From the NCBI GenBank assembly GCA_024683675.1, contig JAIKYB010000074.1, positions 680-64,679 of the forward strand: a DNA stretch of 64,000 nt, in the 5' to 3' direction. The notes below the pieces were generated by a model. That model did no database searches. It had not been told where the DNA came from and saw only the letters and a list, made by a program, of their open reading frames with translations. Made by a program: the position numbers and the translations under genes. This DNA is from Treponema sp. (GTDB lineage: Bacteria > Spirochaetota > Spirochaetia > Treponematales > Treponemataceae). Shown in pieces: positions 1 to 64,000 of this stretch (positions are counted from its first letter, which is position 1; each line of letters opens with the position of its first letter).

Positions 1-367
1 AAGTAATCTTAAATTGTGAAAGTCCTGCAATCTGAAGAATATCAAAATCCGCAGAAATACTTGTAACATAACGATCAATTATAAAATCTAAAAATAATTC
101 ATTGTAGCTTGCACTTACGGCATCTGTACTTGTAGTGTAAACATAAAAGCCGGTGTCATTAAAGCAATTTTCTATTTCATTTGAAAATCGTTCAAGCAGC
201 TGCCCGTATTTACCGTATCCCTTTCCGTAACAAGAAATATCAATATCATCAACACTGGCTTCTATCGTATAGTAATAATCTTCGTCATATTTTTGAAGGC
301 CACAGGAAAAAATCAGAAGGGTGGAAAAGAGAAATAAAATAATTGTAAAAGTTTTTTTAGCTTTCAT
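1..367 (-). CDS. Putative lipoprotein, truncated by the window edge
   Basis: Not in the ORF track. ATG at 367 reads MKAKKTFTIILFLFSTLLIFSCGLQKYDED..., open to the edge; basic N-terminus, hydrophobic core, lipobox-like IFSC. Confidence 0.75.
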   Translation of the reverse strand, partial: MKAKKTFTIILFLFSTLLIFSCGLQKYDEDYYYTIEASVDDIDISCYGKGYGKYGQLLERFSNEIENCFNDTGFYVYTTSTDAVSASYNELFLDFIIDRYVTSISADFDILQIAGLSQFKIT

Positions 368-370
368 AAA

Positions 371-775
371 TTAGTTTTTGAAAAATACGGTGCCTACGCC
401 CTGACTATTTGTTATCCATATATATTTGTTTTGTATTACAGTGTTTCTTGAATCATTTAAGCTTACTGTTTTGCTTGATGTATTGATTTTTACGGCGTAA
501 GAAAATCCATTTTCCTCAATAACAGACAAATTATCCTCGTTTGCATCAATGTTTCCGTAATATTCTTTATATCGTTTATCAAATTTACTTTTTCCATAAT
601 GCCAGTCAGTAAAGGTATCGTTTATTAGAGGAACCGTTACAGATTTCATTGCATCATAATCATAAAAATAATATGTATCATCAAGAAGCTCGTAATTTTC
701 ACTTTGAGGCTGAATCCAGCAGGAAGTTAAAAGCAGGGTAGAGAAAATTAAAACTAATCCTGAAAACTTTTTCAT
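371..775 (-). CDS. Putative lipoprotein, unknown function
   Basis: MKKFSGLVLIFSTLLLTSC signal peptide with spirochete-type lipobox. Confidence 0.75.
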   Translation of the reverse strand: MKKFSGLVLIFSTLLLTSCWIQPQSENYELLDDTYYFYDYDAMKSVTVPLINDTFTDWHYGKSKFDKRYKEYYGNIDANEDNLSVIEENGFSYAVKINTSSKTVSLNDSRNTVIQNKYIWITNSQGVGTVFFKN

Positions 776-781
776 ATCACT

Positions 782-810
782 ATTATTCTCATCAGGTCTA
801 TATTTGTCAA
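782..810 (-). promoter_or_regulatory. sigma-70 promoter, probably leaderless
   Basis: TTGACA-17 nt-AATAAT ending 6 nt before the ATG at 775. Confidence 0.6.
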
Positions 811-841
811 TTTACTTCTATAAAATAATTGTGTTTTTTTC

Positions 842-868
842 TAAACAAATTTTTCCAGAGTCCGATAA
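842..868 (+). promoter_or_regulatory. sigma-28 (FliA) promoter of the flgN-flgK-flgL-fliW-csrA operon
   Basis: TAAA-15 nt-TCCGATAA. Confidence 0.85.
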
Positions 869-905
869 TCAAACCGAAAGATTATAACTTTGTAATGGAG
901 TAGAT

Positions 906-1343
906 ATGAATTCTTTGGTAACTGAATTTTCACTTATTCTTAAAAATGAGGACAAGGTGCTTACAGAACTTTCTGAAAAACAGAAGGAGATGCGTAAGGT
1001 TCTTATGGAAAAGAATTGGGATGGACTTCTTAAGGTAATGAGTCAGGTTAATAACCTTTCTGAAAGCTTTCAGGAATTTGATTCCCGCAGAGATGAGATT
1101 CAGGAGCAGCTAAAGACTGAGGAACTTAAACCATTTTTAGAAAGTATTTCTGCACTTCGTTCCAAACTCCTTAAATGCAAGGTTGAAAATCAGGTTATTT
1201 CAAATTACGTGACAGTTACACGTCAATTTATTGCTGAGGTTGTTGAAAAAGCTTTACCTCAGACAAGAAATAAGAATTATACAAAAACTGGTGCTCTTAC
1301 TCAGCCACAGACTTCAAGTGTTCTTGTGGATGTTCGCGGATAA
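906..1343 (+). CDS. flgN: FlgN-like flagellar export chaperone
   Basis: Small helical protein immediately before flgK, typical C-terminus (YTKTG...LVDVRG). Confidence 0.7.
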   Translation: MNSLVTEFSLILKNEDKVLTELSEKQKEMRKVLMEKNWDGLLKVMSQVNNLSESFQEFDSRRDEIQEQLKTEELKPFLESISALRSKLLKCKVENQVISNYVTVTRQFIAEVVEKALPQTRNKNYTKTGALTQPQTSSVLVDVRG

Positions 1344-1361
1344 AAGAGAAGGTAGGAAAAT

Positions 1362-3236
1362 ATGGGATCAACATTTTCAGGAATTGAACTGGGTAAAAGA
1401 AGTATTATGGCAAACACAGATGCCATTACAACTGCCGGTCATAATATCTCTAATGCAAATACAGAAGGATATTCAAGACAGCGTGTTCAGATAAAAGAAT
1501 TCGATCCTCTTTATAAACCGGATCTTGAACGTCTTGAAAGACCAGGTCTTATTGGTCAGGGTGTAGATGTTCAGTCTATAAACCGTATTCGTGATGAGCT
1601 TTTGGATCAGAGGATTGTAGGACAGGCTAATCAGGAATCTTATTGGGATACTCGTTCAAAGTATTATACAATGATTGAACAGATTTACAACGAGCCTGAT
1701 GATATTTCAATCCGTTCAAATATGGATAAATTCTGGGAAAGCTGGCAGGAGCTTTCAATTCATCCTGAAAGTCGTGCTGCCCGTCAGGCCGTTGTTACCC
1801 GTGCAGAAACTCTTACTGATTCAATTAAACAGAGATGGGAAGGCTTGGACGGTATTGGTAAGCTGATTGATGGAGATATTGAAGCAACTGTAAAACAGGT
1901 AAATAGCCTTTCGCGCCAGATTGCAGCTACAAACGGCGAAATTGTTCGTACCCGCGCCATGGGTGATAATCCTAATGACCTTCTTGACCGCCGAGACCTT
2001 TTAGTTGATAAGCTTTCTGAATTGATTAATATTTCTACAGATCAGAGAGATTCTGATGAGTTTATGGTTCATGTTGATGGCCGTGTACTGGTTCAGGGAA
2101 GCGTTTCCCGCGAAATTGATTTGGAACCTCGTTTTGATGATACTGGTTATAGTAAGCTTGTTTGGGCAGATACAGGAAATGATGCTGTATTTAAGGGTGG
2201 AACACTTGGTGCTTTGGTAGAGCTTCGTGATGTAGATGTTAGAAACGAAATTCAGGCTTTAAATACTATGACTATGAACTTTTCTGACCTTGTAAATGAT
2301 GTTCATAGAAATGCTGTTGGTGCTAACCGTGTAACAGGACTTGATTTCTTTGTTCAGCATCCATTTGTAGAAAATACAAACGGAAATTTTGACCGAAATG
2401 GTGATGGAAATCTTGATTCTTCTTATGTATTCCGCTTTACAGGTAAAAATGAACTTGATATGCAGCAGCAGGTTGGAATTGAAGGTGTAATGACCCTAAG
2501 TGGAACAAATGGAGATGTTCAGATTCCATATTTCCATACAGATACTGTAGAAACTGTAATTGCAAGAATTAATGATTCTACTAGTGAAGTTAAGGCTTAC
2601 CTTGATAAAAATAATCATTTGGTATTAAAGGCAACTACAGCTCAGGATTCTGCTAACCCTGATTTTGTTATTCGTCATGTTGAAGATTCAGGTTACTTCC
2701 TTGCTGGTTATTCAGGACTTTTGAATGATAGTGGTGCTGCTGGTGCTTATGATTTTGCACAGGCTGATGCAGTTAATGCACTATCTGGTGGAAGTCAGTT
2801 TGCAGTTTCTCCTGTTGTAAATCCTTCTGCCTATATAGAAGTAAATGAAGCAATCAGAAATGATGTAATGAGTGTTGCTGCCGGTTATGAAGATGCTGCA
2901 GGAAATGCCCCTTCTGGTGATGGTCGTGCCGCTGTTGAAATTGCCGCAATCAGAAATACATCTGTTATGGTTGGTGGAATGAAGACCTTTGATGATTACT
3001 TTGCAGACACAGTTACAAATGTAGGTCTTAAAGGGGAACAGGCTGAAACAAACCTTATTACTCAGAATTCTATCATGGATGATTTAAGAAATCTTCGTGA
3101 TTCAATTAGTGGTGTAAATATTGATGAAGAGCTTGCTGAAATTATGAAATTCCAGCACGGATATAATGCAGCTGCAAAGTTTATTACAGTTTGGGATTCA
3201 CTTGTCGATACTGTAATTAATAGACTTGGTGTGTAA
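1362..3236 (+). CDS. flgK: Flagellar hook-associated protein 1
   Basis: GHNISNANTEGYSRQR N-terminus; SGVNIDEE...FQHGYNAAAK C-terminus. Confidence 0.97.
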   Translation: MGSTFSGIELGKRSIMANTDAITTAGHNISNANTEGYSRQRVQIKEFDPLYKPDLERLERPGLIGQGVDVQSINRIRDELLDQRIVGQANQESYWDTRSKYYTMIEQIYNEPDDISIRSNMDKFWESWQELSIHPESRAARQAVVTRAETLTDSIKQRWEGLDGIGKLIDGDIEATVKQVNSLSRQIAATNGEIVRTRAMGDNPNDLLDRRDLLVDKLSELINISTDQRDSDEFMVHVDGRVLVQGSVSREIDLEPRFDDTGYSKLVWADTGNDAVFKGGTLGALVELRDVDVRNEIQALNTMTMNFSDLVNDVHRNAVGANRVTGLDFFVQHPFVENTNGNFDRNGDGNLDSSYVFRFTGKNELDMQQQVGIEGVMTLSGTNGDVQIPYFHTDTVETVIARINDSTSEVKAYLDKNNHLVLKATTAQDSANPDFVIRHVEDSGYFLAGYSGLLNDSGAAGAYDFAQADAVNALSGGSQFAVSPVVNPSAYIEVNEAIRNDVMSVAAGYEDAAGNAPSGDGRAAVEIAAIRNTSVMVGGMKTFDDYFADTVTNVGLKGEQAETNLITQNSIMDDLRNLRDSISGVNIDEELAEIMKFQHGYNAAAKFITVWDSLVDTVINRLGV

Positions 3237-3264
3237 GTTATAAGAAAGCTTAAAGAGGTAGAAT

Positions 3265-4509
3265 ATGCAGAGAATTAGTAGTCAGATGAATAATAATAAT
3301 ACGCAGAGTAGCCTTAGGCTTCAGGAAAGCCGCCTTAATAGGGCAAATAATCAGATTGGCTCTCAGCGAAAGATTCAGCAGCTTAGAGATGATCCTCTTG
3401 CAGCAGGACATTTGGTTCGCTACCAGTCTTACCTCAACAGAGTTAATCAGTTTGAAAAAAATGCTCTTACACTTTCTGATGAATTCTCCTTCCGCGAAGG
3501 CTATATGACAGACAGTCTGGATATTATGCAGAGGGTTCGTGAACTTGCTGTAACCGGTGCAAACGGTATTTATAATAAAGAAGATATGGCAAATATGGCC
3601 ACTGAAGTTGATGAGCTTTTGAAGGCTCTTGTTCAGAATGCTAATGCTGTAGATGCCGATGGTAATTCTGTTTTTGCCGGAACTAACATAAAGGCTGTAG
3701 CTTTTGATGTGGAAATGGGAAATGTTGAAGGAAGTGGAGTTCCTTTAATTCAGAATGTTCGTTATAACGGAAATATTGACCAAAATCGTATAGAAATTGA
3801 TGAAGCAAAATACCTGGTTGATGATAATGCAGGAAATAAAACCTTCTGGGCTGAAAATCAGCAGATTTTTGGAGCTAGAGATGCTTCTTCATGGCAGGCT
3901 AGCTCTGATAACATTATTTCAATTGATGGTGTTCAGATTCAGGTAAAACAGGGTGATAATATTTATGCTCTTGTTTCAAAAATTAATGATAGTGGTGCTG
4001 CAGTTAAAGCTTCTGTAGATCCAATCAGAAACAGCTTGAATCTTACTACAACAGATGCCCGTCAGCTTTGGATTCAGGATGTAGAAGGTTCTTCATTGAA
4101 TGAACTTGGAATTATAAAAGATGCTTCTCAAAAGCCTCCATATAATCTTGGTGATGGAGTTCGCGTAAGTGGCGGTAGTATGTTTGATACTGTTATCGCT
4201 TTTAGAAACGCCCTCTTATCTGGAGATCAGGAAAGTATTGGTGGCCGTGTTTTGGGAGCTTTGGATCAGGGAATCGACAGCCTTGTAAGCAGAATTGCTA
4301 AATCAGGGGCAGAATACGAAAGAGCCCAGCTTAACGCAACAAGAAGCAGTAAGCTTGCATTGGATGTTACACATATGGTCAGCAGGGAAGGTGACCTGGA
4401 CTTTACAAAAGCCATTACAGATCTTAAGATGCTCGATTACACAAATCAGGCAACCTTAAGTCAGGCTGGAAAAATGTACAGTTCAACATTATTAAATTAC
4501 ATGAGGTAA
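3265..4509 (+). CDS. flgL: Flagellar hook-associated protein 3
   Basis: Flagellin-like N-terminus ([15 protein letters not shown]); follows flgK. Confidence 0.95.
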   Translation: MQRISSQMNNNNTQSSLRLQESRLNRANNQIGSQRKIQQLRDDPLAAGHLVRYQSYLNRVNQFEKNALTLSDEFSFREGYMTDSLDIMQRVRELAVTGANGIYNKEDMANMATEVDELLKALVQNANAVDADGNSVFAGTNIKAVAFDVEMGNVEGSGVPLIQNVRYNGNIDQNRIEIDEAKYLVDDNAGNKTFWAENQQIFGARDASSWQASSDNIISIDGVQIQVKQGDNIYALVSKINDSGAAVKASVDPIRNSLNLTTTDARQLWIQDVEGSSLNELGIIKDASQKPPYNLGDGVRVSGGSMFDTVIAFRNALLSGDQESIGGRVLGALDQGIDSLVSRIAKSGAEYERAQLNATRSSKLALDVTHMVSREGDLDFTKAITDLKMLDYTNQATLSQAGKMYSSTLLNYMR

Positions 4510-4517
4510 ACTAAATT

Positions 4518-4961
4518 ATGGAAATTTTCAGCAAAGCAAAGGGTAAAATCGAAGTGAAAGAAGACCGTCTTATTACCATTCCTGATGGACTTTTTGGTTT
4601 TGAGACTTATACAAAATATGCTCTGGTTGATTCAGATTATGATCCCTTTTTATGGTTACAGTCTTGTGAAGATCCAAATCTGGCTTTTTTGATTGTAGAT
4701 CCTTTCTTAATCAGCTCAGATTATGAAACTGATATTGATGATGACTATCTTGCAAAAATTCAGGTTACAAAACCTGAAGATATAATCATTATGACTATTG
4801 TTACAGTTCCTCATGATGGAGGTGCAATTACTGCAAACTTTCAGGGACCTCTTGTAATCAATAAGAAAAATAAAAAATGCGTTCAGGCAATCCTTAGTGA
4901 TAATCGCTGGTCTACAAAAGTTAACATCGTCGAAGCTCTGAATTCTAAAGGAGAACGCTGA
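4518..4961 (+). CDS. fliW: Flagellar assembly factor FliW
   Basis: [24 protein letters not shown] motifs; precedes csrA. Confidence 0.95.
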
Positions 4962-5212
4962 TGCTTATACTTTCTAGAAAAATTGATGAAAAAATAAAGA
5001 TTGGTGAAGAAATTACAATTACTATTATTGATGTCCACGGAGATCAGGTAAAAATTGGAGTTGAAGCACCAAAAAATGTCAAAGTTTTTAGACAGGAAGT
5101 ATTTAACGCCATTCAGTCTGAAAACAAAGCTGCCGTTGTCGATGGAAAAGAAGGAGAAAGCCAGAGGGCTATTAGTGCCGTTAGTGCTTTAAGTAAACTT
5201 CTTAAAAAATAA
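4961..5212 (+). CDS. csrA: Carbon storage regulator CsrA with FliW-binding C-terminal extension
   Basis: MLILSRK...[15 protein letters not shown]; extension IQSENKAA. Confidence 0.97.
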
Positions 5213-5214
5213 AA

Positions 5215-5880
5215 TTATTGCCTGCTGTTGAGTTTTATTTCAGCTTCACTTGCACGCAGATAAATAGGGCCGTCATAATCTTTGAGCGGCTCTTTTTTTT
5301 CGTCTATCATTTTTTCTGTTATTTCAATTAAAGCTTCTGCTGTGTCAAAGTGTGTTTTTACTTTAATAAAGTTTGTAGAAGGGCACAAAGCTTTTAAAAG
5401 CTCGAACAATTTATCTGCGTCAGGTCCAGTAATTATAACTTTGTCTAAGCCTTTGACAGCATCAGCTATTTTTTCAATTTCCCAATCGTCTTCTTTTAAA
5501 ATATTTGGTATTGAAGCGTAAAATTTATCTTTGTTGGCATCTATACAGGATAATACTGCAGTATTGCAATCACTAAAGGGGTATGCATAACAATCTAAAG
5601 AGGAAATTCCGTAAACCGGGATATTAAAGGCAAGTTCAATTGCTTTAAGGGCCGAAATTCCAAGTCTTAAGCCTGTAAAACTTCCTGGTCCTATAGTTAA
5701 TGCTGTAGCATCCAGATCAGAAGCTTTAATTCCCATTTTATTCAGGATTTCATCTATTGTTGGAACCAGCATTTCTGATTGTCTCATTCCAATATTAAGT
5801 GTTTGAGAAATCATTTTATCTTCATATTTTAGGGCTATTGAAAGTCTTGAAACTGCACAATCTACTGCAAGAATATTCAT
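5215..5880 (-). CDS. tsaB: t6A biosynthesis protein TsaB
   Basis: GPGSFTGLRLG motif; next to tsaE. Confidence 0.93.
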   Translation of the reverse strand: MNILAVDCAVSRLSIALKYEDKMISQTLNIGMRQSEMLVPTIDEILNKMGIKASDLDATALTIGPGSFTGLRLGISALKAIELAFNIPVYGISSLDCYAYPFSDCNTAVLSCIDANKDKFYASIPNILKEDDWEIEKIADAVKGLDKVIITGPDADKLFELLKALCPSTNFIKVKTHFDTAEALIEITEKMIDEKKEPLKDYDGPIYLRASEAEIKLNSRQ

Positions 5881-6308
5881 TATAGGTCTCCATTCTGCCA
5901 GTTTTCTAGTTCAATAATTCTGCTTCCATCATCATTAGGGGTAATTTTCAAAATTATTGTTTTCTTTGGTAATTCTGACATAACCTTTTCGCTCCATTCA
6001 ATAATGGAAACTCCATCTCCATAAATCATGTCGTCTGTACCAAGGTTTATAAAGTCTTCACCACCTTCAAGTCTGTATACATCCATATGATAAAGTGGCA
6101 TTTTTCCATAATATTCACTAATAAGGCAGAAGGTTGGGCTGGTTATAGTTTCTTCAATTCCCAGGGCTTGTGCAATTCCTTTTGTAATAGTAGTTTTACC
6201 TGCGGCCAGGGTACCCTGCATAGCGATTACATCGCCCTTTTTTAATTTATTTCCGATTTTAAAGCCCAGAGCAATTGTTTCTTCCGGGGAATGAGTTGTG
6301 AATGTCAC
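5880..6308 (-). CDS. tsaE: t6A biosynthesis ATPase TsaE
   Basis: GTLAAGKTT, SPTF, HMDVYRL, IEW motifs. Confidence 0.96.
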   Translation of the reverse strand: MTFTTHSPEETIALGFKIGNKLKKGDVIAMQGTLAAGKTTITKGIAQALGIEETITSPTFCLISEYYGKMPLYHMDVYRLEGGEDFINLGTDDMIYGDGVSIIEWSEKVMSELPKKTIILKITPNDDGSRIIELENWQNGDL

Positions 6309-6568
6309 TGTGGTAATCTACCTTCCATTTCTTCTGTCAAAATGAATTCAAATAGTGCTTTTTTTACGGGTAGAAGAGGATAGTTTAATGGTTTTAGAAA
6401 GGAAATCTCAATAATTTTCTTTCCGAAAGGACTTGTTTCTATACTAAAAAAAACAGGTGTCGTTTCTATTGAGGTTGGAAGCTCCAGTACAGCATTACAG
6501 GTGTATTTTCTCAAATAAAAAACCTGTCCATGTTCTGGAACAATATCTTTAAGCTCCATTACTCGCAT
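6305..6568 (-). CDS. Small hypothetical protein
   Basis: 87-aa ORF overlapping the tsaE start by 4 nt; promoter upstream. Confidence 0.7.
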   Translation of the reverse strand: MRVMELKDIVPEHGQVFYLRKYTCNAVLELPTSIETTPVFFSIETSPFGKKIIEISFLKPLNYPLLPVKKALFEFILTEEMEGRLPQ

Positions 6569-6576
6569 ATTTATGT

Positions 6577-6605
6577 AGTTTACCTCACAATCAGCAAATT
6601 ATCAA
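6577..6605 (-). promoter_or_regulatory. sigma-70 promoter for hyp-tsaE-tsaB
   Basis: TTGATA-17 nt-TAAACT, 8 nt before the ATG at 6568. Confidence 0.55.
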
Positions 6606-6636
6606 GAGATTTTCAATGGCATTTAGCAAGGCAGTT

Positions 6637-7734
6637 TTAGTCGAACTTATAGATAAAAGATTGAATCTTGTTTTTTGTTGCTAAATTGATTTTGGTAAAT
6701 TGTATATGCAGGGCAAATTTTCCCCCTGGAAGTCGTCTTGTTTTTCTGATAATTCCTGGTAGTTTAGAAATACCATAATTGTTAATTGTTACACCAAGAT
6801 TCTGTTTTTCTTTTACAGGTAAATTTGTATGAATGCAGCAGCCACCAGCGGAAATGTTCACCAGTTTTCCCTTGTAAAATTTGTCAGAGAAAATGTAAAG
6901 GAGTTGGCCTGTGTGTTTATCTTCTCCGAATTTCAGGGAACAGAAGCTGCAGGCTTCTTCAATAAATTCACGTTTGAAATGTCTCTGGGCTTGTGAGTCT
7001 AATTGTTCTGATTGTGAAATTACCATTGAATTAATTGTCTGGCCTTCCAGCTCTTTGCTTTCAAAACGAATTACTCTGGCAATATAATTATAGGTTAATC
7101 CTTCATTTGTTTTATAAGTAAAACGGCTTTTTACTAGGGTTTCTGGTTTTTCCTTTGAATTTAAAAGAAAATCCGGCAGTTCAAGTCTCATTGATTCACT
7201 GTTATTTTCAAGAACTTTAAGAATAAATTGCTCGCCGGAAGAAGATATATAAGAAACCGAAGAGGAAACTGGAATCTGTCTTGTTGATGAAATAGATTTT
7301 CTTAAAGTAACCATCATTTCAAGCTTATAATCTAGGGTATAAAAGAGGTCTAATCTTTCATCTGAAAAGTAATTTTCTTCCTTTAATTTAGAGTAGGCTG
7401 TACGAAATAAAGTATCAACATCATCTACAGTTTTAAGATTGTAATTGATATTAGGAAAATCAGTTATATTACAAATTTTCCAGATTAAATTTATTTCATG
7501 ACTATTAAAGTTCTGTTTTTTGCCAAGCTCAACAACATCAGCTCTTTTTGTTTTTCTAAGCTGGCATTTCTGGATGTATTTTTCTGATTTTTTATATTTT
7601 GAATACTGAACAGAAAGGAAAAATAATAATCCTATAAGGCCGGCAATTATGAGTAAAATTAAGATGATTAAAAATACTGGTGCTGATGCTCTAGCCTCAA
7701 GGGGAGAGCCACTTCCTCCGGAAAAACTACCCAT
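6637..7734 (-). CDS. Membrane-anchored PilZ-domain (c-di-GMP receptor) protein
   Basis: N-terminal TM helix; QRHFKR (RxxxR) and NISAGG (NxSxGG) motifs. Confidence 0.88.
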   Translation of the reverse strand: MGSFSGGSGSPLEARASAPVFLIILILLIIAGLIGLLFFLSVQYSKYKKSEKYIQKCQLRKTKRADVVELGKKQNFNSHEINLIWKICNITDFPNINYNLKTVDDVDTLFRTAYSKLKEENYFSDERLDLFYTLDYKLEMMVTLRKSISSTRQIPVSSSVSYISSSGEQFILKVLENNSESMRLELPDFLLNSKEKPETLVKSRFTYKTNEGLTYNYIARVIRFESKELEGQTINSMVISQSEQLDSQAQRHFKREFIEEACSFCSLKFGEDKHTGQLLYIFSDKFYKGKLVNISAGGCCIHTNLPVKEKQNLGVTINNYGISKLPGIIRKTRRLPGGKFALHIQFTKINLATKNKIQSFIYKFD

Positions 7735-7735
7735 T

Positions 7736-8329
7736 TTACATCTCCTTTAATGCTTTAGCGATTGCTTTTAATCTCGGACAAATTTCGTATTCCGAAAGGT
7801 CTCCAATTGTTACAGTATCGTTATTTTGCAAGGCTTCTTCAAAATCCTTTAAGACAGGGGAGAAGTCTCCAAAAAAGTCATTAAAGGACATTCCGTCAAT
7901 ACTAGTGTTTGAAAAGCTTTCCGGATAAAGACTTGCAAGTGCCGCTGTATGGCTAAACTGATCAATGCTGTCTGCAAGCTTTTTAATTGATTCTGAAACC
8001 TCCTGGTTTTTTCCATTTTGGAGTTCAGAAGGTATTTCTTCCATTTTTTCAGATAATTCAGAGAAAAGTTCAGACAACTTTATAAAGGATTGTTTAATAT
8101 CATCCTTTGTGATTACTGTAAAGTCGAACTTTTCATTTCCTTCAAGAGCTTTTTTTGCTTCTTCATCAAAATTTTCAGCAGTAATTTTATTTTCATTAAC
8201 TGTTATTCCAATTACTGAGGCTTCGTTTTCTTCACAAATCTCTTCAAAAGAATGAAGAACATCACCAATTGTTTCTTCATCTTCTATTTTCACATCAATT
8301 TGCTGTCCGTTTATATAAAATTCAATCAT
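7736..8329 (-). CDS. Acidic hypothetical protein, flagellar-associated
   Basis: 197-aa ORF after fliD with its own sigma-28 promoter; C-terminal DTVTIGDLSEYEI motif. Confidence 0.75.
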   Translation of the reverse strand: MIEFYINGQQIDVKIEDEETIGDVLHSFEEICEENEASVIGITVNENKITAENFDEEAKKALEGNEKFDFTVITKDDIKQSFIKLSELFSELSEKMEEIPSELQNGKNQEVSESIKKLADSIDQFSHTAALASLYPESFSNTSIDGMSFNDFFGDFSPVLKDFEEALQNNDTVTIGDLSEYEICPRLKAIAKALKEM

Positions 8330-8361
8330 ATTTACTCCAAAGTTATGGTTATTCTTTTATA

Positions 8362-8388
8362 TTATCGGCAGATTATTATATTAATTTA
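8362..8388 (-). promoter_or_regulatory. sigma-28 promoter overlapping the fliD stop codon
   Basis: TAAA-15 nt-GCCGATAA, exact consensus. Confidence 0.88.
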
Positions 8389-10440
8389 CTTTTGCTGTTG
8401 TTTTGAGAAATTTGAAATTGTAGTTTGCTGTGATTCAAGGCTTCCCAGAGTTCCTTCCATCTGGGCATATTTGTTTCGCAATTCAGCTTCCTTGTCTTCC
8501 ATCTGGGCTTCAAGCTTAGCAATTCTAGATTCTGTATTTTTAATTTTAGAATCTAAGGTTGAAGTTTTCAGGGCAAGGATTCCACCTGTTTGTGTATAGG
8601 CAGAAATCTGTTTGTCTAATTTATAGGCAATTCCTGAATCTACAATAAGGTCTCCATCTGTGTCATAACCAAAAAGCTGGCGGATATCATCCATGTTATT
8701 CTGTAAGGCTTCATCCAGCTTCTTTTCGTCTATTTCCAGATAACCACGAAGCTTGCTCTGAGAATAACCACCGGAAAAGCCACCTGCATTAGTTGCAACA
8801 CCAATTTGCGAAAGCATGGTAACATCGGCACTTGCAGAAAAGGCATAGCCTGCAGAAACAATTGATTGCATTGTGCTTTTTATACTTGTAAGTGAAAAAT
8901 CGGTTGAAAACATTCCAAGTCTTTCTCTTTCACTTTCTTTTTCTTCCTCTGTAAGATAATCCAGCTCTTCAATAATCTCTGGTTTTGATTGAGAAAGAAT
9001 GTTGATTTCTGCTACGGCCTGGTTGTACTGGCCCACAAACTGAATAATTGCATCTTTTGAACTTTCTGTATCAGGTTTGATTGCAATTGTTGCTGTTTTT
9101 TCTGTTTTATCAAAGATATTCAGGGTCACTTCGGGAATTACGTCATCAATTTCGTTAGAAGGCCTTGAAATGGTAATTCCTTCATATTTAATAATTGCAT
9201 CATCTGCTTCTGAAACTGCATGCTGAGGTCCATAGCCTAAATCTTTAGAAGGATCTGTAGATCCAAAGGTTGAAACAGTCAAAGTTTTTCCTGTATTTAT
9301 ATTTCTTACAGCAATTGCTTTTATTCCCTGATATTCTTTTACAGGTAATTTGATTTCAATTTCTTCTCCAGACAAAAGATTTTCTGCTGGAATCTCTTTT
9401 TCTGAACCGTCTTCCATAACTGCGTAAAGAACCTTGTCGCTTGCAATAACTTCCAGAGGCTCTGGTGGAGTAGGTGGAAGATTTAGGCTTGTGTCTGACT
9501 CGCTGTTATTTACAACTATTCCGTTGAATTCAATAAAGCCTGCATCTGGAATCTCAGGCTGTAAAAGACTCTTGTTAATTTCTGGTGTGATATCTTCTGT
9601 GTCTTGAGCCTGAATTGTAAAGTTTATAACCTGGCCTGAGTCGGAACTTACATTTGAAGGAAGAGAAACCTGGTAGGCTCCTCTTGGAGCAAGGCTAACC
9701 TTTCCCTGGTCAAGCTTTGTTCCTGTTAAAGAAAGCTTTGGCATATATTCAGGCTCGTCGTATTCAATTTTCTGAACCGGAAGAATTTCATCCTGACTAG
9801 TTCCAAATGTTATTTCTTTTTCTTTTATTTTAGTAATCATTCCTGAGTCAAATGCAAATTTTTTTGCATCTTCTTCAAAAATAAGCTTGTTTTCTTTTCC
9901 TGTAGGAACAGCTTCAATTAATAAGGATTTTTTTCCTGAGCTTGCTCCAATTACAGAGGATTTTATAATGTCATTTCCTCTTTTATTGATTCCGTTTGAA
10001 AAATCTTTAATGCTGCCGCCCTTCCAGTTGTAAAGGACCTGTTTTTCACCGACTTTGTAAACATAAGATCCGGCTGGAATTTTATAATCATTATCCAGTT
10101 CATCTGTCATAAATCTGTCTGAAGTTGCCGGCTGCAGGACATCTACTTTAAAACTTTGTATATCTGCGCTGCGGTTTGCCTGGGCTGTAATAGCATTTTC
10201 CTGACTTGATGTTGTTAATTTATTGTTAAAAGGATTTTCAAAGGAGTACAAGGTTTTTGTACTGTCTCTAAGTGAGGTTAATCTACTATTTATTTCTCGC
10301 CAGGCGTCTTTTTGTGCTTTATACTCTTCAAGCTGATTTTCTTCCCTTGTCAGTGGAATACGTTCAACTTTCATCAGTTTTTCAACTGTGTCGTTGGTGT
10401 TATATTTGTCTGTAACGCCTGGTATGCTTATTCCTGCCAT
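8386..10440 (-). CDS. fliD: Flagellar filament cap protein
   Basis: FliD N-terminus, SNEIDDVIPEVTL, G.LEIDEKKL..AL, C-terminal coiled coil. Confidence 0.95.
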   Translation of the reverse strand: MAGISIPGVTDKYNTNDTVEKLMKVERIPLTREENQLEEYKAQKDAWREINSRLTSLRDSTKTLYSFENPFNNKLTTSSQENAITAQANRSADIQSFKVDVLQPATSDRFMTDELDNDYKIPAGSYVYKVGEKQVLYNWKGGSIKDFSNGINKRGNDIIKSSVIGASSGKKSLLIEAVPTGKENKLIFEEDAKKFAFDSGMITKIKEKEITFGTSQDEILPVQKIEYDEPEYMPKLSLTGTKLDQGKVSLAPRGAYQVSLPSNVSSDSGQVINFTIQAQDTEDITPEINKSLLQPEIPDAGFIEFNGIVVNNSESDTSLNLPPTPPEPLEVIASDKVLYAVMEDGSEKEIPAENLLSGEEIEIKLPVKEYQGIKAIAVRNINTGKTLTVSTFGSTDPSKDLGYGPQHAVSEADDAIIKYEGITISRPSNEIDDVIPEVTLNIFDKTEKTATIAIKPDTESSKDAIIQFVGQYNQAVAEINILSQSKPEIIEELDYLTEEEKESERERLGMFSTDFSLTSIKSTMQSIVSAGYAFSASADVTMLSQIGVATNAGGFSGGYSQSKLRGYLEIDEKKLDEALQNNMDDIRQLFGYDTDGDLIVDSGIAYKLDKQISAYTQTGGILALKTSTLDSKIKNTESRIAKLEAQMEDKEAELRNKYAQMEGTLGSLESQQTTISNFSKQQQK

Positions 10441-10443
10441 AAA

Positions 10444-10833
10444 TTACATTGCATCGTTAAACATGTTGCCGATTGCCTTACGAATTCTCAATTTAAGGTT
10501 TACAATTTCTTCAGATGGGAATTGTTTTACTACCTGATTTGTAGATGAATCAACAACAGAAACAACTACCATATCAAGTTCTTTGTTCACATTGAACTGA
10601 AGCTTGTTACCTGCCACCATTTGTGACATTTTTTGTAATTCCTGAGAATCGGCCTTTACTTCGGCTAAAGTCTGTTCAAGATTTTGTGCTACTTGGGCTC
10701 CTGTGGGTGTTATGGATTTTTGCACTACAGCAGAGTTTTGTACAGCTGCCGCAGAACTTCTTAAGTTTTGTGATTTATAAAGAGTCTGGCCATCCATTGC
10801 CACATGAACCATAGAATTGCTGATTGTATTCAT
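10444..10833 (-). CDS. flaG: Flagellar protein FlaG
   Basis: LQFNVN...VVSVVD..TNQVVKQFPSEE; lies between flagellin and fliD. Confidence 0.9.
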   Translation of the reverse strand: MNTISNSMVHVAMDGQTLYKSQNLRSSAAAVQNSAVVQKSITPTGAQVAQNLEQTLAEVKADSQELQKMSQMVAGNKLQFNVNKELDMVVVSVVDSSTNQVVKQFPSEEIVNLKLRIRKAIGNMFNDAM

Positions 10834-10856
10834 AGTTCTCCTCCTTGAAAAACTAT
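10832..10856 (-). promoter_or_regulatory. Putative CsrA-binding hairpin over the flaG RBS
   Basis: AUAGUUUUUC-AAGGA-GGAGAACUAU stem with GGA in the loop, covering the SD and start codon. Confidence 0.6.
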
Positions 10857-10882
10857 AGGTATACAGCCTATAGAAACGTCCT

Positions 10883-10940
10883 AAAAAAAACGCGCAAAGT
10901 GAAAAGGGGAGGAAGGGGGGCGCACCCCTTCCTGCTTTTC
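10883..10940 (-). terminator. GC-rich stem-loop/terminator between flaB and flaG
   Basis: AGGAAGGGG/CCCCTTCCT stem with outer GAAAAG/CTTTTC pairing, U8 run downstream. Confidence 0.6.
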
Positions 10941-10990
10941 AAGAATAATTAAAAAGATGACATCCAGAAATCTCTTTAATTATCAATTTG

Positions 10991-11839
10991 CTATTGCAAA
11001 AGTGCAAGTACAGTCTGTGACTGTGAGTTTGCCTGAGCAAGCATTGCTGTACCAGCTTGTGTGAGAATCTGGTTCTTTGTGAAATCAACCATCTGTGAAG
11101 CCATGTCTGTATCACGGATACGGCTTTCAGCAGCCTGAGTGTTTTCAGCAGCAATATTAATGCCCTTTGCAGCAATTTCGAATCTGTTCTGATAAGCACC
11201 AAGATCAGCTCTCTGCTTTGTTACGTTCAGTAATGCCTGATCGATTGTAGCAAGAGTTGCGTTTGCTTCATCAGGAGATGAAATTGTAATCTGTTCATCG
11301 CCACCCTGAGCGCCCTTGAGTCCAAGAGCTGTTGCAGTCATTGTACCGATGAATACACGAGTGTTCTGGTCAACATTTGCACCTACCTGGAACTGCATAA
11401 TCTGTTCAGATTCAGCTCCAAAGCGTCCTGTCAACATATTCATTCCGTTGAACTGTGCTGTGCTTGCAATGCGGTCTACTTCAGCTACGAGCTGAGATAC
11501 TTCAACCTGAATCTGCATACGATCTTCATCGCTGTAGATTCCATTTGCAGACTGAACAGCAAGCTCACGAACACGCTGAAGAATGTCAGTTGTTTCGCTC
11601 AGATAACCTTCAGTTGTCTGAATGAAAGATACTCCATTCTGAATGTTCTTAGATGCCTGGTTCAAGCCACGAATTTGGCTGCGCATCTTCTCTGATACAG
11701 CAAGTCCTGATGCATCGTCTCCGGCGCGGTTGATGCGTTCACCAGAAGAAAGTTTCTCCATGTTTTTCATGATGTTGTCATTAGAAATGTTCAACACACG
11801 ATCAGCATAGAGCGAACTCATATTGTGATTAATAATCAT
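10991..11839 (-). CDS. flaB: Flagellar filament core protein (FlaB3-like by position)
   Basis: MIINHNMS...[30 protein letters not shown]; ESRIRDTD; MLAQAN. Confidence 0.97.
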
Positions 11840-12019
11840 ATTTTGTGCCCTCCATGTTTACTTAGCAAAACAGAACATCATGTTCTGTCCCTGCTGGTGA
11901 AGGCTAAATCAGCTCTGCGCCCCTGATTCAGTTTCAGACCATTCAGCAGGAGTAATAAGTTTAAATAACATTTAGACCTATTACTTCTGCTGTCACCGCA
12001 AGCCATGGTTTGCACTATA

Positions 12020-12053
12020 TTTCAAAGAACTATATGCCTCTGAAAAAGCATAT
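12020..12053 (-). promoter_or_regulatory. boxB-like hairpin plus boxA-like antitermination site
   Basis: AUAUGC..GCAUAU hairpin immediately followed by AGUUCUUUGAAA. Confidence 0.5.
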
Positions 12054-12120
12054 TTATTTGCTACATTATTTTACGATGTTTTGGAAAAAAATACCAGAGT
12101 AGGGCTAGGAAAACACCGCA

Positions 12121-12165
12121 TTAATTTTAGTCTGACTTACAAAAAGCTCATCAGACTAAAATTAA
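12121..12165. repeat. Perfect 15-bp inverted repeat with 15-nt loop
   Basis: TTAATTTTAGTCTGA (12121-12135) / TCAGACTAAAATTAA (12151-12165). Confidence 0.85.
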
Positions 12166-12175
12166 TTATATCTCA

Positions 12176-12230
12176 CTATCTGAGTAAAGACAAGACATTC
12201 TGTGAGCAGGCCCTTAGCCTGAGCCAGCAT
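12176..12230 (-). repeat. Recoded duplicate of the flagellin 3' end (MLAQA...SQNVLSLLR*)
   Basis: 41 of 54 nt identical to 12277-12330 plus a 1-nt insertion; 10 of 13 substitutions are synonymous. Confidence 0.85.
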
Positions 12231-12276
12231 TAGTCGCAGCAAGCTGCTAAACAATGCTGGAATCACATATTCTTGA

Positions 12277-13137
12277 CTATCTCAACAGACTAAGAACATT
12301 CTGTGACTGGCTATTAGCCTGTGCCAGCATTGCAGTGCCTGCCTGCTGGAGTACAGAATTCTTTGTGAACTCTACCATCTGGCTTGCCATATCAGTATCA
12401 CGGATTCGTGATTCAGAAGCCTGCATGTTTTCAGATGCAACATTCAAGCCCTTTACTGTAAGTTCAAGACGGTTCTGGTAAGCACCAAGGTCAGCTCTCT
12501 GTTTGTTGATCTTTTTGAGTGCTTCATCGATAGTTCCGATTGCGCGGTTGGCTTCTTCCGGTGTGGCAAGTGACAATTTCTCTGCTGTACCAAGATCGCG
12601 AACACCAAGTGCTGCTGCAGACATTGTACCAATGAAAACCTGTACTCTCTGATCCATATTAGCTCCGATGTGGAACCACATTGAACCTGTTACAGCATTT
12701 TCTCCAGCTGTCTGTGCGAAACGGCCAGTGAGCATGTTCATTCCGTTGAATTGAGCGGAACTAGCAATTCTATCAACTTCAGATACAAGAGCTGAAATTT
12801 CAACCTGAATCTGCATACGATCTTCAGAAGAGTAGATGCCGTTCGAAGCCTGAACTGCAAGCTCTCTGATACGCTGCATAATATCTGTTGTTTCCTGCAG
12901 ATAACCTTCTGTTGTCTGAATGAAACTGATACCGTTCTGAGCGTTCTGTGAAGCTCTGTTCAAACCGCGGATCTGGCTGCGCATCTTTTCAGATACTGCA
13001 AGTCCTGAAGCATCATCGCCTGCGCGATTGATTCTTTCACCTGATGACAGTTTCTCCATGTCTTTGTTAAGACTGAGACCTGTTACTCCGAGCTGACGAT
13101 TGGCAAAGATTGCCGACATGTTGTGGTTGATAACCAT
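12277..13137 (-). CDS. flaB: Flagellar filament core protein (FlaB1-like by position)
   Basis: 286 aa; [29 protein letters not shown], typical of treponemal FlaB. Confidence 0.97.
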
Positions 13138-13140
13138 AGT

Positions 13141-13181
13141 ATTCCTCCTTGGAATGTTATACAGAAGAATCCTTTCTTCTG
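13141..13181 (-). promoter_or_regulatory. Two CsrA-binding hairpins in the flaB leader
   Basis: CAGAAGAA-AGGA-UUCUUCUG (13162-13181) and AUUCC-AAGGA-GGAAU over the SD (13141-13155). Confidence 0.75.
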
Positions 13182-13306
13182 CTTAAAAAAGACGCAAAAA
13201 TGCGTAAATGTTGTTTACAAGGCTACATCTACACATTTTTGCCAGAATGAAACGGTCTGTTATATTCATTTAAAATATAGCTAGGGCCATAACATTTCTG
13301 TATTGA

Positions 13307-13335
13307 TTATCGGAGGGATACCGGTAAGAACTTTA
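13307..13335 (-). promoter_or_regulatory. sigma-28 promoter of flaB
   Basis: TAAA-17 nt-TCCGATAA; spacer longer than the canonical 15 nt. Confidence 0.7.
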
Positions 13336-13364
13336 GTGTTTTTTTTAAATTTTTTTGATTTTTT

Positions 13365-14015
13365 TTAGTTATTTATAATTCTCTTTAATGCTCTTACTGC
13401 TTTGCCTCTATGAGAGATTTCATTTTTTTCATCAGCACTTAGCTGGGCAACAGTTTTTCCAAATTCAGGCAAAAAAACTATAGGATCATAACCAAAACCG
13501 CCATTTCCGGCCTGCTGATTTATATCTTCTATAAGAGTTCCTTCAAAGGTTTCCTGGGCAACATAAAGTCTGTCTGGACCGCAATACATAACCATTGCAC
13601 AGGTATAATGACAGGAGCGGGGCCCATTAAGATACTCAGCCTTTGGTAGATTTCCTTTTTTTATAGCATCATTTAACTGATTAATGAGGAAAATATTCTG
13701 TTCTTCCTGAGAAATCTTACTGCCGTCTGGCTTTCCCTGCATAAATTCAGGACCAGCATATCTTGATGAATAAATGCCTGGAGCTCCTCCCAGAGCATCT
13801 ACACAAATACCTGAATCGTCTGCGATAACGGGACAGCCTACAATTTCATAAAGAGAGCGGGCTTTAATTAAGCTGTTTTCATAAAATGTTATTCCAGTTT
13901 CATCAGGATTAAAATCAATACCTTCATCAGAAGGAATAAGAATTGTATGCTCACTTAAAAGCTCGCACATTTCCTTTTTTTTATTTTTGTTTCCAGTAGC
14001 TAAATAAATTTTCAT
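13365..14015 (-). CDS. rdgB: Non-canonical purine NTP pyrophosphatase (RdgB/HAM1)
   Basis: ATGNKNK, ADDSG, PGIYSSRY, GFGYDP, KNEISHRGKA; start moved to MKIYLAT at 14015. Confidence 0.93.
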   Translation of the reverse strand: MKIYLATGNKNKKKEMCELLSEHTILIPSDEGIDFNPDETGITFYENSLIKARSLYEIVGCPVIADDSGICVDALGGAPGIYSSRYAGPEFMQGKPDGSKISQEEQNIFLINQLNDAIKKGNLPKAEYLNGPRSCHYTCAMVMYCGPDRLYVAQETFEGTLIEDINQQAGNGGFGYDPIVFLPEFGKTVAQLSADEKNEISHRGKAVRALKRIINN

Positions 14016-14059
14016 AAAAAAAATATATCGCAAAACTGGAAACATAACAATCCAAGGCC

Positions 14060-14971
14060 TTATTCAACTTCGTCTTTACAGCGGGATAAATAATAGGCTA
14101 TCCGTCTTTCGCAAATTCCTAAATAATCACCAATCATTTTATTTGTAGGACGAATTAAAATGCAGCCTTTAGTAAGTCTTCTATTAAGATTTTGCCAGCT
14201 TCTATAATGTTTATTAAATATATGCTCCATAGTTTCCAGCAAATCAATATTATCATAGTGTTTTTCTGACTCTTTAATCAGTTCAAGTCTTTTTTCGTAA
14301 TTTTTTTGATGAAAATAAGCACAGTTTCTTCTTTCCTGCAGCTTCATTTTACGATCCGCCTTTTCCTGAAGCTGGTCTCTGAAAAATTGTATAATCTGTT
14401 GAAAGTGATTTTCATTGATCTTATAGATTTTACTTACTGCTGAAATTTGTTTATCAGTCAGATAAAAGGAAGTTTTAATTGCCAGTATCAAAAGTTTTTT
14501 ATTCTTATTTTCGTGGGCAGCCTTTGTGAGTGTTTGTCTTACCAATTCTGGGGAAATAGGCTTATAAACATAAGGTCTTTTAGGACTGTCTGGGGGAAGG
14601 GGCGTCAATGTATAACTTGCATAAGAGATTTGTTTTTCAGACAGATAAAGAGGGCCTGCCTGCATTATAAAGGATTCTTTTACTTTTTTATGAGCTCTGA
14701 CTCTAAGCTTTCTTAATTTCTGACTTTCAACAACCATATACAGATAATTAAAGAAATCTCCCAATTCAGGCCTGTAAGAATCTAGAATTTTGTCTCCTCT
14801 TTCTAAGAGTGTAAGGATTAAATCGGATCTGAAATCTTCATCATATTCATTTAATCCAAAGATTTTGTAATTTTCACTGACAAAGGTCAGGCATGAATCT
14901 ATGGCTTCCTTACGGCTAATTTCTCCTGCCATAAGTTTCTCCATAATCCCGTTTACATTAAATGTAACCAT
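14060..14971 (-). CDS. Putative divergent sigma-70-family factor / HTH DNA-binding protein
   Basis: Region-2-like KILDSYRPELGDFFNYLYMVVESQKLRKLR; region-4-like PTNKMIGDYLGICERRIAYYLSR; SD AAGGAG. Confidence 0.55.
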   Translation of the reverse strand: MVTFNVNGIMEKLMAGEISRKEAIDSCLTFVSENYKIFGLNEYDEDFRSDLILTLLERGDKILDSYRPELGDFFNYLYMVVESQKLRKLRVRAHKKVKESFIMQAGPLYLSEKQISYASYTLTPLPPDSPKRPYVYKPISPELVRQTLTKAAHENKNKKLLILAIKTSFYLTDKQISAVSKIYKINENHFQQIIQFFRDQLQEKADRKMKLQERRNCAYFHQKNYEKRLELIKESEKHYDNIDLLETMEHIFNKHYRSWQNLNRRLTKGCILIRPTNKMIGDYLGICERRIAYYLSRCKDEVE

Positions 14972-15025
14972 TTTTTTCTCCTTCTAAACTTATTAAAATT
15001 GCTTTTTAAGCTCTGTAGATTTATT

Positions 15026-15042
15026 AGCAATTTATGTGCCAA
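15026..15042 (-). promoter_or_regulatory. sigma-54 (-24/-12) promoter
   Basis: TTGGCAC-ATAAA-TTGCT matches TGGCAC-N5-TTGCW. Confidence 0.8.
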
Positions 15043-15088
15043 CATTTTATAAATGTAAAAAAACTTTTAGAAAAACTATTTAGAAGTA

Positions 15089-15118
15089 TTGACAGATTAG
15101 GGCTAAAAATGATAACAT
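15089..15118 (+). promoter_or_regulatory. sigma-70 promoter of the tRNA
   Basis: TTGACA-18 nt-TAACAT with a TG extension. Confidence 0.55.
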
Positions 15119-15130
15119 CATTTCACATAC

Positions 15131-15203
15131 GGCGACCTAGCTCAGTTGGTAGAGCACACGGCTCATATCCGTGATGTCAATGGTTCAATCCCATTGGTCG
15201 CTA
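15131..15203 (+). tRNA. tRNA-Met(CAT), elongator type, CCA not encoded
   Basis: Cloverleaf: GGCGACC/GGTCGCT acceptor, GCTC/GAGC D arm, CACGG-CTCATAT-CCGTG anticodon arm, AATGG-TTCAATC-CCATT T arm. Confidence 0.93.
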
Positions 15204-15208
15204 TACTT

Positions 15209-15246
15209 AAAGAACTTCCATTTTGTATGGGAGTTCTTTTTTTTTT
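15209..15246 (+). terminator. Intrinsic terminator after the tRNA
   Basis: AGAACTTCCA/TGGGAGTTCT stem followed by a long T run. Confidence 0.85.
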
Positions 15247-15279
15247 ATCGGAAGGGCTTTTTTTTTTACATTTATGAAT

Positions 15280-15309
15280 AAAAAAGAACCCGATTTTGTG
15301 TCGGGTTCT
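15280..15309 (-). terminator. Intrinsic terminator of the 15389-16222 lipoprotein gene
   Basis: AGAACCCGA/TCGGGTTCT stem, U run on the minus strand. Confidence 0.75.
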
Positions 15310-15388
15310 ATCTTTATCTAGGCTGATAATGATTTATTAAATACTTATTAAAAAAATAAATAATTAATTTTTTAATAAATAAGGATTA

Positions 15389-16222
15389 TTAGTATTCGTC
15401 TGCTTCTTCCGGTTTAAAAGGTTTTGTGAAACCAAGATATTCCTGAAGCTTTTCATCAGAAAGCATATTTACAAGTTCTTTTGCCTGTGCTTTTGTAAAA
15501 TAGTATTTAAGATTCATAGATTCTCTTGTTGTTGATTCTCCGGCAACATCGTAGTAATCATTCTTTACAGGGAAGGCTGAAATTGTAAAATAAGGTGATT
15601 GATTTTCAAAGCCATATCCAAAATAAACAGGCCCTTTACCATTATTTGGGGTACTGCTCTTAAGGGCTCCCCAATGCAATTTGGCGTTTACAGAACCATA
15701 CTGTTTATAAAGATTTTTTCCTTTTCTCTGAAGTCTTTTATTTTCAAAATCTGAAAGATAATTTTCTACTGCTTTTGCAAGTTTTTTTCTGCCGTTTTCA
15801 TCAAACTGAACTATATAATAAGCTGCAAGATAAGGACTTCCAAAGCCTGCAGTTCCATCTTCTGTGTTTAAAGCAATAATTGCTTCTTTCTGAACAGGTT
15901 TACCTGAAATTCCTGTTGTAAATACAGATGATGTATCACAAATCATCAGTTCATTTTTATTTCCAAGAGTAAAGAAATCCTGGAAGGCATTTGTTTTTTT
16001 CTTTGCACTTTTTATGGATTCTTCTGCTGTCATAGAAATTTCTTCATCTGCAGGTCTTACAATTTCAGGAAGCTCTATTTCTTCTTTTTCTGTGTCTTCA
16101 GATTCAGAATATGAATCAGCTGAAATAGTATTTTCATTATTTTTTGTAGTCTGACAAGATGTTAAAAAAGGAAAAATTAATAATGTGCAGATTATTGTTT
16201 TTGTAAAAGTTGAAAGTTTCAT
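15389..16222 (-). CDS. Putative lipoprotein
   Basis: MKLSTFTKTIICTLLIFPFLTSC lipobox followed by an acidic linker. Confidence 0.8.
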   Translation of the reverse strand: MKLSTFTKTIICTLLIFPFLTSCQTTKNNENTISADSYSESEDTEKEEIELPEIVRPADEEISMTAEESIKSAKKKTNAFQDFFTLGNKNELMICDTSSVFTTGISGKPVQKEAIIALNTEDGTAGFGSPYLAAYYIVQFDENGRKKLAKAVENYLSDFENKRLQRKGKNLYKQYGSVNAKLHWGALKSSTPNNGKGPVYFGYGFENQSPYFTISAFPVKNDYYDVAGESTTRESMNLKYYFTKAQAKELVNMLSDEKLQEYLGFTKPFKPEEADEY

Positions 16223-16369
16223 TTTTACCCCTCATATTGTTATAACTATATAATAGCTTAAAGTGGCATTTTGTTACATATATTATAAAAAAATTTCTAG
16301 TTGTTAAATTTTTATAAAGGGGGTATAATTTTTTAAGTTCTCTTGTTTAAGAGGGCCAAGGAGTATCAT

Positions 16370-16828
16370 ATGAAAAAGCTCGTTCTTTTATTTGCTTTAG
16401 CTTCAATATTTACTTTTACTATGTTTGCTCAGGAAGAATCTGAATCACAATCAGGCTCGAATATTTCTATAGAAAGGCATGAAGAAAAATGGACTTCTTT
16501 GTCCTATGTAAATGTGCCTGTACTTAAGATTCTTGAAGATAGAGATGCTTATGTAATCGTTTATCAGAAGAATAAAATTGGAACCGGAACAACTGTAATT
16601 CCTAAAAACTGGGCTCATGGTAATAAAGAAAACCCTGCAAAGCTTAAGCTTAGAACTACAAAACTGGTAAATGGAACCTTTATGACAATTGTAAAGGATA
16701 ATGGAGAATTCCTTAAGGTTATTCTTACTGCTCCACTTGCTAAGAACAATTCAATTTGGGGTGTTGTTGCAAGAGGAAAAGAAATTGAAGGAAAAGATAA
16801 GGATACTCTTGAAGAAATAGAACTCTAA
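16370..16828 (+). CDS. Exported hypothetical protein
   Basis: SD AAGGAG; MKKLVLLFALASIFTFTMFA-QE signal peptide; start revised to 16370. Confidence 0.8.
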   Translation: MKKLVLLFALASIFTFTMFAQEESESQSGSNISIERHEEKWTSLSYVNVPVLKILEDRDAYVIVYQKNKIGTGTTVIPKNWAHGNKENPAKLKLRTTKLVNGTFMTIVKDNGEFLKVILTAPLAKNNSIWGVVARGKEIEGKDKDTLEEIEL

Positions 16829-16850
16829 TTTTAGGCCAACTAAGATTTAA

Positions 16851-16885
16851 GGGCTGCCTAAAAATAATGGCAGCCCATTTTTTTT
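16851..16885 (+). terminator. Intrinsic terminator
   Basis: GGGCTGCC/GGCAGCCC stem followed by T8. Confidence 0.8.
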
Positions 16886-16889
16886 GCTT

Positions 16890-17873
16890 ATGAAAATTAC
16901 TACAGAATCAGTTAATGAATTTAAAGCTTTTATTGAAGCGCACAATTTCTTTTTTATCTCAGGACATAAAGAACCAGATGGGGATGCGATAGCTTCCTGT
17001 TTGGGAATTGCAGATATATTGGATACTTTTAAAAAGCCATATCAGTTGCTTTCCGTAGGGCCTTTTAAAAGAAATGAAATTCTACCTTACAAAGAACTTT
17101 TTTCGGATACTATGGAATTTATGGACGATTCAGAACGTAAAAAAGCTGGATTAATAATAGTAGATTGTTCTGAAATAGCTCGTTTAGGTGATATAGATGG
17201 AGATTTGAAAGGTCTTGATACCTTTGTAATAGACCATCATAAAACTTCCGGTCTTACTGAAAATATGAAGGGCTATATTGATGGTAATGCACCGGCCTGT
17301 ACTTATCTTATACAGCAGTTCTATGAAGAAATCATTGGTCCTATTCCAAAGAAGACTGCCGAAATTCTATTTCTGGGCTTTTGTACAGATACTGGCTTCT
17401 TCCGTTTTCTTAGTCTGGATTCTGCTCCTGTTTTTGAAGCAGTTTCACGTTTAGTTTCTTACGGAGCTGATCCAAGGGAAACTTACAGGAAAATAACTTC
17501 TGGAAAACCATATTCAACAAGAAAGCTTTTAGGGGTGCTGCTTTCAAAAGCTGAAACTTACTTAGATGGCAGGCTTGTTGTAACTTATGAATCTCTTGAT
17601 GATACTAAAAAATATGGTGGAGAAGGAAGAGACTCTGATGCACTTTACCAGAATCTTTTAGCGGTCAGGGGAGTTGAAGCTGTGGTTTTTCTTCGTCAGG
17701 ATACACCAACTACATGCACAGGTGGTTTCCGCTCTCAGGATGCAGTTGATGTTTCTCTTGTTGCGGCTAAATTCGGAGGTGGCGGACACAAGAATGCTTC
17801 TGGAATGAGCTGTAACGGAAGAGTAGAGACCTTAATTCCTCAGATTGTAAAAGAATTTGCAAGAATAATGTAA
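16890..17873 (+). CDS. nrnA: DHH/DHHA1 phosphoesterase (NrnA / c-di-AMP phosphodiesterase family)
   Basis: GHKEPDGD, IVDCS, IDHH, DTG.FRF, FGGGGHKNASG. Confidence 0.88.
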   Translation: MKITTESVNEFKAFIEAHNFFFISGHKEPDGDAIASCLGIADILDTFKKPYQLLSVGPFKRNEILPYKELFSDTMEFMDDSERKKAGLIIVDCSEIARLGDIDGDLKGLDTFVIDHHKTSGLTENMKGYIDGNAPACTYLIQQFYEEIIGPIPKKTAEILFLGFCTDTGFFRFLSLDSAPVFEAVSRLVSYGADPRETYRKITSGKPYSTRKLLGVLLSKAETYLDGRLVVTYESLDDTKKYGGEGRDSDALYQNLLAVRGVEAVVFLRQDTPTTCTGGFRSQDAVDVSLVAAKFGGGGHKNASGMSCNGRVETLIPQIVKEFARIM

Positions 17874-17879
17874 GTAGGG

Positions 17880-18626
17880 CTAACGGAGTTCGGCTCCCTT
17901 GATAAAAGTTTTTGCATATTCTACAAGTTCTTTTGCTTCCTGGTCAGTATATGGATAAATTTCATTGTAGGCTGGATCAAGGCAGCCTTTATTCATAAAT
18001 TGTGCAAATTGCCAGCTGGCATCGGCTGGAAGAACTTCTGCCATTTTTTCAATATCTTCCTTGGTGACAAGGCCCGGAACAAGAACCGTGCGCCATTCTC
18101 TGCAGTCTGACGGATATGTGGCAACAAGCTTTGCCGTATCTTCGACAAGTTTTTTCCAATGCTGATCATTGTCAACATATTTAGAAAAGACCGGGCATAG
18201 GCTTTTTGCATAGCGTTCAGGACTGGTCTTTAAGTCCATAGCAATAAAATCAGGTTTTAATTCTTCATTATCTATTAGAGACTGAAGCTTTACCGGTAAG
18301 GTGCCGTTTGTATCTAATTTTACTTTGTAATTCAGTTCTTTTGCTTTTTTTATGATGATTGGAGTGTAAGGATTTAAAAGTGCCTCTCCGCCGCTAATTA
18401 CGATTCCCTTTAGTATACCCTGTCTTTTTTCCATCAGGTCAAATAATTCCTGAACCGTGTTTAAGCCTTCAGTGCTTTTTCCGGTAACCAGGTCCACATT
18501 GTAGCAGTAGGGGCAGCGGAGATTACATCCTCTTAGAAAAAAAGAACCTGCGACCAGTCCCGGATAGTCAACACATGTTGTTTTTACCAGCACACCCGCA
18601 GGTTCGTTTAAGGGCAGATCAGCCAT
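17880..18626 (-). CDS. nrdG: Anaerobic RNR activating enzyme (radical SAM)
   Basis: DYPG, GCNLRCPYCYN, SGGE, KLDTNG; in the nrd locus. Confidence 0.92.
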   Translation of the reverse strand: MADLPLNEPAGVLVKTTCVDYPGLVAGSFFLRGCNLRCPYCYNVDLVTGKSTEGLNTVQELFDLMEKRQGILKGIVISGGEALLNPYTPIIIKKAKELNYKVKLDTNGTLPVKLQSLIDNEELKPDFIAMDLKTSPERYAKSLCPVFSKYVDNDQHWKKLVEDTAKLVATYPSDCREWRTVLVPGLVTKEDIEKMAEVLPADASWQFAQFMNKGCLDPAYNEIYPYTDQEAKELVEYAKTFIKGAELR

Positions 18627-19166
18627 TTATGCGCTTACTTTTACCTTATTGAATACAGCTTCCAGTTCTTCTACATTATGGCAGCGGGCTGTTTCAATTC
18701 CGGCAGCGTTGTAGAAAATGACTGTTGGAGAGGCAAAAATACCTTTCTTTGCAGCTTCTGAAAGACCATCTTTTGTATCAACATCAATTGAACGACCAGC
18801 CATATCCAGTTCTTCCATAAAAGCCTTTACAGGAGGACAGTTTGGACAAGTCTTTCTTGTATAAAGCTCATAAGTTACACTTTCAGTATCTGTTACAGGC
18901 TGAGCTTCCATTTTTGTCATTTTAGCAGGAGCAGAACAAGCACATGGTCCGTCGGCTTCTGTAATGTCATATTCTTTGCTTGCTTCAAGAGTGAACATTT
19001 TGCGCTGAGCAAATTCATCGCGCTTACCTTTGTTCCAGTGTTTTACAGCACGATAGTAGCCTACGATACGTGCGTAAACCTCTGTTTCAGTTCCATGAAC
19101 ATCATTGAGTGCAGCTTTTGTTGCTGCAATTTCTTCTTCAACCTGTGCAAGAGTTCTTTTTTCCAT
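18627..19166 (-). CDS. Stand-alone NrdD glycyl-radical domain fused to a glutaredoxin-like domain
   Basis: EVYARIVGYYRAVKHWNKGKRDEF is the NrdD RxxGY C-terminal signature; YTRKTCPNC and SPTVIF fit a Grx/NrdH-like fold; SD GGAGG. Confidence 0.88.
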   Translation of the reverse strand: MEKRTLAQVEEEIAATKAALNDVHGTETEVYARIVGYYRAVKHWNKGKRDEFAQRKMFTLEASKEYDITEADGPCACSAPAKMTKMEAQPVTDTESVTYELYTRKTCPNCPPVKAFMEELDMAGRSIDVDTKDGLSEAAKKGIFASPTVIFYNAAGIETARCHNVEELEAVFNKVKVSA

Positions 19167-19218
19167 AATTTTTCTTTCCTCCCTTTTATTATATCAATTA
19201 TTAACTTGATATCACCCA

Positions 19219-19253
19219 CCACTAAATATAGTGGATTTTATAGGTGATGTCAA
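19219..19253 (-). promoter_or_regulatory. sigma-70 promoter overlapped by an NrdR box
   Basis: TTGACA-17 nt-TATATT; palindrome CCACTAAATATAGTGG at 19219-19234. Confidence 0.8.
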
Positions 19254-19316
19254 TGTTACCGACACTAGAATTCTCGGCGTTAAGCTTAAAATTCTTTAAT
19301 TTCGGTAGCATTTTTT

Positions 19317-21434
19317 TTACGCTTTTTCTGATTCAGCAAGAATCTTTTCTTTTTCTGCTTCCAGCTTCTTAAGCTTGTCTTTAAGAGCCTTTTCTTTTTC
19401 TGCCTTACACTTTGGACATTCAAACTGCTGTCCAATTAAGTATCCGTGAATCTTACAGATAGAGTAGGTTGGCGAAATTGTAAAGAATGGAATGCGGTAT
19501 TTGCTTGCAATTGTGCGTACTAAATCTGCACAAGACTTCCAGTCTTTTAAGGCTTCTCCCATAAATACATGGAACATTGTTCCACCAGTATACTTTGTCT
19601 GCAGAGCTTCCTGATGGTCCAGAGCTTCAAATACATCAGCTGTATAATCAACTGGAAGCTGTGAAGAGTTTGTATAGAATGGTTCTGTAGTTCCGCTTGT
19701 AATGATATCAGGGAACTGCTCTTTGTCATGGCGGGCAAGACGGTAAGAGGTAGATTCAGCTGGAGTTGCTTCAAGATTGAAGAGGTCTCCTGTTTCTTCC
19801 TGATAATCCTGCATCTTTTCACGCATATGCTGAAGAACTTTTTCTGCAAAAGCTTTTCCTTTAGGATTTGTAATATCAACTCCAAGGAAGTTCATACAGC
19901 ATTCGTTCATTCCACATAAACCGATTGTGTTAAAGTGGTTTACAAGAGTTTTGAGGTAACGGCGTGTGTAAGGGAAGAGACCACCATCATAAAGCTTCTG
20001 GATAACCTTACGTTTTGTACAAAGGCTTTCCTTGGCAAGCTCCATAAGATAATCAAGTCTCTTAAAGAATTCAGTTTCATTTTTTGCAAGGTAACCAATC
20101 TGTGGAAGATTGATTGTAACTACACCGATAGAGCCTGTAAATTCATCTGCTCCAAAAAGACCACCACCTCGGCGGCGAAGCTCTCTTTTATCAAGCTGGA
20201 GTCGGCAGCACATTGAGCGTACATCACTAGGATTCAAATCAGAATTGACGAAGTTCTGGAAGTTTGGTGTTCCGTATTGGGCTGTCATTGTAAAGAGCAG
20301 CTTGGCATTTTCAGAATTCCAGTCAAAATCTCTTGTGATATTATAGGTTGGAATAGGGTAAGCAAAACCACGTCCGTTTGCATCACCTTCAATCATCAGT
20401 TCAATGAATACCTTATTAATCATATCCATTTCTTTCTGACAATCGCCGTAGGTAAAATCCTGTTCCTTTCCGCCTACTATTGCTTTTTTGTTCTTCAAGT
20501 CATCAGGACATACCCAGTCCAGGGTGATGTTTGTAAATGGAGCCTGAGACCCCCATCGGCTAGGTGTATTTACTCCGTAGATATAACTTTGAATACACTG
20601 ACGAACCTGTTTTTCATTAAGCTTGTCTGTGCGAATAAAAGGAGCAAGATAGGTGTCGAAGGAAGAAAATGCCTGTGCACCTGCCCATTCATTCTGCATT
20701 ATACCAAGGAAGTTTACAATCTGATTTACAAGTGTTGAAAGATGTGTTGCTGGAGTAGAGGTAATTTTGTCAGGAACTCCACCAAGTCCTTCCTGAATCA
20801 GCTGACGGAGTGACCAACCGGCACAATAGCCTGAAAACATAGAAAGGTCATGAATATGGAAGGCAGCTGTTTTGTGTGCTTCTGAAACTTCTTTTGAATA
20901 AATATTATTCAACCAGTAGTTTGCTGTAATTGCACCTGAGTTATGAAGGATGAGTCCTCCAAGCGAGAAGTTTACATTAGCATTTTCATTTACACGCCAG
21001 TCGCTCTGAGCAAGGTAGCCGTCCATTGTTTTATTGATATCAATCATCAGGCTCTTTGCATCGCGTACTGCTTCGTGTCGGGCTCGGTAAAGAATATAAG
21101 CCTTTGCGATTTCAACTTCTTTGTTTTCGATAAGAACACTTTCTACAATATCCTGGATTTCTTCGATAGCAGGAATGGAATGTGCTCTGTTTCCAGCCAA
21201 CTGCAGACGGAGTTTTTCTTCTACAAGATCTGTAAGTTCAGAGGCTTTATCAGGATTTTTCTGTTTTTCAACAGCATCAATTGCTTTTCCGATTGCAATC
21301 TCGATTTTAGATCTGTCATAATCAGCAATTTCGCCGGATCTTTTAACAACAGATTTAATGAATCCTTTTGTTTCCTCGTCTGAACTAGAACCCAGGAAGC
21401 TTTTCCATTCTGGAAAGATAGACTGTTCACTCAT
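19317..21434 (-). CDS. nrdD: Class III ribonucleoside-triphosphate reductase large subunit, lacking the Gly-radical loop
   Basis: ATP cone (VVKRSG), HIHDL, GYC, SMCCRL, NLEATPAES, YTNSS, CxxH...CxxC; no RxxGY motif. Confidence 0.95.
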   Translation of the reverse strand: MSEQSIFPEWKSFLGSSSDEETKGFIKSVVKRSGEIADYDRSKIEIAIGKAIDAVEKQKNPDKASELTDLVEEKLRLQLAGNRAHSIPAIEEIQDIVESVLIENKEVEIAKAYILYRARHEAVRDAKSLMIDINKTMDGYLAQSDWRVNENANVNFSLGGLILHNSGAITANYWLNNIYSKEVSEAHKTAAFHIHDLSMFSGYCAGWSLRQLIQEGLGGVPDKITSTPATHLSTLVNQIVNFLGIMQNEWAGAQAFSSFDTYLAPFIRTDKLNEKQVRQCIQSYIYGVNTPSRWGSQAPFTNITLDWVCPDDLKNKKAIVGGKEQDFTYGDCQKEMDMINKVFIELMIEGDANGRGFAYPIPTYNITRDFDWNSENAKLLFTMTAQYGTPNFQNFVNSDLNPSDVRSMCCRLQLDKRELRRRGGGLFGADEFTGSIGVVTINLPQIGYLAKNETEFFKRLDYLMELAKESLCTKRKVIQKLYDGGLFPYTRRYLKTLVNHFNTIGLCGMNECCMNFLGVDITNPKGKAFAEKVLQHMREKMQDYQEETGDLFNLEATPAESTSYRLARHDKEQFPDIITSGTTEPFYTNSSQLPVDYTADVFEALDHQEALQTKYTGGTMFHVFMGEALKDWKSCADLVRTIASKYRIPFFTISPTYSICKIHGYLIGQQFECPKCKAEKEKALKDKLKKLEAEKEKILAESEKA

Positions 21435-21897
21435 TTTTTCCCCTCTTTTCTATATCTTTTACTTCTTTTATGAATTCATCTAAGGTTTCAAAGTGCCTGT
21501 AAACAGATGCAAATCTGATATAAGACACCTTATCGATGTTGTAGAGCTTTTCAAGAACAAGCTCACCAAGCTGAGTAGTTGTAATTTCTCGTGATTCTTT
21601 TCCCTGTTTAATTGCAAGGTCTTCTATGTCGTTAGAAAGCTGTTCTACCATGCTTGTTGAAACAGGACGTTTTTCGAGAGCGCGTTCAATACCTTTTTCA
21701 AGCTTTTGGCGGTCAAAAGGCTGTCGGCGACCATCTCTTTTTACAACCATAAAAGGCTTTTCATCAATACGCTCATAACTGGTGAATCTATAACCACAGG
21801 AAAGACATTCTCTGCGGCGGCGGATACTTTCACCGTTTACCATAGTTCGAGATTCAAGGACTTTATCGTCTAAATTTCCGCAATAAGGACAGCGCAT
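21427..21897 (-). CDS. nrdR: Transcriptional repressor NrdR
   Basis: MRCPYC...IRRRRECLSC..RFTSYER, ATP cone, YIRFASVY. Confidence 0.97.
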   Translation of the reverse strand: MRCPYCGNLDDKVLESRTMVNGESIRRRRECLSCGYRFTSYERIDEKPFMVVKRDGRRQPFDRQKLEKGIERALEKRPVSTSMVEQLSNDIEDLAIKQGKESREITTTQLGELVLEKLYNIDKVSYIRFASVYRHFETLDEFIKEVKDIEKRGKNE

Positions 21898-21948
21898 TTA
21901 TTTACCTTTTTGTTCTAGTGTTATTTGTATTTACTAATTTATATTATT

Positions 21949-21964
21949 ACACTATATATAGTTG
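21949..21964. promoter_or_regulatory. NrdR box upstream of nrdR-nrdD
   Basis: ACACTATATATAGTTG, next to a TTGAAA -35 element on the minus strand. Confidence 0.75.
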
Positions 21965-22067
21965 TTTCAAGCGAATTTTTCCTAAAAAGTGCAAATTTTT
22001 TAAAACTATTTTTCTTGACAAAAAAAAATTCTGTGCTTTGGTGAAAATAAAAATGCTCTGCTCTTGA

Positions 22068-23870
22068 CTATTTTTTATTTTTAGAATTCTTCTTTTTATG
22101 TTTTTTTGATTTTGACTTGATTTTTCTTGCAGACGGAATGTAATCAGACTGGCAGAAGGTAAAAATACTGTAAGTCATATAAATCAGGAAGGAAATAATG
22201 AGGCAGTAAGGGAACCAGTTTCCTAAACGGGCATAGCAGGTCATTGTTCTTTTGTAAACCGGAATATCTGCAGCAAGGGCTTTTTCTGTAAATAGAGGCA
22301 TTTCTTCTATAATTCTTCCTGCAGGATCTACAACTACTGAATAACCGGCATTTGCACAGCGAACAAGGGTTGTTCTATATTCTATGGCTCTGTAAGAAGC
22401 AATTACAAAATGCTGAATTTCGCTTGAATTTTTCAGGGACCAGGAATCATCGGTTATATTCATAAATAATTCAGCACCATTTAAAAAGAGAGGTCTCATT
22501 ATATCTGTAAAGGCATCGTCAAAACAAATAGGAGTACAGATTCTTACCTTTTCTCTTTGTCTTTCTTCTTTTTCCTGTTCTGCATAATCCTGGCTTATAT
22601 CAATATTTTTTACAGCGGGAAGTCTGTAATTTTCTGTTCTGGAGCAGGGGATATCAAAATAAACATACTGATCTCCTGGGGTCCAGCCTGCAGAAATGCC
22701 CACAACCTTTTTGAGAAAGTTACTGACAGCAGGTATTTCAGAGAAAGGTATAACTTCTGCAAATGGAACCAGATGATTTTTTGCATAATAGCCCCGGAAA
22801 TTTCCTTCCTTATCAAAAATAAGGGCCGCATTATTTATTTGACGCTTGTCTGCATTTTTTACATAAGAGCCGCCTGAAAGCAGGGGAACCTTATTTTCCT
22901 CTATAAAGCTTATTAAAGGTTTTTCATGTGGAAATTTCTTGTAATGACTTCGCCCATAAGGAAAGGCTTTTGTTAATACGCCTTCACTCCAGACTATTAA
23001 ATCAGCCTTTTTTTTCTCTTCCTTTAGTTCTTTAAGTTTTTCCTCTGTAAGTCTTTCTGAAGTCAAAATTGCCTGATTATCATTTGTCATTTTCCAGGGG
23101 TCGGCATTTTGCTGAACCAATACTGTGGAAAGAGATTTTATAGGCTTTCTTGGTATAGAAAGTTCAACCAGGCCGTAAAGTAAAATTGCAGCAAGACAAA
23201 TCAGGCTAAAGCTTGAAGTAATTTGTAAATCAAAGGCTCTATGACTTTTATCTTTATCTGTTCTGCTTGTGTCATAACAATAAACAAGGGCTTCTGCAAG
23301 GAAAGCATTAATCATTACTATAAAGAAGGTAATTCCATAGGTTCCTGTTATGGCTGAAAGCTGCATAATTACTGGCCACCTGAACATTGCAGAAGAAACT
23401 GTTCCCCAGGGATAACCTAAGAAGCCGGAGGATTTTACCCATTCATAAATTGTGTAAAGGGCTGCAAAATATATAATCCTGAAATATGGCCTTAGAAAGA
23501 AGCCTGAAAGTGCAGATGATTGATTGAGTTTGTTATGAGCCTTTGAAGAGGCAAAAGGAAGATAATAAAGGAAGCCCATAAAGCCGCCGATAAAACCTGT
23601 TCCAAGAGCCGAAGCTCCCAGAGTAAAGATTGCAAAATCTTTAAAATAGGCTAACCAAAAGCTGGAAATAAGATGAGTTGTTATTGCCTGTGTAAAGGAA
23701 AGCCAGAAGGCCTCTTTATAGGATTTTATACGGTAAAAGCAGAGATAAAATGGAATGAAAGCAATCAGGGTAAAAAAAGGGGCTCCAAAAGAATAGATTT
23801 CGTTCGGTATTGCAGCTGCAAGACAGGCCCCGGAAAAAACTGAATAAAAAACTTGTAAAATCACTTCCAT
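22068..23870 (-). CDS. lnt: Apolipoprotein N-acyltransferase
   Basis: Multiple TM helices, GYPW, WSE, K.HLVPFAE, ICFD, RAIE. Confidence 0.93.
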   Translation of the reverse strand: MEVILQVFYSVFSGACLAAAIPNEIYSFGAPFFTLIAFIPFYLCFYRIKSYKEAFWLSFTQAITTHLISSFWLAYFKDFAIFTLGASALGTGFIGGFMGFLYYLPFASSKAHNKLNQSSALSGFFLRPYFRIIYFAALYTIYEWVKSSGFLGYPWGTVSSAMFRWPVIMQLSAITGTYGITFFIVMINAFLAEALVYCYDTSRTDKDKSHRAFDLQITSSFSLICLAAILLYGLVELSIPRKPIKSLSTVLVQQNADPWKMTNDNQAILTSERLTEEKLKELKEEKKKADLIVWSEGVLTKAFPYGRSHYKKFPHEKPLISFIEENKVPLLSGGSYVKNADKRQINNAALIFDKEGNFRGYYAKNHLVPFAEVIPFSEIPAVSNFLKKVVGISAGWTPGDQYVYFDIPCSRTENYRLPAVKNIDISQDYAEQEKEERQREKVRICTPICFDDAFTDIMRPLFLNGAELFMNITDDSWSLKNSSEIQHFVIASYRAIEYRTTLVRCANAGYSVVVDPAGRIIEEMPLFTEKALAADIPVYKRTMTCYARLGNWFPYCLIISFLIYMTYSIFTFCQSDYIPSARKIKSKSKKHKKKNSKNKK

Positions 23871-23943
23871 TATATTATTATTTTAACTATATACTTACGA
23901 AAAATTCAAGATAAAAAAGGGATATTCGGAGGGGACTTGGGTT

Positions 23944-25125
23944 ATGAAACTAATTAATGACTCCCATCAGAACGAGTATGAAGTAAAACCTGATATAGTT
24001 GCAAAAGCTCCCGGACGCTTTCATCTTATCGGAGAACATTCCTGGTTTTTTAAGGATAAAACACTTTCAATGGCAGTTAATATGCCTGTCTATGTTGCCG
24101 TTTCTAAGAGAGAAGATTCTTCACTTAGATTTTACTTTACTCAGCTTAATGAAAGAAAGAAATCTAGTCTTACAGCATTAAAATTCAAGAAAGAAGACCG
24201 TTGGGCAAATGCACTGAAATCAGTTATTTATGGATTCACTTCTGCAGGCTTTACCTTATCCGGAATGGATGTAACAATTTACAGTGATATTCTTCCTTCT
24301 GCAGGCTTTGGTATTACTACAGCTATGAAGGTTGCCGAAGCGGTTGCTGTAAAGGCTTTATTTGAGCTTAATATATCTGACATGGAATTGCTTCAGGTCT
24401 TAGAAAGAGGAAACCGACGCTTTTTACAGACTGAAAACTATTCGGCAGATAACTGTACTGCTTTATTTGCAAAAAAAGGAAATCTTTTTATAACCGATTA
24501 CTTCAAAAATAAGTGGGATTATGTTCCCTATACCTTTGAAGATAAAAAATTATTCCTTGTTGATACAAAGGTTCCTCGTATTTCTGTATGGAATGAAATG
24601 TCCCTTTACGAGCCTCAGAATGCATTGCTGCTTGGAGACTTAAGGGATCAGAAGCCTAATGTTTATGGCGGATGGAAATATATAGACAATGTTACAGACA
24701 TTAATGAAGAGCTTTCTGTTGTAAGTGAAGATGTTCACCGTAAGCTTACTGCTATAATCAGGGAGCATGGTGATGTACTTGAAGCAAGAGAAGGACTTGA
24801 AAAGGTGGATTTCTTTAAGTTTGCCCGTGCTGTAAATCATAGTCATGAAACAATGAGGGATATGTTTAATATTTCTTGTCCTGAAATTGACTGGATCTTA
24901 AAACGTGTAAATGAACTTGAACCAAATCTTGACTTTGTAAGAAATCCTGTAACCTGTGGAAGAATTACAGGAAAGGGCTTTGGTCGTTGTCTTTATGCCT
25001 TTATGCGACAGAGTGATGAAGAAAAGTTCATGGAAAAGATTGCTGAATTTGAAAAAATATTTGGCTTTCATCCTCTTGTTTATCCTGTTGAAACTGCAGA
25101 TGGTGCATGTATTGTGAGGGATTAG
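23944..25125 (+). CDS. Galactokinase-like GHMP kinase with altered motifs
   Basis: APGRFHLIGEH, LPSAGFG, SH..MRD.F.ISCPEID, GRITGKGFGRC. Confidence 0.75.
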   Translation: MKLINDSHQNEYEVKPDIVAKAPGRFHLIGEHSWFFKDKTLSMAVNMPVYVAVSKREDSSLRFYFTQLNERKKSSLTALKFKKEDRWANALKSVIYGFTSAGFTLSGMDVTIYSDILPSAGFGITTAMKVAEAVAVKALFELNISDMELLQVLERGNRRFLQTENYSADNCTALFAKKGNLFITDYFKNKWDYVPYTFEDKKLFLVDTKVPRISVWNEMSLYEPQNALLLGDLRDQKPNVYGGWKYIDNVTDINEELSVVSEDVHRKLTAIIREHGDVLEAREGLEKVDFFKFARAVNHSHETMRDMFNISCPEIDWILKRVNELEPNLDFVRNPVTCGRITGKGFGRCLYAFMRQSDEEKFMEKIAEFEKIFGFHPLVYPVETADGACIVRD

Positions 25126-25126
25126 A

Positions 25127-25888
25127 ATGAATGTTCTGATTGTGAACGATGATGGTATTGAAAGTGAAGGTCTTCGTATCCTGGCAGAAAGAGTTTCAAA
25201 GCATCATCAGGTATATGTTCTTGCGCCAGATTCAAATCGTTCAGCAACCTCTCATCATGTAGTAATGTTTCAGGATTTAGAGCTTAAGAAGTATAAAAAA
25301 AATTACTGGAGCACTTCTGGTATGCCTGCTGACTGTGCTTGTATAGGTATAAGAAGTGGGCTATTTGACGTAAAATTTGATGTTGTTCTTTCCGGCATAA
25401 ATTGCGGGGCTAATATTGGAACTGACATTATTTTTTCGGGAACCTGTGCAGGAGCCAGACAGGCGGTTTTGAATGGAATCCCGGGAATTGCAGTAAGCCT
25501 TGATCCTATAGATTGGAATAAGGCTCATAAAGAAGGCTTTAAATATGTAGCTCTTGCTGATTTTGTCGTTGCAAATCTTCAAGAACTTGCTTTACTTTCA
25601 TCAGAAAAATATCCGGGAACCTTTGTAAATATAAATGCAGCCTCAGAAGATTCCTATAAGGGAGTAAAGTTTGCCAATAATCTCTTAAAGAGACGCTATA
25701 ACGAAAATATAGAAATTTTGGAAAAAGAATCCGGAGTTTTTTCTCATTTTAAGCCTTCAAATTCAAATGAGGAATATAAGGGAGACACGGATTATTCAGC
25801 AGTGAGGGAAGGTTATATTGCTATAAGCTGCCTTTATGCGGAGCCGGTGGCTGCTCATGTAGTGGACGGTATTTCGTTTAAAGTGTAA
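25127..25888 (+). CDS. surE: 5'/3'-nucleotidase SurE
   Basis: NDDG, GMPADC, SGIN.GAN.G, SGT. Confidence 0.95.
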   Translation: MNVLIVNDDGIESEGLRILAERVSKHHQVYVLAPDSNRSATSHHVVMFQDLELKKYKKNYWSTSGMPADCACIGIRSGLFDVKFDVVLSGINCGANIGTDIIFSGTCAGARQAVLNGIPGIAVSLDPIDWNKAHKEGFKYVALADFVVANLQELALLSSEKYPGTFVNINAASEDSYKGVKFANNLLKRRYNENIEILEKESGVFSHFKPSNSNEEYKGDTDYSAVREGYIAISCLYAEPVAAHVVDGISFKV

Positions 25889-25916
25889 AATACTTACATA
25901 ATCTGGTGGTGGGAAA

Positions 25917-26603
25917 GTGGCAGATAATTCAGTTTTAAGAGAAGGTATTAAGTTTTATTCGGACGGAAAGTTTGAAAAGGCACTTGGATTTTTCCTGGCC
26001 TTGCCTGCAGACTGCGGGGCCGATGTAAATGAAATTGCCTACTATCTTGGTCTCTGTAATACAAAGCTAAAAAAATACGATGATGCTCTTTTGTACCTTG
26101 AGCAGGTAGTTACCTCTGGTGTAAATCTGGAAAAAACTTTGCAGTGCCGCTTTCTTCTTGCAGTTATTTATGTAGAAACAGGAAGAAAACGTCTTGCTGA
26201 TTTTGAATTGAACAAGCTCTTGGACACTGGTTATATGACAGCTTCTGTATACGCGGCTATAGCCTTTATTGCCTGGGAACAGGATGATTTGAACCGCTGT
26301 CTTGATTTTTATGAAAAATCCCTTGAAAAGGACCCTGATAATATTTCTTCACTTAATGGTCTGGGCTATGTTTTAGCATGTCAGGACAAGGATTTAACAA
26401 AGGCTCTTACACTTTGTAAGCAGGCAGTTAAGCTTTCTCCTAATTCGGCTGCCTGCCTGGATTCTCTGGGCTGGGTTTATTATAAAATGGGGCTTTATGA
26501 TGATTCTCTGCAGTATTTAAGACAGGCAGAGCAGATTGATACTTCAAGTGTAGAAATCGCCGACCACATACAATCTGTATTACAAAAAACGAGGCACTAC
26601 TAG
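25917..26603 (+). CDS. TPR protein
   Basis: Repeated TPR helices (LNGLGY, DSLGWVYYKMG). Confidence 0.85.
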   Translation: MADNSVLREGIKFYSDGKFEKALGFFLALPADCGADVNEIAYYLGLCNTKLKKYDDALLYLEQVVTSGVNLEKTLQCRFLLAVIYVETGRKRLADFELNKLLDTGYMTASVYAAIAFIAWEQDDLNRCLDFYEKSLEKDPDNISSLNGLGYVLACQDKDLTKALTLCKQAVKLSPNSAACLDSLGWVYYKMGLYDDSLQYLRQAEQIDTSSVEIADHIQSVLQKTRHY

Positions 26604-28670
26604 ATGAAAAAAGTTATTGCAACACTTTCCATAGCCTTAATGCTTTTCTCTTCGCTTTTTGCTCAAAATACAACAGATAATGCCGGTCTTAAAGTTCCTG
26701 AAGACAGAATCCGTACTGGAAATGAAGGTTTTGCTTCGGAAGAATTCCGACGTGGTGTACAAGCTTATTATAGATGTGCCTTCAATGACGCCATAGTTCA
26801 GTTTGAAAGAGCTCTTACTTATATGCCGGATGATAATTTGATTTTGGAATGGTTGGGTAAGGCTTATTATAAATCCGGACTGGAAGGTTCGGCATTAAGT
26901 TACTGGCAGACTGCCAGTGATAATGGTTATGGTGGACTTTTACTTGAAAATAAAATAGAAATTGTAAGGGAAAGACGTGTTACCGGAGATTCAACTGACA
27001 AGCTTCTGAGACTTTCCGAAGCCGGGGCCTTTCCTGGAGAATTTAATGGAAATCTGATTTTTAGTGGCCCTGTTTCTGTACTTACCAATTATGACGGAAC
27101 CATGTGGGTAGCAGCTTATAATTCTAATGAACTGCTTTTACTTAATCAGAATGGAATTGTAATTAACAGGGTTACGGGGCCTCTTAATGGCTTTGACCGC
27201 CCAAGTGATATAATCAGATTAAATGACGGAAATATTCTGGTAGCTGAACATGCCGGGGACAGACTTGCTCTGCTTTCTTCAAATGCCACTTTTATAAAAT
27301 ACATTGGTTCAAAGGGAAGGGGAAATGGCCAAATGGTTGGTCCTCTCTATCTGGCTCAGGATTATCTTGACCGAATCTATACCAGTGATTACGGAAACCG
27401 CCGTATAGATGTTTTTGATTCAGAAGGGGAGCCTCTGTTTTCTTTTGGGGGAAAGCAGGGAACTTTTCCTGGACTTAAAGGTCCAACAGGAATAATCATA
27501 ATTGATGAATCTGTATTTGTTGCAGATGATCAAACAGGTTGTATTTACGAATTTGACCGGGCTGGTAACTATATCAGGGAATTGGTAGAAGAGGGAACCT
27601 TTGTAAAACCAGAGGGAATGCGCTTATTAAATGGTTCAATTGTTATTTGCGATGCTAACCGTTTGCTTTCTGTAAATCAGGAAACCGGGGCTACCTTTGA
27701 ATATGCAAGAACAGGAAATGCCCCTTCAAGAATTACGGTTGCTCAGGCAGATGTGAACGGAAATGTTGTTGTTTCCGATTTTACTGCTAATGAAATCTAT
27801 ATGATGTCTAAGGTTCAGGAACTGGTAGGAGGATTTTTTGTTCAGATTGAACAGCTGGATGCTTCACAATTTCCTCAAATTACAGTTGAACTTAGGGTAG
27901 AAAACAGGCACAGACAGCCTGTGGTTGGCCTTCAGCAGGAAAATTTCTATCTTTCAGAAAAGCAACAGCCTGTTGTAAATCTAAAGCTGCTTGGTGCCGC
28001 TTCAAACAACACCGAAGCTGATATTACAATCGTTATAGACCGCTCTAAAACAAGTCTCTTATACAAAGCAGAAATGGAAGCTGCTGTAAAGGAAATTGTT
28101 GCTTCGATGAATGGAATGGGTGTGCTTAGAATTGTTTCTGCAGGTGCTGTTCCTGTAACAGAATATGTTGGCCGCCCAGATATGCTTGGTGATTTTTCAA
28201 TTGACGGCTTAAAGAATCCTGCGGCTGCGACTATTTCGGAAGATTTAGCCTTACGTCTTGCTTCAAATGACCTGGTAACTGCTGCAAAAAAACGCTCAAT
28301 AATTTTAATTAGCGCTGGCGGCAGCAATGACATTTCCTTTAATCAGTATAATCTTGCAGAGCTTACCGCCTATATGAATAATAACTCTATCGGCTGCTCT
28401 GTGATTCAGGTAAATCAAAATGCCCTTCCACAAGAGCTGGCCTACATTGTAGATAATACTGCCGGGGATGAATATTATGTTTATCGTCCTCAGGGCCTTG
28501 GAAATGTTGTAAAGGATATTATCGAAAATCCTCAGGGAATATATCAGTTATCCTTTACTTCTTCTCTGCAGAAAAATTACGGTTTAACTTATCTTCCTCT
28601 GGAAGCAGAGGTTTATCTTTTGAACCGAAGCGGACGTGACGAAACAGGTTATTTTGCCCCTCTTGAATAG
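26604..28670 (+). CDS. Exported TPR / NHL beta-propeller / vWA-like protein
   Basis: Signal peptide, TPR, NHL repeats (G.G.GQ..GP, IYTSDYGNRRI.VFD), IVIDRS vWA-like segment. Confidence 0.8.
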   Translation: MKKVIATLSIALMLFSSLFAQNTTDNAGLKVPEDRIRTGNEGFASEEFRRGVQAYYRCAFNDAIVQFERALTYMPDDNLILEWLGKAYYKSGLEGSALSYWQTASDNGYGGLLLENKIEIVRERRVTGDSTDKLLRLSEAGAFPGEFNGNLIFSGPVSVLTNYDGTMWVAAYNSNELLLLNQNGIVINRVTGPLNGFDRPSDIIRLNDGNILVAEHAGDRLALLSSNATFIKYIGSKGRGNGQMVGPLYLAQDYLDRIYTSDYGNRRIDVFDSEGEPLFSFGGKQGTFPGLKGPTGIIIIDESVFVADDQTGCIYEFDRAGNYIRELVEEGTFVKPEGMRLLNGSIVICDANRLLSVNQETGATFEYARTGNAPSRITVAQADVNGNVVVSDFTANEIYMMSKVQELVGGFFVQIEQLDASQFPQITVELRVENRHRQPVVGLQQENFYLSEKQQPVVNLKLLGAASNNTEADITIVIDRSKTSLLYKAEMEAAVKEIVASMNGMGVLRIVSAGAVPVTEYVGRPDMLGDFSIDGLKNPAAATISEDLALRLASNDLVTAAKKRSIILISAGGSNDISFNQYNLAELTAYMNNNSIGCSVIQVNQNALPQELAYIVDNTAGDEYYVYRPQGLGNVVKDIIENPQGIYQLSFTSSLQKNYGLTYLPLEAEVYLLNRSGRDETGYFAPLE

Positions 28671-31600
28671 TTAGAATTCTGCTTTAGCTCCAATACTTGC
28701 TGTCAAAGACAGATTATTACTTGTGCTGGAAGATGTAGATATTCTGGTGTAAGAGCAGCCTATTCCCGTGTTTATTGTAAAATATTTTAAGAAGTTTAAT
28801 TCCGCAGAATGTGTAAAGTCAAATTGCTGGTTAAAGGCCGAAGAGCTTTTGCTTATATCTATATTTAAAGAGTTTTTACGGATAATACCCGGATTTTTTT
28901 GAGTAAGTGAAGGAAATATAAGGCGGCCTATAAGATAAGAAAGGCAATCATTTGACGGTCTGGTATAAATAAAGGTTCCCCTTGTAAGCCAGCTTCCATC
29001 AGTTTCAAAGGATAATTCCAAAGCAGAGGTAAGATAAGCCTTGTCAGAAATATAAAGCAGGGCCTGTATATAATAGTCCAACTGAAAACTGATATTTTCC
29101 AGAAGGTCAGGAGGAAGTTTTACAATGGCATTTAAGCTTGAATAAATTTCATCCTGCTTAAACCATTTTAATAGATGAAGTCGTCCCTGACTTCCAAAAT
29201 TATTAAGTGCCATATTTGAAATTGTGGCCTTAAATTGATAGAGCTGACTTGTGCTGTCCTCTTTTTCTATATTTCTTGAAACAATAAGATTTGCGGCAGA
29301 TGGCACCCATAAATCATTTATAGAATTAAACAACTTTCTAGAATAAGAAGCCTGGTATTTAGAAGTGTAATCTGCTGTAATTTTTTCTGGCAAGTTCTTG
29401 TCAAAAAGATCATAAAAGGGGGCCTGTTGGTAGAACCAGCTTCTGTCTTTTTGCAGACTAAAGAATTCTTCTGTATCTGTAATATAAGAGCCCTGACTAG
29501 AATCATAAAGCTTATAGCCTTCCGCATTTCTTTCTAAATCTAAAGAGATTTTGTGAATTCCAAATGATAGAGGAAGAGAAAACTGCAGGCTGCTGGTGTC
29601 GGTAAAGGCTGTTTCTGAACTACTTGTATAGAGGGCTTCTAAATTATATTGTAAGGACGGATTTAGACTTATTCCTGAAGTTGCAAGAGGAAGCTTTGCA
29701 GACAGCTTATTATTCCATAGGCTCTTTCTTTTACTTGCATTTGCTGACCCACTTGTAAATTGCAGCGCGGATATATCTGCCCAGGAAATAAAGTAGTTTT
29801 CTATTTGAGAAAGACTTGTATCTTGCAAAGTTGTTAATTTTTCTTCAGTAGAGGCTTTGCTTTCAAAGGCAATTTCTGCTTTTTTTATTGGAATGTTTGT
29901 TGAAAGCTCCAGGTTAGCGGTCTGACGGGCATAATCCTGATTTTTTTGAGCGTTTGCATTTCCTTTTATCTTAAGAGGAAGTTTGATGGAAGAAAAATCT
30001 ATCTGAGCGGAATCTTCTTTGCTTAGGCTTTCATCTTCTGAATTATATCTGTAGTTTTCTTTAATGGAAAAAAGAGAGAAGAGTGGACTTTTTGATTCAA
30101 TTTTATGGCCTGCCTTGTAAAAATCCAGACCTTTTGCAGAAATATCTGTTTCCAGGGCAATATCTGCAATTGTTATACCTGCGGCTCCATCAGATTTTAC
30201 TGAAAGACCATTTTGATTGAAGCTTTGAAGGGAGCCTACTTTAATAAAGGCATCTTTTACAATTGCTTTTTCGCCAAATGTAACAAGCTCTCCGCTTTTA
30301 TATTCGCCCGCAAGATAATTTTGAGCTGAATAATTAATGTCATTGCCTGAATAAATAAGATTATCAAGATAAAAATCAGCTGAAGAATAAAATTTATCTC
30401 CACTTATAAGGTCAATCACAAGCTTTTGCCTGCTTGGTATTACGCTTTTGTCAATAAAAAGACTGTAATTTGCCTGATCCATTTCAATAGAATCTAAATA
30501 AAGTTTTTCATTAAGCAAATCTACACTAAGAGTATGATATAGAAGGCTGGAAGAAAGAAGGTCTGAGTAATCATTAATTGTAATTTTAAGGGCAAGGTCT
30601 CCGTCCTGATCTGCACTTATAGAATCGGCGTCAAGAATAAAAGTTAATGCTTCATCTTCACTTTGACTGCTACTTTCTTCACTCTGAATTTCTTTTATGG
30701 CAAAATTAAAATCAATTGATTTGTAAAGAGAAAAATCTGCTGCTGTAAAATAAGAAACTGCTGTAATTTTTGTGTCATTTAAATCCTGAGCTTCTTCTGT
30801 AGTGGACCAGGAGATTCTGGAAGAAAAATCCTTTGTACTTCTTGCAATGCTTGCAGTATTAACTGATATATTTTGATCCTGGCTGGTATATATTGCCTGA
30901 GTAACAGGTTCATAAGGCCCAATATAGATTTTTCCTTCTAAGTCACTGTTCCCGGTTATAATAAAACGGGCATCATAACGGGAAATTAATCTTGCTCTAT
31001 CTTTATCCGTCAGTTCAATTTTGACAAGCTGCCATTCCTTACTTGAAAAATCAAAATCATCAATTTCCCAATAAGGCAGATTGGGGTCTTCTCCATTTTT
31101 TTGATTTGAAGCTTGAACGCCAAGCTGAAGGTAAAGCTTACAATTAGAAGTATCCTCAAGCTCTGAAAGATCTGCCTGCAAGGCAAATTCAAGCTGGTCT
31201 GAATTTTTTAAAAGACTGCCTGCTTCAAGCTTTATATCTACTGCCGCCCATGGAATAAGGTCTGAAGATGAATCTATTTCTGAAAAATCCCAGTTCAGAG
31301 GGATTTTGTAACCTGTAATGTCCTGGTCACTAATTCCTGTAAAGGAATTTATGGTGCCGTTTCCTTCTTCTTCAAGCTCAAGAGGAAGGTTCTGGGGAAG
31401 AGCTTGAATCTCGTAACCTGAGGAAGATGTCAGATAATAGGTTTGAGCTTCTGTGTCAGCTTGGGCACATACTAAAAGCTGGTTCGTGGCGTTTGCCTTT
31501 TGTATAGCTGCAGCGGCCTTTTCTGTAAGAGTGAGCTTTTCGTCCTTGTATTCTATACCTGCAGAAAGGGCAGCAAAGCCCTGCTGTAAAGTTTCCATTG

Positions 31601-34433
31601 TGGCAATAGTTCCTGCAAAGGTCAGGGGGATTCGGCTGGTTACTGATATGTCCGTTATAAGGTTTGGGGTAATTGCAAAATTGTAGCCGATTCCCGCTGC
31701 TATAGCTCCGCTTGAAAAATCGCTGTCTTCTTCCTGCCAGAGAATTGTAATTATATCTGTATCAGAAATTGATGAAGTGATTTCTACGTTTCCGCTGCTT
31801 GGGTCGTAAGAGGCAGTTTCTAAATTACCATTTTTATAAACCTGAACAGTACCGGCTACAGCTTTTGTTCCAATAAATAGGCTTGAAAGGCTGGTGTATG
31901 AGCGAACTCTGAGCTGCAGGTCACACTCATAAGAAAGATTTAAATAAATTTCCGGAATACTTTCTGCAAAAGGATAGAAGGAATCCAAGTTTTGACTATC
32001 GCTTATTGTAGCGTAAAGCTTTTCTTCCTGAAAAAAATCTTCATAGGAAATAATATTTGAAGGGTCATATTCTATGGCAGTAAAACGACTGTTTGTTGCT
32101 TGGCTTGATTTGTAAATTACACTTAAATCGGCATCTGATATAAGCCCGCAGTCATAAAGATTTGCTCTCAGGTAAGGAGAAAAACCATAGGAATTTTGAA
32201 TAACCAGAGCCTTATCTCCGTCAATTTCTGATTCAAGAGAATAAGAATAATCAGAAAGCTGGTATTGTTTACTGGCCTGATTAAAAAGCTCCTGAATTTT
32301 ACCTGCAAAAGAGCTGGAATCTTCATAAGAACCTGTGGCACTTGTAATTGTGCTTACAGAAGAGGAGCTGGAAAAGGTTAAGAGAATTGTTGGTATACTG
32401 CCGTCTGTTTTTTTTCCACTTGCAGCTGCCTCTGAAAAAACAAGGGCGTTTTTATTTAAAATTATTGTATAATCGCTGGCAGAGGCTTTTTTGTAATGCT
32501 TTCCATTTTTGTCACTATAGGAGCCTGAACTGTCTTCAATGTAAACATTTTTAATATCGCTTAAAGCATCAAGAGCTTCTTCCGGGAAGGTAAAATAGCG
32601 GCCGTAAATGAAGTTTGAAATGTCAATTTTTGTGTCATTAACACTATTCATTCCGTAAAAAACAGCTGATTTTGAGCTTGTTACATCATAGCGAATCAGG
32701 GCATCAAAGGAATGTCTGTCATCAGGAGATTTAAAAGCTGCAGAAAGTCCCGGGGCTTGATTTTGACCTCCGCTCACACCAAAGCCAAAATAATTAGCCG
32801 AATATAAGCTGTCCATGGTAATATTACGGTTTGAAAGCTTTACAGAGCGGACAAAACCTTCTCCTTTGTATCCCATGGTTAAGGTATTGGTCTTAAAGGA
32901 ATCTGCAAAGGCTCCGTAAAAATACCAGTGATTATTCAGCATTATATCTGCAGAAAGTTCAACTTCCTGCTTAAAAACAGGGCTGTTTGCAGAAAGGGTA
33001 AGAGGAAGGTTTTTAGACCAGCTTGCAAGGGCGCCCCCCGTTACTTCTCCCTGCCAAAAGCCTGTTATTGTAAAATTTACATGATTAGAATCTGAAATGT
33101 CCCATTCGAATAGGGAGCCTGAATCTTCTTGTTCCGGAACTTCAAGAGTTTGGGGTAGAGTAGTACCGGCTCCACTTTTAGTCAGGCTTTCTTCTGCCCA
33201 AAGAATATTTTTGCTGTTAAAAAAACTTGCTCCCAGCAGTCCTGCCAGAAATAAAGCCTTTAAGGTTCTTGCCTTTTGAATCTTTATATCCGGATTCTTA
33301 ATTTTCATTTTTAAGATAGCCTGTTCCAGCTTTTGTTTTTTTTCTTCTTTCTTGTCTTCAAATAAAGCCTGCTGCTGGGGGCCTCTTTCTTTGCTTACAT
33401 TTTCAAAGCCAATACCCAGCAGTCTTATTCCCCGACCTTCACTATACTTTTTAGCCAGTAGTCTTTTTGCAATTTCATAAAGGCTGTCTATTGTTGAAAT
33501 AGGACTATCCTGGCTTTCCTGAACCGTAAAGGTTGAAAAATCGTTATAGCGCAGCTTTATCATTACTGTTTTCGAAATTGCTTTTTCTTTTAAGAGTCGA
33601 AACATAACCCCCTGAGCCATTTCTAAAAGCTGGGTTTCTGCAGTATAGGAATCTGTAATATCCTCTAAAAAGGTTCTTTCTGCACTTATAGAATGACTTT
33701 TTGCTTTTTTGTTAAAGGATTCCTTTTCTATTCCCCGAACTGCATCGTATAAAAAGCTTGCCATGTTTTTACCAAACATAAATTCAAGATTTTCATAAGG
33801 AAGATTATAAATGTCTCTTGTAGAAAATATTGCCTTTTTGTGTAATAGCTCCAGACTTTTGCTTCCCAGCCCCCAAACCTTGTCTAAAGGAAGATTCAGC
33901 ATAAAGCTTTCTTCTTCTCCGTGGCGAATCATATAAAAACCATCGGGCTTTGAAAGTCCAGATGCAATTTTAGCCAGGTATTTTGTTGGAGCAAGACCAA
34001 TAGAAACAGTAAGTCCGCTTTGCTCATAAACATCTTTTTTTAATTTACGGGCAGTTTCTTCCGGAGGACCAAAAAGCTTTTCTGTCCCTGTTAAATCAAC
34101 AAAGGCTTCATCAATAGACATTTGCTCAACATCAGGTGAATAGTTCTTAAAAATATTCATAATCTGATAGGAAAGCTCGGAATAACGCTTCATTCTGCCG
34201 TGAACAAATATTCCATTAGGACAAAGTCTGTAGGCCATAGAAGTTGGCATTGCAGAATGAACTCCATACTTTCTTGCTTCATAAGATGCTGTTGAGACGA
34301 CACTTCTTTTTTCGTCAGGCAAGCCCCCGACAATAAGAGGCTTACCTCTGTATTCCGGATGATCCAGCATTTCTACAGAGGCAAAAAAAGCGTCTAAGTC
34401 TACATGCAGGTACCAGTGTTTTAATTCACTCAT
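28671..34433 (-). CDS. dinB: DNA polymerase IV fused to a large exported/outer-membrane domain
   Basis: HVDLDAFFASVE, STASYEARKYGV.SAMP, SIDEAF, KIAS..KPDG, IRLLGIG in the first ~390 aa; then a hydrophobic segment and ~1500 aa ending in Phe. Confidence 0.85.
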   Translation of the reverse strand: MSELKHWYLHVDLDAFFASVEMLDHPEYRGKPLIVGGLPDEKRSVVSTASYEARKYGVHSAMPTSMAYRLCPNGIFVHGRMKRYSELSYQIMNIFKNYSPDVEQMSIDEAFVDLTGTEKLFGPPEETARKLKKDVYEQSGLTVSIGLAPTKYLAKIASGLSKPDGFYMIRHGEEESFMLNLPLDKVWGLGSKSLELLHKKAIFSTRDIYNLPYENLEFMFGKNMASFLYDAVRGIEKESFNKKAKSHSISAERTFLEDITDSYTAETQLLEMAQGVMFRLLKEKAISKTVMIKLRYNDFSTFTVQESQDSPISTIDSLYEIAKRLLAKKYSEGRGIRLLGIGFENVSKERGPQQQALFEDKKEEKKQKLEQAILKMKIKNPDIKIQKARTLKALFLAGLLGASFFNSKNILWAEESLTKSGAGTTLPQTLEVPEQEDSGSLFEWDISDSNHVNFTITGFWQGEVTGGALASWSKNLPLTLSANSPVFKQEVELSADIMLNNHWYFYGAFADSFKTNTLTMGYKGEGFVRSVKLSNRNITMDSLYSANYFGFGVSGGQNQAPGLSAAFKSPDDRHSFDALIRYDVTSSKSAVFYGMNSVNDTKIDISNFIYGRYFTFPEEALDALSDIKNVYIEDSSGSYSDKNGKHYKKASASDYTIILNKNALVFSEAAASGKKTDGSIPTILLTFSSSSSVSTITSATGSYEDSSSFAGKIQELFNQASKQYQLSDYSYSLESEIDGDKALVIQNSYGFSPYLRANLYDCGLISDADLSVIYKSSQATNSRFTAIEYDPSNIISYEDFFQEEKLYATISDSQNLDSFYPFAESIPEIYLNLSYECDLQLRVRSYTSLSSLFIGTKAVAGTVQVYKNGNLETASYDPSSGNVEITSSISDTDIITILWQEEDSDFSSGAIAAGIGYNFAITPNLITDISVTSRIPLTFAGTIATMETLQQGFAALSAGIEYKDEKLTLTEKAAAAIQKANATNQLLVCAQADTEAQTYYLTSSSGYEIQALPQNLPLELEEEGNGTINSFTGISDQDITGYKIPLNWDFSEIDSSSDLIPWAAVDIKLEAGSLLKNSDQLEFALQADLSELEDTSNCKLYLQLGVQASNQKNGEDPNLPYWEIDDFDFSSKEWQLVKIELTDKDRARLISRYDARFIITGNSDLEGKIYIGPYEPVTQAIYTSQDQNISVNTASIARSTKDFSSRISWSTTEEAQDLNDTKITAVSYFTAADFSLYKSIDFNFAIKEIQSEESSSQSEDEALTFILDADSISADQDGDLALKITINDYSDLLSSSLLYHTLSVDLLNEKLYLDSIEMDQANYSLFIDKSVIPSRQKLVIDLISGDKFYSSADFYLDNLIYSGNDINYSAQNYLAGEYKSGELVTFGEKAIVKDAFIKVGSLQSFNQNGLSVKSDGAAGITIADIALETDISAKGLDFYKAGHKIESKSPLFSLFSIKENYRYNSEDESLSKEDSAQIDFSSIKLPLKIKGNANAQKNQDYARQTANLELSTNIPIKKAEIAFESKASTEEKLTTLQDTSLSQIENYFISWADISALQFTSGSANASKRKSLWNNKLSAKLPLATSGISLNPSLQYNLEALYTSSSETAFTDTSSLQFSLPLSFGIHKISLDLERNAEGYKLYDSSQGSYITDTEEFFSLQKDRSWFYQQAPFYDLFDKNLPEKITADYTSKYQASYSRKLFNSINDLWVPSAANLIVSRNIEKEDSTSQLYQFKATISNMALNNFGSQGRLHLLKWFKQDEIYSSLNAIVKLPPDLLENISFQLDYYIQALLYISDKAYLTSALELSFETDGSWLTRGTFIYTRPSNDCLSYLIGRLIFPSLTQKNPGIIRKNSLNIDISKSSSAFNQQFDFTHSAELNFLKYFTINTGIGCSYTRISTSSSTSNNLSLTASIGAKAEF

Positions 34434-36340
34434 TCTTCAGCCTCCAGCTCAATTACTCTGGAAACCATGCAGTAGCTATTTTCTTTATCGCTCTTAAAAA
34501 ATCCAGTAACTGTAAGGGAAGAAGGCCTCTTATCCGTTCCATAAGTGAAGGTCAGTTCATGAGGAGGATTGGAAGGCAGCTTAAAGTAACCTGTAGTTGA
34601 AGAAACTGCTATGTAGTCGTTATCTGTATATAAAAGAGGAGAATGAGCAGAAGAATGAAGCCTTACATCACACTGAAGCAGTTCTCCTTCAATATTTATC
34701 TTTATAGTCCTAATAATGTCATCAAAAATCTGGTTATCTTCATAATCAACCTTAATTACTTGATTATTATTTGCTTTTTCAAAAATAATTTTTTCCTGAG
34801 GATTTGCTTTGTCTATTCTTTTTGCACCACTGGAAGCAATTATTGGAAGAAAAATAAGTAAAATTACAAAGAAAGAGGTATGGGCAATAAAGAAAGTAAG
34901 TTTTTTATTTGCATTTCTTGAAATTGAAGTGAGTATTCTAAAATAAATTAAGGCAAGAGGATAAAGGAGACATGCCATATAAAAAGGCATTGTATTACTT
35001 GTAAGAAGAAAAAGTCTTAATTCATTTATATTTGCATTAGATAATAATGAAGTTATATAAGGAATAAAGGTTAAAATCATCAAAAAGAAAATAGCTATAT
35101 GCAGGGCGTTCTTTTTAATAATAAAAGCCAGAATGGAAAGAAGACAAATAAATAAAAATATAGGGAAAAGAGAAACATCTACAAGAATAAAGAGGGATTG
35201 ATTTGCAAAGCAGGAAAAAATAAGCAGATAGTCAATGGATTTTTCTCCAAATTTTGTATTAAGAAGCAGGGTAATGGTGTAAAAGGCTGCGCAAATAAAA
35301 ATTGTTATTACGAACTGAAAGCAGAATAAATACATGATTTTTTTTGCTTCGCTTTCCGGATGTAAAAATAAATTAAAAAAGAGTCTTCCCATAAAAAAGG
35401 AAATTACAATCAGAAAATATGTAACGGGAATTGAATACCAGATGTGCTTTATGGCATGCCAGGTATTTCTTTTTTGCCTGATATTAACAAAAACTAAAAG
35501 AAAAATGAAAAATAACCAGATAAAGATAATCAAAATAATGATTTTTATAGTTGTACTTTCTCTAAGGCGGAAGTAATTATTAAAGGCCTTAATCATTAAA
35601 AAGTGATGGTCCCATTCTCTATTTGTAAGTTGAGAGAAAGCTGTCAGCATATATTGTATGGAATTGATTAAGTTTTCTTTTTTTACACTATTTGTAAAGC
35701 TTAGTTTTATACAGGGAACCTCTCTTTCTAAGAATATAGAAAGATTTCTGTCGTAGAAGAAATTATAGCTATAGAGCTGGCTTACATAATAATTTGGAAC
35801 TTCTTTTCCTAAGCCCGAATGTAAAAAAGCATTACAGGCCATTTGGGTCAGGTAGGAAGGGGTAATTATTTTTCTGCTTGAAGAAATGATTTTTGTATTA
35901 TTTGCTTCCAGGTCGCAGATTATTACCGTGTTATCATGGTTGGAATTAAGACTTTGCGCGTAAATTTCGCTTCCGTAAACCATGCCTTCTTTATGTATGA
36001 TTTGTCTTTCTCCATAGGCAAAAAGAAGCTTGATGTTGTAATTTATTTCTGATTTATTGATATAGGAAATCAACTCCTTTATTATGTCCATGTGCTTTTC
36101 TGCATCTTCCTGGAAAAAGACCAGACTTAAATCGGGAGCATTTTCTGTTTCTGAGTTAAAGCTTACTTTTATATTATAAGGGAAGGCGTTGAGTCCGTTT
36201 AGAATAAGGCTTTGTGCTTCTGGATTTACTTTTTCATTTTTTAGTTGAGTGAAAATGGAATCACAAAGACTTATCTGGCTATAGGCCTGAGCTATAAAAA
36301 GAAAAAATAGTAATGTAGTCAATGCTTTCCTGATTTTCAT
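34430..36340 (-). CDS. Polytopic membrane protein with an N-terminal exported domain
   Basis: Signal peptide, soluble domain, about 8 TM helices, C-terminal beta-rich domain; overlaps the dinB start by 4 nt. Confidence 0.75.
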   Translation of the reverse strand: MKIRKALTTLLFFLFIAQAYSQISLCDSIFTQLKNEKVNPEAQSLILNGLNAFPYNIKVSFNSETENAPDLSLVFFQEDAEKHMDIIKELISYINKSEINYNIKLLFAYGERQIIHKEGMVYGSEIYAQSLNSNHDNTVIICDLEANNTKIISSSRKIITPSYLTQMACNAFLHSGLGKEVPNYYVSQLYSYNFFYDRNLSIFLEREVPCIKLSFTNSVKKENLINSIQYMLTAFSQLTNREWDHHFLMIKAFNNYFRLRESTTIKIIILIIFIWLFFIFLLVFVNIRQKRNTWHAIKHIWYSIPVTYFLIVISFFMGRLFFNLFLHPESEAKKIMYLFCFQFVITIFICAAFYTITLLLNTKFGEKSIDYLLIFSCFANQSLFILVDVSLFPIFLFICLLSILAFIIKKNALHIAIFFLMILTFIPYITSLLSNANINELRLFLLTSNTMPFYMACLLYPLALIYFRILTSISRNANKKLTFFIAHTSFFVILLIFLPIIASSGAKRIDKANPQEKIIFEKANNNQVIKVDYEDNQIFDDIIRTIKINIEGELLQCDVRLHSSAHSPLLYTDNDYIAVSSTTGYFKLPSNPPHELTFTYGTDKRPSSLTVTGFFKSDKENSYCMVSRVIELEAEE

Positions 36341-36348
36341 CAGTATAT

Positions 36349-36394
36349 AGTTTAAATTTTTGTTGTTTACATTGCAAGTCCTATCGTGTATAAT
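36349..36394. promoter_or_regulatory. Interleaved divergent sigma-70 promoters
   Basis: Plus strand TTTACA(36366)-17 nt-TATAAT(36389); minus strand TTGCAA(36377)-17 nt-TAAACT(36354). Confidence 0.65.
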
Positions 36395-36403
36395 GTAATG
36401 AAT

Positions 36404-37570
36404 ATGGGATCATCTGATAAAAAGTTCATTTTGGAACTTCCGCTTAAGGTCGTACTTACAGAAGACGGAGCTTCCAATTTCATTAGCCATAATAAAAAGC
36501 TTCTAAGATTCCGATTAGCAGATAATGTAGAAGAATATGGAATATCACTAGATAAATTTTCTCCTCAGTCCATCCAAAGTATGATTCTTCTTGATTATAT
36601 TTCCAAAATTGAGATCTCCATGTCGGAATTTGTTTCATCTCGTCAGGAAGTAATGGACCTTTCTAAGGTTATTGTATATTCATTGCTTTATAAGCAGTTT
36701 GACCGTGATGTTTATACCGCACTTATTCAGTGCGAATGTGTAAGAAAGCATAACCGTGCAAATCCTTCTCACCTTATTGATGAAAGAACAAAAATGACTG
36801 AAAAACAGTTGCGTTCCATTCTTCAGAATAAGGAAAATATGATTCAGACAACCCGCAAACAGATTCTTGAGCCTATCTGGCAGTCTGTTATGCAGAATAA
36901 AGAATATTCATCAGAAGAAAAAAACATCTTCCTTTTGATGTCAGAAAAGTTCCTCAATCGTCTGGGACTTATGAACTGGTACATAATTACTTTATTCGCT
37001 AAGAATGAGGGTGCTAATGAAATGTATGTTGCAATCAGAAATCTTCTGAGCTCATACATGGACAAATCAAAGGTAGCTGAATACATTTCCGTAATGGTTA
37101 TGGAGCTTGCCCTTAATAATGAAAATACAAATATCCGCAAGGAAGCTAGAAATATGTATCATGGTATCGATGATATTGATGCCCTGATTTTTGATCCTGA
37201 AATCCGTGCAAAAATTGTACAGGAACTGCAGCGTAAGCATGAACTGGTATTCCTTTCATGGAAGCTTGGTGGTGGTTCTTCTTCAATCGGTAAACAGGGA
37301 CGTCTTTCAATTACCCTTTATAACAAGGATGATGAGTTCCAGGAAATGAAGGAAAATATTGAATCAGCAAAGTCTTCAAATACGAATAAAAAGTCGCTTA
37401 TCGACTTCTATCGTGAGCTTCCAGAGGGGCAGGAAGGTACAGATTTAGGCTTGTATTATCTTTCTTATCTTGATGATGCTTGTAAGAAGGTAAATGTTAA
37501 GTTTGAATCCCTGGTTAATCAGTTCTCTGCCAGTGACCTTACAGTCATTAATCTGAACTTTAACTTTTAG
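36404..37570 (+). CDS. Hypothetical protein with a degenerate GHKL/anti-sigma-kinase-like C-terminal domain
   Basis: Long ORF; ELALNNE and GTDLGLYYL motifs; start revised because the GTG at 36386 abuts the -10 box and lies upstream of the predicted TSS. Confidence 0.7.
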   Translation: MGSSDKKFILELPLKVVLTEDGASNFISHNKKLLRFRLADNVEEYGISLDKFSPQSIQSMILLDYISKIEISMSEFVSSRQEVMDLSKVIVYSLLYKQFDRDVYTALIQCECVRKHNRANPSHLIDERTKMTEKQLRSILQNKENMIQTTRKQILEPIWQSVMQNKEYSSEEKNIFLLMSEKFLNRLGLMNWYIITLFAKNEGANEMYVAIRNLLSSYMDKSKVAEYISVMVMELALNNENTNIRKEARNMYHGIDDIDALIFDPEIRAKIVQELQRKHELVFLSWKLGGGSSSIGKQGRLSITLYNKDDEFQEMKENIESAKSSNTNKKSLIDFYRELPEGQEGTDLGLYYLSYLDDACKKVNVKFESLVNQFSASDLTVINLNFNF

Positions 37571-37585
37571 TATAAGGGTAGCCCT

Positions 37586-38227
37586 ACGAGCAGAAAAATT
37601 TTTCTTACAATTATTTCTCTACTTTTTCTCTTCCTTTCTGTGTCTTGTTCTCAGAATCTTCCTGAAATTATTTCAGCAGACTATTCTCTTGTTTTTGAAT
37701 ATGCAAATGAAGAAGAATTCCCTTCTTCAAGATTATGTATCTTTGTAAATTCTCAATCAGATGTAAGAAGATATTCAACTATAAAGGTTTTATCAAAAGA
37801 AAGTGGTCTGCTTTGGGAAAGTGGAGATATTCTTGAGCTTCAGGATGGAGAAAGCCAGTGGGCTGGAAACGTAAATCTTGTTCCTCCTGAAAAAGAAATA
37901 ATCCCTTCAGGGCTTTATGAAATTACTTTTATAAATGCTGATGAAGAGGAAGCCGCTATTGAATGTACTATAAAATATGATTCAAGCTATTATGAATGTC
38001 TTTCTGCTGATATACCTGAAAAAATGAAAGTCAACGGCATTCGAAAGATTGCCATTTATGATGAAAACGGAACTATGCTTTTTTTTGGAAATAGAAATAG
38101 TGAATTAAGCACAGTTCGTGGAATATGGAATAACTACAGAGAAGCAAAGGTCTTCCAGGATATCTGGTGTACAAAGGATAATTCAATTATGTGCATTTTA
38201 CCTGAAGAAGAAGTTTCTCTGGATTAA
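37586..38227 (+). CDS. Lipoprotein, probable ACG start
   Basis: In-frame (T)SRKIFLTIISLLFLFLSVSC signal peptide begins upstream of the track's GTG start. Confidence 0.65.
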   Translation, partial: TSRKIFLTIISLLFLFLSVSCSQNLPEIISADYSLVFEYANEEEFPSSRLCIFVNSQSDVRRYSTIKVLSKESGLLWESGDILELQDGESQWAGNVNLVPPEKEIIPSGLYEITFINADEEEAAIECTIKYDSSYYECLSADIPEKMKVNGIRKIAIYDENGTMLFFGNRNSELSTVRGIWNNYREAKVFQDIWCTKDNSIMCILPEEEVSLD

Positions 38228-38241
38228 ATAAGGATTATAAA

Positions 38242-38943
38242 TTGAATAGTCAAGCTTCAGAACCATTGCCCCCCGATTATAAAAGAGAGGTAAAAACTTA
38301 TGTACTTCGTATTGGAAGAATGACCGCTGCCCAGGAGCGTGCCTATGCGGAGCTTTCTCCTTCCTGGTGTATTCCTTTTGAAGATAAAAAACTTAATTTT
38401 GTAGATGTTTTTGGTAACACAAATCCAATTATTGTTGAAATTGGCTTTGGAATGGGAGACGCAACTGTAAATATGGCAGCTGCAAATCCTGATATTAATT
38501 ATCTTGGAATTGAAGTTCATCGTCCGGGAGTAGGAAAGGTTCTTTCCGAAATTAAACGCCGGGATTTGAAAAATCTTTACATAATAGAGCATGATGCCCT
38601 GGAAGTTCTGGAAACTATGATTGGTGATAACTCTGTAAATGGTTTTCATATCTTTTTCCCTGATCCATGGCCTAAAAAACGACATCATAAGCGTAGAATG
38701 ATTCAGCGGCCACGTACAAACCTTTTTGCCCAGAAGCTTACAAGTGGTGGTTATCTTTATTTTGTTACAGACTGGCTTGAATATGCTGAATTTGCCCTTG
38801 AAGAATTAAATGCGACAGAGCATCTTAAAAATAAATATGATGGATTTGCTGAGCCTCAGAGCTGGAGATACCAGACAAAATTTGAAAGAAAGGGACTTTC
38901 TGCTGACCGTAAAATAACCGAGCTTTTCTTTGAAAAGGAATAG
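38242..38943 (+). CDS. trmB: tRNA (guanine-N7)-methyltransferase
   Basis: VEIGFGMG, GIEVH, FPDPWPKKRHHKRR, TDW, TKFE. Confidence 0.96.
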   Translation: MNSQASEPLPPDYKREVKTYVLRIGRMTAAQERAYAELSPSWCIPFEDKKLNFVDVFGNTNPIIVEIGFGMGDATVNMAAANPDINYLGIEVHRPGVGKVLSEIKRRDLKNLYIIEHDALEVLETMIGDNSVNGFHIFFPDPWPKKRHHKRRMIQRPRTNLFAQKLTSGGYLYFVTDWLEYAEFALEELNATEHLKNKYDGFAEPQSWRYQTKFERKGLSADRKITELFFEKE

Positions 38944-38946
38944 GGC

Positions 38947-40857
38947 ATGACTGATAGAATTACTGAACTGCAGGAGCTTATAACAAGGTATCAGAAATCC
39001 TATTATGATGGTGAAGGTGAAATCTCTGATGCTGAATTTGATAAGCTCTGGGATGAATTAAAGCTTTTAGATCCTGATAATCCAATTTTACATAAGGTTG
39101 GAGCAGATTCCGGTAATTTTGCCAAAATCAGGCATATAATGCCAATGGGCAGTCAGGAAAAGGCTGCTAATCCTGAGCAGTTTCTTGCCTGGGCTGCAAA
39201 GCATAATTATGAAGAATATCTGGTTGAATATAAACTTGATGGAGCTTCTCTAGAGCTTCAATATGAAGGCGGATATTTAAAAAGGGCGGTAACTCGTGGT
39301 GATGGAACTATTGGTGATGATATTACCGCCAATGCCCGTAAAATGCAGGGAGTCGCTCCTGCAATATTTAAACAGGGAGAATTAATTCCTTTTACCGGCG
39401 GTATTCGCGGTGAAGTCATTATGACTCATCAGGTTCATAAAAGCTATTTTCCAGATAAGGCTAACTGCCGTAATGCTGCAAACGGCCTTATGAAAAGAAA
39501 GGACGGGCAGGGCAGCGAATACCTTACTCTTATTGTTTATGATGCACTTTCTACAGATGGGAAATCCTTTTTTACTAATGAAGAAGAAAAGATAAAATGG
39601 CTGATGGATTGCGGCTTTAAGGTTGTAAAGCTTGTAATCTGTAAGTCTCCTGACCGGGTAATTGCCTATAGAGCTAAGGTCATGGAAGAGCGTAAAAATC
39701 TTGAATATGATATAGACGGCCTTGTAATAAAAGAAAGAACAATCAATCTGGAAGATGCCAGTAGAGCAAGACCAGACCATCAGATTGCTTTTAAATTCAG
39801 TCTGGAAGAAGCAGTTTCAACACTCCGTAAAGTAGAATGGAGTATAAATGGAGCAACCTACACACCTGTAGCAATTTTTGACGAAGTTGAATTAAATGGT
39901 ACCAAGGTTCAGCGGGCAAGTCTTGCTAATCCGGATACTATGAGAAAGTTAGGGGTAAGAATTGGAAGCCATGTTGTGGTTGTAAAACGTGGTGAAATCA
40001 TACCAAAAATAGAAAGCGTAGTAGAAGAAAAAGATTTACAGACAAGTCAGATAGAATATCCCTGCAAATGTGAAGCTTGTGGAAGTCAGCTGGTAGATGA
40101 AGGCAGCCGACTTTACTGTCCAAATAAAAATTGTTCAAAAAGAATCCTTCATCAGCTTTTAAAATATCAGCAGATTGTAGATATTCGTGATTTGGGAGAA
40201 ACCCTTATTACTTCTCTTTTTAATGATAAGAGACTACAGTCAATTTCTGATATATATTCGCTTCAAATTGAAGATTTAGTGCCTTATTTTTTGAATGAAG
40301 AGAGCATGGAAGCTGATAAAAAGTCTTTGGGAGCAGAAAAAGTCTACAATTCTATACAGTCTCACAGACGTATGAAGCTGGCAACCTTTCTTGCAGCCTT
40401 TGATATTGAAGGAATTGGAGAAGCTTCGGCTCAAAAGCTTGTTGATGCCGGCTATAACAATCTGGATAAATTATTGGAAGCTCATGCGGATCAGATAAGT
40501 TCTGTTTATGGTTTTGCTGATATTATGGCAAAAATTGTAGTTGAAGGACTTAGCGAAAATGCAGAAGAAATGAAAAATCTGATAGAAAGTGGAGTTATTA
40601 TTCTTGAAAGTGAGGGCGGTGGCCTTTTAGCCGGAAAATCCTTCTGTTTTACAGGAGAACTTCATTCTATGAAGCGTGCTGATGCTGAACAGCTGGTAAA
40701 ACAAAATGGTGGCTCTATAAAGTCTTCTGTTACAAAGGATTTGTCTTATCTGGTTACAAATGATAAGGAAAGTGGTTCTTCAAAAAATGTAAAGGCTGCA
40801 AAGCTTGCTATTCCGGTTATAAATGAAGAAGAATTTCTTGCCCTTTTGGAGAGCTGA
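38947..40857 (+). CDS. ligA: NAD-dependent DNA ligase
   Basis: EYKLDG, TRGDG, RGEV, RNAA, DGLVIK, Zn finger, BRCT domain. Confidence 0.97.
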   Translation: MTDRITELQELITRYQKSYYDGEGEISDAEFDKLWDELKLLDPDNPILHKVGADSGNFAKIRHIMPMGSQEKAANPEQFLAWAAKHNYEEYLVEYKLDGASLELQYEGGYLKRAVTRGDGTIGDDITANARKMQGVAPAIFKQGELIPFTGGIRGEVIMTHQVHKSYFPDKANCRNAANGLMKRKDGQGSEYLTLIVYDALSTDGKSFFTNEEEKIKWLMDCGFKVVKLVICKSPDRVIAYRAKVMEERKNLEYDIDGLVIKERTINLEDASRARPDHQIAFKFSLEEAVSTLRKVEWSINGATYTPVAIFDEVELNGTKVQRASLANPDTMRKLGVRIGSHVVVVKRGEIIPKIESVVEEKDLQTSQIEYPCKCEACGSQLVDEGSRLYCPNKNCSKRILHQLLKYQQIVDIRDLGETLITSLFNDKRLQSISDIYSLQIEDLVPYFLNEESMEADKKSLGAEKVYNSIQSHRRMKLATFLAAFDIEGIGEASAQKLVDAGYNNLDKLLEAHADQISSVYGFADIMAKIVVEGLSENAEEMKNLIESGVIILESEGGGLLAGKSFCFTGELHSMKRADAEQLVKQNGGSIKSSVTKDLSYLVTNDKESGSSKNVKAAKLAIPVINEEEFLALLES

Positions 40858-41486
40858 TGAAAAAAGAAGGAAATCTATTTAGTCAATTTATAATTCCTTT
40901 TATTGTACTACTTTTTATTTCATGTATTCTTTTTAATTGTTTTATCTGCTTAAAAACTTACACCTCTGCAGCAAGGTTAAACTGCCTTCAGTCTAGTCAC
41001 GAAATAATGCGCATAAAAATATATGGTTCTTCATATTCTTCCTCTGCCGAAGGAAATACAGTGAGTGCCAGCATTTCCATTATAGATTCAAATGGTAATG
41101 AGATTTCTGCAATTGAACGCTCCTGGTCCGGCTCTTATCTGGGGGCTAGTTTTGCAAAAATTTCTTTGTATGGCAAAAACTTTATTTTTCCTATGAATAT
41201 TTATGGAAAAAAGAGGATTGCAGATAATTCAATTTCTTCGTCCAGAGGAACAAAGCTTGAAAAATACTATAATGATGACCGACAATGCATGCTTTTAGGT
41301 CATGGCTCTTCTTATCAGGAAAGAAAAAGCCTTTATTGGATTTCTGTTTTTGCTACAAAAAAATACCCTATAGCCCAATTTTCAATGGTAGATTATATTA
41401 ACCTTGATTTATCGGGCTGCAAAAGCGAAGTCTACTATTCAGTAATCTGCGACGAAAATGGAAATATTTCGGTACTTGAACTATAA
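40857..41486 (+). CDS. Membrane-anchored hypothetical protein
   Basis: N-terminal TM segment; start overlaps the ligA stop. Confidence 0.7.
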   Translation: MKKEGNLFSQFIIPFIVLLFISCILFNCFICLKTYTSAARLNCLQSSHEIMRIKIYGSSYSSSAEGNTVSASISIIDSNGNEISAIERSWSGSYLGASFAKISLYGKNFIFPMNIYGKKRIADNSISSSRGTKLEKYYNDDRQCMLLGHGSSYQERKSLYWISVFATKKYPIAQFSMVDYINLDLSGCKSEVYYSVICDENGNISVLEL

Positions 41487-41513
41487 CTAGAGAAAATTGA
41501 GTAAGCGGCAAAA

Positions 41514-42485
41514 TTACTCGTTTTCAAAGGTAAAGTTGGTCAGGAAGAATTCAGGGCAGACGGCACTTCCATTCAAACGGATTTCCCAATGCAGGTGAGG
41601 GCCTGTCGCAAGTCCTGTTGAACCGCTTTTTCCAATAAGTTCTCCCTGTTTAACCATGTCGCCTTCTTTTACCTTCATTTCACTTAGATGATAATAAAGA
41701 CTATAAAGACCAGGTAAATGTTCTATAACAATAGACCAGCCTGTAGTGATTCTGTTTTCTGCCATAACAACACGGCCTTCTGCACAGGAACGAACTTCTG
41801 TTCCTTCAGGAACGCCGTAGTCGTTACCATAGTGCAGGCTGGTACTTGTTTTACCTGAAGCATACTGGTAAATTCTGCGGTCCCCGCACCAGGCTGTGTA
41901 ACGCTGAGATTCGGTTGGAGTGGTAAAACGCTTAAGACTGTATATGTCAGAAGGCATAGTTGTAAAAAGAATATTATTTAATTTTTCAATTTGTGCCATG
42001 CGTTCAGGACTATTATCAGCTCTTATTTGAGAATTCTTTTCATCTAAAACAAGGGTTTCTTTATTGAAGTTTCTCATTTTAAAATAGGAAGGAAGAATGA
42101 ATTCTTTTACTTCATCATCCGGGCTTGTAAAAATAATTTTCAGAGAATAATTACCTTCTGTAAGCCAGAGAGAAACCGGAATACCACAGAGCATTTCATT
42201 TGAAGTTCCCTTTTTAGACTTAGAAAGACTATAGAAGGGGGCTGCTTCTATTACTTTTTTATCCTGAAGCAGCTGAAGCGTTGCTTTTCTTTCAAGTTCG
42301 CTTTTTGCTTTTTTATGATTTTTAGGGGCAGTAATCAGCATACGGGCGAATACTGCATCACCCGGGGTAATTACATCATTATAGGTAACATTTATATTAT
42401 AGTTTTCAGACTGATATTTTGAAGTTGCTGCAAAGGCAAGCAAGGTATTTGCTAAAATTAAAACAGATATAATTAGTTTTTTCAT
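41514..42485 (-). CDS. M23 family metallopeptidase
   Basis: Signal peptide, HYGND, YYHLS, G.SG.TG.ATGPHLHWE. Confidence 0.92.
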   Translation of the reverse strand: MKKLIISVLILANTLLAFAATSKYQSENYNINVTYNDVITPGDAVFARMLITAPKNHKKAKSELERKATLQLLQDKKVIEAAPFYSLSKSKKGTSNEMLCGIPVSLWLTEGNYSLKIIFTSPDDEVKEFILPSYFKMRNFNKETLVLDEKNSQIRADNSPERMAQIEKLNNILFTTMPSDIYSLKRFTTPTESQRYTAWCGDRRIYQYASGKTSTSLHYGNDYGVPEGTEVRSCAEGRVVMAENRITTGWSIVIEHLPGLYSLYYHLSEMKVKEGDMVKQGELIGKSGSTGLATGPHLHWEIRLNGSAVCPEFFLTNFTFENE

Positions 42486-42496
42486 AAATAACCTCT

Positions 42497-44635
42497 TTAT
42501 TTGGGCTCAAATGGAATGCAATCTTTGATGATTATTTGATTAGTAATCATACCATTAAAATAATTTTTCCCCATTGCATAAAGTATATCATATTTTTGAC
42601 CTATGGAAATATCTTTACGCAATCTTTCTGCCTGTGACCAGTACATTGCAGGGATTTTATATTTTCCGGCATCAAAGGTAAGCTTCAGGTGCTGGGGTTC
42701 CTTTTTTCCGACTACCTGAGCATCACAGATGCTAAAGGCTGAGGTCATAAAAACAAGCTCCGGATTTGAATTACCAAAGGGTTCCATTAGATCTATAAGC
42801 TTAAAGGCCTCTGGAGTAAGGTAGTTCGGCGGGATTTCAGCATCTACTTCTACATTAAGCTGTTCTTCTTCCAGAACAAGTTCCATTGCAAGCTTGTGAG
42901 CAAGGGCAATAAATTCTTCTGATTTATTTTTTTCAAAGCTAAAACCTGCTGCAAAATCGTGACCACCGTAATTTATAAAGAAATTTCCGAAACGGGACAA
43001 AAATTCTGTTGCTATAATACCTCTGCAGCTTCTCATGGAACCTACACAAATATTATCATTATAGGTAACGGCAATTGCTGGAAGGTTATTATCCTGCATA
43101 AGTCTTGCTGCAAGAATTCCTGTAACTCCCTTGTTGATAGACTCATCTAAAACAAGGCAAAGCTTTCCACCATGCTCCTTAATACTGTCAGAAGCCTTGT
43201 CCTGAATTTTAAAAAGGGCATTAGTTACAAGATTTTTTCTGTCTTCATTCAAATTAAAAATATCATCTGCCAGTTTTTCTCTTTCTTTAGGGTCCTTAGA
43301 AATAAGAAGCTGCAGAGATAAATTAGACTTACCCATGCGGCCCGCAGCGTTAAGTGCCGGTATTACAGTCCAGGATAAATCAGTTGAAGTTAATATTTCA
43401 CGGTTTAGTTTAAGCTTTGTAAAAAGTTCTGCAAGTCCTGTACGGGGACCCGTCTTTTTTATAGATGAAACTGCATTTTTTACAAAAATACGGTTTTCAT
43501 TTTGCATAGGCATAATATCAGCCAGGGCTGCAAGGCCAACCAGCTGTAAATCAGCCTCTTCATATTTTTTTAATTCGGGATGTTTGTTAAGGTTGATTTT
43601 TTTGCTATAGCTTACATAAAGATTATAAAGACTCTGGATTATTGAATTTTCTTCAGCATTATACTTTGCCATAAGGGATAGGGACTGTAAGTCTGCTGCA
43701 TTTTTGTTTTTAAGGGCCGGCATAACTCTTGAAGCCTGCTCCCTAAAATCAATAAGATTAAATTCAATTCCGCTTCCAAAAAGCTCTTTTAAGGTTGCCA
43801 GACTTTCTCTGGAATCCCAGACATAAATAAGTTGTCCCTGTAAAAAGTAGGGGAGCTTTAAATCATAAATTGAAGTTTGACCTGGAATTACCTTTTCGTG
43901 AAGCTCTTTTATTTTTACCTGATTTTTAATTTTCAGACAGTCAATGTCATAGTTTTCATCATTTTGTGTAATTTGAAGAATTGAAATTTCTGCATTATAA
44001 AAGTCTGTTTCTGCAAATCTAAGGGCTGAAACAAGTTTGAAGGCAACAGCGGCCCCGGAAATATGCTGAAAAGGATAACCTGAATCTTCTATTTTTGGAT
44101 CTAGAATTATAATTGCCTCAGGCAGAACCTCCGGCGGATTATGATGATCTGTTACTATTACTTCAATTCCAAGATCATTTGCATGACTTATTTCATTGAT
44201 ATTTGAAATTCCACAGTCTACAGTAATAATAAGGCTTCCATCCTGAGCCGCAAAATCATCAACGGCCTGAATAGAAAGTCCATAGGCATCGTCTGCAAGG
44301 GGCAACCTCCACTGAACGTCAATTCCCATTCTAACTAACTGCTCATAAAGGATAGCTGTAGAAGTAATTCCGTCAACATCGCTGTCTCCAAAAATCAGAA
44401 CCTTTTCGCCTTCTTCCTTAGCCTGAATAATTCTTTCTACGGCATCTTCCATTTCAAAAAAAGAAAAGGCCGGATGCTGAAATCTTATATCGCTTTCCAG
44501 GTAATATAGAATGTCACTTCCCTGAGTAATTCCTCTTCTTACAAGTACAGAGGCTTCTAATTGTGTTAAGTTATATTTTTTGCAAAGTGGTTCAATTTCC
44601 TTTAGAGTGACGCTTTTTTTATGCCAATTATTCAA
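42497..44635 (-). CDS. recJ: ssDNA exonuclease RecJ with an internal insertion
   Basis: GDSDVDG, TVDCG, TDHH, ADIMP, LNAAGRM, GSMRS, GGHDFAAG, PFG..NP. Confidence 0.93.
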   Translation of the reverse strand: MNNWHKKSVTLKEIEPLCKKYNLTQLEASVLVRRGITQGSDILYYLESDIRFQHPAFSFFEMEDAVERIIQAKEEGEKVLIFGDSDVDGITSTAILYEQLVRMGIDVQWRLPLADDAYGLSIQAVDDFAAQDGSLIITVDCGISNINEISHANDLGIEVIVTDHHNPPEVLPEAIIILDPKIEDSGYPFQHISGAAVAFKLVSALRFAETDFYNAEISILQITQNDENYDIDCLKIKNQVKIKELHEKVIPGQTSIYDLKLPYFLQGQLIYVWDSRESLATLKELFGSGIEFNLIDFREQASRVMPALKNKNAADLQSLSLMAKYNAEENSIIQSLYNLYVSYSKKINLNKHPELKKYEEADLQLVGLAALADIMPMQNENRIFVKNAVSSIKKTGPRTGLAELFTKLKLNREILTSTDLSWTVIPALNAAGRMGKSNLSLQLLISKDPKEREKLADDIFNLNEDRKNLVTNALFKIQDKASDSIKEHGGKLCLVLDESINKGVTGILAARLMQDNNLPAIAVTYNDNICVGSMRSCRGIIATEFLSRFGNFFINYGGHDFAAGFSFEKNKSEEFIALAHKLAMELVLEEEQLNVEVDAEIPPNYLTPEAFKLIDLMEPFGNSNPELVFMTSAFSICDAQVVGKKEPQHLKLTFDAGKYKIPAMYWSQAERLRKDISIGQKYDILYAMGKNYFNGMITNQIIIKDCIPFEPK

Positions 44636-44671
44636 TTTTATATCCTTTGGAAGCTCTATATTGGAAGGAAT

Positions 44672-45430
44672 TTATAATATTCCCATTCCGCTTTCTATAG
44701 AGTTTATTTTCTGTTCGATATTGTTTTCAATCAGAAAGAAAATTATTTGCTTTATCTGTTCAAATTCTTCTTTAGTGATTTGCAGTTTTCGTGCATCTGC
44801 TGGAGATAGAACTGATAAAGCTGCAAGATATTGTAATGCAGAATTGTTTAAGGAAAAAGTACCTTGACCACATTCTGAACAGATAAAATTGTTTTCATTA
44901 ACATTATAATATGATTTGCCTTCATTCGCAAATTTTGAGTCTAAAAAAGATTTGCCGCACATTCCGCAGCAGGCCGCTGGCGGCTGGACTCCCATAACTT
45001 CCAGAAATCTCCATAAAAATCTTATAAGTCCAAGACGGCTTTGTTCTTCGTTACAAAGCTCCATTCCGTCAAAGAAGCCCCCGATTAAATGAAAGCAGTG
45101 AGAAGGGGAACCGGCTGCCCTTGTTTTTATGGCTAATTCAGCAGCTAGAGAAGCGGCATAAAACTTAAAAAGATTTTGACTGAAGCTGATGTGATATTTT
45201 TTTACTTCGAAATCAGTAATTTTAATTTGATTTTTTTCAGGATTTGTATAAAGCCAGACTTTTCCCCGGTTCCATTGACTGACCAGAGAGCGAAGTCTGC
45301 TTTTTGGGCCTCCGTACAAGGTTGCGTAAACAAGTCCATCCTCCGGTGTAAGCAAGGTAATACTTGTGTTATTTTCACCGGAAGAACGGAGCGAAAGAAC
45401 TATTGCATCGGAGGACTTTGAACGGTTCAT
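44672..45430 (-). CDS. recO: DNA repair protein RecO
   Basis: OB-fold N-terminus (GE....LLT.EDG), CxxC...CxxC Zn finger. Confidence 0.88.
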   Translation of the reverse strand: MNRSKSSDAIVLSLRSSGENNTSITLLTPEDGLVYATLYGGPKSRLRSLVSQWNRGKVWLYTNPEKNQIKITDFEVKKYHISFSQNLFKFYAASLAAELAIKTRAAGSPSHCFHLIGGFFDGMELCNEEQSRLGLIRFLWRFLEVMGVQPPAACCGMCGKSFLDSKFANEGKSYYNVNENNFICSECGQGTFSLNNSALQYLAALSVLSPADARKLQITKEEFEQIKQIIFFLIENNIEQKINSIESGMGIL

Positions 45431-45436
45431 ATCCCC

Positions 45437-46153
45437 TTATTTGGACTGACCGTAATAAGCATTTGGTCCATGCTTTCGCATATAATGCTTATTAACAATA
45501 TAGTCAGGAAGAGGATTTGCCTGAGGATTTATTGCAAGAGTATTCAAAGCCATTTTGCAGATTTCTTCCAAAACAGTTCCATTGTAAACTGCCTTGTCTG
45601 CACTTTTTCCCCAGGCAAAAGGTCCGTGTCCACCGCACAAAACCATATTTACTTCTGAAGGATTAAGTCCAAGTTCAGCAAAATGCTTTACAATAAGAAG
45701 TCCGGTTTCTTTTTCGTAATCACTTTCTACAGCTTCCTTTGAAAGGTAAGGAGTGCAGGGAATTGATTTTTGAATATGATCTGCATGGGTTGTTCCAAAA
45801 AGAGGAACAGACTTTACAGCCTGAGCCCAGCTTACAGCATAAGTTGAATGAGTGTGAATAATTCCTCCAACTTCTGCCTTCTGATTCATTGCGAATTCCT
45901 TGTAAAGAACTGCATGAGTTGGAGTATCTGAAGAAGGATTTAAGCTTCCATCTACTTTTTTTCCATCCAAATCAATAATTACCATTGATTCAGGAGTAAG
46001 CTCTGGATAAGGAACTCCAGATGGTTTTATAGCGAAAACTCCCTTGTCCTTATCAAAGGCTGAAACATTTCCCCAGGTATAAAGGGCAAGATGATTTTCC
46101 GGTATTTTCATATTGGCTTCGTAAGCCTGATTTCTTAAACTTTCGTATGTCAT
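45437..46153 (-). CDS. araD: L-ribulose-5-phosphate 4-epimerase
   Basis: TWGNVS, IKPSGV, PSSDTPTH, HTHS, HGPF, HY.RKHG.NAYYGQ. Confidence 0.95.
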   Translation of the reverse strand: MTYESLRNQAYEANMKIPENHLALYTWGNVSAFDKDKGVFAIKPSGVPYPELTPESMVIIDLDGKKVDGSLNPSSDTPTHAVLYKEFAMNQKAEVGGIIHTHSTYAVSWAQAVKSVPLFGTTHADHIQKSIPCTPYLSKEAVESDYEKETGLLIVKHFAELGLNPSEVNMVLCGGHGPFAWGKSADKAVYNGTVLEEICKMALNTLAINPQANPLPDYIVNKHYMRKHGPNAYYGQSK

Positions 46154-46178
46154 TTTTTTTTCCTCTAATTCTTAAGTA

Positions 46179-47777
46179 TTATAGATTTTCTACAGCAGCC
46201 TTTTCAACTGCAAGACCCTTCATATAGCTTTCAAACCAGATATTAAAGGATTCTACCAGTTCAGCTGCAGGTTCTTCTGTAGTCTTCTTGCAGCTTGCAA
46301 AGACCTTTGTATTTAAGAAGTTTGCAAGAGGCTCTTTCTTTTCTTCTGAAGAGTAGGCTGCAAGTAAGGCCATTCCCCAAGGACCACCTTCACCGGCGGT
46401 TTCCATAGCAGATACCTTTGTTTTAATTCCTGCGGCCATATATTTAAGTCCAGCCTGAGTCTTAAAATAACCACCGGCACCAGTCATGCTCTTTACAGGA
46501 ACCTTTTCTTCATCATAAAGAATGTTCATACCTGCTCTAAGAGCACCCAATGAAGCGAACATTTGAACGCGCATAAAGTTTGCAATTGTGAAGTTGGCAT
46601 TTTCAGCGCGTACAAAAAGTGGGCGGCCAGAGGTAAAGCCTGTAATAGTTTCTCCTGAAAGATAATTGTAGGCCAAAAGTCCGCCGCAGTCCTTATCAGC
46701 TTCAAGGCTCTTCATAATAAGCTTGTCATAGTATTCTCCAATGCTTACCTTTCCGCCAAGCCCAAGACTTTCAACAACCTCTTTGAAAAGATTAATCCAG
46801 TAGTTGTGTTCGCCTGTACAGTTATTTGCATGAACCATGGCAACAGGAAGTCCGTCCGGAGTTGTTACAATATCAATAATTCCTGGATAACACTTCTGTA
46901 AATCCTTTTTAAGAACAACCATACTGAAAATAGAAGTTCCAGCAGAAATATTTCCTGTTTCAGCTTCTACAGAGTTTGTTGCAGCCATACCGGTTCCGGC
47001 ATCTCCTTCCGGAGGACAGAATGGAATACCTTCAGCAAGGTCTCCTGTAGGGTCCAGGAAGGCAGCTCCTTCTTTTGTAAGGCAGCCAGCCTGGTCTCCG
47101 GCAAGCAGAACCTTAGGGAAAACTTCTTCTGCCTTAATTCCAAGAGCCTTTACGGCAGGAATTGCATCAAACTTTTCGCAGAAGGCTTTTTTGTAGTTTG
47201 CAGTAGATCCATTTAATTCAACAGGGAACATACCTGAAGCATCTCCAACTCCAATTACCTTCTGTCCTGTAAGTTTCCAGTGAATATAAGCTGCCAGAGT
47301 ATATACCTTGGAAATCTTAGAAATATGTTCTTCTTTGTTCAAAATTGCCTGATAAAGATGGCTTGCAGACCAGCGTTCTGGAACAGGGAAGCCGAACATA
47401 TCAGAAAGTTCTTTTGAAGCCTGGGCTGTAATTGTATTTCTCCAGGTTCTGAAAGGAACCAGAAGATTATCATCCTTATCAAAGGCAAGATAACCGTGCA
47501 TCATGGCACTGATACCGGCAGCCTTAAAGCTTTTTAAGGTAAGACCGTATTTTTCCTTTACGTCCTTTTTTAAGTCTGCATAGCAGGTCTGTAAGCCTTC
47601 GTGAATCTGAGAAATAGGGTAGGTCCAGATTCCATTATCCAGGCTGTTTTCCCAGGTGTAAGAACCACCTGCTATTGGTTCATATTTATCATTTATAAGA
47701 ACTGCCTTGATTCTTGTAGAACCGAATTCAATTCCCAATACAGCTTTTCCGCTTTCAATTAAATCTTTATTTTCCAT
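46179..47777 (-). CDS. araB: FGGY-family pentulose kinase, probable L-ribulokinase
   Basis: GIEFGSTRIKA, ISAMMHGY, PPEGDAGTGM, NISAGTS, MVH.NNC; next to araD. Confidence 0.8.
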   Translation of the reverse strand: MENKDLIESGKAVLGIEFGSTRIKAVLINDKYEPIAGGSYTWENSLDNGIWTYPISQIHEGLQTCYADLKKDVKEKYGLTLKSFKAAGISAMMHGYLAFDKDDNLLVPFRTWRNTITAQASKELSDMFGFPVPERWSASHLYQAILNKEEHISKISKVYTLAAYIHWKLTGQKVIGVGDASGMFPVELNGSTANYKKAFCEKFDAIPAVKALGIKAEEVFPKVLLAGDQAGCLTKEGAAFLDPTGDLAEGIPFCPPEGDAGTGMAATNSVEAETGNISAGTSIFSMVVLKKDLQKCYPGIIDIVTTPDGLPVAMVHANNCTGEHNYWINLFKEVVESLGLGGKVSIGEYYDKLIMKSLEADKDCGGLLAYNYLSGETITGFTSGRPLFVRAENANFTIANFMRVQMFASLGALRAGMNILYDEEKVPVKSMTGAGGYFKTQAGLKYMAAGIKTKVSAMETAGEGGPWGMALLAAYSSEEKKEPLANFLNTKVFASCKKTTEEPAAELVESFNIWFESYMKGLAVEKAAVENL

Positions 47778-47884
47778 AGTTAGTTAATCCTTTTACTATA
47801 TTATAAAACTCTTTGCGTTTTTATGCTACTAAAATATTTGATATTCTCCCATTATTTTTGATATTGTACCTTATTTTCTAAATA

Positions 47885-50800
47885 TCAAAGCTGGACAGTC
47901 TCCTTATGTCTGATAAAGTAAAGGTATAAAGAGATTTTATCTTGCTTTACCTTGAGCATTTTAGAAGCAGCTTCTCTATAACACTCCTGCTGAGCTCTGT
48001 AATATTCTGCTTTAATTTCTTTATCTGATTTGTAGTCTACGATTGTGTAACTTTTATCAGGATTTTCATAAATTAAGTCTATGGAACCTGTATAAATAGT
48101 TCCTTTTAAGAACATTCTGAAAGCCCATTCTGCTCTTATAAAACGACCGGCAGCTTTTGCCTCCATTGCTTCCTTTCCTTTTGGAGATTGGGCAAATTCT
48201 TCAACATATTTAATGCAGACCGCTTTATTTTCTTCAATTTCCTTATCACTTAAATCCTTAAAAAGAGCTTTTGCAGGCTGGTATTCCTTTGGATTAAGAC
48301 CATTTATAAAGGCTTCCATATAGGAGTGAACAAGAGTACCAAAATCAGCAGCAGAAAAATGACTGTTTTCCAGGTAGTCCTCTGCTTTTTCGTATTTTTC
48401 ACCGCCTTCTATGTCTTCTTTATCTGCTTCCTTTTCAAGTGCACTAGGCGATGACCGAGGAACCGCCTTATTTTCAATCAAAATTTCCCTGGCCCCCGCA
48501 TAAGCTTCCCGCAAGTGCACAAGTGCCTCCTTTCGTAAAGAATCCAAATCCTCCTCTTCTTTACTAAGACAGCTGTAATCCATAATAGGAAGCTTTTCTA
48601 AATCATAGCCCAAACCTTCTTTGTAAAAACTTTCATCTTCGCTGGAAAAAGCCTGAGGATAATCATTTTCAATCATCTTTTCAAAGAGCCTTAGATTTGT
48701 AGCTGTGTTTTCCTTTTTTTCTGCCTTATAGCTTCCAACAACCCAAACATCAGAAATTGCTCTGGTAATTCCGACATAAATCAGGCGGCGGAATTCTGCA
48801 ACTTCCTTTTTCTTAGAAAACTCATCTTCAAGTAACTGGAAATAATTTTTTTCTCCCTTTTCTGTTTTTATAGTTACTCCATATTTTTCATCAAAAATTA
48901 TACTGTTTTTATTGCCCTTAAAGCCGGCATTAAAACAACCGTAAAGAAAAACATGCTTAAACTGAAGGCCCTTACTCTTATGAATTGTCATTATTCTTAC
49001 GGCTGACTCTCTTTCCAGAGGATAATCTGCGGAGCTGGCATCTAAATCAGCATCCTCTTTACTTAAAGAATGCTTAATTATTTCCAGCTGATCAATAAAC
49101 CAGGCAATGCTTTTTCCCTGACTGTCTGCCTGTCTTGCAAGCTCAAAGAGCAGGTCAAAATGCTCTGCACAAAGGTTTGTTTCTGCAGTCAGCATGGTTT
49201 CGTATTTATAGCCCTTTTCCTGCCATAAAATACTGAGGGTTTCTGTAAGCTGTCTTTGTAAAACCAAAGGCGCTTCCCTGCGGAAAAAGCCCTGGTCTGC
49301 CATGCAGTCTTCATCTAAAAGATTAATATTATCTGCCAGCAGCTCTTCTACTTTTGCAAGAGAAAGTCCGCAGAAAGGGGAAGTTAAATAGCTGGCAAGT
49401 GCATTTTTATCATTAGGATAAACACATAGTCTTAAGAAGTTATAAAAATCGTTTATAAGTCCTTCTTCAAAAAGATTACTTGCCTGATCAAGAACATAAG
49501 GAATATTAAAAAGACTAAGGTATCTTGTAATTAAGCGTCGGTCTGTTCTTGATTTATCAAGAATTGCAAAGTTATCCCAATTTTGCTCTTCTTTTCCCAG
49601 CTCATAAATCTTTTTAGCAATAAAATAGGCTGCCTCTTCCTTTTTAGGAAGTAGTTCAAGCTCATTTTCCTTGGCCCATTCTTCTTTTTCCTGATATGCT
49701 TCTTCATCTAAAATTGCCAGATGAATAGGCACATTTTCCTTATTCAATTCAGGCAGCTCAATTCCATTTTTAAGGGCTTCCTTTTTGTAATAAGCCTCGT
49801 AAAAAATCTCTCTGTCAGTTTTTTCAGACAGAGGAAGAAAAATTCCTTCTCCGTTTTTAAAAATCAGGTTAAAGGCTTCTACCAGCTCCTTATCTGAACG
49901 GTAGTTATAAGTCATAGGAATCAGTTCATTTTCCCCATCCTTTGTAAGCTCGTTAAATACACTTACATCTGCCCCTCGGAAGCGGTAAATAGACTGTTTT
50001 TCATCTCCTACAAAGAAAAGCTTACCGGGACTTCTTTTATCCTCTATGATTTTTCCATCCTTTCTTATTATTATTTGTGAAATTAGAGGATTTTCTATGC
50101 TGTCTTCAATTACACATTTGCCCTTATCTTCAAATTCCCCGGGCTTTAAGGCAAGAATATAAAGTAAATCACGATTTCGTCCGTTGTTGTCCTGGAATTC
50201 GTCTATCATGATTTTTTTATAGGCATTTTTTTCCTGATTTCTTATATCTTCCTGTTCCTTCAGGATCTTTAAAGCCATGGCTGTTACATCTGTAAAGGAA
50301 AGCTGACCTGAAAGTCTTTTACTTTCGTTTACCTTTTCCATAAAATCATCAAAAAGCTCCATTTGAGCTCTGATTTCAGGATACTGACTGATATAAGAAA
50401 GCATTGCATTTGCAGTTTTTATCTGATCATCCCTCATGCTTGTAATTAAAGGCCTGATTTTTTGGATATAACCACTTTTGAATTTTGGAAGCTTCATAAA
50501 AGTGTTTATAAAGGCCTTTACCATCTGGATAGCTTTTTGCAATTTTTCAGAATTTGAATGAATATCTTGGTCACTGATGCATTCCATATCCTTTAGGGAA
50601 TAAAAGGCATTTATAGCATCGCGAAGTGCATTTACGTAAGGGGCCTTAGATAAATCGTCCTTGGCGGGGTTGTCATTTAGAGCAGCTTCTACTGTGGAAA
50701 TTGCCCTACTAAGAAGAGAGTCACCCAGAAAGTAAAGGTTCCAGTCTTCTGATAGCTTACTGATTTGCAGATTAAACTTTTCTATAAAGAATCCCTTAGG

Positions 50801-51379
50801 ACTTGCCAGATTAGTATAGGAATCTATTGTCATTGCGAGGATTTCTTCTGCATAATTTTGAAGGCCGCCTGCTTTTGCAAAGGCTTTTACAGCCGGGTGA
50901 TTTAAGTTTCCGAGCAGATAGGAAAAAGCCTGCTGACGGATATTGTGCTTCCCGTCTGCGGAACCTGTAGAAAAGTCTGGCTTTATGCCGTAGCGGTTTG
51001 CGCATTGACGCACAATGGAAGCTGAGTAGGAGTCCAGGGTTTGAATATGGGCATTGGCAAAGTCTTTAAGGGCCTCCTGGGCCAGAGTTTTTTCTTTTTC
51101 GCCCAGAGAAGCCTGGCTGAAAAATTTGAGTGTCTGGTAAATGCGCTGATACATTTCTGCAGCCGCTTTATTTGTAAAGGTCAGGGTAAGGATTTGGTCT
51201 GCCTTTGCCTGTCCTGTAAGAACAAGCCAGGCAAAGCGAGTCGCAAGAACCTGAGTTTTTCCAGAACCGGCACCTGCCGCTATTACTGCATTATTTTCTG
51301 CTCTTAAGGCCTGGAGCTGAGCTGTATCAAGAGGTTTTTCTAAAAGCTCCAGAAAAGAATCATTCCTAATATTACTCAT
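47885..51379 (-). CDS. addA: AddA-like helicase/nuclease
   Basis: AGAGSGKT, TFTNKAA, DEFQD, VGDEKQSIYRFRGA, MTIHKSKGLQF, YVGITRA, GSIDL...VDYKS. Confidence 0.92.
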   Translation of the reverse strand: MSNIRNDSFLELLEKPLDTAQLQALRAENNAVIAAGAGSGKTQVLATRFAWLVLTGQAKADQILTLTFTNKAAAEMYQRIYQTLKFFSQASLGEKEKTLAQEALKDFANAHIQTLDSYSASIVRQCANRYGIKPDFSTGSADGKHNIRQQAFSYLLGNLNHPAVKAFAKAGGLQNYAEEILAMTIDSYTNLASPKGFFIEKFNLQISKLSEDWNLYFLGDSLLSRAISTVEAALNDNPAKDDLSKAPYVNALRDAINAFYSLKDMECISDQDIHSNSEKLQKAIQMVKAFINTFMKLPKFKSGYIQKIRPLITSMRDDQIKTANAMLSYISQYPEIRAQMELFDDFMEKVNESKRLSGQLSFTDVTAMALKILKEQEDIRNQEKNAYKKIMIDEFQDNNGRNRDLLYILALKPGEFEDKGKCVIEDSIENPLISQIIIRKDGKIIEDKRSPGKLFFVGDEKQSIYRFRGADVSVFNELTKDGENELIPMTYNYRSDKELVEAFNLIFKNGEGIFLPLSEKTDREIFYEAYYKKEALKNGIELPELNKENVPIHLAILDEEAYQEKEEWAKENELELLPKKEEAAYFIAKKIYELGKEEQNWDNFAILDKSRTDRRLITRYLSLFNIPYVLDQASNLFEEGLINDFYNFLRLCVYPNDKNALASYLTSPFCGLSLAKVEELLADNINLLDEDCMADQGFFRREAPLVLQRQLTETLSILWQEKGYKYETMLTAETNLCAEHFDLLFELARQADSQGKSIAWFIDQLEIIKHSLSKEDADLDASSADYPLERESAVRIMTIHKSKGLQFKHVFLYGCFNAGFKGNKNSIIFDEKYGVTIKTEKGEKNYFQLLEDEFSKKKEVAEFRRLIYVGITRAISDVWVVGSYKAEKKENTATNLRLFEKMIENDYPQAFSSEDESFYKEGLGYDLEKLPIMDYSCLSKEEEDLDSLRKEALVHLREAYAGAREILIENKAVPRSSPSALEKEADKEDIEGGEKYEKAEDYLENSHFSAADFGTLVHSYMEAFINGLNPKEYQPAKALFKDLSDKEIEENKAVCIKYVEEFAQSPKGKEAMEAKAAGRFIRAEWAFRMFLKGTIYTGSIDLIYENPDKSYTIVDYKSDKEIKAEYYRAQQECYREAASKMLKVKQDKISLYLYFIRHKETVQL

Positions 51380-54368
51380 TGTCTATGCTCCTTATTTCTT
51401 TTCCTGCAAGTCTGTAGCTGCTTCTGCAGATTGTCTTAAAGTTACAGGCAGCACAATCTTTGTATTTTGAAACATTTAGTTTATCCTTCCTCTTTTTTGA
51501 AGTATGAGGTTCAAAGGCCTGTCTGTCTTCCCGGATTACGGTGGAAGCAAAAAGCTCTGCGTAGTTTATGGTCTCTGAAATTGAATCGGAAAAGTTTTCT
51601 AATGTATCATTTGTAAATTCATCAGTTACGCAGCACTTGTCTCTATCTGATATAGAATAAAAATAACCGGCTTTAATATTTTCTATATTGTCCTTTCCCA
51701 TAAGGGTGTAATAAACCGCCATTTGAAAATCCTTTAGTATAGAATCTTCATCGGGAATAAGGTCTTTCTTTGCTGGTATTGAAGATTTACTGTTTTTATA
51801 ATCAATAATTATATAGTCTTCATCCGGGCTGATAATAAGACAATCTATAACTCCCAGATATGTAAAATTCTTTAGACCAAGGCTTTTTACTTCTTCCAGA
51901 GCGGCAACAGAACAGTTTCCAATTCCATTTATTTTGTTTCTCTCTCCCTTTGCGCTATAGCTTTCTCCGTAAGGAAGCAGCAATGTTTTAAGGAAGGAAT
52001 AAATAACGTCAGCAATGGCTTCTTTTTGCGAAAGCAGGGTTTCTATAACTAAAGGACTATCGCGGAAATCAGATGGAGCTTTTATAGCCTTTTCTGTAAT
52101 TGAAATAAGATTTTCCCTGATTTCCTGACTGCAGTCTCCCTTTAATGCTGCCATAAAAGAATCTTTTTCCTTATCATAATATGGAAGTATGGCTTCTTTA
52201 TATTGCTCCATAAAAAGTTCCATTATTTTATGATTAAGGTTTCCCATATCAAAGTTTTGCATAAGACTTGTATCAAGAGTGTCATCTTTTAAAGACAGAA
52301 CTGCTTTTAAAAGCCATTTGCGTGGACAAGGAAAAAAGCGTTCCAGATCTGAACGAGGACTGATAATTGCTTTACCCTGAAGTTCTTCAGGAAGCCTTCC
52401 GGCCTTCTTTTCCATAGTGTGATATTTAATAGCTTCTAAGAGCTTAGGGCTAAGTTTTTCATCATCCTTTTCATCTGTTTTTAAGCAGAAGCTTTCCCAG
52501 TTTGCAAAAGAAGCTTTTTGTAAACTGGTATATTGCTTAAAGTTATTCTTTCCTTTAAGAATTAAATCTCTTTCAGAAAGGACAAAATCATCATAAGTAT
52601 TGCTATCATCTATAATTTCTAGAGAACTATGAGGAATTGCAAAGCCGTTAAAGCTTTCTTCTGCACTTGAAAAAACTATATGGTCAGCATCCTTAGCATA
52701 AAGCTTTATAAAGGCATCTGCAGCCGGAACACTCTTATCTTCTTCCAATAGCTTAAGCTTAGATCTTTTAGTTGTATTTAGAAAGCTGAGTCTCTTATAA
52801 GCAATATCAAGATTATCCTGTGAAGCATCTATTACAAACTGATATTTTATACTTGCAGCTGCAGAAAGCTTATAAGGATAGATAGAAATACCAAAGGCCT
52901 TGTTCTGTTTGGTATAAGTCTTTTTATCCAGCTCCTGTAAATAAAAATCATAAGGAGAATTAATTTGCAGCTGGCAATCCTTATAGCTTTCTTCTATTTG
53001 TATAAGGTTACCAAGCTCCTTTATACAACGGCTTAATATGTTATTAGCATCTTCTGAAAAGTCTTTATCTTCCTTAAGAAAGGCTGTCTTAAATTCCATC
53101 CAGCAGTTACGGATATGAATAAAGGCTTGTCCGAATTCCTGGGGCTGAAAGAAATTATTAACCAGGTATTTGAGCTTTTGATAAAATTCCTTGAGTTCTG
53201 TGTAACGTTTTAGCTGGCTTTCGGGGTCACTTTTTCCAGCTTTGCCGGCTTTTTCAGCTTTTTCAAAATAGGAGATTTTTGAATTTAGAGCTGAAAGCCA
53301 GATGTCTTTACCGCCTTCTGCAGAGCTAAGACATCTCATGCGGCTGCCTTCTGCTATAAGGTCAAACTTTGTAGATATAATAGAATCCTTCCAGGGCAGG
53401 TAGTCATCCAAAAGCAGGGCTCTTAAAGAATCATAACTAAAGGAGGAAGTATAACAGTCGGAAATCTCGTGAAATATTTTACCGGCACAATTTTTTGTAA
53501 GGCTTTCGCCAGCGCGGATAACAAAGGGTATTCCGTAAAGACTAAGCTCCCTTTTAAGATAGGGCCTGTAAATATCAAGCTTTGGAATACTTAAAGCTAT
53601 TTGACTCCAGTCTGCCTTACCGGAAGTAACCAGTTCCCTTATACGCAAAATTGTTTTTCTTAGTTCACTGCGGGAATCAGGGTATAAATATGCTTTAGGA
53701 GAAGGAAGCTTAGAAGGCAGAGTGAAAATAGTAACATTATCAGCCTGGGATAAAAGCTCCTTATAATCAGAAAAGTCCTCCAATAATTCCGGATAAAAAA
53801 TATAGATTTTTCTATTGCTATCAGACAGGGCTTTAGCATCAATCCAGGCAGGTTCAAAAAGCTTGTTATTTTCAAGGAAGTCCTTGTATTCATCATAAAG
53901 CTTTTTATAGTCTTTATCTTCAGCGTCAAGCTCCCCATAATCAGGGTTTTCTTCAAGTCTTTTTTGCCAGAAATGCAGGGAAGGAAGGCTTTTACATAAC
54001 CAGTCTGCAAAGTTATCTGCATTTTTTGCATATTGGTCCTGCGGATTTATAATGCTCTGAAAGCGCTCTTCTACGGGCTTATGGGCATTTTTTGTTATTA
54101 TATCACTTATAAAGAATTTTCTTAAAACAGAAGGAACAGCTGAATAGCCCTCTTTCGCCGCTCCCAAATATTGAGATTTAAACTTATCCCAGGCAGTAAA
54201 ATATTCAAAAGGAAGTGCTTCTATGCCCGATTCTTCCGGATGCAAAAGTAAATAGTCAATCCAGGAATTCATTACGACATCTGTAGAAAATACAAACAAG
54301 GCTTTTTCTTCAAGCTGCTGGTAAAGGGCCTTAGCTATTTCAGAAGGTGATAATTCTTTTATATTCAT
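51372..54368 (-). CDS. addB: AddB-like PD-(D/E)XK nuclease subunit
   Basis: CP near the start of the nuclease domain, G.IDC...IIDYK, Q...Y, CxxC...C Fe-S staple; overlaps addA. Confidence 0.85.
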   Translation of the reverse strand: MNIKELSPSEIAKALYQQLEEKALFVFSTDVVMNSWIDYLLLHPEESGIEALPFEYFTAWDKFKSQYLGAAKEGYSAVPSVLRKFFISDIITKNAHKPVEERFQSIINPQDQYAKNADNFADWLCKSLPSLHFWQKRLEENPDYGELDAEDKDYKKLYDEYKDFLENNKLFEPAWIDAKALSDSNRKIYIFYPELLEDFSDYKELLSQADNVTIFTLPSKLPSPKAYLYPDSRSELRKTILRIRELVTSGKADWSQIALSIPKLDIYRPYLKRELSLYGIPFVIRAGESLTKNCAGKIFHEISDCYTSSFSYDSLRALLLDDYLPWKDSIISTKFDLIAEGSRMRCLSSAEGGKDIWLSALNSKISYFEKAEKAGKAGKSDPESQLKRYTELKEFYQKLKYLVNNFFQPQEFGQAFIHIRNCWMEFKTAFLKEDKDFSEDANNILSRCIKELGNLIQIEESYKDCQLQINSPYDFYLQELDKKTYTKQNKAFGISIYPYKLSAAASIKYQFVIDASQDNLDIAYKRLSFLNTTKRSKLKLLEEDKSVPAADAFIKLYAKDADHIVFSSAEESFNGFAIPHSSLEIIDDSNTYDDFVLSERDLILKGKNNFKQYTSLQKASFANWESFCLKTDEKDDEKLSPKLLEAIKYHTMEKKAGRLPEELQGKAIISPRSDLERFFPCPRKWLLKAVLSLKDDTLDTSLMQNFDMGNLNHKIMELFMEQYKEAILPYYDKEKDSFMAALKGDCSQEIRENLISITEKAIKAPSDFRDSPLVIETLLSQKEAIADVIYSFLKTLLLPYGESYSAKGERNKINGIGNCSVAALEEVKSLGLKNFTYLGVIDCLIISPDEDYIIIDYKNSKSSIPAKKDLIPDEDSILKDFQMAVYYTLMGKDNIENIKAGYFYSISDRDKCCVTDEFTNDTLENFSDSISETINYAELFASTVIREDRQAFEPHTSKKRKDKLNVSKYKDCAACNFKTICRSSYRLAGKEIRSIDNE

Positions 54369-54450
54369 GTTTAATATTATAAGTTACTTATATTGATTTT
54401 TCTATAAATTTACTCTGGTAAAATTTTTCTGCTGATATTAGAATGCAGAT

Positions 54451-55662
54451 ATGGATATAGCACATTTACAGTTAGTGCAGAATGCTATGGATTCTGCCGT
54501 AAAGGCAAATAAAATTGCCGGATTAAACCTTATGGTTTTTAAAGATGATTGTCAGCTTGGTTATTGGCAGTCTGGTTTTGCAGATGTTGAGGCAAAACGT
54601 CCTTTTACAAAAGATACAATCTGCAGAATGTTTTCAATGACAAAAACCATTACTTCTGTTGCTTCTATGATTTTACTGGAAGAGGGTAAAATAGATCTTC
54701 ATGAAGAAGTTTACCGTTATATTCCTGCCTTCAAAAATCTTAAGATTTCTACTGGTAAGGGCCGCGATAGTGAAATAAGAAATGCCTCTCGTCCACTTTT
54801 AATTCAGGATCTGCTGAATATGACAAGCGGCTATACTTACGGGGCCTGGTGGGATGGCGCTCCAGCTGGAGAACATCTTACTTCTGATTTAATTAATGAG
54901 CTGAATAAGGATATTACTGGTGCTAATAGAATTACTACCAGAGAAGTTGCAGACCGTCTTGCAGAAATTCCTGTCAGCTTTGAACCGGGAACTGCTTATG
55001 CCTATGGACTTTCAGCTGATATTATGGGGGCACTTATAGAAGTTGTAACTGGAATGAAATACAGCGACTTCCTTAAAAAGCGTATCTTAAATCCTCTTGG
55101 AATGACTGATACTGATTTTTATGTGCCTGCAGAAAAACAGGCACGTCTTGCTAAAGCATATTCTTCTGTTGAAGATGAAAATGGTCGTCACCTGGAATTA
55201 TTTACGGGGCCTAATCTTGGTATTTCTAATGATATGTCCAGAGCGCCTGCCTTTGAAAGTGGTGGCGCCGGCCTTTGCAGTACCGTAGAAGATTATATGA
55301 AGTTTACCTCTATGCTTACAAATGGTGGCCAGTTAAACGGAAAGAGAATCCTTCATAAAAAGACTCTAGACTTCCTTGCAAATTCAAGACTTCGTGCAGA
55401 CCTGCAGGAAAGCTTTAATCGTAATATGGAGCATCTTTCTGGTTATACCTATTGTAATTTTATGCGGGTTGCATTTGAACCAGGCCACTGTAAGGCAATG
55501 ACCGAGCTTGGAGAAATGGGCTGGGACGGCTGGCTTGGACCATACCTTTCTGTAGATATGAAAAACGGCTTGTCTATTGTAATGACCATGCAAATGACCA
55601 ATGCAGGAACTACAGATACTACCCGTAAGATAAAGAACATCATTTACTCATCATTGACATAG
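54451..55662 (+). CDS. Serine hydrolase, beta-lactamase fold (family VIII esterase-like)
   Basis: FSMTK (SxxK), LLNMTSG, FEPG..YAY, GWDG; no signal peptide. Confidence 0.88.
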   Translation: MDIAHLQLVQNAMDSAVKANKIAGLNLMVFKDDCQLGYWQSGFADVEAKRPFTKDTICRMFSMTKTITSVASMILLEEGKIDLHEEVYRYIPAFKNLKISTGKGRDSEIRNASRPLLIQDLLNMTSGYTYGAWWDGAPAGEHLTSDLINELNKDITGANRITTREVADRLAEIPVSFEPGTAYAYGLSADIMGALIEVVTGMKYSDFLKKRILNPLGMTDTDFYVPAEKQARLAKAYSSVEDENGRHLELFTGPNLGISNDMSRAPAFESGGAGLCSTVEDYMKFTSMLTNGGQLNGKRILHKKTLDFLANSRLRADLQESFNRNMEHLSGYTYCNFMRVAFEPGHCKAMTELGEMGWDGWLGPYLSVDMKNGLSIVMTMQMTNAGTTDTTRKIKNIIYSSLT

Positions 55663-55718
55663 TTTTATCTTATTGTTAAAATACTCTATTATCTTTGGGG
55701 ATTATTTTGGGGGTAGAA

Positions 55719-55916
55719 ATGGTTTTTCCATTGGAACAATTGGTTGAATATAACGGAAACATCTACGAAATCACAGTGGCTGCAAGCCTTCGTGCATATC
55801 AGATGGCTAAAATTAATGACCCGGAAATTGAAGCAAATCATGATAAGGTTGTTTGTGCAGCTGCAAAACAGCTCTTTACCAATAAGGTAACATATCGTAT
55901 TGAACACAAGGACTAA
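55719..55916 (+). CDS. rpoZ: RNA polymerase omega subunit
   Basis: N.YE.TVAA..RA.Q and KVV..A motifs; start revised to the ATG after GGGGG. Confidence 0.8.
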   Translation: MVFPLEQLVEYNGNIYEITVAASLRAYQMAKINDPEIEANHDKVVCAAAKQLFTNKVTYRIEHKD

Positions 55917-56892
55917 TAAAACTCCTGTAGTGGTGATTTTTGCACCAACTGCTTCCGGTAAGACTGCCCTGACGAAAGAATTATTCTCTCCAAGCGGCAG
56001 TCATTTTATTTTAAAGGGCGAAATAATAAGTGCAGATTCACAGCAGGTTTACAAGGGTATGGATATTGGAACTGCAAAGCCGGATGCCGATTTTTGTTCT
56101 TTAATTCCACATCATCTTATAGATTTACTCACTCCTTTTGAGCAATGGAACGTTTCAGATTTTCTTGATGCCGCCGATGCCGCCTGTAAGGATATTTATT
56201 CAAGGGGCAGGCTGCCTGTTATTGCAGGTGGAACTGGTTTTTACATAAGAAGCTTTTTATATGGAGTTCCTCCAACCCCGGAATCTGATTCAGAATTAAG
56301 AGAAAGCCTGAAAGAAAGAATTGCAAAGGAAGGAAATCTTGTTCTTTATAAAGAATTGCAGGCTCTGGATCCAGAAAGTGCTGCAAAAATACATCCTAAC
56401 GATGCTTACAGAATCTGTCGTGCTCTGGAAGTTTATAAGCTTTCCGGAAAAAAACGTTCTTCTTATCAAATATCTCAGCATTTAAGAGAGTTTTATGATT
56501 TTCTTTTTATAGTTCTTGAGCCTTCAAGAGAACTTTTATATGAAAGAATCCGTCAGAGGGTAGATTTAATGTTTCAAATGGGACTGGAAGAGGAAGTTCG
56601 CTCCCTTATAGAGCAGGGCTGTAATGCGGATACTCCCGCTATGAAGGCAATAGGTTATAGTGAATGGTTTAATAAAAATCCTCAGTCTTCAGATGATTTT
56701 TTAAGAGAAGCTGAGCTTGTAAAAGAAGAAATTAAACATCACAGTTGTAAATATGCAAAAAAGCAGTACACCTATATCAGAGATATTCCCGGAAGTCTGA
56801 GAATCGATTATAGCGGAAGTGATGCAGATATGGAGCAAATAGCGGCTCTAATTTCCCAGAAATTTAAGGGATATGAAGACTTTGTGTATTGA
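55900..56892 (+). CDS. miaA: tRNA dimethylallyltransferase
   Basis: PTASGKT, DSQQVYKGMDIGTAK, GGTGFY, AIGY, YAKKQ. Confidence 0.96.
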   Translation: MNTRTNKTPVVVIFAPTASGKTALTKELFSPSGSHFILKGEIISADSQQVYKGMDIGTAKPDADFCSLIPHHLIDLLTPFEQWNVSDFLDAADAACKDIYSRGRLPVIAGGTGFYIRSFLYGVPPTPESDSELRESLKERIAKEGNLVLYKELQALDPESAAKIHPNDAYRICRALEVYKLSGKKRSSYQISQHLREFYDFLFIVLEPSRELLYERIRQRVDLMFQMGLEEEVRSLIEQGCNADTPAMKAIGYSEWFNKNPQSSDDFLREAELVKEEIKHHSCKYAKKQYTYIRDIPGSLRIDYSGSDADMEQIAALISQKFKGYEDFVY

Positions 56893-56917
56893 CATTTTTT
56901 TTCACTTCTGTGATAAT
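56889..56917 (+). promoter_or_regulatory. sigma-70 promoter of the bS22-like gene
   Basis: TTGACA-17 nt-GATAAT with a TG extension. Confidence 0.7.
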
Positions 56918-56947
56918 ACAAACACTTTATAAAGTAGGAGTGCCATC

Positions 56948-57034
56948 GTGCCTTGTGGAAAGAAAAGAAAGCGCCAGAAGATGGCGACACATAAGCGAAA
57001 GAAGATGCTTAGACGTAATCGACATAAGAGCTAG
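56948..57034 (+). CDS. 28-aa basic protein, ribosomal protein bS22 (AURKAIP1/COX24/mS38 family)
   Basis: SD AGGAG, GTG start, MPCGKKRKRQKMATHKRKKMLRRNRHKS; too short for the ORF track. Confidence 0.88.
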   Translation: MPCGKKRKRQKMATHKRKKMLRRNRHKS

Positions 57035-57063
57035 TAGTTTTTAGGTCGAAAATTGTGTCACAT

Positions 57064-57112
57064 AGACCGCCACGTGGCGACAAATAGTCGCCGCCTGCGG
57101 TCTTTTTTTTTA
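57064..57112 (+). terminator. Intrinsic terminator after bS22
   Basis: AGACCGC...GGCGAC-AAATA-GTCGCC...GCGGTCT followed by a T run. Confidence 0.8.
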
Positions 57113-57145
57113 GTAGGGGATACTTCCCCTTGTACGAGGTTTATT

Positions 57146-59047
57146 ATTTTACTTTCAAAAATACACAGTCCGAAAGATATAAAGAATCTCAATCATAAAG
57201 AATTATCTCAGCTTGCAACAGAAATCCGCAGAACAATTATCGAAGTTGTTGGAAAAAATGGCGGACATCTTGCCAGTAATCTGGGGGTAGTTGAACTAAC
57301 AATTGCTCTTCACAGAGTATTTAACAGTCCTGAAGATGCCATAATCTGGGATGTAAGTCATCAGTGCTATGCCCATAAACTTCTGACCGGCCGTTATGAG
57401 GAGTTTAAAACTCTGCGCCAGAAAAACGGATTATCAGGCTTTACAAATAAATCAGAAAGCGTACATGACTTTTTTATAAACGGGCATTCTTCAACCTCAA
57501 TCTCTTCCGCCCTGGGCCTTCTTGCTGCCCGCGAATTAAATGGAGACAAGGGCAAGGTAATTGCAGTTATTGGAGACGGAGCCCTTACCGGTGGAATGGC
57601 CTTTGAAGCTCTTTCTCATGCAGGTCAGCTTTCAAAAAATCTAATTGTTATCTTAAATGATAACCAGATGTCTATAGACCATAATACAGGTTCCGTATCC
57701 CGTTATTTGAGCCGTCTTACAACAACAGCCCGCTATCAGTCTTTCCGTTACAAGGTTGATAAAGCAATTGATAAGATTCCATACTTGGGCCGCCATCTGG
57801 AAAAATTTATTTTCCGTTTTAAGCGTTCATTAAAGGGGCTTTTCCTTACAAACAATCTTTTCGTTGACCTTGGTTTTGAATATGTTGGTCCTCTTGATGG
57901 TCATAACGAAACTTCTCTTGAAGCCGTGCTTAAAAAGGTAAGCCGCCTGCACAGACCTGTTGTTGTTCATGTGGTGACAAAAAAGGGAAAGGGCTATAGT
58001 CCTGCAGAAGATAATCCGGAATTATTCCATGGAATTGGTCCCTTCCAGATAAGTGACGGTACTGTAGAAAAATTTGATACTCTCAGCTTTACAGAAGCCT
58101 TTAGCAATATAATTTGTGATTATGCTGAAAATAATAAAGACATAGTTGCTATTACGGCTGCAATGGCTAAGGGAACAGGTCTCAGTCATTTTTCCCATAC
58201 ATATCCGGACCGTTTTTTTGATGTAGGAATTGCAGAAGAGCATGCCGTTACCTTTGCGGGAGGTCTTGCCCGTGGTGGTAAGGTTCCTGTTGTTTGTATT
58301 TATTCTACCTTTATTCAGCGTTCTGTAGACCAGATGATTCATGATATCACTTTGCAAAAGGCTCATGCCGTCTTTATGATTGACAGGGCCGGTGCTGTTC
58401 CTGGGGACGGAGCAACCCATCAGGGAATTTATGATATAGCACTCTTTAGGGCAGTCCCTGAACTTGAAATTTTAAGTGTTGTCAGTGCAAATGACCTGCG
58501 CCTCTGCTTTGAATGGGCTGTTGAAAAGGGAACTGCTGTAATGATAAGGTATCCAAAGCTTTCCTGTCCAACTGAGCTTCCTCAATTTTCTTCGCCAATT
58601 GAATTTGGCCGGGGAATATTTGTTCCTTGCTCTGAATATGTAATTGGAAATATTAGTGAAGAAGAATTGGAAAAACGTCAGCACAAGATTCTTGTTGTTT
58701 GTACCGGCGGCATCTATTCAGAGGTTCAAAAGGCTGTAAGAGCAGTTCTTTTGGATAATGGTTATGCAGACCTTTATATTTTGCGTTTTATAAAGCCATT
58801 CGACGAAAGCTATTTTATTGAGCTGGCTAAGAAATACTACGGAATTGTCTTTGTAGAAGATGGCATAATTGACGGGGGAGTTGGAGAATACCTGAACCAG
58901 CTGGCCCTTAAAAATGGAATTACAAATACCCGTCTTATGGGCTTTGAAGACCGTTTTTACAGTCATGGCAGCCGCGAAGATGTTCTAAACGAAGCCCGTC
59001 TTTCTGTAAATGATATTCGGGAGTCAATTCGTAAATGTGCCAAATAG
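57146..59047 (+). CDS. dxs: 1-deoxy-D-xylulose-5-phosphate synthase, probable ATT start
   Basis: GGHLASNLG, GHSSTS, GDGALTGG, LNDNQMSI, DVGIAEEHA, DG.THQG. Confidence 0.95.
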   Translation: MLLSKIHSPKDIKNLNHKELSQLATEIRRTIIEVVGKNGGHLASNLGVVELTIALHRVFNSPEDAIIWDVSHQCYAHKLLTGRYEEFKTLRQKNGLSGFTNKSESVHDFFINGHSSTSISSALGLLAARELNGDKGKVIAVIGDGALTGGMAFEALSHAGQLSKNLIVILNDNQMSIDHNTGSVSRYLSRLTTTARYQSFRYKVDKAIDKIPYLGRHLEKFIFRFKRSLKGLFLTNNLFVDLGFEYVGPLDGHNETSLEAVLKKVSRLHRPVVVHVVTKKGKGYSPAEDNPELFHGIGPFQISDGTVEKFDTLSFTEAFSNIICDYAENNKDIVAITAAMAKGTGLSHFSHTYPDRFFDVGIAEEHAVTFAGGLARGGKVPVVCIYSTFIQRSVDQMIHDITLQKAHAVFMIDRAGAVPGDGATHQGIYDIALFRAVPELEILSVVSANDLRLCFEWAVEKGTAVMIRYPKLSCPTELPQFSSPIEFGRGIFVPCSEYVIGNISEEELEKRQHKILVVCTGGIYSEVQKAVRAVLLDNGYADLYILRFIKPFDESYFIELAKKYYGIVFVEDGIIDGGVGEYLNQLALKNGITNTRLMGFEDRFYSHGSREDVLNEARLSVNDIRESIRKCAK

Positions 59048-59823
59048 ACTTTTCAAAATTTTCTCTAAAAAGTTCACGTCCAGCCCTTTTAATGGGAATT
59101 GTTAATGCAACACCAGATTCTTTTTATGAAAAAAGTCGGGGTGGGCAGCAAAGAGCCTTTCAGCTTATAGAAGAAGGAGCTGATATTCTTGATATTGGTG
59201 GTGAATCAACCAGACCTGGTTATACAGAGGTTGATGCAGAAGAAGAAATCAAGCGCATCCTGCCTGTAATAGAAGCTGTAAGAAAGGAATTTTCACCAGA
59301 ACAAATAAGAATTTCTGTAGATACCAGAAAAGCTTCTGTTTTTAAGGCAGCCTATGAAGCTGGAGCAGATATTCTAAATGATGTTTCTGCCCTTAGCGAT
59401 GACGAAACAATAACAGAGCTTGCTGCAAAGCTTCAGGTTCCGGTAGTTTTAATGCACCAGGGGCCGGGAAGAGCCGAAGAAATAGCAGCTTTCTTTAAAA
59501 GCCGAAGTCGGGAAGTGCAGCTTCAAGGAATAAAAGCTGAAGATATTATTGTAGACCCTGGAATAGGCTTTGGAAAAAGTAATGAAGAGTGTATTGATAT
59601 CATAAAAAAGACAGAAGTTCTTTGTAAAAGTGAATATCCTCTTTTAATGGCACTTTCCAGAAAGCGCTGTATTGGTCAAATGACAGGACGGGATGCTGAA
59701 AACAGGCTTTTCGGAACTCTTGCAGCTGATATGATTTCAGTTCAAAAGGGTGCAAAAATTATCAGAGTACATGATCTTTCTGCCGCAATTGATACATTAA
59801 ATGTGATGAAATATCTTCAATAA
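59035..59823 (+). CDS. folP: Dihydropteroate synthase
   Basis: MGIVNATPDSF, DIGGESTRPG, DPGIGFGK, SRKR, RVHD. Confidence 0.95.
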   Translation: MCQIDFSKFSLKSSRPALLMGIVNATPDSFYEKSRGGQQRAFQLIEEGADILDIGGESTRPGYTEVDAEEEIKRILPVIEAVRKEFSPEQIRISVDTRKASVFKAAYEAGADILNDVSALSDDETITELAAKLQVPVVLMHQGPGRAEEIAAFFKSRSREVQLQGIKAEDIIVDPGIGFGKSNEECIDIIKKTEVLCKSEYPLLMALSRKRCIGQMTGRDAENRLFGTLAADMISVQKGAKIIRVHDLSAAIDTLNVMKYLQ

Positions 59824-59842
59824 TGTTGTATAATATAAAAAT

Positions 59843-60658
59843 ATGATAGGCATTGATAGACTTTTATACATTTATGATTTTATACGTCCTGTACTGGACA
59901 TAGCAATTCTTGCCTTTCTGATTTATAAAGCTTACGATTTTATTTCAAGAACCAATGGCGTTCAGCTTATTAAGGCTATTGCAATAGTTGCCGGAGCCTA
60001 CGCCATTGCAGCCTTTTTAAAGCTAAATACAATTCTCTGGCTTCTAAATATTATTGCACCAGGAATTGTAATTGGACTTGCTCTTGTTTTCCAACCAGAA
60101 ATCAGAAAGCTTTTTCTTAGAATCGGACAAAATAACTGGTTTGCTTTTGGTAACCGTTCTAAACATACTTATGTAGATGCAGTTTTAATTGCAGCCGATA
60201 TGCTTTCCAAGCAAAAAAGAGGAATGCTGGCAGTTTTTATGCGTCATACCAAGCTTGATAACATTATGCAGACTGGAACAATCTTAAATGCAGATCTTTC
60301 TTCAAGTCTTCTAATGACAATTTTTGGTAAGGATACCTCTTTACATGATGGTGCCTGCTTTATTCAGGGTGGTAAGCTGATTGCCGCAGGCTGCTTCCTT
60401 CCAACCAGTGAAAATTATTCAATTAAAAAGACCTTTGGTACAAGACACCGTGCAGCACTTGGCCTTTCTGAAGTTTCAGATGCTGTAGTTCTTGTTGTTT
60501 CGGAAGAAACCGGGGCTCTTAGTCTTGCCTATGATTCAAAACTAAATTATGATCTTTCACTTTCTGAAGTTCGTAAGGTTTTGGAAAATCTGCTTGAAAT
60601 TACACCAGAAGAAAAAGTTTTGGAGGATACAGTTGACGAGCACCAAACGTTTAATTGA
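59843..60658 (+). CDS. cdaA: Diadenylate cyclase CdaA
   Basis: 3 TM helices, FQPEIR, LHDGA, GTRHRAA, VSEETG. Confidence 0.95.
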   Translation: MIGIDRLLYIYDFIRPVLDIAILAFLIYKAYDFISRTNGVQLIKAIAIVAGAYAIAAFLKLNTILWLLNIIAPGIVIGLALVFQPEIRKLFLRIGQNNWFAFGNRSKHTYVDAVLIAADMLSKQKRGMLAVFMRHTKLDNIMQTGTILNADLSSSLLMTIFGKDTSLHDGACFIQGGKLIAAGCFLPTSENYSIKKTFGTRHRAALGLSEVSDAVVLVVSEETGALSLAYDSKLNYDLSLSEVRKVLENLLEITPEEKVLEDTVDEHQTFN

Positions 60659-61655
60659 GAAGCTGCAGGATAATCTGGTTGCAAAGATTGTCAGTCTGGG
60701 AATTGCAATCCTCCTCTATCTTTTTTATCATGCCTCACAAATAGACAAAAAAACAATAGTTGTTCCTCTTAAAATCGTCGAAGACGGAATTGTTATGCAT
60801 GTTGGCTCAGTTCCCAATAACATTTCTCTTGTAATCCGTACTAATGACACAATTATGAATATGATTAATCCTTCTGATTTTGAAGGGGTAGTAGATATTT
60901 CCTATATTACAGAGCCTGGTACTTATAAGCTTCCGGTTCATATTAACCTTTCTTCAAAGTTGATGGAGCTTGATCCTCTTGAAGTAATCTTAAAGGATGA
61001 AGAAATCAAAATCTCTGTAGATAAAAGAATTACAAAATATGTTCCATTAGTTCCTTCAATTGTAGGAGAAGTTGCTCATGGTTATACAATTAATCAGGTA
61101 ACAATCAGTCCTTCTACTGTCGAAATTGCAGGTCCGGAAAGTATTCTTAATGGAATAGAAGGAATCCCAACTACAAGAATTATGGTTTCAAATGCCGAAA
61201 ATAATTTTAGTGTTGAAACCTCCTGTCAGGAACAGACTAAGCTAGTTTCAATTTTAGAGGATGGACCATTTACAGCAACCGTAAGTCTTGATACTCAGCT
61301 TATGGAAAGGGAATTTACAAATATTAAAATTGATGTATTATCCCTACCAGAAGCACTTACACTAACTTCAGAGCTTCCTTCTTTAAATCTTGTGCTTTCC
61401 GGCGATGTTCCAATTCTTGAAAATTATACACTTAAAGGTAGAGTTGCCTATATAAATCTTAAAGATATAAGTGAAGCAGGAACTTATGAGCTTCCTGTTA
61501 AGATAAGTCTACCTTCTTCCTTACAGGTAATTTCTCAGACTCCGGAAAGCATAACCCTTTCATTGGAAAATGTAGAAGAGACTACAGAAAATATCGAAAA
61601 TCAAGAAAATCCGGAAAATCAGGAAGTCTCTGCAGAAGAAAGTGAGGTAGAATGA
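60633..61655 (+). CDS. cdaR: YbbR-domain regulator CdaR
   Basis: TTG start after GGAGGA, N-terminal TM helix, YbbR-like repeats; follows cdaA. Confidence 0.88.
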   Translation: MTSTKRLIEKLQDNLVAKIVSLGIAILLYLFYHASQIDKKTIVVPLKIVEDGIVMHVGSVPNNISLVIRTNDTIMNMINPSDFEGVVDISYITEPGTYKLPVHINLSSKLMELDPLEVILKDEEIKISVDKRITKYVPLVPSIVGEVAHGYTINQVTISPSTVEIAGPESILNGIEGIPTTRIMVSNAENNFSVETSCQEQTKLVSILEDGPFTATVSLDTQLMEREFTNIKIDVLSLPEALTLTSELPSLNLVLSGDVPILENYTLKGRVAYINLKDISEAGTYELPVKISLPSSLQVISQTPESITLSLENVEETTENIENQENPENQEVSAEESEVE

Positions 61656-62023
61656 TTTTTGGAATAGGGACTGATATAGTTCAGGTAAATCGCATGGAAA
61701 AGTGGATTGAAAAAGCTGATATGATAGAAAGATTTTTTAATCCGGCAGAAAAAAAGGATAGGGGAAGTAAGTCTCTACTTTGTCAGCATTATGCAGCCCG
61801 TTTTGCCGCCAAGGAGGCTTTTTCAAAGGCTCTGGGCACAGGGATTACAGGCTTTTCCTTGCAGGATGTTTATATAACAAATGATGAAAGCGGTAAGCCT
61901 TTTCTAAATGTAAAGGATTCTGCTGCCGATGTATTAAAAGAACGTTGCGGAGAATGTAAGCTTCATGTTTCTTTAAGTCATGAAAAAGAATACGCAACTG
62001 CAATTGTAATAATCGAGGGGTAA
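61652..62023 (+). CDS. acpS: Holo-ACP synthase
   Basis: GIGTDIV, ARFAAKEA..KALGTG, GKP, SLSHE. Confidence 0.96.
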   Translation: MIFGIGTDIVQVNRMEKWIEKADMIERFFNPAEKKDRGSKSLLCQHYAARFAAKEAFSKALGTGITGFSLQDVYITNDESGKPFLNVKDSAADVLKERCGECKLHVSLSHEKEYATAIVIIEG

Positions 62024-62025
62024 AT

Positions 62026-62898
62026 ATGGCCACAAAAGCAAAACCAGAAAAGAAAATCGGAATTACCTATTGGTCAAAGGAAAAGATGATTTGTCCAGTC
62101 TGTAAAAAGCTTTTCCCACGTGAAATTATGCGTAGTGGTAATGGACGAATGATTGCAGGTGGACTTACACCAGAACTGCACCGAATCTTTGAACCTTCTG
62201 CAAAATATGGACGTATTTATCCGCTTATTTATGAAATTGGCTGCTGTCCTCATTGTTATACAGCTTTTTTCTGGAATGACTTTACAGTAAAAATTCCACA
62301 GGAAGATAATGACAGGCTTTTTACACATTCACAGCAGCGCAAAAGTGCCTGTGAAAAAATCTTCCCATATTTTAATCTGAAAAAAGAACGTACTCTTTTT
62401 GATGGTTGTGCCATGTATTATCTGGCACTTATGACTTATGATGATGTAAATGAAGAATTTATTCCAACTCTTAAAAAAGCTATAATTTCTTTAAGACTTG
62501 CCTGGCTCACAAATGATCTTCATCACCGTTGTGCCGACCACAATTATGACCTGGTTTCAAAGATGTTTTATAATAAGGCTCTATTTTTCTACCAGCAGGC
62601 TGTTTATAATGAAACAGACCGTAAGGAAAAGAGCTCTTCCCTTAACAATATGGGCCCTGATATTGATAAAAATTACGGCTGGGATGGGGTAATCTATCTT
62701 TGTGGACTTCTGGAATATAAATATGGTCAGCAGGAGGATATTCAACTTCGACTGAAAAAGCTTAATGAATCTAAAACTGCCATTGCAAGAATCTTTGGTT
62801 TAGGAAAATCTTCAAAAAGTAAACCGGGACCTCTTTTGGAGCATGCCCGCGAGCTTTATGATAACCTTTCTAAGCTTGTTAAAGACGACGAATTCTAA
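62026..62898 (+). CDS. DUF2225-like Zn-binding protein
   Basis: CPVC...CPHC.TA, LRLAWL, YL.GLL.YK.G. Confidence 0.75.
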   Translation: MATKAKPEKKIGITYWSKEKMICPVCKKLFPREIMRSGNGRMIAGGLTPELHRIFEPSAKYGRIYPLIYEIGCCPHCYTAFFWNDFTVKIPQEDNDRLFTHSQQRKSACEKIFPYFNLKKERTLFDGCAMYYLALMTYDDVNEEFIPTLKKAIISLRLAWLTNDLHHRCADHNYDLVSKMFYNKALFFYQQAVYNETDRKEKSSSLNNMGPDIDKNYGWDGVIYLCGLLEYKYGQQEDIQLRLKKLNESKTAIARIFGLGKSSKSKPGPLLEHARELYDNLSKLVKDDEF

Positions 62899-63692
62899 TG
62901 AGAAATATTCTTCTTACAATTTCTTATGACGGTAGTGACTTTTGTGGCTGGCAGCGACAGGATGATGTGGATGGGGGACAAGCCTTTCGTACCGTTCAGG
63001 GAGAAGTTGAAAAAGCTCTCTTTAAGCTTCATAAAAAAGAAACTCCACTTTATGGTTCAGGCCGCACTGATAGTGGTGTTCATGCACTTGGACAGGCTGC
63101 TAATTTTTATTCACCTGTAGATTCAATGCCAGCGGAAAATTATATCCGTGCTCTAAATGCCTTTTTACCTGCAGATGTCCGAATTACAGCCGCATGCGAG
63201 GTTCCTGAAGATTTTTCTGCCCGTAAAAATGCAACCAGCCGTGTATATCGTTATTTTATTTCCTTTGGAGATTCTGTTCCTGCCAATAATTTCCGATATT
63301 CCTGGTATGTAAAAAACTATCAGCCGGATATAGAGAGATTAAATCAGCTTTCTGCCTGTTTGAGAGGGGAATTGGACTGTTCTTCCTTCTGCGCTAGTGG
63401 AGACCAGAGCCTTTCCATGAATCGTTATATAGATGATGCACATTTTTTTATTCAAAAAGACATTTGGGGAAAGGAGCTTTTAGTTTTTCAGATAGAAGCT
63501 AATGCCTTTTTATGGAAAATGGTACGCACCCTTACTGGGACAATTGTAAATCTAGATAAAAGCAAGGCTCTTTCTGATGCTCTGGAAAAAATATTAAAAG
63601 CAAAGGACCGTAATCAGGCAGGTGTAACAGCCCCTCCAACAGGTTTGTTTTTATATGAAATTAAGTTTGACGGTATCCGTCGCCATGAATAG
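62898..63692 (+). CDS. truA: tRNA pseudouridine(38-40) synthase
   Basis: YDG..F.GWQ.Q, GRTDSGVHA, FLWKMVR, TAPP.GL.L. Confidence 0.96.
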   Translation: MRNILLTISYDGSDFCGWQRQDDVDGGQAFRTVQGEVEKALFKLHKKETPLYGSGRTDSGVHALGQAANFYSPVDSMPAENYIRALNAFLPADVRITAACEVPEDFSARKNATSRVYRYFISFGDSVPANNFRYSWYVKNYQPDIERLNQLSACLRGELDCSSFCASGDQSLSMNRYIDDAHFFIQKDIWGKELLVFQIEANAFLWKMVRTLTGTIVNLDKSKALSDALEKILKAKDRNQAGVTAPPTGLFLYEIKFDGIRRHE

Positions 63693-63763
63693 TTGCATGG
63701 AACTTGCATGAAAAGTGCATAGACCACTTGATTAACTACTTGCATAAATACTTTCATGAATAA
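63682..63763. repeat. Degenerate 11-13-bp tandem repeat, about 7 units, consensus near TTGCATRAATAC
   Basis: gccatgaatag ttgcatggaac ttgcatgaaaa gtgcatagaccac ttgattaactac ttgcataaatac tttcatgaataa. Confidence 0.6.
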
Positions 63764-64000
63764 TTATAATAAGGATACAGGATCTACATCATATTCAATA
63801 TAAACATTTTGATTATGGCTATATTCAAATAGGAGCTTTCTGGCCATAGCCTGTAAAGGAATAATTGAACCAGCCTTTAATAAAATCTGGAAGCGCCAGC
63901 TGGAATTAATTCTTTCTATAGGACATTCTGCAGGTCCAATAATTTCAACCCCTCGGCCTGCTGCCTGAGCCAGTAAACCAGCTGCCTCCTCTGCGCTTTC
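63764..64000 (-). CDS. priA: Primosomal protein N' C-terminus (partial)
   Basis: Not in the track; translates ...IIGPAECPIERINSSWRFQILLK...IEYDVDPVSLL*. Confidence 0.85.
   Translation of the reverse strand, partial: ESAEEAAGLLAQAAGRGVEIIGPAECPIERINSSWRFQILLKAGSIIPLQAMARKLLFEYSHNQNVYIEYDVDPVSLL

Follow-up and report, generated by a model that had tools for sequence, protein, structure and literature searches.

A flagellin gene end displaced from its gene and probably retained as the promoter of the next flagellin gene in Treponema

Introduction

The window, by which we mean the whole stretch of 64,000 nucleotides analysed here, belongs to a Treponema-type spirochaete assembly that is 80% complete, and carries two flagellin genes one behind the other on the reverse strand, labeled flaB_up and flaB_down. 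A short distance past the stop codon of flaB_up, its last codons appear a second time, in a different spelling and as non-coding DNA. Where does this copy come from, and what has kept it? The elements involved are the following:

12277..13137 (-), flaB_up, a FlaB-type core flagellin of 286 amino acids
12331..12277 (-), working 3' end of flaB_up, of the 'AGY' allele class, ..GTT CTT AGT CTG TTG AGA TAG
12279..12277 (-), flaB_up stop codon
12276..12231 (-), spacer of 46 nt from the flaB_up stop to the copy
12230..12176 (-), copy of 55 nt of the flaB_up 3' end, with its relic stop TAG at 12178..12176
10991..11839 (-), flaB_down, a FlaB of 282 amino acids

Judging from the sequences compared below, the copy is probably an ancestral gene end, retained as a promoter after the 3' end of the gene was replaced. 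Its survival is most likely explained by its last codons, which provide the -35 box of a conserved promoter serving the flagellin gene that follows.

Results

The copy and its match to the working end

A sequence-only reading of this DNA had described a recoded copy of the flaB_up 3' end, and the copy is present as described, base for base. A codon-by-codon comparison with the real end gives 10 synonymous changes, AGT to TCT among them, and three non-synonymous changes (AAT/AAG, AGC/GGC and CAG/CTG) which, together with one extra C, all fall within one central patch. The likeness is not due to chance: the local alignment of the 101 nt past the stop with the last 144 nt of flaB_up scores 54, while 1000 shuffled controls reach a mean of 14.5, with a standard deviation of 2.3 and a maximum of 27. 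The copy is unlike the end of the neighbouring flaB_down, as had also been remarked, and equally unlike the end of the third flaB, located at the end of contig C74. No second site for the copy and spacer was found in the 80%-complete genome, the sole other match being the adjacent real end.

The differences are unevenly spread. Over the MLAQA part, relic and real gene agree at 17 positions out of 18, and a neighbouring stretch of 17 nt has a single difference; none of the last five sense codons is spelled alike in the two, the TCT/AGT serine switch being one of the differences. The spacer segment AAGAAT..CCAGCA is collinear with the coding segment AAGAAT..CTCCAGCA, a weak homology (p about 0.02), which suggests that the relic extends through the 46-nt spacer up to the real stop:

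12176..12274 (-), putative relic of the ancestral flaB_up 3' end, about 99 nt in total, of which 12274..12231 would be the decayed 5' part

A small open reading frame in the copy, running from its ATG to a TAA 22 codons on, after the frameshift, was dropped because its start region is lost in the sister species, G090.

The copy is the resident end

The flaB_up-flaB_down junction was compared in 52 loci, or species, all of the same genus. The sequence of the copy turns out to be the true 3' end of the orthologous gene in 21 of them, which we call fused: there, TAG is the real stop, the ends read ..AAT GTC TTG TCT TTA CTn AGA TAG, and TATAAT follows 5 nt further on. In another 26 loci, called split and spread over about 12-14 clades, the same block is non-coding and lies 21-220 nt behind a newer stop. 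Compared with the 21 fused ends, the last 30 nt of the copy match at 27.2 positions on average, with a maximum of 29, while the working end of the window matches the same ends at only 20.2 out of 30. Of the two, the copy is thus the ancestral, resident end, and it is the working end that arrived later.

This reverses the idea that the copy was derived from another flagellin gene, since its orthologues are the real flaB_up ends in 21 sister species. Nor does any relative carry a full extra flagellin here, a possibility that the sequence-only reading had singled out: none lies between stop and relic in the 52 loci. Of the proposed neutral relic of a deleted tandem flagellin, one part stands, that the copy is a relic of a flagellin 3' end. 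The full gene is missing from the relatives, and neutrality is contradicted by the conservation, as non-coding DNA, of everything from TTGTCT onward in about 14 independent clades. An antisense or guide RNA directed at a paralogue agrees neither with the sense orientation of the copy nor with the lack of a matching paralogue in the 80%-complete genome, and a scar left at the attachment site of an integrating element is excluded by the spacer between the two copies, whose 46 nt can accommodate no element. For annotation purposes, the element is neither a small-RNA gene, nor an attachment site, nor a pseudogene of a lost paralogue.

A predicted promoter in the ancestral end

The conserved part of the copy coincides with a predicted promoter, P1:

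12165..12193 (-), P1, predicted sigma-70-type promoter, matching the consensus at 10 of 12 positions, with 17-nt spacing
12193..12188 (-), -35 box of P1, TTGTCT, formerly Leu-Ser codons, 4 matches out of 6
12170..12165 (-), -10 box of P1, TATAAT, 6 matches out of 6

The relic stop codon sits within the 17-nt spacer of P1, and transcription is predicted to start near 12158. The motif is present in 47 of the 52 loci, with a spacing of 17 nt in all but one of the 47, which has a 3-nt insertion in the spacer. In order to obtain a conservation profile of the split state, one split species was taken per clade (n = 14). Conservation is at least 90% at TTG.nT and at TATAAT; it drops to 45-65% in the middle of the spacer and to 30-50% just 5' of the -35 box, which makes for a sharp boundary at TTGTCT. 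The variants TTGTAT, TTGAGT, TATACT and TATTAT are tolerated; TTG and TAnnnT are unchanged in all 14 clades. The conservation of the intergenic element, a check that the sequence-only reading had proposed, thus comes out positive, the last 18 nt and TATAAT being retained across split clades. As far as an alignment can tell, this profile is the information profile of a promoter, and is unlike that of a coding relic. The motif occurs once in its own genome. Between the two flaB genes of the window, there is no strong consensus promoter other than P1, which is also the sole site with at least 10 matches out of 12 in most of these flaB-flaB intergenic regions.

One clade of five species (L014, L034, L035, L042 and L048) has lost P1 by deletion of the -35 box. 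All five have a strong site, TTAACA-17-TAYAAT, about 235-256 nt upstream of the flaB_down ATG; hairpin 1, described below, and the GCACGGTG helix are kept upstream of this replacement site. The motif is missing from two flaB2-type paralogues that are not followed by a flaB; these have a canonical terminator at their end.

Two other arrangements were observed. Locus L013 (G005:C105) has three tandem flaB genes, the second of which ends in a fused TTGTCA..TATAAT, with the hairpin and the same leader; this suggests that the whole module duplicates along with the gene. In L020 (G004) and L024 (G008), a canonical terminator with a T-run closes flaB_up and little is left of the long leader; about 140 nt before the next flaB there is a new TATAAT-type site. 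These loci represent a third way of rebuilding the junction.

When 251 genomes of the order were searched with a pattern for the fused form, it turned up in 24 of the 36 genomes belonging to the genus, in five more genera of the same family, and in 9 of 67 genomes from a second family; two further families gave no match. Outside the genus there are eight zero-mismatch matches, each of them exactly at a flaB_up-type stop and with a flaB_down-type gene 340-370 nt later. Since the fused motif is found across genera and in a second family, the arrangement is old, and the fused state ancestral.

We infer that P1 fires and serves flaB_down, presumably through a structured leader of about 320 nt (11840..about 12158). 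RNA data came from 24 public metatranscriptome runs with small shares of the sequence, four of which were compared with the window; the contigs (Logan) are short and mixed from many related species, and starts, ends and strand are not readable in them. An RNA dip at 11978..12131 was set aside as sequence divergence, not a finding.

The hairpins of the spacer

The part of the relic that lies 5' of the promoter contains two small predicted stem-loops:

12224..12260 (-), spacer hairpin in the flaB_up 3' UTR, with outer stem CCAGCATT/AATGCTGG and inner stem GCAGC/GCTGC
12207..12221 (-), second small stem-loop, CAGGCT-AAG-GGCCTG, from the minimum free energy fold and a comparison by eye with the real end

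The spacer hairpin, already pointed out from the sequence alone, is real: its outer arms, CCAGCATT at 12260..12253 and AATGCTGG at 12231..12224, pair and enclose GCAGC/GCTGC. Folding of the 256-nt region gives z = -4.9, and the spacers of split species are strongly folded in general, with a median z of -3.5 and 14 out of 17 below -2. A search of Rfam over 10800..13400, with E up to 5, returned only chance snoRNA matches. The hairpin derives from the coding quasi-palindrome CCAGCAG..TGCTGG, elaborated by the addition of about 11 bases. The window shares it with L039 and L052, and this same derived form, ..GCGACYAATGCT.., is found in two other clades. In the second stem-loop, the substitutions of the central patch may be what turned a stem with 5 pairs out of 6 into one with 6 out of 6, CAGGCT/GGCCTG.

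In G090, the arms of the spacer hairpin read GCCGGG/CCCGGC: local pairing is retained, and the match to its own coding sequence is lost. The hairpin thus appears to have been kept in this sister species by compensatory changes. Arms that pair locally and no longer with the real coding sequence argue against the proposed translation-coupled switch, which we abandon. The spacer hairpin is not an intrinsic terminator either: it has no U-tract, the next bases being CTCAGGCTAAGG, and the terminator scan does not call it; the window's spacer hairpins as a pair are likewise free of any U-tract. Their role would be to end, stabilise or insulate the upstream transcript ahead of P1.

A structured leader downstream of P1

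Structure is also predicted on the other side of the promoter:

12120..12166 (-), hairpin 1, a 17-bp stem of -22 kcal/mol that begins inside the -10 box
12073..12119 (-), helix 2, in which GCGGTGTTTT (12119..12110) pairs with AAAACATCGT (12082..12073)

Every relative has a long perfect hairpin at the position of hairpin 1, with a different sequence each time; in 46 of 47 loci, the stem starts between -6 and +5 when counted from where the -10 box ends. The general form of helix 2 is GCRCGGTG(T)n pairing with (A)nCAYCG 25-35 nt further on. Its duplexes have a mean energy of -10.6 kcal/mol when both strands are taken from the same species, versus -8.85 when they are taken from different species; none of 5000 permutations reaches the observed mean. 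Pairing the GCGGTG that follows hairpin 1 with a downstream CTTCACC was tried and gives no consistent scheme; it is replaced by the pairing of GCGGTGTTTT with AAAACATCG, and in the RNAalifold model the partner of CACC is a second GGTG, located at the foot of the long hairpin. The parts of the leader are then a hairpin plus GTTCTTTGAAA, the long hairpin, and a GGTG/CACC closing helix with 10-11 double changes.

As a whole, the flaB_down leader (11840-12120, minus strand) is a conserved, covarying RNA, for which Rfam has no match. It includes a hairpin with a TTTTCAGA-type loop (12053..12032), followed by a boxA-like AGTTCTTTGAAA (12031..12020).

Hairpin 1 and helix 2 are still present in the clade that has lost P1. 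Given that hairpin 1 includes bases of the -10 box and persists without P1, the intergenic RNA is probably produced by read-through from flaB_up as well, which could leave P1 partly redundant. The P1 transcript itself is expected to start inside the left arm of hairpin 1; it would escape the hairpin, or begin flush with a shortened stem.

Probable replacement of the gene end

The number of times that the two states were exchanged was estimated on a tree of flaB_up built without its last 105 nt. On this tree, the fused and non-fused states must have changed into one another at least 9 times; a count of the clades by eye puts the independent splits at roughly 12-14. The window locus is sister to G090. 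The window and G090 have in common with G128 and G112 a TAG-TC junction right after the stop.

A serine codon tells the two kinds of ends apart. The Ser of LSLLR is encoded by TCN in all 21 fused species, and by AGY in 24 of the 26 split species and in all 5 species without P1; over the whole gene, serine usage is 20 TCN versus 7 AGY. As TCT cannot become AGT by single synonymous steps, the working ends of split species represent another allele class.

Some species carry stacked relics. G146 has the 22-nt split state of its sisters plus a further 97 nt, and in G128 and G112 about 100 nt are added to the 36-nt split state found in their sisters. The coding sequences of G146 and its sister are about 97% identical except over the last ~45 nt, which show 13 differences in 42 positions; the G146 end is followed by a 56-nt foreign flank with two hairpins, and then by a near-intact copy of the sister's real end. 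The flank has no other occurrence in the genome of G146, which is 99% complete. Read against its sister, the end of G146 demonstrably came in as foreign DNA; it did not arise by duplication and subsequent drift. Neither the genome of G146 nor that of G128 contains its imported block a second time, and no donor for the window's own lineage was found in its own genome; conversion by a paralogue of the same genome is unsupported as a source.

The scenario that we favor would thus run as follows. In the ancestor, as in many relatives today, the last codons of flaB_up would double as the promoter of flaB_down: TTG TCT, the Leu-Ser of LSLLR, would be the -35 box, the stop would fall in the 17-nt spacer, and TATAAT would lie 5 nt past the stop. 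Before the window lineage and G090 separated, a different flagellin 3' end would have been placed upstream, through recombination with a diverged allele or else through a short duplication after which the allele was replaced. The previous end would then have turned non-coding, with its last 18 nt and TATAAT under selection as a promoter, and the part 5' of the promoter, free to decay, would have been reshaped into the two small stem-loops of the flaB_up 3' UTR. What looked like synonymous recoding would then reflect two copies of different allele classes, one held by protein function, the other by promoter function and recency.

There is also a chance, which we put well short of even, that the split architecture is itself a horizontally spreading allele. 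The cassette would consist of a new flagellin 3' end, a stop, a hairpin and a short MLAQA-coding stub. Being homologous to any flaB1-type gene on both sides, it could enter by unequal homologous recombination between the stub and the resident end, and every entry would turn the resident end into another relic before the fixed promoter. If this were true, the intergenic region would be a layer-by-layer record of flagellin exchange among rumen-type treponemes. The stacked relics, which have two layers in G146, G128 and others, record in any case past recombination at the flagellin locus.

Discussion

Other explanations for the conserved block

The retained promoter has to be weighed against three other readings of the same block. 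It could be an RNA signal, for processing, protein binding or 3'-end formation, in a bicistronic flaB_up-flaB_down transcript, and no promoter at all. Covarying structure extends from the -10 box, with hairpin 1, through helix 2 and the helices of the leader to the ATG, which implies that an RNA crossing the region exists; hairpin 1 and helix 2 outlive the -35 box in the clade that lost it; and flaB1 and flaB3 are co-transcribed in T. denticola (PMC9481697). Within the block, however, conservation is concentrated in two hexamers at a fixed spacing of 17 nt, and the variants follow the information profile of sigma-70, with TTG and TAnnnT invariant. In the five cases out of five in which the block is lost, the loss coincides with a new consensus promoter downstream. 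RNAalifold does pair UUGUCUUUA with the Shine-Dalgarno region, but this pairing of the -35 box involves invariant columns only, and was therefore left unused; it is without covariation, contains many G-U pairs, and would not survive in the TTGTAT variants that are tolerated. We thus hold an RNA signal to be unlikely, while giving it more weight than the two readings that follow.

That the copy is a recent short tandem duplication, not yet decayed, and owes its promoter-like look to an accident of the LSLLR codons, seems improbable. The 5' half of the copy is dispensable, since it is deleted or replaced in G090, the central patch has decayed, and a tandem duplication is consistent both with the 101-nt length of the unit and with a junction directly behind the stop. 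Uniform drift after duplication would, however, hardly leave five divergent codons beside 17 nt with one difference, nor would it keep the last 18 nt and TATAAT in about 14 split clades, some of which have fully diverged spacers and flanks. Very nearly as improbable, and a shade more so, is the proposal that the relic is kept as a substrate for recombination, a right-hand homology arm for the exchange of split alleles or flagellin 3' ends between strains or paralogues. The junction made of the hairpin, GCGACYAATGCT and the MLAQA-coding bases is found in three separate clades, twice stacked on older relics, and the 17/18 identity of the MLAQA part would serve such exchanges. Selection for future recombination is an implausible maintaining force, though; the MLAQA part is lost in G090, and no recombinant or donor copy exists in the window's own genome, in G146 or in G128. 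In view of the recurrence of the hairpin-plus-MLAQA junction in three clades, the homology arm of the sequence-only reading has something to be said for it as a by-product, though not as the main reading.

Relation to known systems

Sigma-70 promoters internal to operons and embedded in the coding end of the upstream gene are known in bacteria. The retained promoter resembles them in having its -35 box in the last codons of the upstream gene, its -10 box just past the stop, and a next gene in the same direction. It differs from them in that the overlap, of the type seen at the window, fixes codons of a near-universal flagellin motif across two families, and in that it was broken at least about 12 times by a new gene end, the old one becoming a free-standing promoter. 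Homology-facilitated illegitimate recombination, the one-sided homologous import described in natural transformation of Acinetobacter and pneumococcus, offers a parallel for G146, whose diverged block (about 40 nt of coding end and the 56-nt foreign flank) has homology on its left and a right joint at an arbitrary point inside the resident gene end; the parallel comes from G146, the junction of the window lying instead right after the stop.

As in genomic islands inserted at tRNA or tmRNA genes, a working 3' end stands upstream and a displaced older copy downstream; unlike them, the flaB junction has no integrase or element, its insert is only 22-200 nt long, and the copy is retained for a regulatory signal. 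As in the escape from adaptive conflict, one sequence had two functions, and two copies then shared out the protein code and the regulatory code; here the unit is no whole gene, only its final few dozen bases, and the new copy was seemingly imported and is not a true duplicate. Coding and regulatory signals would thus have been carried by the same bases, then uncoupled repeatedly and independently, and in our reading the uncoupled coding end switches allele class each time. The parts are ordinary; repeated uncoupling together with stacked relics is an unusual variant.

For regulation, the prediction is that the flaB3-type flagellin has its own sigma-70 promoter in the last codons of the flaB1-type gene, in at least two families. 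The upstream gene has a site of another type:

13306-13336 (-), sigma-28-like site 5' of flaB_up, CTAAAG, 17 nt, (T)CCGATAAT

The flaB of contig C74 has a comparable sigma-28-like CTAAAC..CCGAAAAT upstream (L002, about 985-1020), so that CTAAA..CCGAWAAT precedes both genes; a search by eye found no sigma-28 site for flaB_down. In T. denticola, flaB2 is under sigma-28, and flaA and the flaB1-flaB3 operon are under sigma-70 (PMC9481697). The two systems have in common FlaB paralogues under two promoter types, and a flaB1-like gene directly upstream of a flaB3-like one; in the genus studied here, unlike in T. denticola, the sigma-28-like site is on the upstream gene and the sigma-70-like site on the downstream gene. 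This predicted layout differs from the T. denticola operon model, in the description of which a promoter inside the 3' end of a flaB1-type gene is not mentioned (PMC9481697).

Two minor observations concern the surroundings. Contig C74 (L002, G000:C74:1-5) stops 2 nt past the stop codon of the third flaB, which may be an assembly break at a repeat. The 3' side of flaB_down (10823-10873, minus strand) repeats the layout of terminator then promoter: a terminator-like hairpin with a T-run is directly followed by a promoter-like site, TTTTCA-17-TACAAT, before a gene of 129 amino acids.

Follow-up and report, generated by a model that had tools for sequence, protein, structure and literature searches.

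To our knowledge, bacteria very rarely make polyproteins that signal peptidase splits at an internal signal; FbcH is the classic case. Work by Thony-Meyer et al. from 1991 is said to have established that FbcH of Bradyrhizobium japonicum is a cytochrome b/c1 polyprotein that is split at an internal signal peptide. The treponemal gene treated here resembles it in that a single bacterial gene would give rise to two mature proteins and in that the signal peptide of the downstream protein lies in the middle of the chain, where it is thought to be cut by signal peptidase, a step that we infer for the treponemal protein. The two halves of FbcH, however, are parts of a single membrane complex, the upstream one being a polytopic membrane protein itself, whereas the upstream half in Treponema is a soluble cytoplasmic DNA polymerase without an evident link to the predicted barrel that follows it. 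A further parallel is found in the flaviviruses, where an internal signal sequence at the capsid-prM junction is cut by host signal peptidase (PMC3437442, PMC7019998), and where the order of elements, a cytoplasmic protein followed by a short hydrophobic signal and a translocated protein, is the one proposed here. After the cut on the far side of the membrane, the cytoplasmic viral protein keeps the signal at its C-terminus and is anchored by it up to a second cut. In contrast to the treponemal fusion, this is a viral polyprotein at the eukaryotic ER for which the second (viral) protease is known, while none is known for the fusion. With regard to the polymerase, UmuC (Pol V) of E. coli is a Y-family enzyme that is spatially controlled by retention at the membrane (PMC4552617), but UmuC has no covalent link to an exported protein, and such retention is hypothetical for the treponemal DinB.

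The window, i.e., the whole stretch of 64,000 nucleotides from Treponema sp. that was analyzed, contains a single open reading frame of 1920 codons plus stop at 28671-34433 on the minus strand, on which all other features mentioned below are located as well. The frame is free of stop codons throughout, encodes 1920 amino acids and starts at 34433 with GGAGG 7 nt before the dinB ATG. It comprises an intact Pol IV/DinB (residues 1-392), a segment resembling a signal peptide (residues 387-413) and a beta-rich protein of ~1500 amino acids with a terminal phenylalanine. An earlier note on this DNA had read a 1920-codon frame in which DinB runs into a basic and hydrophobic segment followed by EE and which ends with SIGAKAEF. 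All of this was confirmed upon re-reading: DinB, an export signal-like segment and a giant C-terminal protein share one ORF. We know of no characterized Y-family polymerase with a DinB-signal-barrel architecture, and a literature search for DinB-membrane or DinB-barrel fusions yielded no relevant report and no paper describing the fusion.

The DinB half is a Pol IV by every comparison made. The polymerase core and little finger (residues 1-352, 33378..34433) are covered by the Pfam families IMS (PF00817, residues 11-158, 178 bits with a cut-off of 23.2) and IMS_C (PF11799, residues 247-356, 83.6 bits with a cut-off of 20.7), the NCBIfam Pol IV equivalog PRK02406/NF002677 is matched with 341 bits against a cut-off of 256, and the closest solved structure is that of Pol IV 7yll_A (E 4e-79), to which both HVDLDAFF and SIDEAF align. 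Both 7yll and E. coli DinB (PDB 4ir1) are matched over their full length, i.e., over palm, fingers, thumb and little finger, and the treponemal protein shares with known DinB enzymes the catalytic acidic residues (D12/D14 in HVDLDAFF and D108/E109 in SIDEAF), the steric-gate aromatics and a Q..LF clamp-type motif. That the catalytic motifs are intact, as had been noted from the letters, is thus borne out by the alignment to a solved Pol IV and also by a set of 40 fused homologs, in which D12, D14, F16, F17, Y51, R54, D108, E109 and Q..LF are invariant wherever the residue is present (three of the 40 lack the first residues including D12). The motif QQALF (residues 354-358, 33360..33374), presumably a beta-clamp-binding motif given what is generally known of QL[SD]LF-type motifs, shows the pattern Q..LF without exception across the DinBs of the genus, whether fused or not. 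Each genome, fused or unfused, encodes exactly one Pol IV ortholog. Since this ortholog is the only one, since the catalytic residues are unchanged and since mean identity among the 40 fused proteins amounts to 64% in the DinB part versus 34% in the barrel part, the DinB part is, as judged from these comparisons, under selection. Unlike known DinB proteins, the treponemal chain has no stop after the C-terminal tail and runs on into the signal peptide-like segment and a predicted envelope protein of 1500 residues.

This downstream part was modeled on a homolog with 38% identity to the window protein, from which an insert is absent. The AlphaFold model of the homolog core (P0025:409-1517; pLDDT 84.9, pTM 0.71) has ~38 long antiparallel strands and forms a closed antiparallel transmembrane barrel. 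Transferred to the window protein, the model places the first strands and an inserted mixed alpha/beta domain in the N-terminal part of the predicted mature protein (residues 414-982, 31488..33194) and a succession of ~30 long strands in the C-terminal part of the barrel (residues 1368-1920, 28674..30332), which ends with GAKAEF. Between them lies an optional insert (residues 983-1367, 30333..31487) that is missing in P0025 and P0040 and is predicted to consist of two beta-sandwich (jelly-roll/CBM-like) domains; its own model (pLDDT 89.7) finds SprA, reelin repeats and tandem CBM22 in Foldseek with E values of ~1e-6 to 1e-5 and low TM. The last residue is phenylalanine in 173 and tyrosine in six of 191 fused homologs, such that the protein carries a C-terminal beta-signal with an aromatic last residue. 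All top structural matches of the barrel core are outer-membrane barrels, and the model supports the assignment of the downstream part to this class.

Among these matches, SprA (Sov), the 36-strand translocon barrel of the type IX secretion system (T9SS) of Flavobacterium johnsoniae (PDB 6H3I, 8GL6, 8GL8), stands out as the best by a wide margin in alignment length. Foldseek ranked it first (E 6e-14 for 8gl6_A and 8e-13 for 6h3i_A; TM 0.48 by query), and in VIA the SprA chains reached Z 19.8 and 19.5 with 899 and 834 of 1109 residues aligned (rmsd 7.2 A for Z 19.8), whereas ordinary barrels aligned over ~270-420 residues. On the predicted fold, the protein is thus a giant SprA-type barrel, an assignment that follows from the Foldseek and VIA ranks, and it is probably a large pore or translocon. 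A search of structures in the ESM-Atlas with the barrel returned generic barrels only, with TM <0.45, and the feature neighbors in that resource include clusters with SprA_N in 12% of their members. By sequence, the relationship is not evident. Residues 376-1920 have no Pfam or NCBIfam match, SprA_N (PF14349) and surface_SprA gave no match for the window protein at E 0.1, neither SprA_N nor NCBIfam profiles gave one in 36 homologs even at E 10, and a profile search with the barrel part against PDB sequences found nothing at E 10. A search of the genome for the SprA family was likewise without match, with control profiles also silent. The treponemal barrel differs from SprA in size (~1100-1500 versus ~2400 residues), is 12% identical to it and belongs to a spirochete, whereas T9SS is described for Bacteroidota (PMC10994853). 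Partner proteins of that system were sought in genomes that did not include a T9SS organism as control: GldM_1st profiles (for GldM/PorM) gave sub-threshold noise only, Por_Secre_tail (for type-A CTDs) remained at 14-16 bits and below cut-off, and PorV gave no match in the five genomes searched. A literature search for SprA-like proteins in spirochetes yielded no relevant report. Of the likeness to SprA/Sov that the earlier note had drawn, the fold stands, and the giant barrel with SprA as best match emerged from just the AlphaFold/Foldseek comparison of the C-terminal part that had been proposed there, performed on the homolog core; membership in the SprA family by sequence and in T9SS is not supported. 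The barrel family, 514 representatives at 50% identity, is a spirochete family without Pfam entry, and its SprA fold without detected T9SS partners suggests a wider distribution for giant SprA-like pores than for T9SS.

The junction between the two halves reads just as given in the earlier note. QQALF is followed by the remainder of the Lys-rich C-terminal tail of DinB (residues 359-392, 33258..33359), which ends with KARTLK (387-392), a hydrophobic core of 13 residues, ALFLAGLLGASFF (h-region, residues 393-405, 33219..33257), and the polar c-region NSKNILWA (residues 406-413, 33195..33218), after which EE follows. In the genus, DinBs without a barrel terminate 0-30 residues, usually fewer than ten, after KAR[TML]L, and the fusion therefore joins the natural end of DinB directly to the hydrophobic core. 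As far as can be judged from the sequence, the Lys-rich tail doubles as the positively charged n-region of the predicted signal peptide. In 40 homologs, the h-region has a median length of 13 residues (range 9-19), and nearly all of them, as well as stand-alone orthologs, have a small residue (A/S) at position -1 and Q/E at +1. The segment also matches in position the N-terminal signal peptide of stand-alone barrel orthologs, which have ASA/Q, LWA/QQ or IFA/QQ at the cut. A basic n-region, a core within the usual ~7-15 residues and a polar c-region that ends in a small residue are all present, and the segment looks like a cleavable Sec signal peptide with a signal peptidase I site predicted between A413 and E414 on the basis of the -3/-1 pattern and of homology to the stand-alone forms. 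The possible signal peptidase I site surmised in the earlier note behind the basic and hydrophobic segment is in this way backed by each sequence feature of such a peptide; what sets it apart is its location, as it is not N-terminal but begins at residue 387, with no conserved internal start before it. Cleavage would also be required on geometric grounds, given that the first conserved barrel motif follows the predicted cut after no more than ~5-10 residues in T. bryantii, where this cut lies behind KMQA, and in P0016 and P0039. Bacterial Sec substrates do not usually carry their signal internally behind ~390 folded residues, and such a signal may be handled inefficiently.

The fusion is not peculiar to the window. 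Among 120 sampled species of the genus, 73 contain the barrel, and every complete barrel match sits in an open frame of 1840-2083 amino acids, with the exception of three that are cut by contig ends (G129, G131 and G056), two that are interrupted (G064 and G005, the latter containing stop codons and, in the region read, a few consecutive undetermined bases) and one genome with a separate convergent barrel gene (G087). About 450 clusters of long DinB proteins exist, with the barrel part down to 28% identity, and the fusion is present in the same gene neighborhood on the complete chromosome of the cultured Treponema bryantii (AP025286.1), where the fused gene encodes 1697 amino acids. Recurrence in independent treponeme genomes, which the earlier note had proposed to look for, is thus readily apparent. 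Sequence continuity across 33200-33320, also raised there, holds as well: Logan contigs from four gut-metagenome runs of one study span 32755-33566 without indel, the two strain variants among them differ by substitutions only, and a stop or indel after the KARTLK region that would split the frame into two ordinary genes is absent from these contigs and from many genomes.

Other arrangements exist as well, namely DinB alone (G086 and others) or the barrel alone (L053) at the same locus, and a convergent DinB/barrel pair in G087 and L052. A synteny comparison of the stand-alone locus of G029 with that of T. bryantii (386/387-aa neighbors) revealed no similarity. On the DinB tree, at least six state changes are needed and unfused DinBs are nested within fused clades, a pattern suggestive of a single ancient fusion after which lineages repeatedly lost the barrel part; the fusion would mostly have been undone by deletion of that part. 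The single event would have joined the natural C-terminus of DinB to the signal peptide of the barrel, and the fusion would have been retained because both halves are still functional after cleavage.

Taken together, a natural polyprotein processed by Sec and signal peptidase is the explanation that we favor and regard as fairly probable. A single ORF encodes a mid-chain signal of the downstream protein between two conserved units that also occur as separate genes in relatives, and of the two alternatives entertained in the earlier note, a polyprotein and two genes joined by stop loss, the former fits best. From DNA sequence and predicted structure, on which this reading rests, we infer how the product is translated in one piece, directed to the membrane by its internal signal and cleaved, and what becomes of DinB. 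Translation would start at the dinB ATG with its strong GGAGG and cover all 1920 codons, giving a precursor of 190 kDa. Upon emergence, the segment from KARTLK to NSKNILWA would act as an internal Sec signal peptide, with the basic DinB tail remaining cytoplasmic and the following chain passing through SecYEG, and signal peptidase I would cut after A413. The freed protein of ~1500 residues would cross the periplasm and be inserted by BAM via its C-terminal AKAEF to form a giant SprA-like barrel in the outer membrane. DinB (~413 residues) would remain on the cytoplasmic face with a short extension of its C-terminus, the spent signal peptide; as this tail is too short for a stable anchor, DinB would probably be released or trimmed and then serve as the ordinary Pol IV of the cell. 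In other words, a cytoplasmic enzyme and an envelope protein probably originate from one and the same chain, which would be severed at the inner membrane.

Should this be correct, Sec and signal peptidase I can process a signal behind ~390 folded residues, Pol IV is born at the membrane with a hydrophobic tail, and annotation needs correcting, as proteins of 1700-2000 residues are named only 'DNA polymerase IV' with the barrel unrecognized. Irrespective of mechanism, most species of a large gut/rumen Treponema genus encode in a single frame a soluble DNA polymerase and a predicted outer-membrane barrel that have no evident functional link, and the cultured T. bryantii with its finished genome makes the fusion directly testable.

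A more far-reaching version of the polyprotein, to which we assign a low probability, would see in the fusion an adaptive device for spatial control. Every Pol IV molecule would be born at the Sec translocon, delivered to the membrane and held there by the spent signal peptide until signal-peptide or intramembrane proteolysis sets it free; mutagenic synthesis would thereby be coupled to, and gated by, envelope biogenesis or stress, and pore and polymerase would be made at a strict ratio of 1:1. Membrane sequestration of UmuC in E. coli provides a precedent for a Y-family polymerase (PMC4552617, PMC6375631), the fusion is kept in most species of a large genus, and the clamp motif is retained just ahead of the signal. 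If true, a bacterium would here produce a DNA enzyme of the cytoplasm and a translocon of the outer membrane as one processed polyprotein with linked control. However, at least five losses of the barrel part left DinB in place, in one lineage the barrel is kept at a locus that has no DinB, the DinB tail is the same in fused and unfused species, and fused DinBs were found to have no special feature. Stable tethering of the polymerase to the inner membrane after cleavage is also doubtful, since the hydrophobic core of 9-19 residues has the length of a signal peptide and not that of an anchor.

Somewhat less probable still is that two products arise from two starts, i.e., that the fused frame is a stop-loss accident in which most of the barrel protein is initiated internally, complete with a signal peptide of its own, and the full chain is a minor or useless by-product. 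An in-frame ATG (M376, 33306-33308) indeed lies 17 codons before the hydrophobic core, methionine directly follows KAR in 28 of 186 fused proteins, stand-alone barrel forms with their own start exist, and the sequence would be compatible with an internal promoter or with initiation at non-canonical internal codons (ATT, ATA, CTG). The ATG had been credited in the earlier note with a weak Shine-Dalgarno sequence; the codon is there, but no GGAG or GAGG is present 5-12 nt upstream, and M376 is not conserved. No methionine at all occurs from -30 to +12 residues around the junction in 122 of the 186 fused proteins, the junction codon is ACC, ACG, ACT or CTC at the loci read at the DNA level, and three of five related fused loci read as DNA (L002, L004 and L005) lack ATG, GTG and TTG both at the beginning of the hydrophobic core and in the ten codons that precede it. 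Moreover, over a divergence down to 28% identity, one would expect a stop to reappear if the 190-kDa read-through product were useless. Stop loss with internal initiation, the second of the earlier alternatives, is accordingly disfavored. The methionine after KAR was also considered as a vestige of a former barrel start and this was rejected, because the residue after KAR is DinB's own and unfused DinBs likewise end with KAR[TML]L.

We consider it quite improbable that the fusion remains uncleaved as a bitopic protein in which the hydrophobic segment is a permanent anchor, with DinB inside and the large C-terminal part staying attached on the periplasmic side. Bacterial single-pass proteins with large domains at a cytoplasmic N-terminus and a periplasmic C-terminus are common, and the positive charges of KARTLK ahead of the hydrophobic core agree with this topology. 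It is countered by the shortness of the core, by the conserved cleavage pattern of A/S followed by Q/E and by the nature of the C-terminal part, predicted to be a closed barrel with a terminal phenylalanine typical of BAM substrates; in several homologs, the few residues from the core to the first barrel motif would in addition be too short to cross the periplasm. The chance that the open frame is a sequencing or assembly artefact, i.e., a missed stop or indel in a metagenome-assembled genome, is negligible, as the draft state of the genome (246 contigs, 80% complete), a run of eight A just upstream of the junction and a frameshift in that run in the relative G064 are outweighed by independent contigs of four runs without indel and by the same open frame in hundreds of independent assemblies and on a finished isolate chromosome.

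The run of eight A (A8) lies in the DinB tail at 33336..33343, where it forms codons for KK, and the frameshift in the equivalent run of G064 is probably an assembly error or a strain lesion. Programmed slippage at this site, which would yield stand-alone DinB, was considered and rejected as unsupported, as A-runs are not enriched in fused dinB genes: runs of at least seven A occur in seven of nine fused dinB tails versus 12 of 25 unfused ones, and they are due to AAA lysine codons. Upstream of dinB, a gene for a 636-residue protein with its own signal peptide and a hydrophobic middle part (34430..36340) overlaps the dinB start with its stop codon (ATGA). It was discarded as a candidate for a barrel-specific partner, since 108 of the 121 genomes of the genus have a homolog immediately before dinB, whether dinB is fused or unfused.

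On the minus strand of the window, a single open reading frame of 1920 codons, stop-free inside, runs from 34433 to 28671. Its residues 1-392 constitute a complete DNA polymerase IV according to Pfam and NCBIfam: IMS and IMS_C occupy residues 11-158 and 247-356, the Pol IV equivalog model of NCBIfam is matched at 341 bits (cut-off 256), several long-form Pol IV models of NCBIfam extend the match to residue 392, and the closest solved structure is that of Pol IV 7yll_A (E 4e-79), with which the catalytic motifs HVDLDAFF and SIDEAF align. The chain continues with QQALF (residues 354-358), a lysine-rich tail that ends in KARTLK (residues 387-392), a hydrophobic core of 13 residues, ALFLAGLLGASFF (residues 393-405), and NSKNILWA (residues 406-413), after which comes EE. 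Approximately 1500 residues after this junction, here called the barrel, lead to the C-terminus ...SIGAKAEF; residues 376-1920 match no family in Pfam or NCBIfam.

The fusion is not an artefact. The earlier note had proposed to look for it in independent treponeme genomes and to inspect reads across 33200-33320; its recurrence and the contigs across this region speak for a genuine fusion. Contigs of four gut-metagenome runs, all from one study that is possibly the source of the window's genome, span the region 32755-33566 with zero insertions or deletions, and two of these contigs represent strain variants, whose 6-9 substitutions alter four and two residues, respectively, and do not create a stop. 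A search with the barrel part yielded 40 clusters of 28-56% identity, all of them with DinB domains (40/40), and a search for long DinB proteins yielded 450 clusters, two of which stem from cultured Treponema bryantii. One of the T. bryantii fused genes sits on a finished 3.43-Mb chromosome (AP025286.1) in the same gene order as in the window, i.e., an upstream 645-aa gene, the fused gene and convergent genes for NHL/TPR, TPR, SurE and GalK proteins.

In the window, the convergent block (23944-28670, plus strand) encodes GalK-like (393 aa), SurE-like (253 aa), TPR (228 aa) and TPR/NHL (688 aa) proteins, and T. bryantii and the barrel-less species share this gene order. The upstream gene (34430-36340, minus strand) encodes a 636-aa protein without a Pfam family that carries a signal peptide, MKIRKALTTLLFFLFIAQAYS, followed by Q, and has a hydrophobic middle part. 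Its stop overlaps the start ATG of the fused frame (ATGA), which has GGAGG 7 nt on its 5' side, and the two genes are translationally coupled via this overlap. Of 121 genomes from the genus, 108 have a homolog of the upstream gene immediately 5' of dinB, be dinB fused or unfused, and dinB therefore resides in an envelope-protein operon even without the barrel.

The genus to which the window's genome belongs (g1) is large and includes T. bryantii; 120 species were sampled. The barrel was found in 73 of them, and all complete matches lie in open frames of 1840-2083 aa, apart from three cut by contig ends (G129, G131, G056), two in which the frame is interrupted (G064, G005) and that of G087, where the barrel gene is separate and convergent. 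Elsewhere in the order, other families carry the barrel as a gene of its own (1585-1692 aa) that begins with an ordinary N-terminal signal peptide. Among 1.84 billion representatives searched, the barrel family has 514 members, and 132 further members among the 150 matches listed include 56 fused and 57 stand-alone proteins.

Each genome contains exactly one ortholog of this DinB, fused or stand-alone (390-476 aa), which makes the fused DinB the cell's Pol IV rather than an extra copy. In 40 fused proteins, three of which lack the first residues including D12, the residues D12, D14, F16, F17, Y51, R54, D108 and E109 as well as Q..LF are unchanged wherever present. Mean pairwise identity in the same proteins is 64% for the DinB part versus 34% for the barrel part; among unfused DinBs it is 59%. 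Judged by this sequence conservation, the DinB of the fused proteins is kept functional. Two further Y-family polymerase genes are present in the window's genome, one UmuC-like with DUF4113 (418 aa, contig C34, L014:972-2228) and one of 462 aa that adjoins a GGDEF gene (contig C73, L015:625-2013).

At the junction, the core of the 40 fused proteins comprises 9-19 hydrophobic residues (median 13), with basic residues before it and, after it, a polar stretch of 5-8 residues whose last residue is A or S, then Q or E. Stand-alone orthologs share this pattern (ASA/Q, LWA/QQ, IFA/QQ). Such a length is usual for signal peptides but low for a stable membrane anchor, and from its sequence the junction appears to behave like a signal peptide that can be cleaved. 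The predicted cut and the first conserved barrel motif are only about 5-10 residues apart in T. bryantii and several others, so that an uncleaved chain would be unable to reach the outer membrane. Internal initiation of the barrel, the alternative raised in the earlier note, is unlikely: no Shine-Dalgarno sequence precedes the in-frame ATG at 33306-33308 (M376), methionine is missing between positions -30 and +12 relative to the junction in 122 of 186 fused proteins, the codon after KAR in the loci read is ACC, ACG, ACT, CTC or ATG, and in three of five related fused loci read ATG, GTG and TTG are absent from the ten codons before the core and from the core's first codons. Internal initiation is therefore not a conserved route to the barrel.

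The best-supported reading, and in our estimation a fairly probable one, is that the gene product is a polyprotein processed by Sec and signal peptidase. Translation would proceed from the dinB start, the internal signal would take the chain to the membrane while DinB stays inside, signal peptidase I would cut after A413, and BAM would put the barrel into the outer membrane; DinB would keep a short hydrophobic tail, probably released or trimmed. The data themselves establish the unbroken frame, its conservation, the signal features and the fold, whereas membrane targeting, cleavage and what becomes of DinB are inferred from them. FbcH from Bradyrhizobium is a precedent for a signal-peptidase-processed polyprotein. 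Processing of a polyprotein at an internal signal is exemplified by the flavivirus capsid-prM junction (PMC3437442). Membrane sequestration has been described for Escherichia coli UmuC (PMC4552617) and offers a purely conceptual precedent for spatial control of a Y-family polymerase. Internal-signal polyproteins are of a known kind, and the pairing of DinB with a barrel is not known to have a precedent; literature searches retrieved no paper describing such a fusion, and in public annotation the fused proteins appear as 'DNA polymerase IV'. As T. bryantii grows in culture, the fusion can be put to a direct test there.

Stand-alone DinBs of the genus end with KAR[TML]L plus 0-30, usually fewer than 10, residues; the fusion therefore attaches the barrel signal peptide, from its hydrophobic core onwards, to the natural DinB end. 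Stand-alone dinB occupies the same locus as the fused gene, directly before the convergent 690-aa gene. In a maximum-likelihood tree of DinB (70 rows, quick search, SH-aLRT support), the unfused DinB of G086 (82% identical) groups with the window's protein and five further fused proteins in a clade of full support, further unfused DinBs are nested within fused clades, one clade of 18 is wholly unfused, and at least six state changes are required on well-supported branches. As all fusions share the same junction, the simplest history, read from the DinB tree, is one old fusion followed by repeated deletion of the barrel part. On a 312-kb ENA scaffold (L053:3953-10689), a 1562-aa barrel with its own start and no DinB directly follows the upstream-gene homolog within the usual synteny (LigA ... 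DUF8084, upstream gene, ... NHL, TPR, SurE, GalK), the mirror image of species that keep DinB without the barrel. In two independent assemblies (L017 on contig C173 of G087, and L052), dinB and barrel are separate and convergent, with ends a few bases apart, and the barrels have their own methionine and signal peptide. A tolerated fusion, with cleavage restoring two independent proteins, is consistent with this history, because the barrel has repeatedly been lost with DinB kept and each half is found alone at the locus; obligatory functional coupling of the halves fits these two observations less well. In G064, a frameshift in an A8 run in the DinB tail (L016:5540-5730) splits the fused gene into frames of 377 and 1658 aa; the run is also present at the same place in the window (33336-33343), and the frameshift may reflect misassembly, a lesion in this strain or a hot spot of slippage. 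In G019, from another family of the order, about 2.2 kb with opposite-strand frames separates stand-alone dinB and barrel genes that share a strand (L018); the two genes may have been linked before the fusion.

P0025 and P0040 are natural short forms that lack a counterpart of residues 983-1367. The core of P0025 (1109 aa; 38% identity with the window's protein) was modelled with a 40-row alignment (pLDDT 84.9, pTM 0.71); the model has about 38 long beta strands, with a mixed domain inserted. In Foldseek, SprA, the translocon of the T9SS, came first (E 6e-14 to 2e-12), ahead of MtrB and LptD (1e-5 to 1e-4). VIA-align superimposed 899 residues of core and SprA (Z 19.8, rmsd 7.2 Å, 12% identity), whereas for ordinary porins the alignment covered no more than about 270-300 residues, at rmsd 10-15 Å. 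The resemblance to SprA/Sov pointed out in the earlier note thus holds for the fold but does not extend to sequence membership: SprA_N matched none of 36 family members, even at E 10, and was not found in the window's genome. The barrel profile matched no PDB sequence. Searches for GldM, PorV and type-A CTD in the window's genome, and for GldM and PorV in four near-complete genomes, all run without a T9SS-positive control, returned nothing above cut-offs. From the modelled fold, we conclude that the barrel represents a spirochete family of giant SprA-like barrels, and we do not regard it as a demonstrated component of the T9SS. The segment missing from the short forms (385 aa; 30333-31487, minus strand) is an optional insert, shortened in others, e.g., in T. 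bryantii (1697 aa in total). Modelled from 421 aa of the window's own sequence (pLDDT 89.7), it is predicted to form two jelly-roll/CBM-like beta sandwiches that resemble SprA inserts, reelin repeats and tandem CBM22 modules (E about 1e-6 to 1e-5, low TM), and it may serve as a surface-exposed binding module.
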